A DNA stretch of 63,478 bases, the filler included, from Phoronis australis (taxonomy: Eukaryota > Animalia > Phoronida): assembly GCA_002633005.1 (NCBI GenBank). It is 4 parts of 4 records of this genome, joined end to end, with 100 filler letters (N's around TTAATTAATTAA, not from the genome) between each part and the next. Parts side by side here need not be neighbours in the genome. Positions count along the whole stretch, not along the records: positions 16,826 to 26,936 come from NMRA01001769.1; 3 more parts are not named here. The stretch is one strand, 5' to 3'. Position 1 is the stretch's first letter; each line of letters opens with the position of its first letter. Below, in pieces: positions 1 through 63,478 of the stretch. The notes beneath the pieces are model-generated. The model was not told where the DNA came from. It saw nothing but the letters and a program-made list of their open reading frames with translations, and ran no database searches. The position numbers were made by a program, and so were the translations under genes.

Positions 1-1561
1 CATATTATGAAACGCTAATGTCTGGCCGTTGGTCTAGCAAAGTTCGAACAGATGAGGGTCGAACGTGAGCTCAGGCTTAGGTCCCCACTATGATCCGCCA
101 CTGGTGGTAGGCTCCGCCGTTCTTCTATGGCAGAAAGCACAGGGCTCTCTCTGGATGTGGTTTGTTTTCTGTAATTTTTGAGTTGGACAAAATAACTGCC
201 GCAGCATATAATTACATGTACCAGCCTACCTCGTGAACGGTGCCGCGCATCAGCGTAACTAATCTAAAAATAGACTTCAGTGTTGTTGATTACCCAAAAA
301 ACAATATATGAGGTTCCTATGGACTTTTGTGTTTAAACTACCCTATTGGTAAATAACAACTAAGGAACAACTCAAGACACTTTGTAGGATAAACCTTTGC
401 TTTTTATTTAAACACATGGTGACACACAGACTTGAAACTTTTTAAATTACTGGCACCACTGTTGAACATGTTTGTCTCTGAAAACCTCGGCTGTTATTTT
501 TAAAAACGATACTGTCTGCACAAAGAAGTGAGAATGCTGCATTTTTTTAGGGTGAGATGTATGATAACATTAGGCACTCCCAGCTACTGATGTCACGTGC
601 TCGCTTGACATCCATGGCGATCTCACACACTAGACCTGTTTTGTTGAACTCGCCTATGATGACTTAAGCTTACATGTGTACCTCCGTCCGTGACGAAACT
701 AAATTCAATAATTTGAAAGCCCCAGCATTATTCCTATAGTAGCAGCCATTTTAAACGCACTGCCAACTATTCATCGCAATCTGGTGACATCACCAATAAC
801 CAAAACGGTGACGTAAACGGACACCTGGCACCTAGTTTGCGGGGTCGAAACCTTTACCGAACAGCTACCTCATACGATTTTCTTGGGTCGCTTTCCAGTA
901 CCGGACTGCTAGACTCTTCGTACTTTTAAAGCATCAAGAAACTCACGCTCCCTCATTTTTCTGATTTTTACCACTATAAAATTGATCTCGGCTCTGTCCC
1001 TGACTCAAATGAGAAGTTATTTTTGGTGTTACAAAGACCTGACAGTCCCTTATAGCCCCAAATATCATGGTGCCAAATATTATATGGCATGTCATGACAA
1101 CTGAACAAACTTGTATAGCCTGCCTCCCGTTCAGTAACGATAGGACCTCGCTAAAAAGCAAGATTTCGTGAGATTACGTGAGATATTGCCCTGCATTTTA
1201 AATGAGAACAGTGACTTTGGCTAGGCTTTAGCTAGGTGCTAGCGTAGGTCCTAGCGTCTACTGAACGCACGCCTGGTCTCGAGCAAAGTGTCAGTTCTAT
1301 CTTTCCAATCTCAGAAACCAAATCTATTTTGACCAAGGGCAAATTTCAGAATTACAATTAGGATCTAAATCAATACTTGTTTTTGTAACATAATTTCAAG
1401 ATGTATCCACTTGATACAGTGACTATAAATAAGACTTTTGGAACATGACCATTGTTAAATACAGTCCAGTAACATATCATGCTATGTTAAGAGAATTTGA
1501 TGTAATTCTTCTAAAAAATACTTGGACTTCTGACTCAGCTTCTTTATTGTCTTGACACTGG

Positions 1562-1677
1562 CTAGAAGTTGACGCCGCTTAGATCGGGGCCACACTTTTC
1601 GTGGAGTTCTAGCAGAGCATTCTTCTCTAAGTAGTCTCGGTCTATTGAAGAGCCTGGGAACTTCTTTACATGGGGAT
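1562..1677 (-). CDS. GSAP: GSAP terminal coding exon (DPHVKKFPGSSIDRDYLEKNALLELHEKCGPDLSGVNF*)
   Basis: Acceptor acatctttcag, phase 1, ends in TAG; not in the ORF track. Confidence 0.8.
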
Positions 1678-4600
1678 CTGAAAGATGTGATCAAGTTAGA
1701 CCAAAAACTAAAATTGATCCTGGCCTTTACCTCGGATCTTATTGAGTCTAGCAACTCTTGTCCATACCAATTCCAACTGAACTTTTACTTAGTTGAAAAA
1801 CTGTGTAACCGAGACATGAAAGTAAGGTTTGAGACGCCATGATTTGGCAAGGAGTAAAATCAAAAAACACCATTTTTTACGCATCTTAGGGGGATTTTCT
1901 TTTTGAAGAAAGCGCAACTAAAAATGGCGTACCACAGACTCAATTATCAAAAAGACCCAAACCAGCTACATGTATGCTTTGTTTTGGCTTCATTTCATCG
2001 AAAGGTGCTTATTTTTAACATCACGACAAGACGGGCGTTTTAGAGACTCTTTTTAATCAGGCTAAAGGGGTTGCATTTTTTCAATGTCTCTTTTCATTTA
2101 ACTCGGGATCAGAGTGTTGAATTGCGGGAGTGGAATGCACAGAACACCAAACAAAGCACATGCAGCAAATTAACAGATTTGAAAAAGAAGACAAAGTTTA
2201 ATAGACTGTGAGTCTTTTTCATCGAAAACCAGCAAAATTTCTTCTCATCAAAAATCTGCATAGCTTTGCAACAAAAATTTTCATCAAGTTCTCCAAGTCA
2301 TTTTGCACCTCATTTCCTTCAGACATTTCACCATAATATTGACAAAGCTAGACAATTTTCGATGGAGTTCCATTAGTTTTTGAAGAAGGCGAACCTTCTT
2401 GCCACATGTGTCATGCAAATGACCAATCAGAGCAACTAAATAAGCACATTCAATTCCATGTACATTTTATCTTTTGTAATGTAAAAAAAACTGCAGTTCA
2501 CCTTTAGCTTCGAGCAGTTCTAGGAGGGCAGCCATTGGTGGGAAGGAACACGGTGTGTTGGTGCTCACCGTGCCAACATTGACCGAAGACATGACCGAGA
2601 TATCACCCGGCGCCATCTGTGGCAGAGCCTTTTCCTTCAGTGTGTGGCTGACCATCTTTTGGGCAAGATTGCGCGTAGCAGACGGATGTCTCCAAATTTC
2701 CAGACAGCGCCTAGCATCTTTCTGCAAAATGGAAGGAAATCGACTTTTACATCAAGTACATGTAGCCACAGTTTCTCCAGGCTCTGCTGCATGATCTATT
2801 TTTCCAAGAAACAATGAGGACATGAAAAGGGTTGACGATATGACGACCCCTAGACAGGTAGGAGACTAGTCTTTAAGACATTAACAATCAAAAATAACGT
2901 GGAACAGATCTGGAATCATGATCAGAGAGGGGCCTGACACAGATTAAAAATAGGGGAATCTTTATATTCTTCTAGTACTAGAAATGGCAAAGCAGAATAA
3001 TTTGGCCAGCCGTTCCAGTTCGCACCAGAGTACAAAGCATGACAAAATTGACATAATAAAGAGAACGTACACTGGGTAGCCTCATTATCAACTGAGATAT
3101 GATCTCCTCTGTGTTCTCCTGTGTCTGGAGGTCTGAAAGACAAAATGGCAGGAGTGACATTATCCTGTTCTAAATTAAAGTCCGTTCATTTCAAAGTTCT
3201 CAAGGTAAAGTGCCGTATTACTACAAAATTCGGAAAAAGTTCAAAGCCCAAAAACCACCACTAAATAGTCTGACACTTCTTTTTCTCAGTAAACTAATAA
3301 AAAGCACAATCTGTCAAAACCATGACACAACTTACTGTAAAGTAATATAGCCATAGAAAACAATTAGTGTCTCGGCGCAATAACCTTACATCCAACTCTA
3401 GCAAAATGCTATGTGTAACAGAAACAAAACGATAAATTAATCTACCAAATAGTTGTGGTAGAAGTCCAAGTTTGGCAGAGTCTGTCTAGTATATATTGCT
3501 CAAAGACGTCATTTATACAAACCTATCACAATCACATCAATCCATAGCGTTCGGTTATTAATTTAAATCTCAGAAGCCTGCTCTTGACCCCCCACCCCCT
3601 TTGATACTGACAGAAAAATCCTATTGTTATTAACCTCATCTTTACCTTCAATCACATGCTCCACGATTTCTCTGTTCAGAACAAGAACACCTTGATCCAG
3701 ATACTGTAGAAATAGCCTATGGTGCCAAAAACAAAGGAAAACATTAAGTTCATGTTTCTATAATATTGTCTGGGTCCGACGACATGTTAAAATTATTACC
3801 TTTGGCTCCCCCCAGCGGCTTCAAGAGCCCTGAAGATGGCAGCAGTGAGGAGACAAAACCTTCAACGCAAAAATTCAATTGGATGTGATACAAAATTTAA
3901 CGTAGTCTGTAGGAGCCTGCTTTATGTCACACCTTTGGTTTCAAAATAAATTGTAATAAGTGGGACATTGCATTCAGCGGGTTTTGACTTGGCGGTGATC
4001 ATAACAACTCTTTAAAGTTAATCATGCAAAGAAAGACAAATGGACTTGAAGTGAATTAGGTTACTTTTTAGACAGAAAACTGAAGGTACACATGCTACAT
4101 GTAATAAGAGGGTGAGAATTAATGATTTATTAACAACTTACTTCACACAATGACATACATGTAGCGTCAAATGTTTTGCAATCATCACAAAACATCTTGT
4201 TTTCTATGTATATAGCGGGTCAGAATGAAATTCACACACCTTATGGCCACTTTTGACATGCACATGTTGCACTCAATATAACTAACAATTACCTTAAGTT
4301 TGGAAATTGTTGCATGACACAATTTTTGTAACGCAACTTTGGTTTACTTTACAAAACAGATCAACTTTTATTAATTAAATTAATGAATTAATTTATTAAG
4401 TGCTTAATAGTTAGAAAATAGGTCATCATGATAATCTTTAATCATAAACCAATGTTAAATCCCCTTAATTATTATTAAGAACTATATTTTGAAGGTCTTC
4501 AAGAAGAATATTTTCAAACTAACCTGTATGGAAGACACCTGAAGGCCAGTTTGGTAAAGTGTTGAGCAAATCCTGTAATTGGCAAAATTAATTAAATTTT

Positions 4601-7600
4601 TTAAGACCCACAAAATGAATAACTTAATACTCATGAATTCACAATCTGGTACAAAAATGTTAGCAGTGTATAGCACCACAGAAAAGGAGGGTTTGAGAAG
4701 ACAATCGTTATTTCAAATTTATGAGAACTATAGCTAGCCACGTGATTGTGAGTAACATCTGACACAGGTACAGAGGTATGTTACTCGCATGATGTAGACT
4801 TCACACGTGACATAGAAGGGAGAAGCAAAATTTCAAAAAAAATATATTGATATCAAACCATTTTTTTCATGTTCTTAGTGGTCACTGTGCCGAGTTAGAC
4901 AAGACAGGAATAAATGCTATAAAGGAAATTCACCTGGTGGCAGCGGAAACGACAATTCTGTGATGGCTAACCAGAACGTCTCGAACATGTAAAACAGATC
5001 TTTATCGCGCTGGGCACCACGGGCGCTTCTAGAAAAAACAGCAAGTGCACATCACAAAGCATGAATAACAGTCTCACACTCGAGTCACAATGGTTGGGAC
5101 TAATTTCAGTGGCTTCACCACGCTTCGAAACACGCCTTTCTGGATTGCGACAGAAGAAAACAACATGTAGGACTACAGCTGCAATGAACTAGCAACAAAT
5201 TAGAAGATTGGTGGGCAGTGTAAAAGAACAGCATTTTGCCAACTGCCTAATGATAGGAAGCTTATAACGAATCAACTCGTATAACAATCTTCATGATCAA
5301 CATTATGATTTAATCACCACGAGCTCCATGCTGAGCACAGTTTGAATAGGAACACAGGGGCTTTTAACCTTCAGTTGAGGTAGTCGATAGCTGAGGGCTG
5401 GTCCAGCAAAATCTGTGTGGGAGGGGGGAAGGCAACTGAAATAAAAATTTATGAGTGGTTGCGTTTGATTTAAATTCAAAATGGCTGGTGGTCGTACCTC
5501 AAAAAAATAAAAATTTACAGGTCGTTGTTGTTTCATTGGGCCATAAATGTTTGATGGTGGGTAATTTTAGTAAATTTTATAAACAATTCGCAAAGAATCA
5601 AAAACTGAAACAAAAATGCAACTTTCAAAAAGCTCTGACTTTTTCACTCCCTCTGATCTCCTCATCGGCATGCCCATAACACCATTTGACCACAGGTGCT
5701 CGAATTTATTGATGGCTAATAACCATATATAAGAAACATATGTTTTCTTAGTAATGAATGACGTTAGTGGTGATGGAGGAACAGATAAACTCAAGTGCCT
5801 GTGCAGTCAACCACAAGAACAAAAAAAATTACGGGTGGTTGCATTTCAAACTTATAAAAATTACGGGTGGTAGGCTGAAGAAATAAATGAAAAATATGGG
5901 TGGTGGGTGCGAAAAAAAGGTGCCTTCCCCCCCTCCCATACAGATTTTACTGGAACAGCCCTGAGTTCATTTCACCGGATGTCTCTCTACTTGTCACTTG
6001 TATTACTTTGATCATGAACATCATTATCATTTGCATTGTTAGCTTCGTATTATACATCTGGCCAAAACTAATGTCGTCAACTTCCTGAAGATGACACTGG
6101 AAACGTTGGCATTACAACTAGTCTTTACTGACTTTGGAAAAACGAATAAACAGTCGAGCCCCGCTACAGCCTGTCTGGTCTTTATATAAGTGTGCACCGC
6201 TTTAAAGTGAAACTTGCACGCCAATTCCTTATCTCTGTGATTGCTTGACCAAATTAGTTAGAAACACAACATATAATGACAATGTAAATATGACGTAGGT
6301 TGAAAATTGCCGAATGTTTTTAATAATGTGTCCAGCAGGTATCGTGACGTGGTACTTAGGAATGACACTGCGTGATGCAAGCTATGTGATCCCCTATGGT
6401 ACGTCATTAGTGCAAAGGTCACCTATCAACAAAACTTTGTGTTTTCACACTTGCAAATTGTCAATGAATATAGCTCCACTTTGTTTATTGTAGATTTTGT
6501 TAAACTAGCATTGTCATTTAGTTCCTGCTATACATTAGTATAGTTAGGAGCGTGCAAATAAAACTTTAATTTAAATTCAGTTACAGGTATTTTCTTGACA
6601 AAAAATTCTGCTGGCAAACTTATATCCAGGTGAACATCATTGTTGCACGATGCACGAGAAATGGTGGAGACTACTGATTGTTCAGGGACACCACTACACA
6701 ACTTCACCCTCTTCTAATACTTACAAATTATCACAGTTATATTCCTCTGGGGATGGACCAAGCACGGACCAAATGAGATGACACAGTTGATTAGACAGGG
6801 CCATCTGAAACCATGGTGTTTTAACATAAGTGGTATTCTGCATTTGATGGTTTTCAGTCATTTGCTCGAGGTAATTTGTTTGATGTGAAGGCATTTGCTA
6901 CAATCAAGCATATCGCTAGGGGAACACCAAAAATAATCAGACAAATGACATAAATTTCCCCACCACGACCGCTGAGAGAAAGCAAAATTCACTGTCACTA
7001 AGGCTGTGCGCATACAGAATTCCCAGTCATGGTGTCTGAGATCAACTGGAATTTACCACCCCAGCATCAAACATGACTGTCATCAATCACTAAGAGTCAG
7101 GGAAATGGTATTTTTTTGCCAAATAATTACTTTTGGCGTGTACAGTAGTCTGTAATGGCAGCACTTGAAGTTTAAACAGGACGCTTGTACTTGTGTTTTT
7201 TTTCGAAAAAAGGATTGATCAACTTCATCCAAATTTGCCATGTTTTGTCTCAATTATGTCTGTATTAAGGTGAAAACAAGACAAAAAAATAATAATTTAA
7301 AACTCTCTCAGAATAAGCCAGAAATTTCTGCTCCAAACTTTGACGAAAAGACATTTCATCAACCATTTCTGAAAACAACTTGGTAACTTAAGGGGACTTT
7401 CAACCACTTTGGTTGATAGGAACTTGGGAAGCACAGCAGACAGTACACTTTGCCACGTGTATATAGGCAAACACAAATAGCAAAGCTCATAAGATGGTCT
7501 ATTTTTTAAATGGATCAAAGCCACCACTATCAAATACAGGTGAAGACTATTGAAGTCAGAAGGTCAATAACAACAGTCTTGCAGATCTCTTTTATAAGTG

Positions 7601-10600
7601 GCCTAGTATGTTTATCTCAATTGTCTTTCGGACAGCATTGCAGCACAGTAAACAGTGTCCTAGTATGTGTAGCTATGAACAAAAAAGTGACTCACCATGC
7701 ACTCTCCATACTCTGTGCATATCCCTTCAATTCTTTCCGGCACGTCCTTTCTCAAATTACCGAGCACGTGCGATTTCAGCTTCGTCTGGCACTGGAAACG
7801 TTTATCGATCAACAACACGGGAAAAACCAACAACTCTGCTAGTAGCCCTAAATAGCCCCATTCTACAGCTGATCAAAAACTTGAAAAGGGCCATAACACA
7901 ACTTTTGTACATTACGGTTCAAGGTACTGATGTCACAGCTAGACTAAAAAATTTACGTTAAAAATTCTCCAGTTTGGGACCGAGACTATTGTTTTGCTCA
8001 AGGCCGGGAATGGGGCCAAATTTTAGAAACAGGCAGTGCTCGCAGTCCCAAGAATTAAAATCAAGAAAAAAATCGTCCACGTGGATGTTACACACTATGG
8101 AGATGTATGAAAATGGTGCATTTTGGGAAATATTTTCAATGACTTAACAAAAAGTCAAGAATGGGTTATTTCTAATCTACTTGATACAAAACGCAGTCTG
8201 AATGTTGATAAAATTTAATGAGCAATCAAACCGAGCAGTCAACTTTGACTTAAATCTTGCTGTCCAAAATTTTAAGAACGTCCCAAACTGGAGAATGTTT
8301 AAAGTAGTGCAATACTATAATTCACACCAGGGATTGGAATGTGGCAAGCTTGAGAACAATGAAGTGAGAGATTCGTGAGCCAATTACAACAACGCTTACA
8401 AACAGTTCAATCTTACCACATACCATGACATAGTTTCTGTTCAAGGAATAGTCAGCAATGTGCGAGAAGAATGGTGGCTTTGCTCCCAAGATGGCATCGG
8501 TCCTGGACAGTGCACTTGATGGTGGCAAGGGAAGTGATGGCGGACTTTGGCTGGATGGAAAAAAACTTCGTACATCAGATTTATTTTATTTACAACTTTT
8601 CTGTTATCTGTATAAATACAGGTGCGTAAAACAAAGGGGGTTTAAAACTCAAAACGACCACATGACAATTTCTAGTCTAAGTATTTCCAAAGCAGTTTTT
8701 CTTTTCAACACCACTAGCTTCCCAGCCATACCCAGATATGATGTTTTTCAATGCTTTCTGGCATTAACTCCAATTATTGTACATAATATTTTTCATAATA
8801 AATATTAATAAAGCCCCACCCTTTACTCCTACTCAGCTTCGTCAGATTGGAAAGCACCGATTGACCTCTCTTCTCCTTTTGCTGGGGTGGTCGCTGCAAC
8901 AATCGATAAGCTTGATCAGGAGATTTGCGTATCTTCTCAGTTAAAAGGAATCTACATGTACTGTAGATTTGGCAACTTAACTTTCTCTCATTTCACGGCA
9001 CCAGAGCTAATCCCAGTACCCAAAACTCAACAGGAAAGTTGACAAGTTGCAAGGTATCGTTTAAAGAAATTATAAATATCATGCGTCTTGATGGGTCAAA
9101 TTTTTCTTACAAGTTGAGCCAGAGTTTTTGGAGATTAGACTCCAGGCTCTGACGATATGTTAAGAGTTCAAAATCATAGTCATCTTCCTTGACAAAGACA
9201 TACAAACATGATTTCTGAAGAATTCTTCTCTGTATTAAAGGAACACTCCTTAAAAAAATTCAGTTAATTGTGTACCCTGGTGGTCAACTCATGCACACGT
9301 TTGTGAGACTGTGAAGTGCAAGTTTCAAAATGAGTTCGGGTGCACACCAGAAGGAAACTATAACTTTACAACCGCAGTGTAAAATGAAAGGGACATCATA
9401 CGTTTTAGGGCAAAAAAGCCAATTTAATTATGGATTATTGTTGGATGGGAAAACGTCTTAAAATTATTAGCTATTAACAGTCACAAAATAACAAAAATTC
9501 TAGTTGTTGTCAGTGACACATTCGCCAAAATCAAGGTCGGTGACTTTACCACAGTGACTTAACATGCACTTAAAATAAACTCATTGCCATTTATCGAGTG
9601 GGATTTAAATCCGCCAGCAAAGCACTGGACTTTGAATGAAGGGAATGCAGGTTTGATAATAGGCTGAGGCTAAACTCTGAAAATCACATTTCTGGCCGAT
9701 AATATCCCCCTGAAATGGTGCAGTTTTTGCCCAGTTTGTACGTACGCCTTTTTCTGAAGTAACCTCCCACTGGTTGTCCTCTAGCGAGCGAATTTCCTTG
9801 AGCACGGCAGCGGGATCAAACCTGGGATAGGCATTAACCTGCAGAGACTGGATGTGTCGAAGAAGGTTGGCAAACAAGTCGTCATGGTGGCTCGCTGTTG
9901 GTTTCGACACCGATGCTGTCTGCTCGGGGTCCGTGATATTGACGCCGCCCCGAAACACCGAGTAGCCGAGAACTGCCAATCGAGACCCACGCGCATCCTC
10001 AGGAAAAAAAAATTGCATTAATAGAATTCAGTAGTATAGTACACAGAGTTTTCTTACAGCCACCCTAGGTTTATGGAGATGTGCACAACAAAACTACCTT
10101 GAAAATTGATACATTACTGACACACAGTAGATTCAATCCTGCATCCTAGTTGGACTTGTTGATTTATCCGAGCGACGATTTGTGTGTGAGCTTAAGCAAT
10201 GTAACCAGGACCGAGGGAAAGGGGAACATTTAAACAGACTAAGAAGGTAATGCGATAAAGAGGCTAGGTGAACATAACCAGAATAAAATACAAAGATTGC
10301 TCTGCAAACAGTAACTATGGAAATGACCACATTCTAACACAGGCAATTTTGGTTGACTGTAATGTATTATCAAAGATTTTCATGTGGATTTAAAAACAAT
10401 TTGTACATGTATGAAATCATAAGAATAGTGTGATATGACTTATCATTCATTAAATGGCATATTAAGAAATTCAATTCACATATTATACACTTGATATAAA
10501 TTTTCATGCAAGAATTATCATCAATTGATAACAATTTTTTACCTGTGTCAGCAATGACAAATGAGTGCTAAAAGTGCTAGAGAAAATGCCAGCAGCTTTG

Positions 10601-13600
10601 GGGCAAGTCAAATCCACAGCAAAATGCCAGCAAAAGTGTCCCTTACGACACATTTAAGACACTTTTACTGCTTGTAAAAAGCAAAACAGCTAGCATATTA
10701 GCCAGCATGTGAAGCAGGCATAAGTCGCATCCATCTAGAAGCATAAAGTGGGAGAGGTCAAGGCAATTTCATTTATTTGTAAAATAGGGAAGTAAGACAA
10801 AAATATGAACTTGGCTTAAACAGGTGGAAAATTTTAGAATTTCATTTTAGAACAATCCACCAAAATGCCTGAACATCTGATAAATTCAGCGTTATAGCTA
10901 AGAGCATTAATTACCCTCTCACAATGCCCTGAAAATCCAGTGCTGGACGTGTATGGTAGCAATTTCGCTATTCGCCGATCGAGTCGTTTTCGAGCCAAGC
11001 TGTAGGACGAACCTGAAGTGCCAAAATCCACGAAAAATTGTATAACAAAATTCTATTTGATATAATATTGCACCTCTGACTGAAAAAAGTGTACTAAGTT
11101 ACTATATCTTAAGTCAACAATTGACATGGAAACCAACAGCAAAATTGCGACGGGACTTTGAGCACAAGCTAAACGTATTCGGACATAACGGCCCAGAATT
11201 CGGTGTAATGACAGCTGGTGGAGGCAGAATTTATTGATGAATGAGAATGAGGGGAAATTACCAGGAAAGTTACTAAGGTGTCTCAGCCATTCTGTAATTA
11301 GAATTTGGCCCCCGTAAGTCGTCACGAAGGGGGAAAAAGGGAATTTTGTCTGATCACTTTTGTCTTGTACTGTACCACAGATCTAGTAGGCATTAAGTAA
11401 CTGAAACACTGGTCATGAATGAAATGAAGCTCAAATTGATTTAAGTCACCGATCTCGGTTCTGGCCGAGATTCAGAGTGTCCGCAATCTACTGTTTGTTG
11501 GTCCAAAAGAAAAAAAGAGGCCGTCTATTGCTATGCTTTTTGATACGCACCTGAATACGAGATTAATTTGAGACCAGAAAGCGCAAATTAAAGCACATTT
11601 AAAGCCAGTGTGCGAAACAGGTATCCAGAAATTTTCTATCAAACCAATAAGTGAATTTCCCACTGTCTGAATATCTTAACTGTCTAACACTTGAAGTTAA
11701 CAAGTTGAGATTTGCAGAACTTTGCCTGGCTTCGTCAAAGTAATGGGAAAGCCCAGAAGGGAAACAGACGAAAACCAGCGAAACATTTTCACTTCAAAAA
11801 TTTAATTTTTGATGAGAAGAAATTTTGACACCTTTTTGCCACAACTGCCCAGACTAAACGAAGATTAACTGCAGAGAGCCATTCGGTTCAAATTCAGCCT
11901 GACTATGGCCGAAGGCTCAGATAGAAAATGCGGTGCAAACCTAATAGGATTTCCTTGAGAAGGGGACAATTCTCTGGACTGCAGGGGTCGTTACAGATGG
12001 CTTCTACTATCTGAAAGATTAAAGCAACCATAACAGAAACAGTGGATTGAAACTTACAAGACATGCAGATCAGAAATCTGGCCTTCATGAAAATAAGTAA
12101 GCCAAAGATGCCATACAAACAACAGTACAAGCTGACAGTCAAACCGACCTACAGTTGCCCTTCATAATAGCAAGGTGGTCAGACCATTATGTAATTTCTC
12201 CACTACAACAGTAATTACCAGACATTTTTCCAGTTAATAGAACTAGCCGTCAATCACGTGGAAAAGGTCATGCAACAGAGTCTGATGATTTGCTTGTTGA
12301 AAAATTAAATCATACATACGACATACTGAAATTGTGCATGCAAATTACAAAACCAACTACATTAAAGGTCATGGGGTTTACATGAATGACTAAATTATCT
12401 TTCATTTGAATTTTTTTGAAAAGTAGACATTTTAGGTATAATGATGAGTTCAATGACTTAGGGGTGTTCGTGCCGGTTCAAATTTGAGCGCAAAAATGTC
12501 TGGTGTATTTAGTAGGGCCACATTCAAAATCACTTGTCGAGCATTACAGTGCCATAACATAAAATGTTGCTTCACGAAACATCAGGATACAAAACACAAC
12601 CTTTAATGGTCAGAAAGTAATGAGTACGCGACACAAATTTCAAAGACATCACCCACATCACATCAGATAGAATACGCCACCTTTTTCAAAAACTGTAAGT
12701 CCTTTGCATACACCGTGGCATAATGAATAACTGCCTGTCGGGTGTACAAAGTGGGCGTGTCCATGAAGAGGTCAAGCAAGGCATCATGATTGATTGACGG
12801 TTTGTAAGCCATTAGTTGAGTGGTGTCAAGAGCAAGAGGGGAGGAGCCTCTGTAGAAGGGTGTGTAGTATCGTGGTGACGAGTCGAAGAGAAATGTATTT
12901 TCTGCAAAAATAAACAATCACATAATAAGTTAGACAAGCTGAGAACAAACAGTGATCAATGTGACATGAGCAAAGCTCAAAAAAAGCTTTCTAGCCATTT
13001 AATTCATGTTGCACTTCCTTCAACTTAATATGTTTCAAAATAACAAAATAGGTTTCGGGCATTTCCTGGTCATGGTCACGGTAAGAAATAAAACCAAAAG
13101 GTGCAAAAACCATTTCTTCCATCTCTTTGCAAAGCCTATTAATTAAAAGTAAGAGCTTAGGAGATATTAACATTTTTGAGACATATGTAACACCAGTTCA
13201 ACATGTTTACAACTTGACAGCTACATGTACGTTATGTTCCACCATTCCTTCAACAGACTCACCCTGGTAGATGAGGTGATTGCAGGGTTCCAGCTCAATG
13301 CTTACATTCAACAGGTGTGAGAACACACCAGGCAGGTGGGCCAAAAGGTAGTCACCTGGGAAAAGCATTAAATAAGTATATAGCATTGTTAAACCTTGTG
13401 TAGTCAGGCACAAAGCTTTAAAGGCAAATATGAATCTAAATACTAGAATATTTCATGACATTTGGGTATACAATTAATAGACTAACAATCCCAGACACAT
13501 TCATCACACAGTACGTATTTAATGCATAGATCAACAACTCTGCAGGATACTGTTCAACACAGCTAGAGTCTGGTGTGTCGCTAGGTGGCACTTTTGAGTG

Positions 13601-15989
13601 TCATACCAGACCTGAGCTTCGTTGTAGAGCAATCAAGTAGCGATGTGGGACCTTCAACAGATTAATGTCCCCATGTTTCAGGCAGCGATACAGGACACTT
13701 GGACATTTATTTACGAAAAATAGAATGTACAAAAAACCCCAGAAGGTGCTAGAAAACATTACACTTGGGCACCCGTTGATGCTCCCACACTTAAGGAAGT
13801 GATATTGGCCCATTAGCTCATGGAATGCCACCATGCTGGAAATAAGACTTTTGTCCTCAGTCTATTTCCATTGAAACGTCCATAGTTCACTTGCAAAACC
13901 TAATAAATGTTGTGTCTTCAATCGACATGAAACAAGGGACCATTTTTAAAAATCCCCTCATTACGAGATTAAATCACTGATCAATGGCTGTACCTGTGAA
14001 GCAGAAAAACATGCGTGTTCGGTTAAGAACAGCTTTTGACACATTTGGAACTTTCACTCGAAGAGTTCTTGCTGAAACCAGAAATTCACAACATTAAATG
14101 CACATGAACCATGATGACAAGTTAAGAAAACAATTCAGCTATGAGTAGAGTCTTGTTTAACCTATTGACCTATCATGTCTCCCACCTGCACGTTGTAACC
14201 TAGACCTTGATATCATGCTGGTTCTTGACTGTACACTCAAAATGAAGAGTGCACCTCGAGTCATGTCAGCAAATGAAGTTATATACTAGTTGGCTATTTA
14301 ATAAATGTTTGACTGCTCTTCTGTTGAACACGTCATTTGGAAATGTGATAAATCGTAATACAAATTCACATCAGAATCTGAATGATTTGAAGTTTGTGGC
14401 AGTGAGCAACTTGTCTACGTTTAAAAGACATTATTACTGAGAGCACCGCCAGACATACCTATAGGACACTGAAGTGAGTTGTACAGTCCGTGCCCAAATT
14501 AATGAATGCTGGAGCTTTTCAAGTGAGGGCACTGTGAATTTAAAGAACTGATAAACATCACAGTTCCCTTAAGCCTTGCTGAAGAGGAGGAAGTTTGGAC
14601 TAGTGAGATAAGTGTCCAGCTTGGTTAAACTATTATTATAAAGCATAAAAATGGTTCCAAGTGATCAGAACAACGGTCCCATCTGAGCAGCATGTGTACG
14701 TCTGGTACAACTTGTAACAGACTGACCACAACTATAATAAGCTTAGGTATACCATGGTGTACAATGTAGACCGAGTACTCTAGCGTACAATGCGTTGTCT
14801 GCTCGTGAGAGGGCGGAGTTTGACCCCAAGACAACCTCTGTGATTCTACAAAAGGATGCTGTATACAGATGCACAGTGTTCCATTTGGCTGACTGATGAC
14901 GTCCATGTTGAAGGAAGAGTCTGTTAAAATGAATTGGAGAGGAGTGCTTGAGGATGACAGTAGCTACAGACAATTTCCGATGAATTTTCACTTTCACGCG
15001 TCGATCCAATGCAACCACTAAGAAATTAGGGTAGTAAGCCCGATTTCAGCCCAAGAACAGATTAATTTCAACTNTGCGCATGATTAACAGAAGGCTCAAA
15101 TTCAATGGAATATATCAATTTTTAAGCCAAAATTATGGAAATCTAGGCGCAGAAAAAATCTGCAATTTTTCAGGCACAAAAAGGGAATGAGTGGAAATTC
15201 CCTTTTTAAAATGGAAAGTGTTTATTATAAAGCATAAAAATGGTTCCAAGTGATCAGAACAACGGTCCCATCTGAGCAGCATGTGTACGTCTGGTACAAC
15301 TTGTAACAGACTGACCACAACTATAATAAGCTTAGGTATACCATGGTGTACAATGTAGACCGAGTACTCTAGCGTACAATGCGTTGTCTGCTCGTGAGAG
15401 GGCGGAGTTTGACCCCAAGACAACCTCTGTGATTCTACAAAAGGATGCTGTATACAGATGCACAGTGTTCCATTTGGCTGACTGATGACGTCCATGTTGA
15501 AGGAAGAGTCTGTTAAAATGAATTGGAGAGGAGTGCTTGAGGATGACAGTAGCTACAGACAATTTCCGATGAATTTTCACTTTCACGCGTCGATCCAATG
15601 CAACCACTAAGAAATTAGGGTAGTAAGCCCGATTTCAGCCCAAGAACAGATTAATTTCAACTAGATGGTTTAAAGCATTGAAGGAAAATCATACCCTGTT
15701 ACAAAAGTAGACCTAAAATTTAGATTAAAGTAAGTTAGAAACTCTAAAGATTGCTTAACGACACTGTACTTTGGTGTCCTTTGATGACTATCGGGGGAAA
15801 TACTGCCATGCTTGAACTGATCCCATATTGACATTACATACAAAATGAATCTTGAGAAAGCATATGTACCTGGAATACACTTCCACAGTCCCCCAGTCAG
15901 GTATGGTGAGCTTGTTTTCAAACTGGATCTCGGGATGTTGATCCCGGCTAGATTGAGCTCAAACTGAAATGCATGTTCAAAGTAAATAG
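1562..15989 (-). CDS. GSAP: Gamma-secretase-activating protein (GSAP/pigeon) orthologue, 5'-truncated by scaffold end; 18 coding exons
   Basis: Exons in transcript order: 15870-15989, 14753-14920 (duplicate copy 15342-15509), 13994-14071, 13263-13355, 12681-12901, 11941-12010, 10915-11012, 9746-9997, 8820-8935, 8424-8550, 7696-7791, 6725-6804, 4934-5028, 4524-4572, 3646-3716, 3071-3132, 2502-2721, 1562-1677 (TAG). All are GT-AG bounded with matching phases and no stops. Peptides QPNGTLCIC..YSVYIVHH, GDYLLAHLPGVFSHLLNV, ELSFPLPPGF..F..L..RCLP, LFLQYLDQGVLVL, IMRLP..CLEIWRHP and IDRDYLEKNAL match my recollection of human GSAP (TGSLCVC..YSVFYIHKG, DYYVAVYLPGHFFHLLNV, LFLPLPPGF, IDSGVLLL, IVRLP..LWDHP, VDAEFVEEAAL) in colinear order. 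Confidence 0.9.
2502..2721 (-). CDS. GSAP: GSAP exon (KDARRCLEIWRHP...FPPMAALLELLEAK)
   Basis: ccattttgcag acceptor, gtgaac donor; within ORF 2467..2727. Confidence 0.85.
3071..3132 (-). CDS. GSAP: GSAP exon (DLQTQENTEEIISQLIMRLPS)
   Basis: tgtctttcag acceptor, gtacgt donor, phase 1 to 0. Confidence 0.85.
3646..3716 (-). CDS. GSAP: GSAP exon (LFLQYLDQGVLVLNREIVEHVIE)
   Basis: caccatag acceptor, gtaaag donor, phase 2 to 1. Confidence 0.85.
4524..4572 (-). CDS. GSAP: GSAP exon (GFAQHFTKLAFRCLPY)
   Basis: aattacag acceptor, gttagt donor, phase 1 to 2. Confidence 0.85.
4934..5028 (-). CDS. GSAP: GSAP exon (SARGAQRDKDLFYMFETFWLAITELSFPLPP)
   Basis: ttttttctag acceptor, gtgaat donor, phase 2 to 1. 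Confidence 0.85.
5395..5961. mobile_element. PIF/Harbinger-type MITE in a GSAP intron
   Basis: About 40-bp imperfect terminal inverted repeats (GGGCTGGTCCAGCAAAATCTGTGTGGGAGGGGGGAAGGCA / TGCCTTCCCCCCTCCCCATACAGATTTTACTGGAACAGCCC), GGG...CCC ends, 3-bp TSD TGA on both sides. Confidence 0.75.
6725..6804 (-). CDS. GSAP: GSAP exon (MALSNQLCHLIWSVLGPSPEEYNCDN)
   Basis: ggtttcag acceptor, gtaagt donor, phase 0 to 2 fits both neighbours. Confidence 0.8.
7696..7791 (-). CDS. GSAP: GSAP exon (CQTKLKSHVLGNLRKDVPERIEGICTEYGECM)
   Basis: gtttccag acceptor, gtgagt donor, 96 nt, phase 0. Confidence 0.8.
7964..8296. mobile_element. Putative MITE in a GSAP intron
   Basis: Perfect 17-bp inverted repeat ATTCTCCAGTTTGGGAC (7964-7980) / GTCCCAAACTGGAGAAT (8280-8296). 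Confidence 0.45.
8424..8550 (-). CDS. GSAP: GSAP exon (QSPPSLPLPPSSALSRTDAILGAKPPFFSHIADYSLNRNYVM)
   Basis: ttccatccag acceptor, gtatgt donor, phase 2 to 0. Confidence 0.75.
8820..8935 (-). CDS. GSAP: GSAP exon (KIRKSPDQAYRLLQRPPQQKEKRGQSVLSNLTKLSRSK)
   Basis: Open frame, gtgggg donor in phase 2 fits the next exon; acceptor is GAG/AAG (NAGNAG) and less certain. Confidence 0.6.
9746..9997 (-). CDS. GSAP: GSAP exon (DARGSRLAVLGYSVFRGG...PRFDPAAVLKEIRSLEDNQWEVTSEKG)
   Basis: Within ORF 9605..10018; poly-T tract plus GAG acceptor; gtacgt donor, phase 0. Confidence 0.7.
10915..11012 (-). CDS. GSAP: GSAP exon (SSYSLARKRLDRRIAKLLPYTSSTGFSGHCER)
   Basis: cacttcag acceptor, gtaatt donor; matches the SSY...KLLP motif. 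Confidence 0.85.
11941..12010 (-). CDS. GSAP: GSAP exon (IVEAICNDPCSPENCPLLKEILL)
   Basis: aatctttcag acceptor, gtttgc donor, phase 0 to 1. Confidence 0.85.
12681..12901 (-). CDS. GSAP: GSAP exon (ENTFLFDSSPRYY...LLDLFMD...AVIHYATVYAKDLQFLKK)
   Basis: tttttgcag acceptor; within ORF 12663..12917; phase 1 to 0. Confidence 0.85.
13263..13355 (-). CDS. GSAP: GSAP exon (GDYLLAHLPGVFSHLLNVSIELEPCNHLIYQ)
   Basis: ttttcccag acceptor, gtgagt donor; strongest motif match to GSAP. Confidence 0.9.
13994..14071 (-). CDS. GSAP: GSAP exon (RTLRVKVPNVSKAVLNRTRMFFCFT)
   Basis: ggtttcag acceptor, gtacag donor, symmetric phase 1. Confidence 0.8.
14633..15662. repeat. About 440-bp direct duplication (14633-15073 / 15222-15662) separated by a single N; probable assembly overlap artefact
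   Basis: Copies appear identical, offset 589 bp; the first ends exactly at the n at 15074. Confidence 0.8.
14753..14920 (-). CDS. GSAP: GSAP exon (DSSFNMDVISQPNGTLCICIQHP...YSVYIVHH)
   Basis: cattttaacag acceptor, gtatac donor, 168 nt, symmetric phase 1; identical copy at 15342-15509. Confidence 0.85.
15870..15989 (-). CDS. GSAP: GSAP exon (IYFEHAFQFELNLAGINIPRSSLKTSSPYLTGGLWKCIP), most 5' exon visible
   Basis: gttttttcag acceptor, gtacat donor, phase 1 joins the next exon as CIP-DSSFNM. Confidence 0.75.
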
Positions 15990-16725
15990 CTGAAAAAACA
16001 CTGTGGCACTGATAACTGCAATGTACTGTTAGAAAGCACATCAACCATTCAACACCAGACCTGGGCTATTGGGCTTGTTATGTATAACAAGAGCAACAAT
16101 GTAAATCTTCAACTGTTGTGTAACCAATAGGGGGCGTGCAGACAAGATTTAAAAGTGCGAATGGATAAGAATTACATAAACAACTACATGTATAAGTCAG
16201 GGCTTGGAATGACCAATGACAAAAAACGCGGAAACGTTTACGGCCCAAAACATGTGCGCTACCCAGCCTTGAAATAGTCGATGTGAACCTTTCGCCGACA
16301 AAAATTGGTAGGAAAATGTTGATGATTTACGTTCCTCCGAAACATAAAGAGCACCTTCCGCTTTTCGAGGTGAACGTCGTCGGCAACGCTGCGGTAAGAA
16401 AGGAATTTGCCGCGGAAATTTCATATCAAATCCGATTTTTTTACATGGAAATATAATACAAGAGCAACGCAGAGCGTTGAAATGCGCCCACAATTGCACC
16501 GCATACGGTATCCCTCTAGGGTTGTTTAGCGGTACCATAAAGTGGCCAGTAGAGGGCATATATGTAGTATGTTGTACTTAGCAAAATGGAAAGGCATGGT
16601 CATTGTCTCCTCAATAGGCTAGGGGCAAAATGTGAGTAATCTTCATAATACAAGCACATCCTACACACCAGTTGCTTAAAGCACCACAGAAACATAGAAT
16701 TAAAAACAAATTTACCAACATACGA

Positions 16726-16825
16726 NNNNNNNNNNNNNNNNNNNNNNNNNNNNNNNNNNNNNNNNNNNNTTAATTAATTAANNNNNNNNNNNNNNNNNNN
16801 NNNNNNNNNNNNNNNNNNNNNNNNN
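16726..16825. other. Artificial scaffold linker N44-TTAATTAATTAA-N44
   Basis: Exactly 100 nt, six-frame stop 12-mer in the centre; recurs identically twice more. Confidence 0.95.
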
Positions 16826-18414
16826 CTATTCTACAGAAAACTTATGTCAAAATGTCCTTACTTTGGAAAGAGTTTCAGGTTATGATTGCTTCAGGTGCTT
16901 CGAAAAATCCAAAAGACTTAAAAACATTTTTCTGGGTGTTTAGAATAATGCATATCTGTGTAGTGGTACAGTATTTGTTACCCATTTCGAAGAGTAACAC
17001 AGAAAAGCACACAGCCTTAAAACCTATTTTAAATTATTAACAGTTTTCCAAGATTTATTACCTTTGATTCACAATTGTTCCGTTTATTTTGTGAATTCAT
17101 CGCAATAGCCACCACATGTAAATTACAACAGGAAGTAAACAGACAGAAGTTAGAACTATTCAGCAAAAATCTGGCAAGATCCGCTAAATTTGCACCATCA
17201 TCCTATGCGTTCGTCTGCGTACTATGTTCGTTCGTTGGTGTGAGGGATAATCAAATTAGGAAATGTACGTTCGCAGATTTAAGGGGGAAATAGATAAGTG
17301 CAAGGAGAAAATACGTTGAATAGCAAAGCTCAGATATTGACTTGCGTTTAGCTAAGCATAAAGTGCTGCACGAGAAATGCACCAAAATCAACCACTGCTA
17401 TTCGGGTTATTGTTTACAATCCGACTCTATTACCGTACAAAAGGCGTACATACTTGATACTACTATTTTCTGAATTCTCTAGTCACGGTAATGCGTGGGC
17501 TTTTTAGGAACATTTTTGGGCTTTGACCGCGATTTTTTTGTGATCTCGCTGAAGCAGGACACCTTGAATGGTATTAGATGAAAGAACAATTGCTAATGGA
17601 TTGTCGAAACCCTGTTTTGTGCTGAGGACGCCAGTTGTGCATGGTGAGAAGATTCAGAAATGTTAATATTCAGTGTGTACGTTAATGGAGTTGGATTGTA
17701 AACAATAACTGGTATTCGTATCAGTGAGAAATGCACAAGAAACACCCAATAAGATTGGAGTATGGCGACCAAACTTTGGCCTAAATTAATCAGCAGCGAA
17801 GACGTTAAGCTCACACTGCTCACAGTTAAGCCAGCAGAGAAAACGAAAACTTTCGAACAGAATGGTTCTTTGCCTTGAATCGTCAAGTTCGTGACAAACA
17901 CGATGGGCAAACAGCGCGAATTCTGTCTACACCATTTCCAGAAATGAATCAGTCAAATACCTGGACTAAAGAAAGTAAAATGAATCGTACATTCTGAAAA
18001 CATCTTTACCCGACTTTACTGATACTGGACTCAGTCCGTTACCGACGCTTAACAAAATGTCAGAAGCGTAACAAAAAATTCAGCTCAAACAGTGATGGTT
18101 TACCTACATCTGATCGCCTTTGTGTCAGAAACAATGGCAGATAATCTCAAGTGGACGCTTTGATTGAAAATTGCTTACGCTGTACCACCCGTGCCTGAAC
18201 AAGAACGCATGTTCAATTTGTCCGGAAGTAAATATGAAATGTAGGAAGAAAAAGTCCTTCGACTATTGTCAACACTGCGACCCTAATGAAAATTTATTAT
18301 TAGATACAATGCTTCATTTTCTGTACGACTGGACATAGTTTATTTATACACATATAGTGGGATATTTAACAATTTTAAACGGAAATGGAGGAATTTCGTC
18401 TGCGAACGATCTTG

Positions 18415-18977
18415 CTCGCTGGTTCCCTGCGTGCCGCTAGATGGGGCGGTAGCCGCGCCAGCACGCAGGTATCACTTAAATTTCCTCTGTAAATTTTTTT
18501 ACACCGGCGTTTCTGATTGGCTAGTCGAATTCTCAACAGGAAGCGCTTTGCGCAAACAAACTGGCATGACTGATGGACTGAAGTGTAAATGTGGTCTGCT
18601 GTACAGACAAATCGGTGCTTAAAATTATGTTCAGGAAATGTGAAGCCTAGAAATTGTAATATTGAGCCTTTTCGGAATACATCTTTCTACTGTCGATGAC
18701 TTTTGTTTACGATAGTGTCCTTATACAGTATGAATAACACACCGGTTAAATCGGCCACATAATATGTGTTTATTGTGCATGTATGTGCTTCAAGCACGCG
18801 GCTATTAAACATCACTTCAGAAACGACAAGGCTAAAAATCGTTCACAGTCCGCCATTTTTTCACGGTGTTGTAAAGCTAACCAATGACTGCCAAGATTAC
18901 ATCGACCAATGCTAAAGCACGTGCCACTAGGTGATACCTGCGTGCTGGCTGGGCTAAGCACGCAGGGAACCAGCGAG
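18415..18977. mobile_element. Non-autonomous DNA element/MITE with 20-bp inverted repeats
   Basis: CTCGCTGGTTCCCTGCGTGC (18415-18434) and its exact reverse complement (18958-18977). Confidence 0.55.
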
Positions 18978-19448
18978 ACGATCTTGGTGCTCAAGTCTAG
19001 TCACCAGGGGGCGAGACCGTCCACGAATCGGTTCGCCGGTACAACAAACCGTTGAAGTAGGCGAAGACACTGAGTGCCAGCTGAACAACAAAATCAATTT
19101 ACGAGGAAGTGAGGGATGTTGGTGATTTGTGAGACATTGCGCACGAACTGGACTTATGGTCAGGATGATATGCCAATTAATAAAAGAACGCCATGTTTCT
19201 GTACAAGGAACCATCTATCAGACTGTCAGTTTATTCTATCGCATCAGTACACAATTGAGTAGCGTGCCCATATAAGGCAAGATACAGCAAAACTGCATTC
19301 CAAGACTACAGCATTCCATTAATTATATCTTATACAACTATTTCTTATGCAATTCTTATACAACAATTTCTTATGCAATTTATAATACATCATGGAGATC
19401 ATCAATCTCCAACACAAGGGAATAAACTTAAAGAAGAATTACATGTAC

Positions 19449-19730
19449 CATGCACTCACCCAGCCTAAAAATGGGGGGGGCTCGAATTTTTGAGAATGTG
19501 GACGTCCCTTTTACTAAAACATACGGCCGGGTAGGCTACGTCACAGAGCAATGATCGAATTCTGCCGATTTGCCCGATTTTGGTAGTTCATTGCCTTTCT
19601 CAGTAGTGAACTCGTAGTCTTTTTCTGATTTTCGGACTTTTTGTTTCCTCTGAGGCGGACCTTTTTGCCCACTTCGCCAAATGGGAAGAGAGGCTCATGA
19701 TAACTGAAGCCCAGCTAGGGCTTACCGCCA
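19449..19730. mobile_element. MITE family with CATGCGCGCACCCAG-type ends (other copies 24717-24943 and 29874-30145)
   Basis: Shared CACCCAGCCTAAAA(T)ATGGGGG..CTCGAAT start and GGACCTTTTTGCC..TTCGCCAAAT internal block across three dispersed copies. Confidence 0.55.
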
Positions 19731-19933
19731 CTAGATAAGGTTGCTTGTCGGCGGCCGGAGTGTCCGACGATAAAAAGACAAATCCTTTTTTCAACTATAA
19801 AAAATGTGCACCCACGGCTGTAGAACGGTACATATGTACATGGCGTGAACAATAGTATATTGTGACGAAAAATGTAAACAAAATTGGGCGACTGTAGTAA
19901 GAAAATACACAATTATGAATACGACAAACCAAT

Positions 19934-20598
19934 TGTGACGGGAGCGAAGTTTTTCCGCCGATGGAGTCGATCGTGAGTTAGTCGAGACGTCAATCATGAT
20001 TACGTTTAATTTCAGACGCTAGAGTGTTCAGTTATAGTTTAAATGATGTCTGTTGGTGGATCCCCTTATTTGATACTTCCGATGACGAAATTTTCACTTT
20101 ACATTATGATTGGTTTTTACGTTTAACTTGAGACCCCTATTAGCGCAATTTGGTACTGTGGCGGCATTTGCGGTGGAAACTCGCCTATAAAAAGGACCCA
20201 AACCCTCAAACTTCGGATTCTGTCGGGTCTCGATTGGCGAAAGAAATCCAAACCAAACTAACTAGAGTTTTAAATCTTTTCATTAAACTTTAACGCTTTT
20301 CAGGGTACTTTTCTTGCTTATTATTCTTTGGGTTATTTGTCAAAGCAGAGATGACAACATAAGCTATTGTACAGTGTAATTTCCTAGATTTGTGTTTTAT
20401 TTTAGCGCATAACAAACTCAGTATATTCATCTACTTCTCTCTTGTTTCACTCTCTCTAAGATGTCACCATGGTTCTCAGCCGAGATACGAACGAGTGAAA
20501 AAGTACTGACAACACTGCAAATATTTTTATCGACTTCTAAAAGTCGATTTAAGAAGCTAAGTAGATGGGTGCTGGTTGTTCCACAGATTCCCGTTACA
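19934..20598 (+). mobile_element. Solo LTR (family A)
   Basis: TGTGACGGGAG...ATTCCCGTTACA inverted termini, TATA-like CCTATAAAA, colinear with the copy at 34600-35277; no PBS follows; no TSD recognised. Confidence 0.75.
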
Positions 20599-21582
20599 TT
20601 ACATACTCAAAATCCACATCATAATGATTTTTGCAAAATTCTGTGCTCAAATTTATCTTTCGCTTTGGCCAACTAAATCAAAGGTTTCCAGGGGTTTCAC
20701 AACCACACAGGCCAGCAAAAATTACGCTCCGTCCTGAATAACGTACACTGTATGTATCCAAGGCACATATACAGCACGGTCGCATCACTACGTAGACGCC
20801 ACATGAAGCTAGAAATCAGTTTGAAGCCACGAAACTACAAACTTATTCTTGTAGGTAATTTTAGCTGTTGCGGTTGTCAAGAATGAAATGAAAAAAAAAA
20901 TGCGGCCTTGTCAGACGTGTGTCAACGGAATCATCCCCATGCGTGAAGTCAATGGATCAGAAAGTGGGAGGCATAATCCAAATTATTTAGGGTGTACTGA
21001 AGAAGTCGATGATTCAAAAGGCAGTTGTATGAAATCAAAGGCCAATTGCGATGGCTACCATGATGGCCAAGATGTCGGAGAGTATGCCTCAGGATCACTT
21101 ACATTCCTTCGTAGCGCCCCTATACGGTGGCAAAGGCTGAACCACTGCATTCGGTGAACATTGAAAGGCTCGCTAAATCGACACAACTTTTAAAAGGAAC
21201 CCTCTCCTTATTCATGTACACGTTCGAGACCGGCGCACGCATGGATGACCTGGGGGTCCGGTGCGGATTCAATCTCTATTCTGACGACTGAATTCGAGAT
21301 TTCCGTCATCTTAAACACTTTTCATTGCCAGTGTCAAATTTTCTTTTGAGATCGAGTGACCCGAGTTTTGGTACTCATGTTCGGGTTACATGTCTCTCAG
21401 ACACATCACAAGGGTAATTCAGTTAAGATGCTGGTTCCCGGTTTGTTTACATCATTGGTAACTTGACGCTTGGTGATGGCACTAGTATGCCAGGCCACAG
21501 ACAGTGCTGTTTTTCAATGGAACTACTATTTAAGTGTGACTGCCGAGAGTGTGAAATGTACATGTATCTGTTTTTAAACGTG

Positions 21583-21960
21583 TTTTTAAGGCAGGCGATC
21601 AGGGCTGAGTTGCATAAAGCTTCAAAAGTTATCCACTGGATAAGTTTGATTGTTGAATGACGTCAGGTGCATTGTTCAACAATAATTACGTGACGCGTGA
21701 TAATGCGACGTCATTGTTGCTATACGGCGTATAACTTTTATGCAACTGGGTCCTGGTGTTTATCTTAGACTCTGCTTCAACTAAGGGCGTGTGTAAAAAA
21801 TTGTCGTCTCCCTGGAATCATTATTGAAGTTGTTTTAACACCAGCTCTGTACAGAGTTCGGGTGAAGAATACTGTCTCAGTTATTCACCATGATCGTATT
21901 AAACTGTGTAAAACTCGTCATGCTGACCTACATGTACTGCGTGGCTTCAGCGGATAGTGA
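21583..21960 (+). pseudogene. Gypsy integrase C-terminal (GPY/F-SH3-like) remnant
   Basis: GDLV-x-ILD, KL-S-S-P-W, LYRV and VIHHDRIKLC motifs; broken by a MITE (21603-21752), a short deletion after SPW and a frameshift at the TACATGTA at 21929. Confidence 0.75.
21603..21752. mobile_element. Short Harbinger-like MITE inserted in the integrase remnant
   Basis: Inverted ends GGCTGAGTTGCATAAAG / TTTTATGCAACTGGGTC, flanked by CAG/CTG; removing it restores GAT CTG GTG (D-L-V) in frame. Confidence 0.7.
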
Positions 21961-22145
21961 ACGTAGTTAACCAGATTCCTGACATTGATGATCAGTTGTA
22001 TTGTGTGTGTCGTCAGCCTGACCATGGTGGCCTCATGATCCAGTGTGACTCTTGTGATGATTGGTTTCATGGGGAATGTGTTAGTGTTACGGCTGATGAT
22101 GCACGCGATATGGATGATTATTGGTGTCCTCGGTGCAAGCCCTAA
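21957..22145 (+). CDS. PHD zinc finger (C4HC3), C-terminal end of the retrotransposon Pol
   Basis: LYCVCRQPDHGGLMIQCDSCDDWFHGECVSVTADDARDMDDYWCPRC: all eight Zn ligands intact; upstream frame reads PAWLQRIVNV back into the integrase remnant. Confidence 0.85.
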   Translation: MNVVNQIPDIDDQLYCVCRQPDHGGLMIQCDSCDDWFHGECVSVTADDARDMDDYWCPRCKP

Positions 22146-22439
22146 CTTTTCTTTTTGTTGCCGAAGTTGTGTTCTCTTGTACGGATGTCCGACTAAAAAC
22201 CAACCCGCGCCTTTGGCGGGTGACCTTCTCCGAGGGCTCCCATGACGTTCAAGAGACTTCTTCTGTGTCTAATAAGACACCTGCGTCTTCGGAGCATATG
22301 GATGTGAGTGATGCTTCTGGCACCCCTGCCGTGTCAGAGGATGTTAATCCATGTGATCATCCCAGTGATGTCTCATTAATATCACCTGCTCCAGTTCACA
22401 AAAAACCAATCAAGCCAGTTCCTTAAAAAGGGAACCTTG

Positions 22440-23864
22440 AACGAGGAAAGTTCGCTTGTCCCCTCTGTGGTTTAGTCGCCACGGGTAAAGTTTTACGGGA
22501 CAAATCACCTACCGTCAGTGTTCAATGTTGACTCCGTTCAGCGCTCTTCATCCTCCACTCTTCAGTGTGCACGGTTTCAGGCACTGAAGTCACTTTTCAT
22601 GCAAATTGAGGGAAGGTAACTTCAGCTTTATGAAGATCTTCTAGACTTTGCAGGCCTGCCAATGAGAAGCATGCTCCACGTTCCTCCTGTAACCATTGAA
22701 GACGAACTTCAAGTAATGATCTCCTGTAAAGTTCTGGGGTGGCCTACGCCTTCAGGCCCTTTAGTTCTCTGTGGGAGGTTGATCAACCTGGGTCTCTGCA
22801 TGCACTGGTTTGTAGTGTTGCAGTTGATGGCGAGAGTCCCCGAGCCGAATCGCTCTGTGTGGGCATTGTCTTTTGTCGATGGACCATGTGACATTCCAAC
22901 TGCACCTATGCCATCCAGCTTTCAGAGGCTTGTAGTTCCGTCAACATCGTCGGAACCTCTCCAGTTGGTACCTTCTCAACCAGTGTCATCGTCAGCATCT
23001 TCAACCTCCACCTTGGAAGGGGGAGGCGCCTCGCATTTTCATATGGATCGTCTAATATCAGCTTATCGTTCAAAGGTAACGTCTGCGGAAGTCGTCTGCT
23101 GTCCGTTGCCGATCTTCTAGCAACCAAGCTCCACAGTCAAGCTGTTGGGCGGTGTTCTTGTATTTTGTGACCCAACGGAGTACTCCCGTCATCCACACAA
23201 GGAGTACCTAAAAGCTCTTCGCCGGGGATTCAAAGCAGTCATTGGTGTGCATCCGAAACAGGAATCCAACTTTTCGGGTAATGTTAGGATTACCTTGTTC
23301 CGTCTCTTGCGGGAATCTGAAGTTGCCGGTCTGGGAGAGATCGGGTTTGAACAAGCCTTGGGAAAGGAAAAGCATCAGCGCCGGTTTGTGGAAGGCCTGA
23401 TTTCGGAGTTCGCCAGCCTTGGACGCCATAAGAGTGTTCGCGACAAGGTGGTGGTTCTTCACATCATGGCAGCATCACCAGGCTCAAATTATGAGTGGGG
23501 TTTCCACACTGCTTTCGACATTCTTAGAGAGCAGCTATCTAGATTCCAAAGGATCCATCTTCACACCTTCACTGGTGATTCCGTGGCAGTGATTAAGTTC
23601 CACCGTGAGTTCCCGAGCTGCTACTTCGTGTTCTCTGGTAGTTGTATCACATTTACTCGCTGGCAAGTCCAAGCGTTACGGGAGGTGCCCGAAGACCGTC
23701 TTCTGTTGGAGACTGATTCGCCTCACCTGTCCTTGCGCGAGCGACCTTACTATCCACAGTTCATTGGAGTAGTTGCTGAAGTAGTCGCCAAATATCGTGA
23801 CGTTCCGGTGGCTAGGATCCTCCAGTAGACCACTCGGAACGCTCAGCGTCACTACAGACTTTAG
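22440..23864 (+). pseudogene. Retrotransposon ORF2: CxxC plus uncharacterised domain plus TatD-family metal-dependent nuclease (disabled)
   Basis: TatD motifs SHFHMD (about 23030), GVHP, GLGEIG, VVLH, IHLHTF, LLLETDSP and C-terminal TTRNA. ORFs 22662..23120 and 23145..23828 share one frame, interrupted by TAG at 23118-20 and 23826-28; natural stop at 23862-64. Confidence 0.8.
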
Positions 23865-24447
23865 ATCTGGGATTAGTAGCATACACTGTAGTAGTGTATT
23901 TACATTAAATTTATATTTCGTTTCAGTGAAAATTAGAAGACTGTTTCAGGGATGCTCGTTCGCGGGTAGGTCTGATCAGCTTCTGCAATATGATCATTAA
24001 AAAAAAGAAATTTTGAGGCTCCTACTATGCTACCTTGTTGTTTATTGTTGTTCGTTATTACATGTATATGTTTTGTGTTTGTTACTTTTTTCATATGGTA
24101 GTTTATTTTTCTAAATAGTATATTTTTCTAGCAAACTTTATAACAACTTTTTCTAGTCAACAGAGATATTTCATTTTTTTGTATCTTGTACCATATGTAA
24201 ATTGTGACCACTATTTTTCAAACAGCCCCAGTCACGTATTTCTGTGAAGAATTTAGTTTTTTATTGTTAATCCGGCCACTTGAAATTTAGTTCATAGTAT
24301 TTTTCTAGGGTAATTCATTATCTGTTATTTCTTGTATGTTAGACGTTGTTCAATACTTCTTGTGTTTCTTCATTTAAGGGAGTGGGGGGTAAAGGTTGAG
24401 TAGTATGATTTTTTTTCAGTAAGGTTTTTGTTATTATTTCTCTATTT

Positions 24448-24461
24448 AGGGAGGGGAGGAA
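24448..24461 (+). other. Polypurine tract
   Basis: AGGGAGGGGAGGAA immediately before the TG start of the LTR. Confidence 0.8.
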
Positions 24462-24716
24462 TGTTGTGAATGTTGGTTTGTATGGTCTCGTCTTTTGTGT
24501 TGTCTCGTGTGTTCGTGTTTGTTCGGGGATTTCCGTGAGTGGCCTGATGTAGGGAGATCTAGAATTAGCACGTGACTGGGGAATGATTGGAGCTCTGTCT
24601 TCGTCTGGTCCTGCGACATGCAGGACATCTGCGTTTGACTCGCAAGATAAAGTGTGTGTTCAAGCTTCCATATGAGCAAAGGTAAGCTGCACGCGAACCT
24701 GTATTGAATTACAACA
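24462..24716 (+). repeat. 3' LTR (255 bp) of the PHD/TatD Gypsy element
   Basis: TGTTGTGAAT...AATTACAACA inverted termini, preceded by PPT; abuts a MITE whose left end is cut. Confidence 0.75.
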
Positions 24717-24943
24717 CACCCATCCTAAAATATGGGGGTGCTAAAATTTTTGGGCATGTTGACCTTTTACTACAAAAACGGGGTATGTTCAGAGCTGTGC
24801 ACAGTGCATTCCTGAATTACAGCTTTTTAGTGAACTCCTGTCTCGTTTTCTCAATTTTTTGTTTCTATGAGGCTGACCTTTTAATGCCCACTTCGGCAAG
24901 TGGGTGGGGGTGCTCGTTCGAGCCTCCACTGGGTGCGCGCATG
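24717..24943. mobile_element. MITE copy lacking the first ~8 nt of its left TIR
   Basis: Starts CACCCATCCTAAAATATGGGGG, ends CTGGGTGCGCGCATG; homologous to the copies at 19449 and 29874. Confidence 0.6.
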
Positions 24944-26001
24944 TGCCTGGTTCTCAAAATTAAGAATCATCAATGTAACTAATGTATTGCCTATTTTGAC
25001 TGATTTGCTCAGGTTTGTCGGAGGATCTAGGTTATTGAATGCGAAAGGACATTCCGATCCCACTACTATTTCTCTATCTGGAATACCCCCCGGCATAGNC
25101 CGGCATAGGTCACAATGTACCCCCCGGCATAGGTCACAATGTACCAAATATTTCAATGCAAATAAGGAAAATCTGTGTGATTTGACTTTGGGATTGAGTT
25201 TGACATTGTGCTTTCGAATTTTTACCGGGTTGTGGAATACTAGAATGTCGCAAAAGTTTGCATATTCAGACTTAAAATTTTCACATTCAATGCGAGTTTA
25301 CTGGTTTTATTGAAATCAAATATTTCAGTGTCATGGTGAAAGTGTTAGTTAGATTGGGTACAACTTTACCTAGGAGTTGAGTTGAGTTGAATATGGACTG
25401 ACTAGAATGATCTCCCGATGTCTGTAGGGGCATATTTGATTGGTAGAGTACAGGATATAGTATTTTTATGTTTAGTGTTGTATATGAGATAATTTTATTT
25501 TTACTGTAAACTATTACGGTTACGTAAGACCTCTTGTGCAGACCATGCCAGTATCTTTAATGGTGGATTCAGAGGACAGCTAAGGGGCCATGGCCCCGGC
25601 CCCCTTAAACGTTACAAGACCAATTGGCAGTTGGGGGGCAGGGGGTGAATGTCTCAAAACCCTACTCTGCCCTAACCCCCAAAACTCAAAATCTTGGATC
25701 CGTTCGACCGCCCCTGATCTTTACATGGATAACATTCCCTGTAAATGGGTTTATCACATACTGTTATGTTTGCTAATATCTCATTGTTTTCAGGTCTCTA
25801 TTAATTTGGCGGAGTACTTGGAAGAACTAGATATCCAAACATATGCATCGAAACAATCACCCAGCGGTGGTATTGAGCTGTTTACATCATAATGGCAGGT
25901 AGAGCTTCATATGTTTCATTGTTGAGTTAAAAATAGTGCTGCTATCAGGGTTTGAATTTGAAACAATATGAAATATGTCCTTAGTTTAGCCAATGGGCTT
26001 A

Positions 26002-26419
26002 CTGTATTTGCCGTAATAACCGCCCATGCCCCTATAAGCGCCCTCCACGCGTTTTCAGACTTTGCTGAAATAAGCCCCCAGTCCACGATCTTGCACAGAC
26101 TTGCAATTAAACCTGGCGTTAATCCAGACTGCTCGGGAACTAACAAAATCTTAGAGACGCTACTTATAATACTTAATGACGATTTCAGCACAATTTTCTG
26201 TAAAATGATGGTAATTTAGCAGCAAAGTTTGATAGCAATGCACCACAGTTTTGTTGAAAGTCTTTCATTGATTACATATACGTCACAAAGCGTAAATTTA
26301 ATCAATCTTAGCTTCCGATTTCACGTATTTCGGAGACCGGGTTTCAAACTCCTTGGATTATAATAAGCGCCCCCTCCCCTGAACTGAACTTTTCTAAGCG
26401 GTGATTACGGCGAATACGG
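26002..26419. mobile_element. Tc1/mariner (pogo/Tigger-like) MITE
   Basis: TA|CTGTATTTGCCGTAATAACCGC ... GCGGTGATTACGGCGAATACGG|TA inverted ends with TA TSD. Confidence 0.75.
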
Positions 26420-26936
26420 TATAATCTTTAACAAGCTCACTGATTCTTGTAGCCATTTGGTTAAGTCAGTGTAAAGCTTCTTGGTTTTGCTATAAGTTTC
26501 AAAAAGTACATGCGGAAGAATACATGTGAGATTAAACTTTCAGTTCTAACCCTGGTTGTGCCGGCTAAATGTTCATGAAATATCAGTAAGAAGTTACATG
26601 CTGGCTGGAGACAACTAGTTAGAATACAACTAGCTCTGCTCATTATGTAGAGTTGTGCATTTTCTTATCAGATTAACGAATTAAACAATGAAAAGTTCAT
26701 AAAATAGTGGGAATTGTAGTTTATTGCAGTTGCCAACAGTTTCATCATTTGATAAAAATATTAATTAGCACTTGAACTAAAAACTTACAGAACACGATAC
26801 CTGGTTAGCCTGAAGTCCAACTTTTATTAACACATTAAGTTTTGTCATATGCACGGATTGTTCTAGATTGTGATAGTATGAAAGGTGACCATGTGCATGT
26901 TTTGTATTCAAGTTGTATCGAATAAAATTGTTTTGA

Positions 26937-27036
26937 NNNNNNNNNNNNNNNNNNNNNNNNNNNNNNNNNNNNNNNNNNNNTTAATTAATTAANNNNNNNN
27001 NNNNNNNNNNNNNNNNNNNNNNNNNNNNNNNNNNNN
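26937..27036. other. Artificial scaffold linker N44-TTAATTAATTAA-N44
   Basis: Same 100-nt construct. Confidence 0.95.
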
Positions 27037-27559
27037 AGAACGCGTAAACATCCATTCTTAGTTCTCTGGGGCTGATTCACTGAGGACGTATTTGCTCGTA
27101 AGTTCGATTTACCTGTACGCCTGAGGTATTTATTTAGCGAAGCTTACGAGTATGAAAACTGAAATAATCACCCAAATTCGGGACCCGGAGTCTGATCTTT
27201 GCACTTGAAGTCGAACTCGAAATTAACTTTGCATTTTCCGTTTTAAATTTGTTTATTATTCCGCGTTCGAGCACATTATGGTTTATGCGTATGGCTTCGC
27301 AGTCCAAGTTTCTACTTGAGGTCCCTTACATTTGTGCTACAAATTCGCGTAAAATCTCGAGATTTCTTTACTTTGAGATCACCCTCGAACGTATAGCCAT
27401 AGTATTGGGGCCATTAAGTGTAAATTAGGATTTGGAAGTCATCCACGTAATCCATTATGTTCTCGATCGCGTAATAATCGGCACTTCTTTTAATTTCGCA
27501 CAAAAGTAGAATCGAAACTACCAAAATAATTTTGAGTAAGAGGATTAGTACGCCATCCC

Positions 27560-28147
27560 AGTTTTTGTTGGAACGTTGATTTTCATTCAAGTAGTGGTGC
27601 AAGTTTAAAAGCTGCAATTAGTTTGCTTTGGGCAATTTAATATATTGGTTTCGTGTTATAATCTTTGCCTATAAAATCTGCAAAATGAAACAAAATGGAG
27701 ATCGCCGAATACGTTTTTTCGTTACAGTTCCATACGCAAACAAACTTTGGCAAAAGTTTGAAATTTAAACACCGGTACTGACAAACCACTTTGGACTAAA
27801 TTACTGTTTTATAGCCTTGTGAAAGCCGATCAGTTTCTTTGCACGATGTATGTTTCGTGTGCTTTATATTTCACTATTAACTGAATTCCCCGCTCGGCTG
27901 AAGTAAACTTTTCTTTTTCCTAAAAAGTAAGTTGTTAATTTTGTTTCTTCTTGTTGTATATCGCTTTTTTTCGAGTTTTTATCATGTATGAAAAAAACTA
28001 TGAAACGGTTTTTCTTAGCAGTCAAGAGGATTAGTTATGGGTATGCTTGCAGGCGCGCGTGTGTGTGTGTCTGTGATGTTCTTTGTCTTTTTGTGATATT
28101 GTAATGTTTTTCTCATTGTCAATAAATGTATAAAAAAATAAAAAATA
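27560..28147 (+). mobile_element. Possible decayed L1/Tx1-type LINE 3' end
   Basis: Degenerate KICK...EIAEYVFF...KLWQK resembling the ORF2 C-terminal Zn-knuckle region, then AATAAA and A-rich tail at 28121-28146. Confidence 0.35.
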
Positions 28148-28176
28148 GGTTTGACGTCTTAGTTTTAGCTGTCGCG

Positions 28177-28290
28177 TAAAAATACACATAACGTACCGAG
28201 AAGTAATATCCCACGAGACATTATTCCGCGGAATAAGGTCGAGTGGGATATTACTTCATGTACGCCAATCGAGGTACGTTTTGTATTTAT
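28177..28290. repeat. Fold-back palindrome centred on CCGCGG
   Basis: GAAGTAATATCCCAC...TTATTCCGCGGAATAA...GTGGGATATTACTTC with outer arms AATACA..AACGTACC / GGTACGTT..TGTATT. Confidence 0.7.
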
Positions 28291-29873
28291 CCCATGCGCT
28301 TCGAATCCCTAAGTTTCTTGCATTTTTGGCAGATTTTTCAAATACTTCATCCAGACGGTTCACATGGTGGATCACATCTTATATGTATGTACTTGCTCGT
28401 TAAGTTGCAAATTTTCTCTTGTTTAAAAGACAGTATTAGAAGTAACGATTTCTTTCATGAAAAGAGGTAGCAAAGATGAAAACAACGGCAACTGAGCAGT
28501 GAACTTGTAACATACTCTGGAAATAGTTACAAAACAACAATATTTGATTTTTTAATTTCCTAGGAATCGGCGCCTGGGTTGCACATGATATACTATTCAG
28601 CAATTGAAAACTGAGACTTAAGTGTCTTATACATGTAATTAACAGTTTTGTTCCAGATTTTAAGTTTAGGGCCTGGTTGCATGTCGATTGTAAGTTACAC
28701 TGTTGCAACTGTGTTACTTTAAATTATATTCGGAAAGTTTGATGATCGAACCGGGTCAGAAAACGTCGAGTCAACATTGACCTACCTTTTGAACTTTCCG
28801 TGTCAGAGGTCTCTGTTAAATTAGTGCGGGAGGTGAATGCGGAAAACTTTATTTCCTGACCGTATTTCCCTCGACAGATTCAACGGCGTGGGATAAAAAA
28901 TAAAAAGAACAGAGACGATGATTGTTTCTACTTACATTCGGCTAGACAACTTGCCTGAATATTCTACTCTAAACTGTTACAATACAGATGCCTGCCACGT
29001 CTTCTTATATGAAAACGGACTTTGAAGCATCTCAAGCGGTAGGGAAACAATCCAGNTAAACACGGCAAAATGTAGCTTCAGTTAAGAAACAGTGTGAAGT
29101 GGGGTTAAACAAAACAATTATCCAAGTTTTAGCGTTTTGCATTTTGATTTCCTGTTCGAACCTTCAGAAAAGATAATGAATTATCAGAGTTGTGATATTT
29201 ATCGATAACTTTTAACTCCAATGTCAGTGCTATTCCGAAAGACTGACCAGTGACGCTGTAAGCGGACGCCCTTTAGTCCAAAATCTCCTGACCAATAACT
29301 TGGCTTGTTTTACATACATGTATGTTTTACTCAAAGAAGTATGAAGGCGGGGCACTGGGAGAGCGACCCCTATCGTGGAATGGGGTTGGTACCCTCCCAC
29401 TAAATTAAGCGACCAGAAAAAAATATCCTAGACTTGTGTACCATTGATTTAAAAAAGCTCAAGAGATGCCGAAACTTCGTGGCCACCGGGGATACAATGG
29501 CGTCAGGGCAATATAGACGGGTAAGGACTGGGTCTGACATGGGTGAAACTAGTGTCGACCGCCTGGGGGTGAGTTCACATTTTCTTTACCCTATCACTAA
29601 AGAAAGTCTTCCTCGACCACCTACAATTATGTTATCTTTTTATTTTTGCCTGTGGATGGTTTGACGGCGCATTGGTTGTTCTCCACTCTGTTAGCTAGCG
29701 TACGAGCGCAACAGCACTGTTCTCCGTCACTAATGACGTCACTGAATGTGGTGAAAACTAAATGAGATTTTGTCAGCGCCGAAGTAAAGGGTGGGGCAAC
29801 ACGACTCGGTTTACGCATCTGGAACAATTCGGATATTTCTGTTGCCTCAGATTATCCTAAAGCTGCGAAAGTG

Positions 29874-30145
29874 CATGCGCACCCAGCCTAAAATATAGGG
29901 GGCTCGAATCCTTCGACTGTGGACGTTTTACTGAAAAAACTCATCGAGGACTAAAAAAACGGGGTCACTAGGTTCAAGCCTGCCAATCGTGCAAGGCGCA
30001 CTGAATTCCTGTGGACTTTGTGGAATTAAGTCTCATTTACTCGGACTTTTTGTTTCACTGAAGTGGACCTTTTTGCCTAATTCGCCAAATTGGTTTTGGG
30101 GGAGGGGCTCGTTTGAGCCCCCCGAGTCCGCTGGGTGCGCGCGTN
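29874..30145. mobile_element. MITE copy (CATGCGCACCCAG...CTGGGTGCGCGCGT)
   Basis: Inverted termini; homologous to the copies at 19449 and 24717. Confidence 0.6.
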
Positions 30146-30492
30146 CTTGGTGCGCCCATGAAGTACCCGAGGTGTTCCGGAACCCCCCACTGCCACATGT
30201 ACCTTAGTCAGCGCTAGCACGTGACACAGAATAGCAGTGTCGCTAGGGCATGATGTCAAATGATGATCGGTTCCAGGCTTTGACTGTATGAAAAACGAAG
30301 TTGACGTCTTAAAGTTTGGCCAGTGGTTGGAAGTTGGGAAATCCCTTTCCAGTAACTATTCTGACCCAGACGACTTCTACACGTAGTTGCAGGATAATAG
30401 ATTAAATCGCATTTACAAATGTGTGTTTCAAGATCACGCAAAATAATTAATTTTGATTGCAGAATTAGCACCCTCTGCCTTGAAGGAAAAGC

Positions 30493-33189
30493 ATGTCAGC
30501 TCGACTGGTCAGACGTGTAGACGTAAATGTCGTCGCACTGATTTGTGGCTCAATATTCTTGGCCGAACATGCCGCCAATTGCTGTCCTGTGGCAGGTACG
30601 TTTTCACTTTGAAACGAAAGACGGAATATCTACAAGAAGAGACGCTATAGATGAGCTAATACAATGTGGTGTTAAAGTTTGCATACTTTTTGTTTGTATC
30701 ATCCACTGCGTAATTAGGCCATCCAATCTTTAGCCTACATTTAATATCACGACTGTCTTTGTTGAAATCATTATATCAATCCACGCAAGCGGAAAGGGAG
30801 GTCTACAATATCCAAAGGAGGAATCGCAAAATACTAACGGCATACCCGACGGTCATCGATCATCTTGGAGAAGGCTCACTAGAGGATGTCTTCTTGAATC
30901 ACCCAATGTACATGTATATTGAGCATATCAGTTTGATATTTGCGTCATACGTGGCCGTTGGCAATTACTGCGATAAGCTCAAAATATGTTTAAAGATGGT
31001 TCTATAAAACGTTACTGTGAATTTCTTGATTTCAGGAAGAAATGGCTGTTCTTTAGTGTGCTACACAAACCACATAACAAAACCTACAGGACCCTCGAGA
31101 GGTAATTTAGTTGTTTAAACCCCATTCACTTATGGTTGCCAGCTGAGACCAAGCACAGTTTTGTTAATTTGCTTCAACCATTTATCTAGTAGACCCGTGT
31201 ACTTTCTCTCAGAGGTCAACTATAATTTCACTTCAATGTACATGTACACGCCAGGCTGTGCTGGGAACAGTTTCTCTTTTTTGTTCTGAAAACTTTTATT
31301 CTTGCCTTGTGTGGCAATATTTATGCACGTGAATATTACGCTGGTTTCAATTCCATGAATGACGGATTGAAGGTTGGCCCCGCATGAACAACTGCATAAG
31401 TTACCCGGCATGAACAACTGCATAAGTTACCNNNNNNNNNNNNNNNNNNNNNNNNNNNNNNNNNNNNNNNNNNNNNNNNNNNNNNNNNNNNNNNNNNNNN
31501 NNNNNNNNNNNNNNNNNNNNNNNNNNNNNNNNNNNNNNNNNNNNNNNNNNNNNNNNNNNNNNNNNNNNNNNNNNNNNNNNNNNNNNNNNNNNNNNNNNNN
31601 NNNNNNNNNNNNNNNNNNNNNNNNNNNNNNNNNNNNNNNNNNNNNNNNNNNNNNNNNNNNNNNNNNNNNNNNNNNNNNNNNNNNNNNNNNNNNNNNNNNN
31701 NNNNNNNNNNNNNNNNNNNNNNNNNNNNNNNNNNNNNNNNNNNNNNNNNNNNNNNNNNNNNNNNNNNNNNNNNNNNNNNNNNNNNNNNNNNNNNNNNNNN
31801 NNNNNNNNNNNNNNNNNNNNNNNNNNNNNNNNNNNNNNNNNNNNNNNNNNNNNNNNNNNNNNNNNNNNNNNNNNNNNNNNNNNNNNNNNNNNNNNNNNNN
31901 NNNNNNNNNNNNNNNNNNNNNNNNNNNNNNNNNNNNNNNATCATCATCATCATCATTATCACCATCATCATCATCTTCATCATCAACATAACAACCATCA
32001 CCATCACCACCACCACCACCATCATCATCACCACCACCACCATTATCATCATCATTTATTTCATTATTATTATTATTATTATTATTGTTATTATCGATAT
32101 TGTTATTGTTGTTTTTACTTTTTTGTTATTATTACTTTATCGTCGTTGTTGCTGTTGTTTTCGCTGCTGGTGTTGCTGTTATCATTATCTTCGTTATCAC
32201 CAATATCGTCATTTTAAATTGTCATTGTCATTGTCCATTATTCTTACTCATTGACGTCATCAGCATCATTGACATCGTCGTCACCAATCCTCACTACACT
32301 ATCCACGTAACGGGCAATGCTCGGCCGATAGCACCATTTTTATCGTCTCATCTGCAGCGATTAGTGGTTCTTGACTCCGGCAGGCAGCAGAATCATCGAA
32401 TCGACGTCGGACTTTTATGTGACTGTGCCGTAACATCATTCCTTCATTATTAATTGACATTGCTAAACAAAACGTTGTTGCCAAGATTTTGGTCGTCGTC
32501 ATTATTACCATAAACATCATCATCATCATGATGGTAGTCATCAACATCATCCTCATTTGGAGTCACCGTCATCGTGGTCATCATCACCTTCATCACCACC
32601 ACCATCATCATCACCACCACCATCATCATCACCACCACCATCATCATCACCACCACCACCGCCTTCTTCGTCATCATCTTCATCGTTCATCATCATATCA
32701 CTATATATCATCGGTCCTCCACACTGTTCGTCTCATTTACGGTTTAATTATCTGATTTTCTCTTGTATTTATTCAGCCAATGCAAAGAATGAAGAAACTG
32801 CTGGAGACCCGGTACCTACGACCATTTTGACTATCCCATCTGACTCGGTAACAGAGAGCGTTCAGACTATCCCAGCTGACCCGGTAACAGTGGGCGTGCA
32901 GACTGTCCCAACTGACCAGACAACACTAAGTTTGACGTCGCCCAGCGTAGAGCAAACTACTCAAGCTGCTTTGGGGAATTTCGGAAGAATTTACCGCAAA
33001 ATCTTCAACTCGGACGGCACCTGCGGATTTTTCACTTTCTTGCGAACTGGAGTTCTTCCTACGTCATCATTGATTCAAAAAGTCACGTCGACCCAATCGC
33101 AGTGCGCTTTTGCATGTTCAAAGATGCAAAGATGTCACAAGTTTCTCGCAAGGCAAAATACTCGTACCTGTGAGCTTCATGGGAATTAA
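30493..33189 (+). CDS. Small secreted protein (~193 aa): signal peptide, Cys-rich N-terminus, Thr/Pro-rich repeats, C-terminal PAN/apple-like domain; exons 30493-30595, 31036-31101, 32777-33189
   Basis: Three GT-AG exons all in phase 1 give MSARLVRRVDVNVVALICGSIFLAEHAANCCPVA-GRNGCSLVCYTNHITKPTGPSR-ANAKNEE..., then 12-aa repeats TIP(S/A)D.VT..VQ and TQSQCAFACSKMQRCHKF...TCELH; ATTAAA about 90 nt after the stop. An exon could be hidden in the N gap. Confidence 0.65.
31940..32700. repeat. Compound (CAT/CAC/TAT/TGT)n trinucleotide microsatellite region
   Basis: Directly visible; generates the spurious poly-His/Met/Ser ORFs. Confidence 0.9.
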
Positions 33190-34599
33190 CTTGTATACAA
33201 GTCGACCAGCTCTTACAATATCGTTCAGTAACATTTATGTACATAATAATTTTGGATAACAACTATTTTGTGATCTATTATAAATACAACTAAACCCTAA
33301 TTTACCGATTTCACCCAAATCGGTGAAAGTTACCTAGACGCAAGACACTCGCGAGCAAAGCCATAAGTGTGACACGTGTTTCGCGCGAAATGTATCTCGA
33401 AATCTTGCAAAGACTTGCGTGACCTTGCTCATCAGTTGCAAGTGTATTGCGTGTACAGCACACAGCTTAGGCTCTGTCACCTGCTTAGGCATATTTTTTT
33501 CCTTCCGTGGCAAAAGCCTGACACGGTCACCCACAGCTGTGGTAATACTCATTGCGGACATATATCTAAGTAACTTCGTAGACTAGGGTCTTCAGACTTC
33601 CTGCTAACTTTAGAGGGTTGGTAGCGGCCATAGCGCATTGATTCTCTTTGTAGAATGAATCGTTTGTTTAACAGGTAAAATATAAAGACTAACACAGAGA
33701 AAATGTTAAAATAGGTCCATTTTGATGAAGACTCTAGTTTAGTATTATTTTAATGTGACCCAGTCTCTAAGAAAGCCTGCATGACGTTTGTACACTCTAG
33801 CTTGTTTGCATACACTGTGCTGTCCAATGAAAACGTGTTGCAGTCAAATCTTTCGTGTAAAATATGGAGCAGTCACCTATGTAAAGCCCGAGATCGTGCC
33901 TTTTTGTTCATTATTAGTTGTTTGACTATACTTGTACAACGGTTGCATTCATTTTATCGTGTGGACTGTGTTCCAGTGCTACAGTGTAGGTGAAATTATT
34001 GTCCACCCATGTGTGAATAATTTGAATGAATTCCCCCCGGGTGTACATATAGTTTCAAACTAGTGGACATAATTTTAATATTGCTGAAAACAAAATAAAA
34101 TAAAATAAAATAGCGGTGATACTTTCAGGCCACAGTACCAATTGACTGGTCTTTAAATAACACTGAACTCGCCAGTCGAAGACCGTGCTTCCTATCCGAA
34201 AGAAAACATTTCAGACAACATTGGGTCTTACTCGAATATAAACCCATGCGTTAATACGAGCCACTTTACTGAGTGCGGATATGTGCGTAAATAGCCTGTC
34301 AACGTCTGCCTTTCTGTCATTTAATTTTGAAAATTAATAATAAATTAGCTCAGTTACGTCGGCCACAGCGTTTTTGTTGTCAAATTCGACTCACAGTTGC
34401 CAAAGATGCGCCTGCACATATTGATAGTAAAACAAGGTACATGTACAATGTATATATTACCGCGGAAATTGTATTAACCTGCGCAAAATAGGCCTAAAAT
34501 ATGCAGTTTTTTCTGTTTCGTTTGCTTTCAGAAATTGTCTTGGGCGCGTGCGTGCTATTGATTACTTTGTGAGGACACATGCGCACTTTTCTAATATTG

Positions 34600-35277
34600 T
34601 GTGACGGGAGCGCCGTCTATTGATGGAGCCGTGAGTGAGGACGAGTCGTCAGTTTAGTTTCAGAAACTAGAGTGTGTTATTATATTTTAAAGGGGTGTAA
34701 GATGGTCAATTCCTTATATGGAACTTCCGATGACGAAATTTTTAGTTCTATTCTGATTGGTTTTCATATTTATCTTGGGACCCTATTTTAGCGTAATTTG
34801 GAACATTCGCGGTGCGAATACGCGCCTATAAAAATGGGCCCCTCACGCTAAAACTTCGCCGGGATTTTGCCGGGTCTGGACTCTATCCGCAAGGAATCCC
34901 AACCAAGCAACCTAACTGTTTGGGCCTTTTAAATTTGGACTTAGACGTTTTTAGCGAATTCTTCTTGTTTATAAATTCTTTGGGTTAAAAGTTAAAGCTG
35001 CGATGTCTACGGAAGTTCTTTAGCGATGAGTTGTAAGTTTGTAGATTGGTGTTTCATACATGTACATGTATATATTGCATAATAAAAAAGTTCAGTATAT
35101 TTATCTTCTTCTCTCTTGTTTCACTCTCTATAAGTTGTCACCATGGTTCTCTTAATGCGATTCGAACGAGTGAAAAAGTACACAACGCTGCAAATAATTT
35201 AATCGGCAACTAACAGTTGACATTTTAGAACTGAACTTAGTAGATCAGTGCTGGTCGCTCCACTGATTCCCGTTACA
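34600..35277 (+). mobile_element. Solo LTR (family A) with 4-bp TSD ATTG
   Basis: ATTG|TGTGACGGGAG...TTCCCGTTACA|ATTG; CCTATAAAA and AATAAA inside; homologous to 19934-20598. Confidence 0.85.
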
Positions 35278-35448
35278 ATTGCAACGTTCTATTTTAATGA
35301 AATTTCATTTGAAAGCATACTCTTTTGAAAATTAAAATTGGTAATCGTTAGTCAAGACTATGAGCCAACCCGAGTCCTATTGACTGTAATGACAAACGCA
35401 CTTGCTCCCGAGCGCATTCTCTTGAAATTTCGCCTTTAGTGAACGTCC

Positions 35449-35607
35449 CAGGGTCGCATCCAGGCCTGACTCAGGGTGGGGGGCCAGGGTAGAGTATATG
35501 CCAGTATTTTGCTAGCCAGATATTCGCACCCCCGAAGTCCTTAATGGAATCTGGGAGAACTTTAGGGGGACCATGGGCCCCTTGGCCCCCCTCTAAATCC
35601 GCCTCTG
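35449..35607. mobile_element. MITE of the CAGGGGCGGATCC family (homologue at 53239-53398)
   Basis: Colinear ~160-bp copies sharing GGGGCCAGGG.AGAGTAT..GCCAG..ATTTTGC and ATGGAATCTGGGAGAA.TTTAGGGGG; related GATCCGCCACTG ends at 93, 41916 and 45387. Confidence 0.6.
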
Positions 35608-38107
35608 CGTCCACCGTCCCGCCCTGTTCGTTTGGGAGGAATACCAACTTATTATTGCTATAGGTGTCGCAGTAATCACAGCACGTGACTGTATCAACAC
35701 GGAAGTCGAGGACTGTACAATTTCCGGGTGTAATGTGACATAGAGTTGTTGAGGACTTTTTGACAGTTTCAGCATGCATCTAAGCTGTCATGGGATGTCC
35801 CAGTTGATCCTTTTAACGTCTCTGTGAAGCTACATGTAAGTTATGAATTCCGTGGCTGAAAGATCGGTGTGCTCTCGTCCTTTTTACTCTTAGTCTTAGT
35901 GCCAAAAACAAATCGGTCTGGTATCACTCAGGGAATGTCAAAACCAGGAGTCTGCACTGCCTGGCCCCTGGCCTTAAGTCACCCGAGGTCGGGACGTCTG
36001 TTATGCACTATTAATGTTCATGGGGTGCGTCCTCCTGTATTGAAACTCCCCTGCTGGTGTTACTACTTCTAGTAGTAAAGTAAAGGAAACTTTCCTGGAG
36101 CTCTGTCAAGTTCATAACCACCCTTCCTGGCCAAGGTCTCTATATTTGCAATAATTAAGAAATTGTAAATTATGAAGTAACACACAAGGCTGTTAGATGA
36201 AACTGGTTCACTAAATCAGAGCACTCTATATCCAGTGGGTGTACTAATGCTGGTAGTACTAGTAGAAGTAGTATTCAGCATCAATGAACAGATGAAGAAA
36301 CCCAGTCCTGCTGAGGCTGAGGTGAGTACCTGCCTCAATGCTGCCTAATATTCCAAAACACTGGGCCTAGGGTATTATGTATTGTTTTAAACTCTACTCC
36401 ACATTCAGGACAGCGACATTCACTTAGTGGCTAGTTTCACATTTACCCTACTTAACTCAAAAACAGTTTTATGTCCTAACTGCTAACAGGTATCAAATAC
36501 ACAATGATGATCGCTCTTATTCTCATCGGATTCCACATTGTTGACCAACTTTCAAGAGAAGAGAGGACTTGAGGGGGCTGTTTTTTATTTATTTGATCAA
36601 ATGTGTTGACAAATTTTACATCTTAGTGTATATGTCCATAGGCTTAACCGAAGTGATGGTTTCATCCAAAAGGTGTATTTTGATTAATTAGTATACGTTT
36701 CACTCCATATTAATGTAATTTTAACCACTTGCAAACGACCAGGGTTAACAAACACAGAGTTTAACTAGAAATTCAGAGTGTACGTACATCCCTCACACTC
36801 ACTCAACTTACATTGAGTTGTCTGGCAAAAAGTTCTTAGAAGATATCATAATGTATTGTACTTCACAAACATTCCACTAAATGATCATATAAAACTAAAA
36901 TAATTTATTTAAAGTTCACAGAAATGTTAAAAAATCTTTTTTTTTAATTCAAGTTCTGTGTGTACGTCCGTCACACCCCTTTTGAAGCATTTTTCTCAGT
37001 CAGACAAAAAGATAAATCAAAAGTTAATCCGTGCATTGAAAGCTACCATGAGACCTGGCAATTGAGGTACTATCAATTAATTCGCTAGGATGAATATTTG
37101 TTTCACAATTGATCAAAAATGTTCTCAGATTGTACCTCCCTCTCAAATGGAATTGCACTTCAAATAAATTCTATTAATATTGCACACTGGAAAAAACAAA
37201 ATTAAAGAGGCATTGTTTAGAATAAAGGCATGTCAGCCTAAATGTGCACATACATGGGAGGGCACGTAGAAGGTACCCTTAACTGTTGTGCAACACACTT
37301 GTTTGTTATGTGTCCACATATTTACATGTATATGTGGTCGCATATTGCCGTCATCTCTGTCTGGGCGTCTGGCGTCCATAGCTGTATCTCCTAAAACATC
37401 TGTTAGTGAGATGATGCCGTCCTCCCGTTTTCGATGGATTCGCGGTACTTTGTGCCACCCAGTGGCCATTTTTCCTATTTTCGAATCTGCGTTTGGCGTC
37501 TGCCCTTCTATCAACCAATACGCTCTAGGCTAGGGATGATTTTGAAAATTGTCATATATGATCTTACTGTGAAGATGGCTGTTGACAATTATTTACCAAT
37601 GACTTTGAATACTGTGGCGCCTCATAGTGGAAGTTTTGTTTGTTTTTGCGCCCATGGCTGTATCTCCTAAATACTGTTTAGGATATTTATTGAATTTTGT
37701 TAGTGTGCTTAAAAAATCTGGGTGATCAATAACCCACTGTTACCTTCATGTAGGTTATGTAAGAAAATTTTTGTAAAAACCATGGTTGTCTCTTGGCAGG
37801 TTGTGGGTTAGGGAGAATTGAATAGCATATATTTAGATTGGGTTGCACAGTGTCTAATAATTATTAAATGAATGTTATCATATGTAACACTTGTCTTTCT
37901 CCCAACAAGTGAAACTCTGATTCATGTTCTTATTAGTTAATGGCATATCCATTGTAGGACACTAATACTTAAACACACAAATTATAAACCATTATCCAAC
38001 CGCATGACATAGGCTCATATCTGAAGCATGCCCTTTTAAGGTTATGCTGGACGCTAGAAAAATATCCAGCTAACTTTGTAACTTTGCATCTCAGAAATTG
38101 CTTTCAC

Positions 38108-38300
38108 ATTTATTTATTATTAATGTAATATTTACTGTGAGGGTAGCCCCATCAGTTCACACTGCTTTCCATGGGGGCCCTCAGTAAAAATATGTAAAGA
38201 CAATTAAAGACAAACTAACAGAATTACAAATTAGACAAAATTTAAATAATAAGTGATGAATAACATGGAAAAACTGAGGAAACAAAATGGATCATAAAAA
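38108..38300 (-). mobile_element. CR1/L2-type LINE 3' tail remnant
   Basis: Minus strand GAGGGCCCCCATGGAAAGCAGTGTGAACTGATGGGGCTACCCTC stem-loop followed by an (AAT/AAAT)n tail. Confidence 0.45.
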
Positions 38301-38429
38301 TGATAAATAGAACATACTTGTCGCATTATATCCAGGTTCTCATTGGGCCCCTTCATACAATATCACTAACTGAGACTAAGCGTAGTGTTTGCTAGTCAGT
38401 GTGTGACGTTAACTTTGTGTTGGTTCCAG

Positions 38430-40348
38430 AGCTTTAGTGCAGGTGGCTCAAGACCACAATGCCCAGTACATCTCTCATGGAGCCACAGGGAAGGAGAACG
38501 ATCAAATGCGCTTTAAACTCTGCTGTTACGCCTTGTACCCTAACTGTGAGGTAGGTGTGGGATGTCGGCTGATTATAACTTGGTGCAAAAAAGTAAAACA
38601 ATGCTGGTGTGATTTTTTACAGTAATATGAAAAAAATTAACAAATTAATATTTTCTATTTGAAAATCAACAAAACGATTGAGTGAAAATATTTCGTTTTT
38701 GTTAATATGATCAAGTCTTTACTTCTGAAGACTGCTGGACTTCAACACTGTTGTTAGGTTGTATTATATTAAGCATTGCAACGAGTAATTACCACCAATT
38801 TCAGCTACAGTAAATATTCTCTAGTTCAGAACTCTCGCAGAAATTTGGGACACGGATTTTCAAGCTGAAGTGACATTTTCTTGAGTCTGAAAATAGGGAC
38901 ATGGGCGATTTCACCTTTCATATTTTGTTTTCAATTTTGGGACACTGGGTTTTGCATTGAATCTGAAAGCTTTAAAAAAATATGAGCACAGCCCATAAAT
39001 CGCTTTTGTGTTGCCGGCATCCAGGTTCTCATTCACTCCCTTGCACACGTTCACTAGTGAGACCGAGCTCAGAGGAATAGGATACACCTTTGTGCAAAGC
39101 TCAAATCGCAGCCAGTGAAGCCAGCATTTGAACCCAGGTTTCCCTTGGGGAATCCAGTGCTCTAACCATTGAGTCACACTGTCTCCTCATTGAATCTGAA
39201 AGTCATTAGACTCGGATGTTTACAAAATTCTGGAAACTGGTCGTGACGCAACGTCTTCATCCATCCCCTTTGTGTGCAAAAGTGAATGGCATTTGTTGCC
39301 GACTGTGATTCGTGACTTTAGACAATATCCAGCCTTGAGCAAAATAATTGATTTTTCAAAGTTTTTTCCCAATCTGGAGAATTCCTGCTTTTTACGCGAT
39401 GGAACTTGAATGGCTGAAGTCAAAAGGCAAACCCTTCTAAATCTTGACCAACTAAAAATACCCTGCAAAAATCTTTATTAGGAATCATGACATGCATAAT
39501 AAACCAATCTTCCTACTAATGTGACGTTAATCTGCTAATAGCTGTTTAAGTGTTCTGCGCTGATTACTAAGTGCTAATTACACTGTGCTAATTACTCTGT
39601 GTGCTAATTATCCCGTGCCTAGTCCAAGCTTTGCCTCAGAGCAGCTTGTTCAATTTTGGAAGCCATTAACTGTCAGAGTCATTTGATATTTACCAGAAAA
39701 TCATTTTTTTTGATTTTGAGGTTCAAGTCCTCCGCCTTCGTCAACCCCTTCAGTTTAAATGTGTCCTCCATTTCAGTTTCTCCATGTTTAGTGCCATGTT
39801 GAATTGTTAGTTGATCTGACGCAGGTGATAGCTCCATGGAGGATGCCAGAGTTCTTCGAGCGGTTCAAAGGTCGAACTGATCTCCTTGACTATGCCGAAA
39901 AGAACAACATACCCCTACCGGTCACCAAGAGCTCCCCCTGGAGCATGGACGCAAATCTCATGCACATCAGGTACTATTTCTGCACAGGGTTATAGCTATA
40001 ACTCGTTAAGCCCCAAACGTGTTAAGAATTCTGCACTGTCTCATACCTCACCAGTCTAGTTTGGCATCTCGATTGGTTCGCTATCCTTAAATTCCTACCT
40101 AATCTTCACAGAAATCGGCCAACTTCAGCTGAGTTTATCTTTCCTTGGAGATTAACAATGGGTAATCAGGTGCAGAGTTGTCCATCATAAACATGTTGTA
40201 AACACTGGGACTACAACAATGGTGTCAATTCATAAGGCGTGATAAATTTAAGATTAGTTCTTTTTATTGTTGTTATTGTTTGTTGTTTATGGCATTACAG
40301 AGTAGGTTAACCTTTGCCCTTTGACATTTTCTCCATTAGTTATGAAGC
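38430..40348 (+). pseudogene. ASS1: Argininosuccinate synthase fragment: exons 38430-38550, 39825-39970 and stub 40340-40348; probably non-functional or mis-assembled
   Basis: ALVQVAQDHNAQYISHGATGKENDQMRFKLCCYALYPNCE / [49 protein letters not shown] / YEA; phases join correctly; no 5' exons found; conserved GKGNDQVRFE motif altered; third exon cut by an N. Confidence 0.85.
38990..39187 (-). mobile_element. tRNA-derived SINE head in the ASS1 intron
   Basis: Minus strand A-box TGACTCAATGG..AGAGCAC and B-box GGGTTCAAATGC at tRNA-like spacing; no complete cloverleaf. Confidence 0.45.
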
Positions 40349-40728
40349 NTGTAACTAAAGGTATTTGTAGTCCTGGCTCAGAAAGTAATTGTTTACTCAC
40401 AATGGATTAGTGAATAGCCTAGCCTAGAATGAGGCTTTCAGCTACTCCTGCCCTCTAGTGGCAATTATAGTTCATAGAGTTGTTGTAGCATATGACTTAA
40501 TAAATTTTTTGATAGCGTGTGACGCTTTATCTCTGATGTTTTGATAGTGTGTCGTGTGTGATACTTTATCTCTGAGGAGCCCTCAACAGCTCATTTATTT
40601 ATTCTTCGTTTCTCTGAATGCTACAGTTTTTAATAATATTTAGAGTCTACAGTAACTGTATTGGTTACTACTAAACAAAAAATGTACATATAAAGAGGTG
40701 CGTGACATCAATATTTATCTGTTTACAG

Positions 40729-40875
40729 GCGTGTGACATCCTTCAGGAAGAGAAGTTCTATCAAGCATTCAAGAAGAGTCAGCTCTACATTAAACTAGTC
40801 TGGCTGAACTGGATCTGCTGAGAGAGCCTGGACGAATGGTAGAGGATGTTGATATTGGAGACAATGGAGATAATG
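40729..40875 (+). pseudogene. SNX13: Orphan exon of sorting nexin-13-like gene (end of RGS domain), with a frameshift
   Basis: tttacag/gtatgt bounded; ACDILQEEKFYQAFKKSQLYIKL[+2 nt]LAELDLLREP resembles recalled SNX13 VYELMLRDERFYPSFRQNALYVRMLAELDMLKDP. Confidence 0.65.
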
Positions 40876-41224
40876 GTATGTAGTGAACAGTACATACTTG
40901 CTCTTTATGCACCCACATACTTTTATTGTCAGTAGCATCTGTCCAGCATCCATACATACTTGAATCTGTCTAGCATCCATCTGGCATCCACTGTTGTATC
41001 ACCAAAACCCTTGATACGTAGATGTTCGGGAAATTTTCACAACACAGATGGGATGGCATGAATGAATTTTCTGACAGATCCAACTACCGATGTGTCTTCT
41101 AGTAGCATTGTTAGTTTTTACGTTTGTCTCCATGTGTTCAAAGTTCCTTGATGGATGATCATTAAATTTAAGAAATAGGCGTGTATAACGACGCCTTCTT
41201 CGTTTTGGATGGATTTTATGTACC

Positions 41225-41324
41225 NNNNNNNNNNNNNNNNNNNNNNNNNNNNNNNNNNNNNNNNNNNNTTAATTAATTAANNNNNNNNNNNNNNNNNNNN
41301 NNNNNNNNNNNNNNNNNNNNNNNN
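41225..41324. other. Artificial scaffold linker N44-TTAATTAATTAA-N44
   Basis: Same 100-nt construct. Confidence 0.95.
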
Positions 41325-41929
41325 GGTCACTTTCTCAATGTGAGTGCCCCCTTGGCCATTCCTTGTATAGACATAACTTGTAATAGAGTGTGTCTTCAAA
41401 CGGACTCGCGACCAGACCACGGCGCCCGCCACAATAGCAATTCTTCCGAAAAAGATTTTTTTTTCAAAAATATTACATGCACATGGACACAATATTACAT
41501 GTACATGTACACTGTATGATATTGCGCAAGACAACTTCACTATACACCAGTTACAAACGTGTTGAGTGTAATAGAATGACACGGCATGACAGATGAGGTA
41601 AAAACGTTGCACGTCAATTCGCCTGGGTTGCGGCACCGCAGTATTTCCCCTAATCAAATCAAAATATATCTTAGAGTAAAGAAGCTAGTTACCTAAAGAA
41701 ATCAGCTATAGAACTGCTCTTTCAGCGGTGAATCCATCTAAAATGCTTGGCTACTTCAGAAGTGTCGCCGGAAGAGCGCGCACAATAAATCCCCGCGCGT
41801 TTTGCCGATGAGCCACAAAGACTCAGCAATTCACAATGCAAAAATCTATATTTTCAGAGTGAACCCCCCNNNNCCTGGCCCGAGGGGGGGGTTTAAACCC
41901 CCTGAACCCCCCGTAGATCCGCCACTGGA

Positions 41930-42077
41930 CCTCTGTCTTCTAGAAAGTTCCATACTATTCTGTAGTAAACAAATTACGTCATCACTTTACTTAACTTAGG
42001 GGTCATGTCAATCAAACAGAACAACAAAACAAAACAAAACAATACAACTAAAAACAGTGTCAGTCTATATTCTGACA
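41930..42077 (-). mobile_element. Truncated 5' end of LTR family B
   Basis: Reverse complement matches the first ~140 nt of the LTR at 51904 (TGTCAGAATATAG...TAGTATGGAACTTTCTAG). Confidence 0.75.
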
Positions 42078-42617
42078 TCCACCATATCAATAGCAGACGG
42101 AACATGGCCTCGGAAACTTAATTCCGAAGCCTGAGTTAGGTTATGACCCTGCAATAATTAATTACATGTTTTAGTGTCTTTATTTTCTGCCCGCCCGCCT
42201 ACTTGCGAAGATCGTTTCGGGAAATCCGGCATAGCACCAGAGGCTTAGCAGGATTGAATTCTTCAAAACATGGTTTAACATCCCAAAAAATTGCATCAAT
42301 CCACTTTATGCCGCAGTAGGCCTACAAACTTGAATCTACTGTTGCTGACACTGCATTTCAAGAAAAAATAACTTGATACTCTTCCCAAACCTGAAAATCC
42401 GTAAGGTTGATGCTTAACTGTAAAAGATTCCGTATTATCACGATTGCTAGTTATTTACTTTTGCATGGAAATCTTTCTGGGCACTCACTCAGAAATATGC
42501 TTCATGACTTATCAGTCTTTTGGTGGTATCCCTTGCCGACATGAATAACTCATAATTTACATACATTTGCAGATTTTCGCGTTGCTTGTCTTCAACGGTG
42601 TTAGATTATTGGCAGAC

Positions 42618-44069
42618 GTTTTTACACAACACTAAACAGTAGTGGCTAACAAGAGGTTCCACACCCTGGCCCTGGCGCGTGACTGATGACCGTGACGTTC
42701 CACTCCGGGTATTCTATTTGCCGTGCATGTAGGTCAGCCAGTGAGTGTGTTTTGCATTCTTGGACCAACGTGCGAGTCTGTTTGGACCAAGAGTCATCGA
42801 CGGAGACACGTACGAATTGACCTTGCACGAGGGTTAGATAAGTGCTTTGTCTGTGGCTTGCAGGTTTTCATCCCCACTCTCTTGTTACGGTCCAAGTCAA
42901 TGTCAGTTGTAGGCCTAAATCCAGAAAATTTTGAGGAAGATCTGACAAAAGAATAGCTGCCAACATTCGAAAAGGAATTGAAAAAGTGCAGTCGGACACC
43001 ACGATCTAGACCATATCGCAAGGGGAAATGTCCGCTGCAACCGACATCCCAATAACACCCCGACGGCGCACACTTAGTGTTTTTGCAGTGCCCGCGAAAT
43101 GAAACTCGGAGATAGGGGTATATCGCGTGGAAAAATACGAAAGTATTCGGAAACAGGTATATTCCTTCACGTGTGCCACAACACGGGAAATTCGAATGCT
43201 GTGGCGTGATGCGCGACAGCGTTTCAAAAAGGAGACGGTCGGACCTCCATGAAAAGCGNTGTTCAGTCCCCGGCGGTCCTGTTTTCTGGTGGAGCGGTCA
43301 TGTTTTTAGGTGCGTCAGTCCCATTTTCTGGTGCGACGGTCCCATTTGATCCCCGGAGGTCCTGTTTTGGGGGAGGCGGTCCGATTTAAGAGGACCGGCG
43401 GTCATGTTGTTTCTCACCCGTGGTTTTTACACAACACTAAACAGTAGTGGCTAACAAGAGGTTCCACACCCTGGCCCTGGCGCGTGACTGGTGACCGTGA
43501 CGTTCCACTCCGGGTATTCTATTTGCCGTGCATGTAGGTCAGCCAGTGAGTGTGTTTTGCATTCTTGGACCAACGTGCGAGTCTGTTTGGACCAAGAGTC
43601 ATCGACGGAGACACGTACGAATTGACCTTGCACGAGGGTTAGATAAGTGCTTTGTCTGTGGCTTGCAGGTTTTCATCCCCACTCTCTTGTTACGGTCCAA
43701 GTCAATGTCAGTTGCAGGCCTAAATCCAGAAAATTTTGAGGAAGATCTGACAAAAGAATAGCTGCCAACATTCGAAAAGGAATTGAAAAAGTGCAGTCGG
43801 ACACCACGATCTAGACCATATCGCAAGGGGAAATGTCCGCTGCAACCGACATCCCAAATAACACCCCGACGGCGCACACTTAGTGTTTTTGCAGTGCCCG
43901 TGAAATGAAACTCGGAGATAGGGGTATATCGCGTGGAAAAATACGAAAGTATTCGGAAACAGGTATATTCCTTTACGTGTGCCACAACTCGGGAAATTCG
44001 AAATCAATGCTGTGGTGTGATGCGCGACAACGTTTCAAAAAGGAGACGGTCGGACCTCCATGAAAAGCG
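42618..44069. repeat. About 640-bp direct duplication (42618-43258 / 43423-44069) split by a single N; likely two haplotypes
   Basis: Near-identical copies with a few SNPs/indels; the first ends at the n at 43259. Confidence 0.75.
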
Positions 44070-46630
44070 ACTGAGTTGGCAAGTACCCAAAGGGAACTTA
44101 ACTGTCTTCCATTGCATGACGTGAAGATATAAGATATCGTGTGGCACAAAGGAATCTATGGTTTTCACGAAAGAATGTAGGCCTAACCCCAGAGACTGCG
44201 TGCCCGCACCTTCAGCCACTCTGGTCGTCACATTCAGAAATTTTACAGCTCTACATCCTCTTTCTGGTCGCCACAATATTCATCAGACCTCCTACCCCGG
44301 AAGAAAATAATCTTTTACATGGTCCTGCAGCCACGAAGCAGGCTCTGCACATCCGGCACTAGTTGCCTGACGTGTAGTGCGGTGAGGGGCGTAGCCGCTG
44401 TGCCCACCTATTTGCTATGGTGATTTGTTGCTCAACAGAAAAACTACAAATACATTTTTATGAACAGTCTGACAAAAATTGCGAGGGTGAAACTTCCTGA
44501 AGTTTGGTCTTTACGTAGACTTTGCCAGCGCTCCGAACACCTCATGAACTTACTACCTTATCCACTGAAGTGATTGGTCATCGAACGCTAAATAACGTGG
44601 GATTTAATTCAGTTCGCCGCCAGTGCAAGCAAATGTCTTGCGATTTATGGAACTCAACTTCGGATAAAGCCAATAGGCGGCACTCGATGGTGTTCTTCAT
44701 GTTCATGAACGTAGGCCTACTCATTCGGCAAAATGGTTCTTTGAGTATTGTTTTGTGTGCTGATATGTGCTATTATACCATCGCGCGTTATCAATCGCGG
44801 CAACGCTCTCGGACAAGAAACGCCATATTAGTACCCAGTACCTTTGTTGGTGTAAACATGTGCTTAATCTACGCGTTACTATGCTTAATCTATACGTATA
44901 TTAGCTGTTAAACGGTCATCGTTCTGCTCTTAATCAGTAAAATTAACGGCGCCATCACTCATGTGGTCACTTGATAAGGTTCTGCAACATTCCCCAAAAG
45001 GTGCCATGCACCCATATAGAAAGTTTTCCGCCATTTTGAGATTTGAGAACACGTGCGTGATTGAATGTAGGCCTTGATAAAAGCAAAAGTACGTGTTGAT
45101 TAAGAGCAGAACAATGAGAGGTTTAAGAACTAAAAGTCTAACGCATAGATTAAGCAAAAGTACGCGTAGATTAAACACATTTCTATTACACAGAAAGGTA
45201 CTCGTTTCATAGGCGGATTTAGGGGAACCCTCCCTTGGCTGCCGCAAGCAAAACTTGAAACAGCAAGAGCGTGAAGCGTGAAAAAATATTGAGTTCAGCT
45301 AGTAGCGGATGAAGGGGGGGGGGNNNNNNNNNNNNNNNNNNNNNNNNNNNNNNNNNNNNNNNNNNNNNNNNNNNNATGGTATCCCAGATCCGCCACTGCG
45401 TTTTAGAACCTTCGACACTTCATACTCGTATCAGCGATCCAAGCATGCCTGCTACAGTACACAATGCCTACTGGTTACCCTATATTCGTACATGTGCGTG
45501 TATGCTACGTTAAATATACAGTGTATTGTCGTAATCATATTGATGCATTTTTCGGTAACGGATGTCCAAGGAACTATAATATGCAAAGAAGTATATTTAT
45601 GACAAGAGCCAGTTGTTAAATAAAGAAACGTGTTAACAAAATTGTGCAGAGTTCACCACTTTGAACGACGCAATTCACTGCGAGTAAACCTAATTCGGTA
45701 GGAAATGTCAGCTCGATATCTCCAGAAAGAAGCTGCTCCATGGCTTTTCTTTGTTTTGTACCGATGTTTAGGTGGCGGATCTGCAGGCCCCAGTCGATTT
45801 GATGACTTCGACATGATTTTCAAGGTCACAGCTTGAAAAACAAGTTTTAACGTAGAAAATGTTGGTGCGATATCTCAAGAATGCTGCTGACACGTGTAGT
45901 GTCGTCATGTTATGTAGGCCTACGGTACCATTTGAATAATAAAAATAAGATTCCCTAAAAATTCACACTTTCCTATGTTAGAGATTGGGTATTGGCTGGT
46001 GGTCTTCCCTGCAGTTGTCGTATAACTCACCTAAAGCGTAGGTCACGCATTCCTATTAGGCAGACTTAGAAAGCACTGAGTTATCAACATTTGCTCCAAA
46101 CTTTTGAGGGTTGTGTAGAATTACAAAGCATTATTTCCTTTCGGAGAGCTTGTTGGAAGGTCGTTTTTTGATATCTGTCCAAAGGTTAAAACCGGGCTTG
46201 GTACCCTTTAAACTAGACAGGTTTTCCGCGGAAAGCCTTATTACATTTGGCCGCTTTTGTGAGCACCCATAATGCATTAGTCAGGTGTCACTCACTACTC
46301 CAGTCAGTTAAGGCGCATCACCAAAATAAAAATCAAATTAAAAATGCACAAGTTTACTCGAAGCCTGACGTGCAATTGGTCGACTTTCTCGTTTAGTTTT
46401 GACAACAGAGATTAGACCCTAGGCACTTACGGTAACCACTATTTACCCCGCAGATCAAACAGTGCACTTTGAAACAAACGGTGCAGTCGCTACTGAGAAA
46501 AAATTCCAGTATTTCGAAGAAACATTTAATTTAAATACTTAAATTTCAACGTAAAGTTCTTTGAATCTATTGAATAGATGTTTGTCGTCACCCCACGCGC
46601 GTACTACGTCACGAGAAAATTATGTATATT

Positions 46631-49174
46631 TCATGGGTCATCGTACCCCTTTACATCACACATTATTGCCTGTACAAGCTTGCCCCAGAATGCCGTCTGT
46701 AGAATAACATCGCTCCCGTTCCATAGGATATAAGTTTGGTTGCGAACTAAATGGCGAAGTATCGGCGTCATAAGTTTCACGGACACTTTTTCCTTCATTA
46801 TAATGATCAGCGCTTGCCGAGAGAGGCGCTCGTCGAGAAGTTTGGCGTGCGCCATATTCAACTCCAACTTGCACCATTCACTCTTGACGTAATTCTCCGT
46901 CAATACAACTACAATCTTCCTACTCGTTTCTATGCTCTGTACAATGTTGTCTGTGATGTCCCCGCCCACCTGAAAGTTTCGCTCGTGGATACAAACTCTA
47001 AGGTCATTCTCTCCTTCCAGGTGGGATAGCATTTCTTGCACAACGAAGTCCGTGTCAAGGGAGCTGTAGGTGACGAAACAGTCATATTCAAAGTCTTCCC
47101 GACGACGCAGCGAAATTTCTTTTTTTCTCCGCGACCTTGCAAGAAACATCCAGTATCGTATAGACCATCTGTGATAATACGCAATGCCTGATATCGCTGC
47201 AGTAACAAACACCACAGTTCCGCTAGCTGTGGCAGTTATTAACAGCCAATTTAAATCACTGCAATCGTCGTCTGTAGTGTTTCGGCCATACTCGAAGATA
47301 GAATGTCCATGCCATTTCTTCGGTGTCAGACATTTGTAAGGCTTCCTTAAGACATGCGTGGATGCATTTGAAGAGGAATTCATCATCTCTAACCACGAGA
47401 TGAACCAGCGCAGCTTGCATTCGCACGCAAAAGGGTTACCATAACCTTCGAATCGTGTCAAGGTCGCCCTTACAGGCTGCAACATCGAGCTATTAATAGT
47501 AAATACCTGGCAGTTAATGATACTTAGGTGTTGAAGACTCACAAGGTATTGGAATGCTCGAGGGCTCCAACCGCTGAAACCGTTTCCGTCAAGAATTAGT
47601 TTTGTCAAATTCTTCAAGGCTGCAAAGAAGCCATCATGAAGATATTTCAGATTGACATAATTTAAATTGAGTTTGCGCAGACTTCGGAGGTCAGAAAAGA
47701 TTTCAATCGGCGAAGGAGCTTTGCGACTTGGCCAGTAGTCGAATTCTGAGAAATCGTTTCGTCCTAATAGGATTTCATCTAGTTTCTTTAGACCTTTGAA
47801 ATATCCGTCATTTTGAAGTAGAAACTTGTTGTTGGTCAGATCAATCCTGACAAGTTGGGACATGTTCCAAAATGTCGTTCTTGAGATAGACGTCATGAGA
47901 TTTCCGCCTGCTTCCAGGGCAGTGAGTTTTCTAAGAGGTGTCAACGACATCTCATCAAGATAGTGCAAATGATTGTAACCAATTTGCAGGACCTGGAGAT
48001 TCTCTAGTCCAATGAACGCGCTAATAATGGGTTTCACCTTCTTTACGTCAGCTATCACGTTTCTAACCAAACTTAGTTGCCGAACCATAGGTACGTACGA
48101 CATGCCGTGCGCATCGGAAAAACAGGGAATTTGAGACATTCTGTTGTTCTCGAAACTGATATTTCGCAAACTTCTCAAACCTTCCAGTGCACCGTCATCA
48201 ACATTTAGTATCTTGTTATAGGCCAAGCTTAACGTTTCCAGGCGGTTATTGGAAACGAAGGTGCCGTTTTCAATCCGTTGAATTGTGTTCGATGTTAAGT
48301 CTAAAGATACTAGGTCATCAAAACAGGAAAACGAACCTGCAATACTCGATACCGATGAATTCTGCAAGTCCAAATTTCGTAATGGAGCACCGCATAACGA
48401 CTCCATGACGGCGTCAAAGTCTGCTTTCCTCCATGTAATCGGATTGTTAGCCAAGCATAACGTTCTCAAATGTTTAAGTGGCTTGAATGCACTATGTGGG
48501 ATTGCTACTAAATTGCAGCTATCTAGTCGAAGTTCTTTCAAAGGACTATTTTGTAAATTCTCAAAGGCAGTTGCGTTAAAAGATGTGACTGGATTACCAG
48601 AAAAGCTAATATAGCTTAAGGCGGACTGCGTCTGAAAACAATCACCAAAAAATAGATCGGTTATTCTGTTGCGAGAAAGGTCTAACGTCTGCAAACTCTT
48701 CGACTTGATAGAGTTGAGTATCGTTGGCGTGAGGTGACTTCCACTCAAATTTAAAGTTTGAAGCCAGTGCAACGACTCCAAGGAACTCAGTTTAACATAT
48801 GTGTAGTCCCGAAGTTTATTTCCTGACAAATCGAGAAATGTGAGGCGTGACATGTTCATGAATACACCCGAATCTATCCTTTTCACCTTGCATTTAAACA
48901 TGTATAACTTTTGCAATTCTGGCAAAAATGGAAACGATGTGTTTCGTAGCCATCCAAATCTGTTGTTGGAGAGATTCAAGCTCAGAGTATCACGTGGAAT
49001 ATCTTTCGGTATTTCTCGCATTCTAATTGCGTAAGTGGAAGTCGGAGAGCAGTCGACGGTTCTGTATTCCGCGTTGCATCTACATTTTACTGGACAAGTT
49101 TGTGCGTACCTTGAGCTTCGAATGCAGGCTAGCGTCCAAATTAGTATGGAGACACGATGAAAGTTTGCATACAT
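46631..49174 (-). CDS. TLR: Toll-like receptor, single-cysteine-cluster type (signal peptide, LRRNT, ~20 LRRs, LRRCT, TM, TIR), 847 aa, intronless CDS
   Basis: CPVKCRC..TVDCS cap, LxxLxLxxN repeats, NPFACECKLRWF LRRCT, hydrophobic TM ending YYHRW, TIR boxes YDCFVTYS, CIHERNFQVG, SEWCKLEL, FW. True ATG at 49174; ttttgcag acceptor at 49187 implies a 5' UTR intron, so the track's TTG start at 49210 is probably intronic. Confidence 0.95.
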   Translation of the reverse strand: MYANFHRVSILIWTLACIRSSRYAQTCPVKCRCNAEYRTVDCSPTSTYAIRMREIPKDIPRDTLSLNLSNNRFGWLRNTSFPFLPELQKLYMFKCKVKRIDSGVFMNMSRLTFLDLSGNKLRDYTYVKLSSLESLHWLQTLNLSGSHLTPTILNSIKSKSLQTLDLSRNRITDLFFGDCFQTQSALSYISFSGNPVTSFNATAFENLQNSPLKELRLDSCNLVAIPHSAFKPLKHLRTLCLANNPITWRKADFDAVMESLCGAPLRNLDLQNSSVSSIAGSFSCFDDLVSLDLTSNTIQRIENGTFVSNNRLETLSLAYNKILNVDDGALEGLRSLRNISFENNRMSQIPCFSDAHGMSYVPMVRQLSLVRNVIADVKKVKPIISAFIGLENLQVLQIGYNHLHYLDEMSLTPLRKLTALEAGGNLMTSISRTTFWNMSQLVRIDLTNNKFLLQNDGYFKGLKKLDEILLGRNDFSEFDYWPSRKAPSPIEIFSDLRSLRKLNLNYVNLKYLHDGFFAALKNLTKLILDGNGFSGWSPRAFQYLVSLQHLSIINCQVFTINSSMLQPVRATLTRFEGYGNPFACECKLRWFISWLEMMNSSSNASTHVLRKPYKCLTPKKWHGHSIFEYGRNTTDDDCSDLNWLLITATASGTVVFVTAAISGIAYYHRWSIRYWMFLARSRRKKEISLRRREDFEYDCFVTYSSLDTDFVVQEMLSHLEGENDLRVCIHERNFQVGGDITDNIVQSIETSRKIVVVLTENYVKSEWCKLELNMAHAKLLDERLSRQALIIIMKEKVSVKLMTPILRHLVRNQTYILWNGSDVILQTAFWGKLVQAIMCDVKGYDDP

Positions 49175-51903
49175 TTCGTTAAGGTCCTGCAAAAATAAAA
49201 TTCCAAACAATTACACAGCGCAGGTCTTTTGAAAGGAAGAGCAATGAATACATTGGAAATATACGCAGCCAGAGTTTCCCAAACCTAGATACGCAGACAA
49301 CATCTAAGGAGACTCTGGCGGCAGTTATGAGTTCGTGCATCTGGTGAAGAGTGCAGATATATCACCAGCTTCAGATGCAAACTCGCTTAATTAGCTGCTC
49401 ATTTATAAACATTGCCAAAACGCAAGTTTCCTAAGAGTCAATTACTCTTTTCCCGATGAGCTGAGCTTTCACACCGACAAGTTTGTCCCCAGTGTATAAT
49501 GCGAAAATGACAAGAAAAATGTCACTTTGCCAATGTATCATAAGAGCAAAATAGGCTAAAATGTACGCTAAACTGCGCAAGCGCATAGCCGGTAATTACT
49601 TCCAACTCAACAACACTCACTGTTCCAAACTGCACTTGCGCTTAGGCAACTAGACCATTAATTTCACACTTTCAAACCATTTGGAATTTCTAACCAGTCG
49701 CCCGCTCATGTGCCTGGCCAGTTTAGATTGCAATTTTGTAGGCTAAAAGCAGCAACACGTCAAAGACGCGAAACCTTTCTTTTAGTTTCACATACCAAAG
49801 AAACTCATCAGTGAATTAAGAAAATGAAGAAAGTACACAAATTCATACTAACGCATGGAAAATTGAACGCTTGCAGAATAAGTAACTAGATTTTGGGACG
49901 TTAACTGGGTCACGTGACCCCGTTTTTAATAAATTTAGTAAAAAAGAAAGATATACTGATAACAAAACAATGGTATCAATTACATGACCAAATTTCATTT
50001 GCCATAAATTTTTAGCAGATACCTTAAAAACTTTTTTTTTTCTAAAATTACCCGTTTGTTTTCGTTTTATCCAACCGAAGCTTAACTTTTTAAGAAAATC
50101 ATTCAAGTCCTAGTTTTAATGGACCCTCATGCAAAAGCTGAACGTTTTAAAATAGTTCTTAAGAGCTCTGTCGGGAACACTGTTAAAACATAGAATCTGA
50201 AAGTAAATTGTCATATGAATCTTTTCAGCCATTTCTAAGATATGACGTGTCGAGATTAGCCAAATTTGGACATTTTCTAAGGTCCTACAATACCTTAAGT
50301 TATCCATTTTCTATGCGAGGATTTCCGAACACAGAGCCGCATGTTTCGACCATGGTGTTCCTTAATAGTCCATGTCACATTTTTCAACGGGAATGGGAGT
50401 GCTCAAGTTGTCACTGACATGTGCCAATAATTTTCGGTGTGATGATAGGCTGAAAAGTGTTTCGAATTAAACACTTTAGTAACGTCGACCGTATGTTCTC
50501 AAGTCTACCCAAACAAACCGTCCGACGTAATGACTATTCTGTGCTCCAGCCAGTACTGCGAAGCCTTGACGTGTAATGAGTGTAATGAATTCTGCAGTCA
50601 CGTCCAGTTACAAACGTCGGTTCAATAACCTGCTGTCTCTGTAGCCTGACCTCTTAGAAGCATCTCCTGGTAGGTTCTCTAGTATTCTATTGTAAACAAA
50701 TCTCATCATCACTAGCCTGATCCCAAGGGTCATGTCGATCAATTTATGTCTGCTAGTAAACAAATAGAACAGAAAAATAGGGCCTATACTACCAAAACAA
50801 GTGTCGGCCTACTCCTGACACTCTATTTTAAAGTGCTTAAAGGCGTATTTGCATGCTCTAACTATGCTTATGTACAGCAGGAATTAAACACGAGTCCCGA
50901 CATTTTAAACACGAACCGTGACCTTTAAAACACGAACCTCTGGGATCGAACCCGAAACTCGGGCACATTTTCGACTTTTTTGAGACGATTTCAGTAACCT
51001 TAAACTGAGCTAAAGCATGTTCAAGTACTTTCCAGTTGTTTTCTGCATTTCTTTGTTAAAAAATATAGTAATAAAACGTAACTTATATTATATTAATAAT
51101 TGAGATGCTGTAAAGTACCGGAAAAAGTCAAGGCCAGTGGCAGCTAGTATGAGCTCGTACTAGTCAGGATAGGTAAATTTGTGACTGAGCAGGACCCATC
51201 TTGGAGTCAAATCATTTGCGACGATCACCGAAGAGAATTTGGTCACGGTTTTCACCCAAGCAGAAAGTGTTTGTACCCTTCCAAAAGAAAATCTGAACGA
51301 GGTATTGACTTAACATTTCACCTTAGATATTGGCTCAGTTTCGACAGGCCGAAATGGTACCACCCAGCACCTTCGATTCAAGTGTCACAGTTGGAGTTAA
51401 ATGACTCAGCTTTGCTTTCCTAGTGCTCGCCAATATATGTATTATATATTTTATCGTACTTAATCGTAGTTTGTAGTTGAGGTGAAATGACAGTAGTTAA
51501 TCCAGTGGCGTAGCGAGCACCTCCTTGCCCCCGTCGACACCTCAATCACCCACCCCCGGTTAGTAGTATGTTAACCCCCAAGTAAACAGATGCCTGCTGC
51601 CCTCCGTGGACCCGGGACGACACCCGTTTAGCACCCCCCCCCCCCTTCGTCATCATTTCTTAAAATATTAGATTGTAATTGTCAAAAATCATCTATTAAC
51701 CTGTCGGTTGTCGTAGATTCACAAACATGTAAATCAGAAACCAAAGAATTTGTTTATCAAAACGGAATAAGCAATTTTCGCAGGCATGATTGCAGGTTTT
51801 AACGGGTAACCTGGGGAACATGGGAGATGGGGCATTCATACTAAGGTGTGCATGTATTTTTGCTCAATTCCGAGGTACCTATAACGGTTCACGAATTTAA
51901 CTT

Positions 51904-52697
51904 TGTCAGAATATAGTCTGGCAGCATTTTTAGTTGCATTGTTTTGTTTTGTTATTCTGTTTGATTGGCATGACCCCTGAGTTAAGTACAATGATAAAGT
52001 AATTTGTTTATTACAGAATAGTATGGAACTTTCTAGTAGACTGAGTTCAGTACTGATGATGTAATTTGTTCACTGCAGTATAGTGTGGAACTTTCTAGAA
52101 GACTCTAGCATGACAGTGATTAATGCATTCTGGAATATTCTAGAGACTAGTACATGTTTGTAGAATGGTTGGGTAGATTCAGGAAAGTTCTAGAATGTGC
52201 TTGAAATGATGAAAAGTTCCAGAACAATGCATCAGGCTATAAATACACAAGCACGGGTTTGTGTTAGTCAACTCAAGAGAACATCAAGTCAGTTCAAGAG
52301 AAGATCAAGTCAGTTCAAGAGAAGATCAAGTCAGTTCATCAGAAGTTCAAGAAAGTTAATCAGGAGAATTACAGTTGAGTTGCAGTGAAGAGAATCAGCA
52401 GTTACAGCGATAGTTAATAGAGAGCCAGCTATAGAGACAGCAGGTTATTGAATCGACGAGTGTAACAGTTGCTGAACGTGTCTCAGAAGTTCATTTCAAG
52501 TCAAGGCTTCGCAGCACTGGCTGGAGCATAAACAGACATTACGTCGGACGTTTTGTTTGAGTATAGGCTTTTGAACATACGGTCGCGATTAATAAACGAT
52601 TAACTCGAACCAGTCTTCAGTCAATCGCCGCACCGAAAGCTATTAGCACCGGTCTGTAACAACCTCCGCCCACCCACACACGGGGAAAAACGTAACA
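51904..52697 (+). mobile_element. Solo LTR (family B, 794 bp) with 5-bp TSD AACTT
   Basis: AACTT|TGTCAG...GTAACA|AACTT; GGCTATAAATA TATA box, AATAAA at about 52591, internal 21-bp tandem repeat (ATCAAGTCAGTTCAAGAGAAG x3). Confidence 0.88.
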
Positions 52698-53238
52698 AAC
52701 TTGAACTCCAAATAAACCGCTGAAATATTTGTTCATTATTGCGAGTATTTTAAGTACCCCCGTTCGACAAGTACACGGTCATCACAAACCGTAGCCCCAC
52801 AGTCTTTTCGACATTTGTGAATTCATTACAAACAGTGCCAAGTATCGACCTTCAAAAGAAATACTATTCTTACGATACTATTGGAAAAATTTAACATTAT
52901 TCATAACTAATCATCGGAAATAGCCTTTTTGTGTAATTCACAAATAGTGATCTTCACGTTCTTCAAAATCCCAACTTTTTGATGGTGGTCAATCATATTA
53001 TATTTTCCACATTTTGGCTGTTTGGGTAAAATGTTTTGATATTGCTGTGCTGTGCATGGTTATTTTGAGTTTTTGATGAATTTGGACTCTCGACTTCCAC
53101 TCGTGAATACTTGGCAGCGTCGGATTTACATGTATAGAGGGATACCCGAACCGCACCACTGAGAGGGGTCCCGTCTGAAATGGGACATCGGGGAGTGAAA
53201 GACTACTCATCATTAGGATTGGAAAAGAGTGACAATTC

Positions 53239-53398
53239 CAGGGGCGGATCCAGGATTTTGAATTACTGGGGGCCAGGGCAGAGTATTAGCCAGGATTTTG
53301 CCCGTCAGACATTCACACTCCCGAACTGCCAAATGGAATCTGGGAGAATTTTAGGGGGGGCATGCCCCCCCCCTTGGCTCCCTTTAAATTCACCACTG
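53239..53398. mobile_element. MITE of the CAGGGGCGGATCC family
   Basis: Homologous to 35449-35607; CAGGGGCGGAT...TTCACCACTG ends. Confidence 0.6.
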
Positions 53399-55118
53399 AG
53401 TTCATTACATTGTTGCAAGAAGTGACTTTCCTCAGCATCAAAGCTGGTAGTACGATTTCACAAAAAAAAGAAAAACCGAGATAATCGATCCCAACATTAG
53501 GCCCTCTCTTCGTGAGGGGCCACTTAAGAATTAGCCAATCAAAACACGAAAAGGGTGGCCACTTGAATGTCATCAATGGTCCTCTTCAAAGCCTGGGCCC
53601 ATAAATATGAAAATATCTATATTTTCAAAAGTCAGGAAATGAGTAGCAATTGATGTTATCTACCAGGCCATAAATAAGTGATACACAATTTAGAGAAAGA
53701 AAAACACGAAAAAATAGAGCGGCAGTTGTCTTTGTTATCCTTTGCTAGAGAAGGGCCTCTGGAAAATATAATTTTGCATTTATGCATTTGCAAAACCGTC
53801 TTATTGAAATTTAAAAATCCAGCGATTTAATATGCTCCGCAAAAGCTTCGCTTTACCAATTTTCTCGATTTTTCGAAATACATGTATGAATGATAAAGTG
53901 CACATTTTCAAGTGCGTTTAGACGACCTACATGTATGCAGCAAAAATGGAGACCCTAACAACAATGTCCTAGCCAGGGCCCTCAAAGGGTAAACCATGCA
54001 CTGAAACTGAGTTGTCACTGAAATGGTCTCTTGCATTTTCTCTCTTATCCGTATTCGTAGTCTTTCTTTTCTCGACTGTCCCCGCCCCAAGCCTATGTCG
54101 GTTGCCATGGTTTAACCCTGACGCCTGCACATTTTTGGGGGGTACGGCCCTCCCCCCCTCACCCCGCTTCCTACCGCCCTATTAAGGTGTCTCCCTGCCT
54201 ATACGGGCGCTCTCACAACGAAAATAAAAAACACGAGTACGGCAGACTCGGCTGGTATTGTTGCGTCCACAATCTCCATGTAAGCAAACAGCGACGCCAT
54301 CTATCGTTTAGATGAAGCACGCACGCCAGTCACAATTTACGTATATAATTTTTTGTAATAAGCAATAATCATCAGTGTGGCTTTGAGAGAATGGTAATGA
54401 GTGGTGCTTCTGCTTTTTATCTAAAACACAAGGTTTTTACGTCGTTTTTGAAAGCTAATTACAGGTTTCAAGAGGCCCCCTAGTGATGGTTGAGGCAACT
54501 GACAACAGGCAAATAGGACGAAGTGCAGTTCGTGTAATGCTTCGTAAACAAAAACTACGGAAGAGGCAAGATTTTTATTTTAGATTATGGAGAGGTTAAG
54601 AAAATAAGGTCAGTTTTTGAAAAGGTGCAACATGGCTGCTACAAAGTGCCAAAGCTGGCCGAAAACGGCTTCAGTGAAAACCTGCAAAATAGCCGTTTTT
54701 GTCAAACAAAATCAAAGCATACAAATTTAAAAATAAATTTTGAAAGATATGCCATTAAATTATTAAATGATAGCCTTTTCAAACCGTATCACTCATTTGT
54801 TATCAGCTAGCTATACATGCTAGTAAAATGCATTCAAACATGTCTACGTCGGCGCCCAACTTTGTTGTAAAATGGAGGTACATACCATAAAACGAGAAAA
54901 ATGGATCATTTTATTTAAAAAGCGAGATTTTTCTGCATCTCACCAAATCAAACTCATTTGCTACGTCTCAAAAGTTGCAAACATGGGACAAGATCAGTGA
55001 AGTAGAGAAGTATGCGCCACCAGTGTATGTGTGCTCGTTGGCGAGAGGAATTCACTTAGAAAATTTGAATGTACATTTACCGGGAGGATTTGGAGAGGTA
55101 CGCGTAAGATAGTGCGAG

Positions 55119-57122
55119 TCGGCTAAATCACAATCAAGGTCCATATTCGAGACTTGACTGTGTTACGGTCTAAAATAATTTTTTGGCCACTTACCAAATG
55201 CCAACTGAATCTCATTATGCAAAGAGTTATTTAGTTGTGCAAATTGAAAAAAGAATCATCAAAATCGGACGTTTGAGAAATTTATGCATGTTTTTTGTCT
55301 ATGAATTTCATGCATTTTTAGCGTTACGAGTGGCCATTTTAAAAATGACAATTGGGTTAGAATAGAAATTCATTTTATAAAGCAAGCAATTGTTTAGATA
55401 TGACTGGCAATAACTTGAGTCACTTTCAGAGTCAATTAGATGAAGTTGTGCTTAATCATTGAGAAATGGTAGGGTTCATCATACAACAGGCACTCGTTAC
55501 GAAATTTGTAAATTCTGTGTTTTCAACCCTCACCTACTGTAAATAAGGTTAAAAATTAAAGTTCACACTCTGTAACAAAAGGAACTGCAACATATTTCAG
55601 CCTAGGCAACACAGCAAATTATTCAATGTCTAAACAAACCAAAAGTTTGGATATTGAATCAGTTCTGCTATGTTGAAAATGGGCCAAAAAGGCTAACAAA
55701 ATGTAGTGTACGTACCCCCATGTGGAATTCAGTAACAACAATTCAGGCCATTGCAAATGAAATTATTGCCTTTTAAATAACAACATGGTACTTATTATCA
55801 CCAAAGAAAAATAAATGGCCATACAACATTATGTTACCATGTGATGCAGAAACATTGATGTAGTGTACATACCCCCTTTTGTAGTGTACGTACCCCCATG
55901 TTTACAAATGCCATAAAATTAAAATATCACTTGGTAAGTGAGCAACATTGGTCATAGACAGTTTCCTTCCTTAAAAATGTTAGGTTAAAAGAGTGTTTAT
56001 TGTAAATACATTTGTTTTGAATGAAATATTAGCAATTGTGTAGTGTACGTACCCCCTTATTTTAATTTGTGCCCATTTTAAAAGTATGGCAGATATGCAC
56101 CTGAATGCTTTGCTTTTTACTATTTCTCTTTGAATTGATTGAGTAAATCAACTAACTGTCAGTAGATTCTTAGTGTTTAGTTACAAACCTGACGTGTCAT
56201 TGAAATGTAGTGTACATACCTCCAGCCTCTGTGCTATAAAGTATTGCCCACAAGAATTTTTACATACTGCTGTTCTCATGAACAATACTGATATTTCCAA
56301 AATTAATACAGTCTGACAAAAAAAAACAATGGACATTATCAAATTGTGGACAATAAAATTCCACACAGGACATGGCTAGTATTGAGAATCCTAGAAGACA
56401 CGTCATGTGACAACTGATGTTGCAGAGGCAGGTTCTCTATCTCTCAAGGCAACTTTAACTTGCAACAAACCAACAAGTAGAGGCAGCACAAAACTCGAGA
56501 CCATCCCATACATTTGTAACTTAGTCAAAATTTGATGTTGATTGACTGTGCGTAGTGTACGTACCCCCCAACCAGTACCATTTTTACTGTTTACAAGTGG
56601 AACACTGGGCCTAGCATTGCTTTAACTATTTTGACCAACTGGTGAATGTATTGAAAACTAGGTAAATTAGCACAAATAAAGTTTTTGAAAAAGTAGTTAC
56701 TCGTCATTTTCTTTTTGTAAGAATCATATTGCAAGAGAAGGAAGTTCTCATTATATTGTGTTAAGATATGCAATGTATCATCATCTAGAACAAATTGATC
56801 AGCACGGTAATAACTTTTCTTATTTTAGTATGTGATACTTCTTCAATTTAATCAAAAACTTATTAAATTAACAGCTACCTCATGAATTTTTGCATGGTAG
56901 AAGTGGGTTGTGACCACAAGTTGTAGTGAACGTACCCTTTTGTACAACTGTGATGCATTAGGCCATAAAATTGTATTCGGTGATTCTTGTGCACGAATAT
57001 TTTAGATTACAAACCTGGAATGATGGTACTTTAAAATAAACCAGCTTTTACAGTAATATGACAACCTTCATTTTTCACCAAAAGTGGCCACCGAATATGG
57101 ACCTTGATTGTGATTTGGCCGA
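55119..57122. mobile_element. 2.0-kb non-autonomous DNA transposon with 31-bp TIRs and seven internal TGTAGTGTACGTACCCC motifs
   Basis: TCGGCTAAATCACAATCAAGGTCCATATTCG (55119-55149) matches the reverse complement of 57092-57122 at 30/31; motif copies at 55702, 55859, 55880, 56039, 56206, 56551 and 56922. Confidence 0.75.
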
Positions 57123-57262
57123 GTACGTTAAGACCGTACGGCCTTTTTTCTTGTTTTGTTTTGGTCGATAACTGTCACGCAGGGTCGGCAACCTCGGATT
57201 TCATTTGGCGACCTGGGATTTTTAGGTTTCGCGACCTCAGATTTCGTTTGGCGACCAGCGCC

Positions 57263-57690
57263 CGGTTGCGTGAAACAGTCCCAAACAGGGACTCACCTAC
57301 TTTCCCTTAATCTTTGACGTATTTGTTTCGTTCTTTACTCACAGATCTTATACTTTTCAATCATTTTATCTTTATTATGAGCTCCTGTTTGACTAATGAC
57401 ATTTTATAATAATATAACTAAAAACTGAGCCCTTAATTCAATCAAAATGATTAGAGACTTAGTTCTTAAATTAGGAACGATTCGCGTGAAGAGATCCCCA
57501 CTTATTTTCAACAATATTGACAATTCAATGTAGAGTTTACCCTCGATTTGTATCAAAGCCAAAACTGACTTAGTAATGAGTCTCAAACAGCATCAGGAAG
57601 GTGAGGCAATGATTTCGCAAGCCCACAGATACGCAGTATATTTAGGGAACTTAGTTGAGTCCCTGTTTGGGATTGTTTCATATGCAACCG
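57263..57690. mobile_element. MITE with ~45-bp inverted ends
   Basis: CGGTTGCGTGAAACAGTCCCAAACAGGGACTCA / TGAGTCCCTGTTTGGGATTGTTTCATATGCAACCG. Confidence 0.65.
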
Positions 57691-60600
57691 TGCACAGGGA
57701 TGTTTGCCAGGTCGACAAAAGCAACTTGGCGTTAAGCTAAGCGTCAAGCGCTGAACTGTAAATCAAAGGTACAAATTATTAACCTTTCAAAAATCATCTT
57801 TCGACGCAATATGTAGTACATCGATGTAATAACGATTCTATGTACCATTGAAATAATGGTACATTACAGTGGAGCAAGCAATGAGTATTTGATTTTACAT
57901 TTTGCACGCCAGGGGCTCGATGGATAACAATACTTCGTGCCTCATATTTCTTACACTTTCACTGTGCGCACCCAAATTGCGTCGTCTAATTTGGCTGTTG
58001 GACTGGTAAATTTCTATGGCTCTGTGGTCTGTGTACCGAATGTGATATGGAGCTCGTACATGTATCGAGGTCAAGTGCCTCTGCCGTCCTATCTGCCTCA
58101 CAATTTTTACCTTATCGCACTTACTGTAAACCAAATATAACCACCCGTCGCAAACTCTTTCATTTGAAACAACCGACAGACCTAAATTCATCACTTGTTT
58201 ACTTTAAACGTTAAAATGATCATGATTCAGAAGTTTATAATTAACAATATTTTTACATTCTACCACTAGGTAGCGCCATGCTCAAACATGTTTCACTGCT
58301 GTTTTGCCCTGTTGTGCCAATTCTTTCGTTTAATGTGACCAATAGTTTTTAAATGTCCCTTTTAGAACACCTGAATCAGCACTTTTTATAAAAACTGATC
58401 CACGAAATTTCAACTTTGTCGTTTTCATAGGCAAATTATACGAAAATGTGCAACTTTCAATGAGGGAACATTTCACAGATGAAATGAATGAGGTGGAGAA
58501 TCGTCAAAATGAATTGTCACGTAAAAGTACTCGCGAAACTTTACCTGTTTTAAAAACTCCCGAAGCTCCTGCATGGACCACTGACTATCACTCCAATAAA
58601 ACAAGGTCAGGTCACGCTATCAATGATCCATGTTTGAGTGCGGTGATGACCACGGAAAATCCACGTACCTTCGCAATGTTGCTGTGTAGTGTCAGTTGTA
58701 GTTCTGGCAACTAGACTTCCTAAAAAACAATGTATACTGCAGGATATAGAGCATCAACTTCCACGCGGAAGTTGGCGGCCAGAGTGCATAACCCCAGCAA
58801 ACATCCTGATAGCTGTTGGTCACAGGCCATGGTTATCGCAGTTGGCGATTGTCAAGATTAGAAGCTGCCGAGGGGTGTTCTAGCGCCTGTCTAACAACAT
58901 GGAGAACTTCGGCTTACGCGAACGTGTGTATAGGCCTAATCACCTTCGCAATATATAACTACAGCTTACGCACGAAGGCCTAGTGAGGTCACGTTCTTTG
59001 CTTAGCGTACGTCACTGACAGTGTTGACATACATTTTCCCCGTTCAACCTTATACACGGACGGTAACCATTTGGACACAGCTGATCTCGCGTATAAGTGC
59101 AAAGGGCGAGTTTCATTTGTCGATTTACCGTAAAAGATCGTTAAATTTATGCCACTTTTTAATGTTCTTAGAATTTTTAGCCACCTGAAGATTACCCAGG
59201 CTAGAGTTCTACGGTGTACTGAACTACGTGCTTGTGCCGTCTTACTCCATTGCATGTTTGGCGTTAATATTTCATAAAACTAAATGACAGAAATTATTTG
59301 ATTAGAAATACTTATAGGGATTAAGGAGAAATAACTGCATTTTTGCACCAAATCAGTTTACGCGTCACAATTGTTAAACTTAGGGATTTTGCTAGTTTTT
59401 ACCGGAGCAGAGTATTATGATGTCCCCTGGTCGTAGCGCCCTCTGTCGGGTCGTCACGTATCTCTCCAAGAATCAGCGTTATTGCTTTGCCGGAAATCTC
59501 AATTACCCCGAAATTAACAAAACGCATTAGGCCAGGCCTACCTGTCCTTTTGTTCCATGATGTACATAAGCCTAAAACACAGAGAAATAAAACCTTGACT
59601 TACTCATCTTTCATAGGCGTCAAATTGTGATTGAATATTTTTCGCGGTTTATCATTCATTCCGATATTTTCAAGGGTCTCAGTGGTAGATCAGAGGAGTG
59701 AGACAGTTGCTACCGGGCTTCAGAGGAGGGATGCCGGTGCGGGAAATGTGTGGTAGCGGGAGGTGTGGGCAAGTATGGCGACCGGGGCGAGGGGGTCAAA
59801 GATAAGACAGGGGTGTCATCATTGGGGTGCCGTCGAGGAAAACAATCAATTTCCCAGGTATAAAAATTCTTAGCTGTCATTTCTTCTAACACCAAAAGTG
59901 ATTTTGATCAAAAATGCAGAAAAGCTTTATTTTCAATAATTCGTTTTAGCTTTGAATGTTTCTAATCGAGAGTTTCTTCTCATTTGCTTACATGAAATGT
60001 TACTGGAATCAAAATGTTATGGGATGTAAATCAAACATTACCACCCAATTACTGTGGCTTTTCTGAGAAACTGTCAGCAAAAATGTAACCCAATAAGACA
60101 CATGCACGATCTCCTGCATGACTTGACCTTCCAAAACATTAAAAAGTTGCATAAATTGAATGATCTTTTACGACAAATCAGCACTTAAAACTGCCGCTGT
60201 GCACGTACGAGAGACATGCTGACGTCGTTACTCCTGTGTGACGAAGTAAGCAAGGTATGCCGACCTTACGAGCGCGAAGCTCTCTTGTGTTGCCTCAGGA
60301 AGCGGGGGGACTTCCTCCAAATAATTTACAGGCATTCAGGATGAAAACGTGGCGAGAAGCACAGGCCTGGCCCCGCGGTCGAGAAACGAAAGACATGGGG
60401 GAAACAGCTGATAGTTGTCAACTCCCAGTGCAGTATTGCCCGTGCCGGGTCATTTTATGTCAGTGGGTGGGTCTTTCATATAGAAGAGATCTTTTAAATA
60501 CCAATGAAAACATGCCCTTAAATCATACATACTTCGAAATAGTTCGACTATAACTGCTATGAACAGATTTTCACTAAAGCTTCGTATCCATTGAGACACT

Positions 60601-63478
60601 GCGTACAGTAGTCAAGGGACCGTCCTCTGGCCCCAATGATGGAACCTATTGGCTGCCTCTCTTTTTCTGCTTTTGTGAAATCGTTTTAAGTGAGTTAACT
60701 CTTGGGGGATCACTAGATAAACGAATCACTCTATTCCATTGTTTTATGATATGACCTTTCATATTAAGGGTCAGCGATAAAAACTGGGTCATCTCTTTGA
60801 GGCTGCCAAAGGTAAACGTCCGTTTTTCCTTCACAGAAACCCGGCACTGCCAACAATTCTTGAGGGAAAAAGATAACAGTTGAAATTGGTCGAAAAAGCA
60901 CAATGTTCGCGTTAGCGCAACAGCATCCAGGCATGCGGACTTAACAAACAAAAATGTGAGATTGCGTCGTTAAAAGACACAATATATACATGTAGCATTG
61001 ACCGACATCGGAAGGATGGATATTAGAAGAAGCTGATGACCGCTATACCTGTGAATTACAATGGAACAATATTCTTGATGGTTTTACAGGGATGAAAGTA
61101 GTGATATATTTTCACAATGAAATCCTAGAATGTTGTTTCATTTGGAGATCGTTATCATGAAAGAAAAATTATTGCTGAAGAGGAACTTGTTCGTAGGAGA
61201 CTGGCATGAAGATTGTAGCGAGTATGATTTTTGTGACCGTAACAGTGTTCATGTACAGATTAAGGTGCTCAAAGTGCTGGTGTAACTCAGAAAGCAAATT
61301 AACTCACAACCGTGACAGGTTACCACTGGGAATCAGAATAAATTTCTAAAATTTCTTAGGGGAAGGTCGCCATCCGCCCTCCTCTCTGGAATGCCCGGTT
61401 TCCCATGCGGTCTCTCCCGGTTGGCCGTCAAGTAACTATACGCATGCCTTCGAGAATTACCTGGTTTATACAATGGATAACGGATTACAAGAAGTCTTGC
61501 TTCTTAGCAACCTCCAGACAAATGTGAGTGCCTTCTTAGTTTTTATACTGTGTTGCCATGGGACGGCCCAAACTATCAAGGTTATTTTCTTCTGGTAATA
61601 TGCTCCGTGATTTACATGCTTGTGTATCGCCGGATTCAGTGACGTTTTTGTGTCTCTGAGGTGGAGCAACAATTTGGACAAGTAAAAATGAATAGTGCCC
61701 CCAACACTGTTTGCCCTCCTACGGGTCTGGGTAAGAGTAGTAGTCGCCACAACTTTTCGCAAGTTGCTATGACGTCGAATTAATCTACTGCCCTGTGCTA
61801 GAATTCTCTTGCCGTGATATAGCGTTATTACACACACTTGACATGTGAATTCCCTGCAATTCGCAAAGGTCATTTTCAATAACTATCTCATTATTTAATA
61901 AAGTGGACAATGTCTGGATAATACACAATCAAATTTGTATAAAAAGAACCAAAACGTGAATGAAAACTCTCTCCAGTGGTGTCGATGCATGTACTGTACG
62001 TTTTAAGTACAACATGGCAGACATTCAGGAATTGTTGCACTGAGGTGTAAGGCCACGATTCGGGACCTTGTAGCTCCTCCAAAATCAAGAAAACGAATTG
62101 GGTCCCGATTTGGAGGCAGTTTTTCAAACTGAATGGGAAGTCATTGCTACGCCCTGGTATTCAGTAGATCCTTGAAATTGTTTTGATTAAATGGAGCCCA
62201 GAAATCTGGCCTCTGCTCTTATCTACTCCGATACAAAACTTCCGGCATTTTCAAAGCACATCCTTGTTCATTGGAAAGTTTTGGCACCAATACACGTAGT
62301 ACTCAGAGAAATTCCAACGTGCAAAAATCTTTTTGGTAGTGACATATTTTGATCTAGATTTATATGAAGTCTACAGTGCGAGAGCACTTGGCTTGCCTTT
62401 GTCTCTTGCACAGGGGCAGTCGTGAATTTGTGGTTTTAGATACAAAAATGTAAAAAAATCGCATTTCTTTATTCATTCTTTGGCACCACGATTTTTCTCC
62501 AGTAGACGTAGCAAGACAAAAAGACATGGCTTTGTTAAATTTCTTCATCTTTAAGAAACCCCATTGAGTGTGCTTTATGTATGTTGTCCTTTATCAGGTA
62601 CCTTGAGACCTTGTAAAGAGGGGCTATTATTGACCCAGACCAGTGATTTCGTCAAAACCAGCCACTCGAACTGTGGTCTTTGATGCTCAATGAATTCAGG
62701 TCACGGAAATAAACGGGGAAAGTCGATGCTTTCCTAATTTTGGCCGAGGCATAAAATTGTGTTCAAAAGGCTTGTAGTTTGATAAAGGAGCAGAGGAAAA
62801 CAATATCCCATGTTACATATTAGAATTTGATACATATTTTCAAGTGTTTGAACTAAAATACAGTCCAGAAGTATCCAGACATAACTACCCGTTATTCCTA
62901 GTCATGGCGACTGGACGGAAGCCCAGTTATCGTCGGAATAGTCTTCCTCTCACGACCGAAAATGAAGCGGAACTAACAGAAAAATTGTAAGGTGTCTAAG
63001 CCACTAAAAGTTTTTACCACTAATTTTTGCTGTTAACAGAAGTAGCCGTCATGACGGTATTTTGTCAGATTACATTTATCGTAATCTATTTTGCCCGGGG
63101 AACGCCACGAGCTATGTTGCAGAGCAAAACAAGAGGAGGATTGCGAATATTGTCATTTATTATGACGTAAACAGATAAAACTAACTAAGACTCTGCAAGA
63201 TGGGCATGGACAAAACGCCCACAGGCGTGTACAATGAATAGCCCTAAAAGAGGGAACAAAACAAAAGAACTGCCTGAAGGGCTTAAAGGAAAAGTACAGA
63301 ACATGAACACAAAACTTGAAGAAACCCAACAGGAAATGTATGTGAGCAAAGAGAAAGTGGAACCGACACCCGTGATGGGGGGGGGTGGGGAAAAAACGAA
63401 GAAAACGAACGTAGGTCAGACTACGAGGTAGGTGGTTGAATGAGAGACCACGTTGAACTGAACAAAGGAAATATGGGC

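Follow-up and report, generated by a model that had tools for sequence, protein, structure and literature searches.

Does the DNA at positions 21583 to 24716 of the window (the whole stretch of Phoronis australis DNA analyzed, 63,478 nucleotides with filler) hold unrelated host genes beside a long terminal repeat (LTR), or the end of a retrotransposon that carries a chromatin reader and a nuclease of its own? The first-pass annotation, made from the sequence alone, argued for a retrotransposon and named six parts in retroelement order on one strand. All six were found on the plus strand in that order (Table 1).

A decayed Gypsy end in the window

The segment is the dead, 5′-truncated 3′ end of a Ty3/Gypsy element. 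An integrase tail, a PHD finger, a third open reading frame (ORF3), a polypurine tract (PPT), and a single LTR survive, while gag and reverse transcriptase (RT) were found nowhere in the window (tblastn with the proteins of relatives), and neither was a 5′ LTR.

Table 1. Features of the element remnant, in window coordinates
Feature	Position	Strand	Basis
5′ edge of remnant, few integrase-tail codons before MITE	21583..21599	+	read from sequence
MITE inside integrase tail, very high copy	21600..21752		inverted ends, contig depth, MITE-skipping contig
Integrase C-terminal GPY/F-type segment, frameshifted	21753..21942	+	tblastn to relatives' Pol; Pfam PF22938 weak
PHD finger C4HC3, intact, terminates Pol	22002..22145	+	Pfam E 1.5e-12
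Pyrimidine tract at relatives' splice-acceptor position	22146..22183	+	sequence
ORF3 N-terminal part, broken	22184..23030	+	family profile match 22500-23186, E 8e-16
TatD domain of ORF3, group II HxH	23031..23864	+	Pfam, tblastn, active-site positions
3′ untranslated region, AT-rich	23865..24447	+	GC 30%
Polypurine tract	24448..24461	+	sequence; same G-rich tract in relatives
3′ LTR, 255 bp, TG...CA	24462..24716	+	terminal inverted ends, contig depth

The GPY/F module, said to be recoverable once a MITE is removed, is indeed present: tblastn against relatives' Pol C termini gave E values down to 1e-23, and Pfam alone gave a weak match (Integrase_p58_C, E 0.08). The damage, however, comes from frameshifts as well as from the MITE. 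We regard the MITE as real because its summed contig depth is ~80,000 against ~50 in the flank and because its 153 nt are skipped by one contig in 4 of 4 runs, all of one sample. Its inverted, 3-nt CWG-type ends suggest what we take to be a Harbinger-type MITE. The codons at the 5′ edge of the remnant are below tblastn length; contigs connect them to the integrase tail across the MITE, and no pol or gag match lies upstream of them.

The second ORF was described as carrying all TatD motifs. The motifs hold, with a Pfam match at 23031-23861 (E 1.8e-21) and all eight scored active-site positions kept, but the frame is not open: stops stand at 22424, 22617, 23118, and 23826, the last two within the TatD domain, and a frameshift falls between ~22470 and ~22500. 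What was described is, moreover, only the C-terminal end of a longer ORF3, missing from the first-pass annotation, that runs from near 22184 to a natural end at 23862. Its N-terminal part retains a disordered stretch, a Cys pair near 22457, and a zinc-finger/HWR helical domain (~22500-22850); the first helical domain of relatives is missing. At the 3′ end, the PPT is followed by the predicted TGTTGT...ACAACA unit, whose summed contig depth is ~1,800 against ~50, a depth that is no copy number. When both strands were scanned for 12 purines followed by TG, this was the only one of four window sites to have a 6-nt inverted end 150 to 600 nt farther on. The G-rich tract of relatives precedes TGT(A/G/T)G(T/G).

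A Gypsy family with a PHD-ended integrase and a TatD gene

The remnant belongs to a large Gypsy family of marine invertebrates in which the integrase ends in a PHD finger and a conserved TatD nuclease is the third gene. Judged from protein names, the hosts are molluscs, echinoderms, and one hemichordate. We fetched 53 loci, which come from about seven sources and not from 53 hosts. An integrase-PHD lay 440 to 1,781 nt ahead of TatD on the same strand in all 28 loci whose upstream sequence spans 1.5 kb or more, representing 25 families, and pol was on the strand opposite TatD in 0 of 53.

Full Pfam architecture was recovered in six loci (L024, L031, L035, L043, L044, and L050), and the pol order protease, RT, RNase H, integrase in these and in L052, L058, and L033. 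Whole gag-pol-ORF3 elements occur, one of them with paired LTRs (L052): its two copies are 11.4 kb apart and alike at 91 of 92 nt, the 3′ copy being cut by the contig end. Pol matched Ty3 Gag-Pol best in the PDB (E 1e-103), followed by caulimoviral (6e-43) and retroviral proteins (3e-26 or weaker). The gag region of relatives gave PNMA, Retrotrans_gag, Ty3_capsid, and zf-CCHC matches, and a PPT, a TG start, and a TGG(C/T)G primer-binding site were present in 13 loci. The family is thus Ty3/Gypsy by its pol order, Ty3-type RT and integrase, gag, PPT, primer-binding site, and LTR pair. Target-site duplications were not seen, each locus having at most one of its two outer flanks. The bacterial origin that record titles suggest for L043-L058 is excluded, since whole gag-pol is encoded there. 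In viral contigs, a full alignment search returned only five ordinary TatD loci and a family-specific alignment search returned no match.

TatD has descended together with pol. Integrase and TatD trees have 9 of 10 splits in common (shuffle mean 0.33, maximum 3), and RT and TatD trees 5 of 6, with no strong conflicts. In four unsaturated pairs, dN/dS on TatD was 0.12, 0.39, 0.13, and 0.21, indicating purifying selection, and TatD changes ~2.2 to 3.4 times as fast as integrase and RT. We are nearly certain of this layout and of its recurrence across 25 families, as we are that TatD co-descends with pol, is under purifying selection, and retains its metal ligands. Linkage, tree congruence, and dN/dS were the checks proposed at the outset, and together they uphold the claim of a retrotransposon lineage with a chromatin-reader-type PHD and its own nuclease gene. 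Annotators have indeed entered these genes as host genes, as had been predicted, and also as bacterial ones.

The PHD finger as a putative reader of active chromatin

As first described, the PHD finger is intact; its frame is open from 22002 through the end of the domain at 22136, with a stop at 22143. The window PHD keeps the Y, M, and W cage positions. Among the 105 of 120 Pol homologues compared, Y or F precedes the first Cys in 102, and M and W are found in all 105, W being part of the search regex. The best PDB matches are CXXC1, PHF2, DIDO, PHF8, and BPTF, and we take PHDs of the CXXC1/PHF2/DIDO/BPTF type to be readers of active marks. On these cage residues, the element PHD quite likely binds H3K4me3, which would steer integration toward active chromatin. 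All nine long Pol ORFs with integrase have the PHD and no chromodomain (Pfam), which excludes membership in the chromoviruses.

ORF3 as a probable nuclease and the likely origin of its TatD domain

ORF3 forms 828 clusters at 50% identity and has a family layout of helical N-terminal domain, disordered linker, zinc-finger/HWR domain, and TatD. It is assigned to group II (HxH) TatD proteins by its HxH plus E, H, H, and E-x-D ligands on a TIM barrel. HxH formed part of the motif used for searching; the remaining ligands lie outside that motif and are kept in 34, 34, 33, 31, and 32 of 34 copies. A predicted model of ORF3 matches TatD structures (E 2.5e-14). ORF3 is likely a catalytically active nuclease. 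In the ORF3s scanned, TatD_DNase was the only domain that Pfam found, which excludes a rotifer-type DEDDy exonuclease there; a Pol-TatD fusion is excluded by the separate ORFs. An env-like membrane glycoprotein, and with it errantivirus membership, is likewise excluded: ORF3 is a TatD, and in 16 of 17 ORF3s hydropathy stays under 1.7.

The two conserved domains ahead of TatD belong to no known family. The zinc-finger/HWR region had no match in a PDB sequence search at E up to 1, nothing above 0.83 in Atlas, and none in Foldseek at E up to 0.001. A wide structural search, mostly of the N-terminal domain and barely covering the HWR domain, gave generic helical matches (best Z 7.9); RNA polymerase II CTD-interacting domains made up 4 of its 50 rows at Z 5.9-6.7, below trust level. 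Nuclear-signal motifs, at thresholds chosen after the sequences were seen, are barely enriched (14 of 17 ORF3s against 8.7 expected).

The TatD domain was probably derived from animal TATDN2 and captured once. The animal TATDN2 profile outscores the bacterial profile for 43 of 50 element TatDs, and a common motif is found in 42 of the 45 element rows, compared with 23 of 25 from hosts and 1 of 14 from bacteria. For the window's own TatD the bacterial profile scores higher (106.7 versus 97.8). A single branch (SH-aLRT 96) separates the element TatDs from host TATDN2 in a tree that is unrooted, of a quick version, and without TATDN1/3. Identity is ~29% to host TATDN2 and 26% to bacterial proteins; at that distance from TATDN2, substrate specificity may differ.

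Signals of a probable spliced ORF3 message

A predicted splice donor lies within the LTR in 11 of 13 cases against 1.6 expected, including the window LTR (GT at 24682), and a predicted acceptor lies just past pol in 16 of 29 against 5.8 expected, at thresholds set with the sequences in view. Under the rule used, the pyrimidine tract of the window holds no canonical acceptor. Donor and acceptor suggest an env-like spliced message: ORF3 is likely translated, as env is, from a message spliced from the LTR donor to an acceptor right after the pol stop. Raw RNA reads are mostly MITE; depth on TatD reaches ~5 in X5 and ~2 in X6, with none in X7 or X8, and the reads showed no splice joint at that depth of at most ~5. 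TatD reads are mostly first-mate plus, which would probably make them antisense, provided that the library follows the usual stranded protocol.

What ORF3 may do for the element

The full element reads LTR, gag, pol (protease, RT, RNase H, integrase, PHD), ORF3 (TatD), PPT, LTR, with ORF3 likely a separately spliced, active nuclease. In the available text of PMC10711561, the human TATDN2 protein degrades R-loop RNA and cuts hairpin RNA, whereas its DNase activity is low, its AP activity very weak, and its action on plain RNA:DNA duplexes minimal. By analogy, ORF3 might strip RNA from R-loop-like structures during the life cycle of the element, sparing it stalled transcription, damage signalling, or silencing. 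We put forward tentatively a nuclear mode of action like that of human TATDN2, on R-loops at transcribed copies or integrase-targeted promoters. A dead Gypsy copy with an H3K4me3-type PHD and a spliced, TATDN2-derived, RNA-removing nuclease is, as a whole, a reasonably probable explanation. The fuller picture of an old Gypsy clade with a single TATDN2 capture, two new domains, and a spliced R-loop RNase beside an H3K4me3-reading integrase is doubtful in its entirety. If true, the element would enter and be transcribed at active promoters while clearing RNA-DNA structures that trigger damage responses or silencing, and ORF3 would be the first R-loop resolvase encoded by a retroelement.

The same family could instead use ORF3 on DNA, trimming cDNA ends, removing damaged or aborted cDNA, or helping repair integration gaps. 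The group II proteins YcfH, YjjV, and TATDN3 act on DNA, both as 3′ exonucleases and as AP endonucleases (PMC10085689, in its accessible part), the best PDB sequence matches of the element TatD are YcfH-type, and a helix-hairpin-helix module at the Gag start in 7 of 14 gag-region ORFs scanned hints at extra DNA handling. However, ORF3 lacks a fusion to Gag or Pol that would make its packaging into particles evident, and among host groups TATDN2 appears to be the closest; since its human member cuts R-loop RNA and not DNA, the DNA-directed, cDNA-clearing roles first proposed are weakened, and we consider this use unlikely. Less likely still is counter-defence, in which ORF3 would blunt piRNA silencing or innate sensing by degrading silencing RNAs, structured RNAs, or nucleic acids in the cytosol. 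The hairpin cutting of human TATDN2, the silencing roles proposed for rotifer DEDDy ORF3s (PMC5408684, available text), and the two novel domains would suit it, as may the faster change of TatD, conflict genes often evolving quickly; yet that speed equally fits weaker constraint, and positive selection was not seen, dN/dS staying below 0.4 in the four pairs.

Non-enzymatic accessory ORFs exist in LTR elements, Cer1 CERV reportedly being one, and the TatD fold might be a nucleic-acid-binding scaffold for RNA export or packaging in which catalysis is irrelevant. Retention of the metal ligands (31 to 34 of 34 copies) across families with saturated synonymous sites makes this improbable. Finally, the window alone, in which RT is missing, TatD has decayed, and a single LTR remains, could be taken for chance neighbors, a host TATDN2 retrocopy and a piece of a PHD gene beside an unrelated LTR. 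The probability of this is close to negligible in view of the intact whole elements and the separate TatD branch, and at family level it is refuted by the invariant linkage and the congruent trees.

Comparison with known systems

No description of a TatD-bearing retrotransposon, or of this architecture among PHD-bearing retroelements, was found in the mostly open-access literature searched; Repbase, Dfam, GyDB, subscription journals, or supplements may contain the family. The text of PMC6238403 lists Gypsy clades (Mag, CsRN1, MolGy, and others) and has no match to TatD or PHD; the available text of the rotifer LTR-element paper PMC5408684 has none to TatD. Hundreds of "TatD hydrolase" entries from bivalves, sea urchins, and symbiont genome bins are explained as retrotransposon genes, which bears on gene-family counts and contamination checks.

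Like errantiviral and retroviral env, whose message is spliced from a donor near the 5′ end, ORF3 follows pol and is predicted to be expressed from such a message, but it has an enzyme fold without transmembrane or fusion features. Plant Tat/Ogre elements, with their additional RNase H, are similarly LTR elements with a captured second host nuclease acting on DNA-paired RNA; their RNase H is inside pol, whereas TatD has a separate ORF. Animal TATDN2 also has a C-terminal group II HxH TatD after a long, partly disordered N-terminal region (PMC10711561 and PMC10085689, in the parts available), and the two have segments in common that are absent from bacterial rows. The element version differs in being multicopy and an uninterrupted ORF inside a retroelement, with added N-terminal helical and zinc-finger/HWR domains and a branch of its own.

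Chromoviruses and CopiaMBD also carry a chromatin reader, placed at the end of the integrase or within the polyprotein and proposed to guide integration, although theirs is a chromodomain or MBD and not a PHD (PMC6673714, available text). Because the same text calls PHDs widespread in retrotransposons, a retroelement PHD alone is not new; here a putative active-chromatin reader is paired with a probable nuclease. The closest parallels are the bdelloid rotifer LTR retrotransposons Juno and Vesta, whose ORF3 is a DEDDy 3′-5′ exonuclease; GDSL esterase ORF3s also occur in rotifer LTR elements (PMC5408684, available text). These contradict the initial premise that the slot between pol and the 3′ LTR normally holds env or nothing. 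Juno and Vesta are likewise Gypsy-like, and their env slot contains a nuclease of host type that is catalytically intact, lacks a transmembrane segment, and has a putative function. In the present family, by contrast, two additional conserved domains accompany a nuclease of the TatD TIM-barrel fold, the integrase bears a PHD, and purifying selection and co-descent with pol are demonstrated. Among the few env-slot enzymes of LTR retrotransposons, TatD is a second nuclease fold, unrelated to DEDDy, for which the evidence of selection is stronger than in the rotifer case, and it makes the role of such nucleases for the element a testable question.

State of the copy in the window

The first-pass annotation had read 21583-24716 of this animal DNA as a Gypsy LTR element combining a PHD-finger integrase with a TatD nuclease cargo ORF. 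Every component of that architecture was found on the plus strand by Pfam, by tblastn, or from the sequence itself (see table), and the element in the window is a decayed fragment. Its third gene, ORF3, is broken by four stops (22424, 22617, 23118, and 23826) and one frameshift, its integrase tail carries a MITE insertion and frameshifts, and a tblastn search with 37 element proteins returned no match 5′ of 21753 or in the rest of the window. The window copy is therefore dead. A profile specific to the ORF3 family matches the window at 22500-23186. Twelve purines followed by TG occur at four sites in the window, with a matching inverted end only at the element's polypurine tract (PPT)/LTR site. 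In four DNA runs from one sample, summed contig depth, a rough hint of repetition only, was ~50 in the flank, 100 to 315 in the coding part, ~1,800 in the LTR, and ~80,000 in the MITE, which one contig in each run skips.

Features of the window's copy and of Gag in related loci
Feature	Position	Strand	Evidence or detail
Integrase C-terminal segment	21753-21942	+	tblastn with element proteins
PHD finger		+	Pfam E 1.5e-12
TatD domain		+	Pfam E 1.8e-21
AT-rich stretch	after TatD domain	+	
Polypurine tract	ahead of TG...CA unit	+	
TG...CA unit		+	255 bp, read as LTR
HHH_3 at Gag start	L009:5649-5800		also L031, L035, L043, L044, L045, L056

Other features of the window include a high-depth repeat (24717-25100) that begins exactly at the LTR 3′ end and has look-alikes near 19640 and 30050, and an uninterrupted 859-codon Toll-like receptor frame with LRR and TIR domains (46631-49210, minus strand). 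Near-identical tandem duplications at 14633-15521 and 42618-44069, spaced by 589 nt and ~805 nt, are possibly assembly artefacts.

A conserved three-gene Gypsy element

Related ORF3 genes were examined in 37 metagenome and 16 genome-bin loci, forming 39 families at 80% nucleotide identity; the loci trace to about seven sources and include near-identical metagenome and bin contigs, so the hosts are few. The arrangement proposed for the window recurs elsewhere, with integrase-PHD directly ahead of TatD on the same strand in 28 of 28 loci having at least 1.5 kb upstream. Pol was also visible in 5 of the 25 loci with shorter upstream sequence and lay on the opposite strand in none of the 53. All six loci scanned for three ORFs contain gag, PR-RT-RH-IN-PHD, and TatD. 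Paired LTRs are present in bin locus L052, where the 5′ copy has a non-purine flank and primer site, the 3′ copy is preceded by a PPT, and the two agree at 91 of 92 nt up to the contig end. Terminal overlaps in five contigs fit assemblies collapsed through the LTR. We conclude that the element is Ty3/Gypsy and that its three-gene architecture is real and conserved.

The bins that hold the sixteen bin contigs are titled Sedimenticola or Ca. Thiodiazotropha. The contigs themselves are Gypsy elements, several of them complete, carrying the annotation "TatD family hydrolase" or transposase; they are likely host contamination of reference bacterial bins. A helix-hairpin-helix module (HHH_3) forms the Gag N-terminus in 7 of 14 scanned gag-region ORFs. 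One locus (L028:250-2828) has a Gag knuckle and protease directly 5′ of ORF3 and lacks RT, RNase H, and integrase, with the TatD frame open; its sequence suggests a possible non-autonomous derivative. Another (L048:322-900) has an NXPE4-like (esterase-type) ORF upstream of integrase, in a tandemly repeated 7,761-nt unit.

Descent, selection, and origin of TatD

Integrase and TatD trees share 9 of 10 splits (Mantel r, 0.77; 13 loci with both intact), against a mean of 0.33 and maximum of 3 in 2,000 shuffles, and RT and TatD trees share 5 of 6 (9 loci with RT; shuffles, mean 0.45, maximum 5). No conflict was found among well-supported splits of TatD and pol trees. Among 31 TatD domains, dN/dS was 0.12, 0.39, 0.13, and 0.21 in the four unsaturated pairs, and the next 18 pairs listed had pS of 0.74 to 0.93 versus pN of 0.21 to 0.34. 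A frame of sufficient length exists in 34 of the 53 loci, and among these 34 the ligands that were not part of the search motif are conserved in 34, 34, 33, 31, and 32.

Element TatDs, including the window's, fall on one side of a branch in a quick, unrooted tree (SH-aLRT, 96). The animal TATDN2 profile outscores the bacterial one in 43 of 50, the window's TatD scoring no better on the former, and a motif picked by eye is common to element TatDs, 23 of 25 host rows, and 1 of 14 bacterial rows. Given this profile preference and shared motif, TatD was likely captured from animal TATDN2.

ORF3 and Pol families

Homologue searches separated ordinary animal TATDN2-like proteins from ORF3-type proteins of 700 to 1,100 residues with a C2H2-like finger and HWR motif N-terminal to TatD. 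The latter are multicopy (three loci in Saccostrea cucullata, two in Lytechinus pictus, as many as 24 members in a single assembly), and their named carriers, known from proteins alone, are oysters, mussels, a sea slug, sea urchins, and a hemichordate. The family-specific profile matched 828 clusters (50% identity) at E ≤ 0.001 and 415 at 1e-10, with TatD present in 28 of 30 scanned matches, the longest listed. AlphaFold predicts three confident domains parted by disorder: a helical N-domain, a zinc-finger/HWR domain, and a TatD barrel. Structural searches gave no reliable match for the first two. The N-domain (L050:9002-9310) has weak matches, below significance, to RNA polymerase II CTD-interacting domains (Seb1, p15RS, Ctk3, and Nrd1; Z, 5.9 to 6.7). 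The zinc-finger/HWR domain also occurs within Mytilus gene models of 2,000 to 2,600 residues ending in EF-hands (two species; protein cluster P0214), possibly reflecting domestication or annotation fusion.

Pol searches returned 1,195 homologues at E ≤ 1e-40, counted regardless of ORF3 presence; the full PHD pattern is in 105 of the best 120, nearly always C-terminal. One family Pol, protein entry P0366, is listed with a TPT1/KptA RNA 2′-phosphotransferase domain (PF01885). The nearest solved PHD relatives, from CXXC1, PHF2, DIDO, PHF8, and BPTF, are H3K4me3 readers, and the cage residues are conserved.

Expression and proposed role

In 11 of 13 loci, versus 1.6 expected, the 75 nt immediately ahead of the primer site contain a donor with a score of 5 or more out of 7, and 16 of 29 loci have an acceptor no more than 140 nt past the pol stop, versus 5.8 by shuffling (control windows, 104 of 499); the 13 donor loci and both thresholds were chosen after the sequences were viewed. 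The window LTR has a predicted donor at 24682. RNA reads over the window included no spliced reads, and cover of TatD was thin; this RNA is probably antisense.

Human TATDN2 degrades R-loop RNA, with minimal activity on plain hybrids and little on DNA, and its binding requires the disordered N-terminus (PMC10711561). ORF3 may instead process DNA, since TATDN1, TATDN3, and E. coli paralogues are described in PMC10085689 as DNA exonucleases and AP endonucleases. Given the specificity of human TATDN2 and the PHD relatives and cage residues, we favor by analogy a putative R-loop or structured-RNA nuclease. Such a nuclease would be produced from a spliced message and would act at the element's transcribed copies or promoter targets. 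Alternatively, ORF3 may counter silencing or serve as a scaffold.

Relation to described elements

Among the papers listed by our literature search on TatD in retroelements, which took in no Repbase, Dfam, or GyDB entries and no supplements, none gives an account of this Gypsy family. Term look-up in PMC13524379, PMC8220671, and PMC6238403 found no mention of TatD or PHD, and PMC6962438 mentions TATDN2 as a host gene only. PHDs are termed widespread among retrotransposons in PMC6673714. Nuclease ORF3s have already been described in elements of rotifers (PMC5408684).
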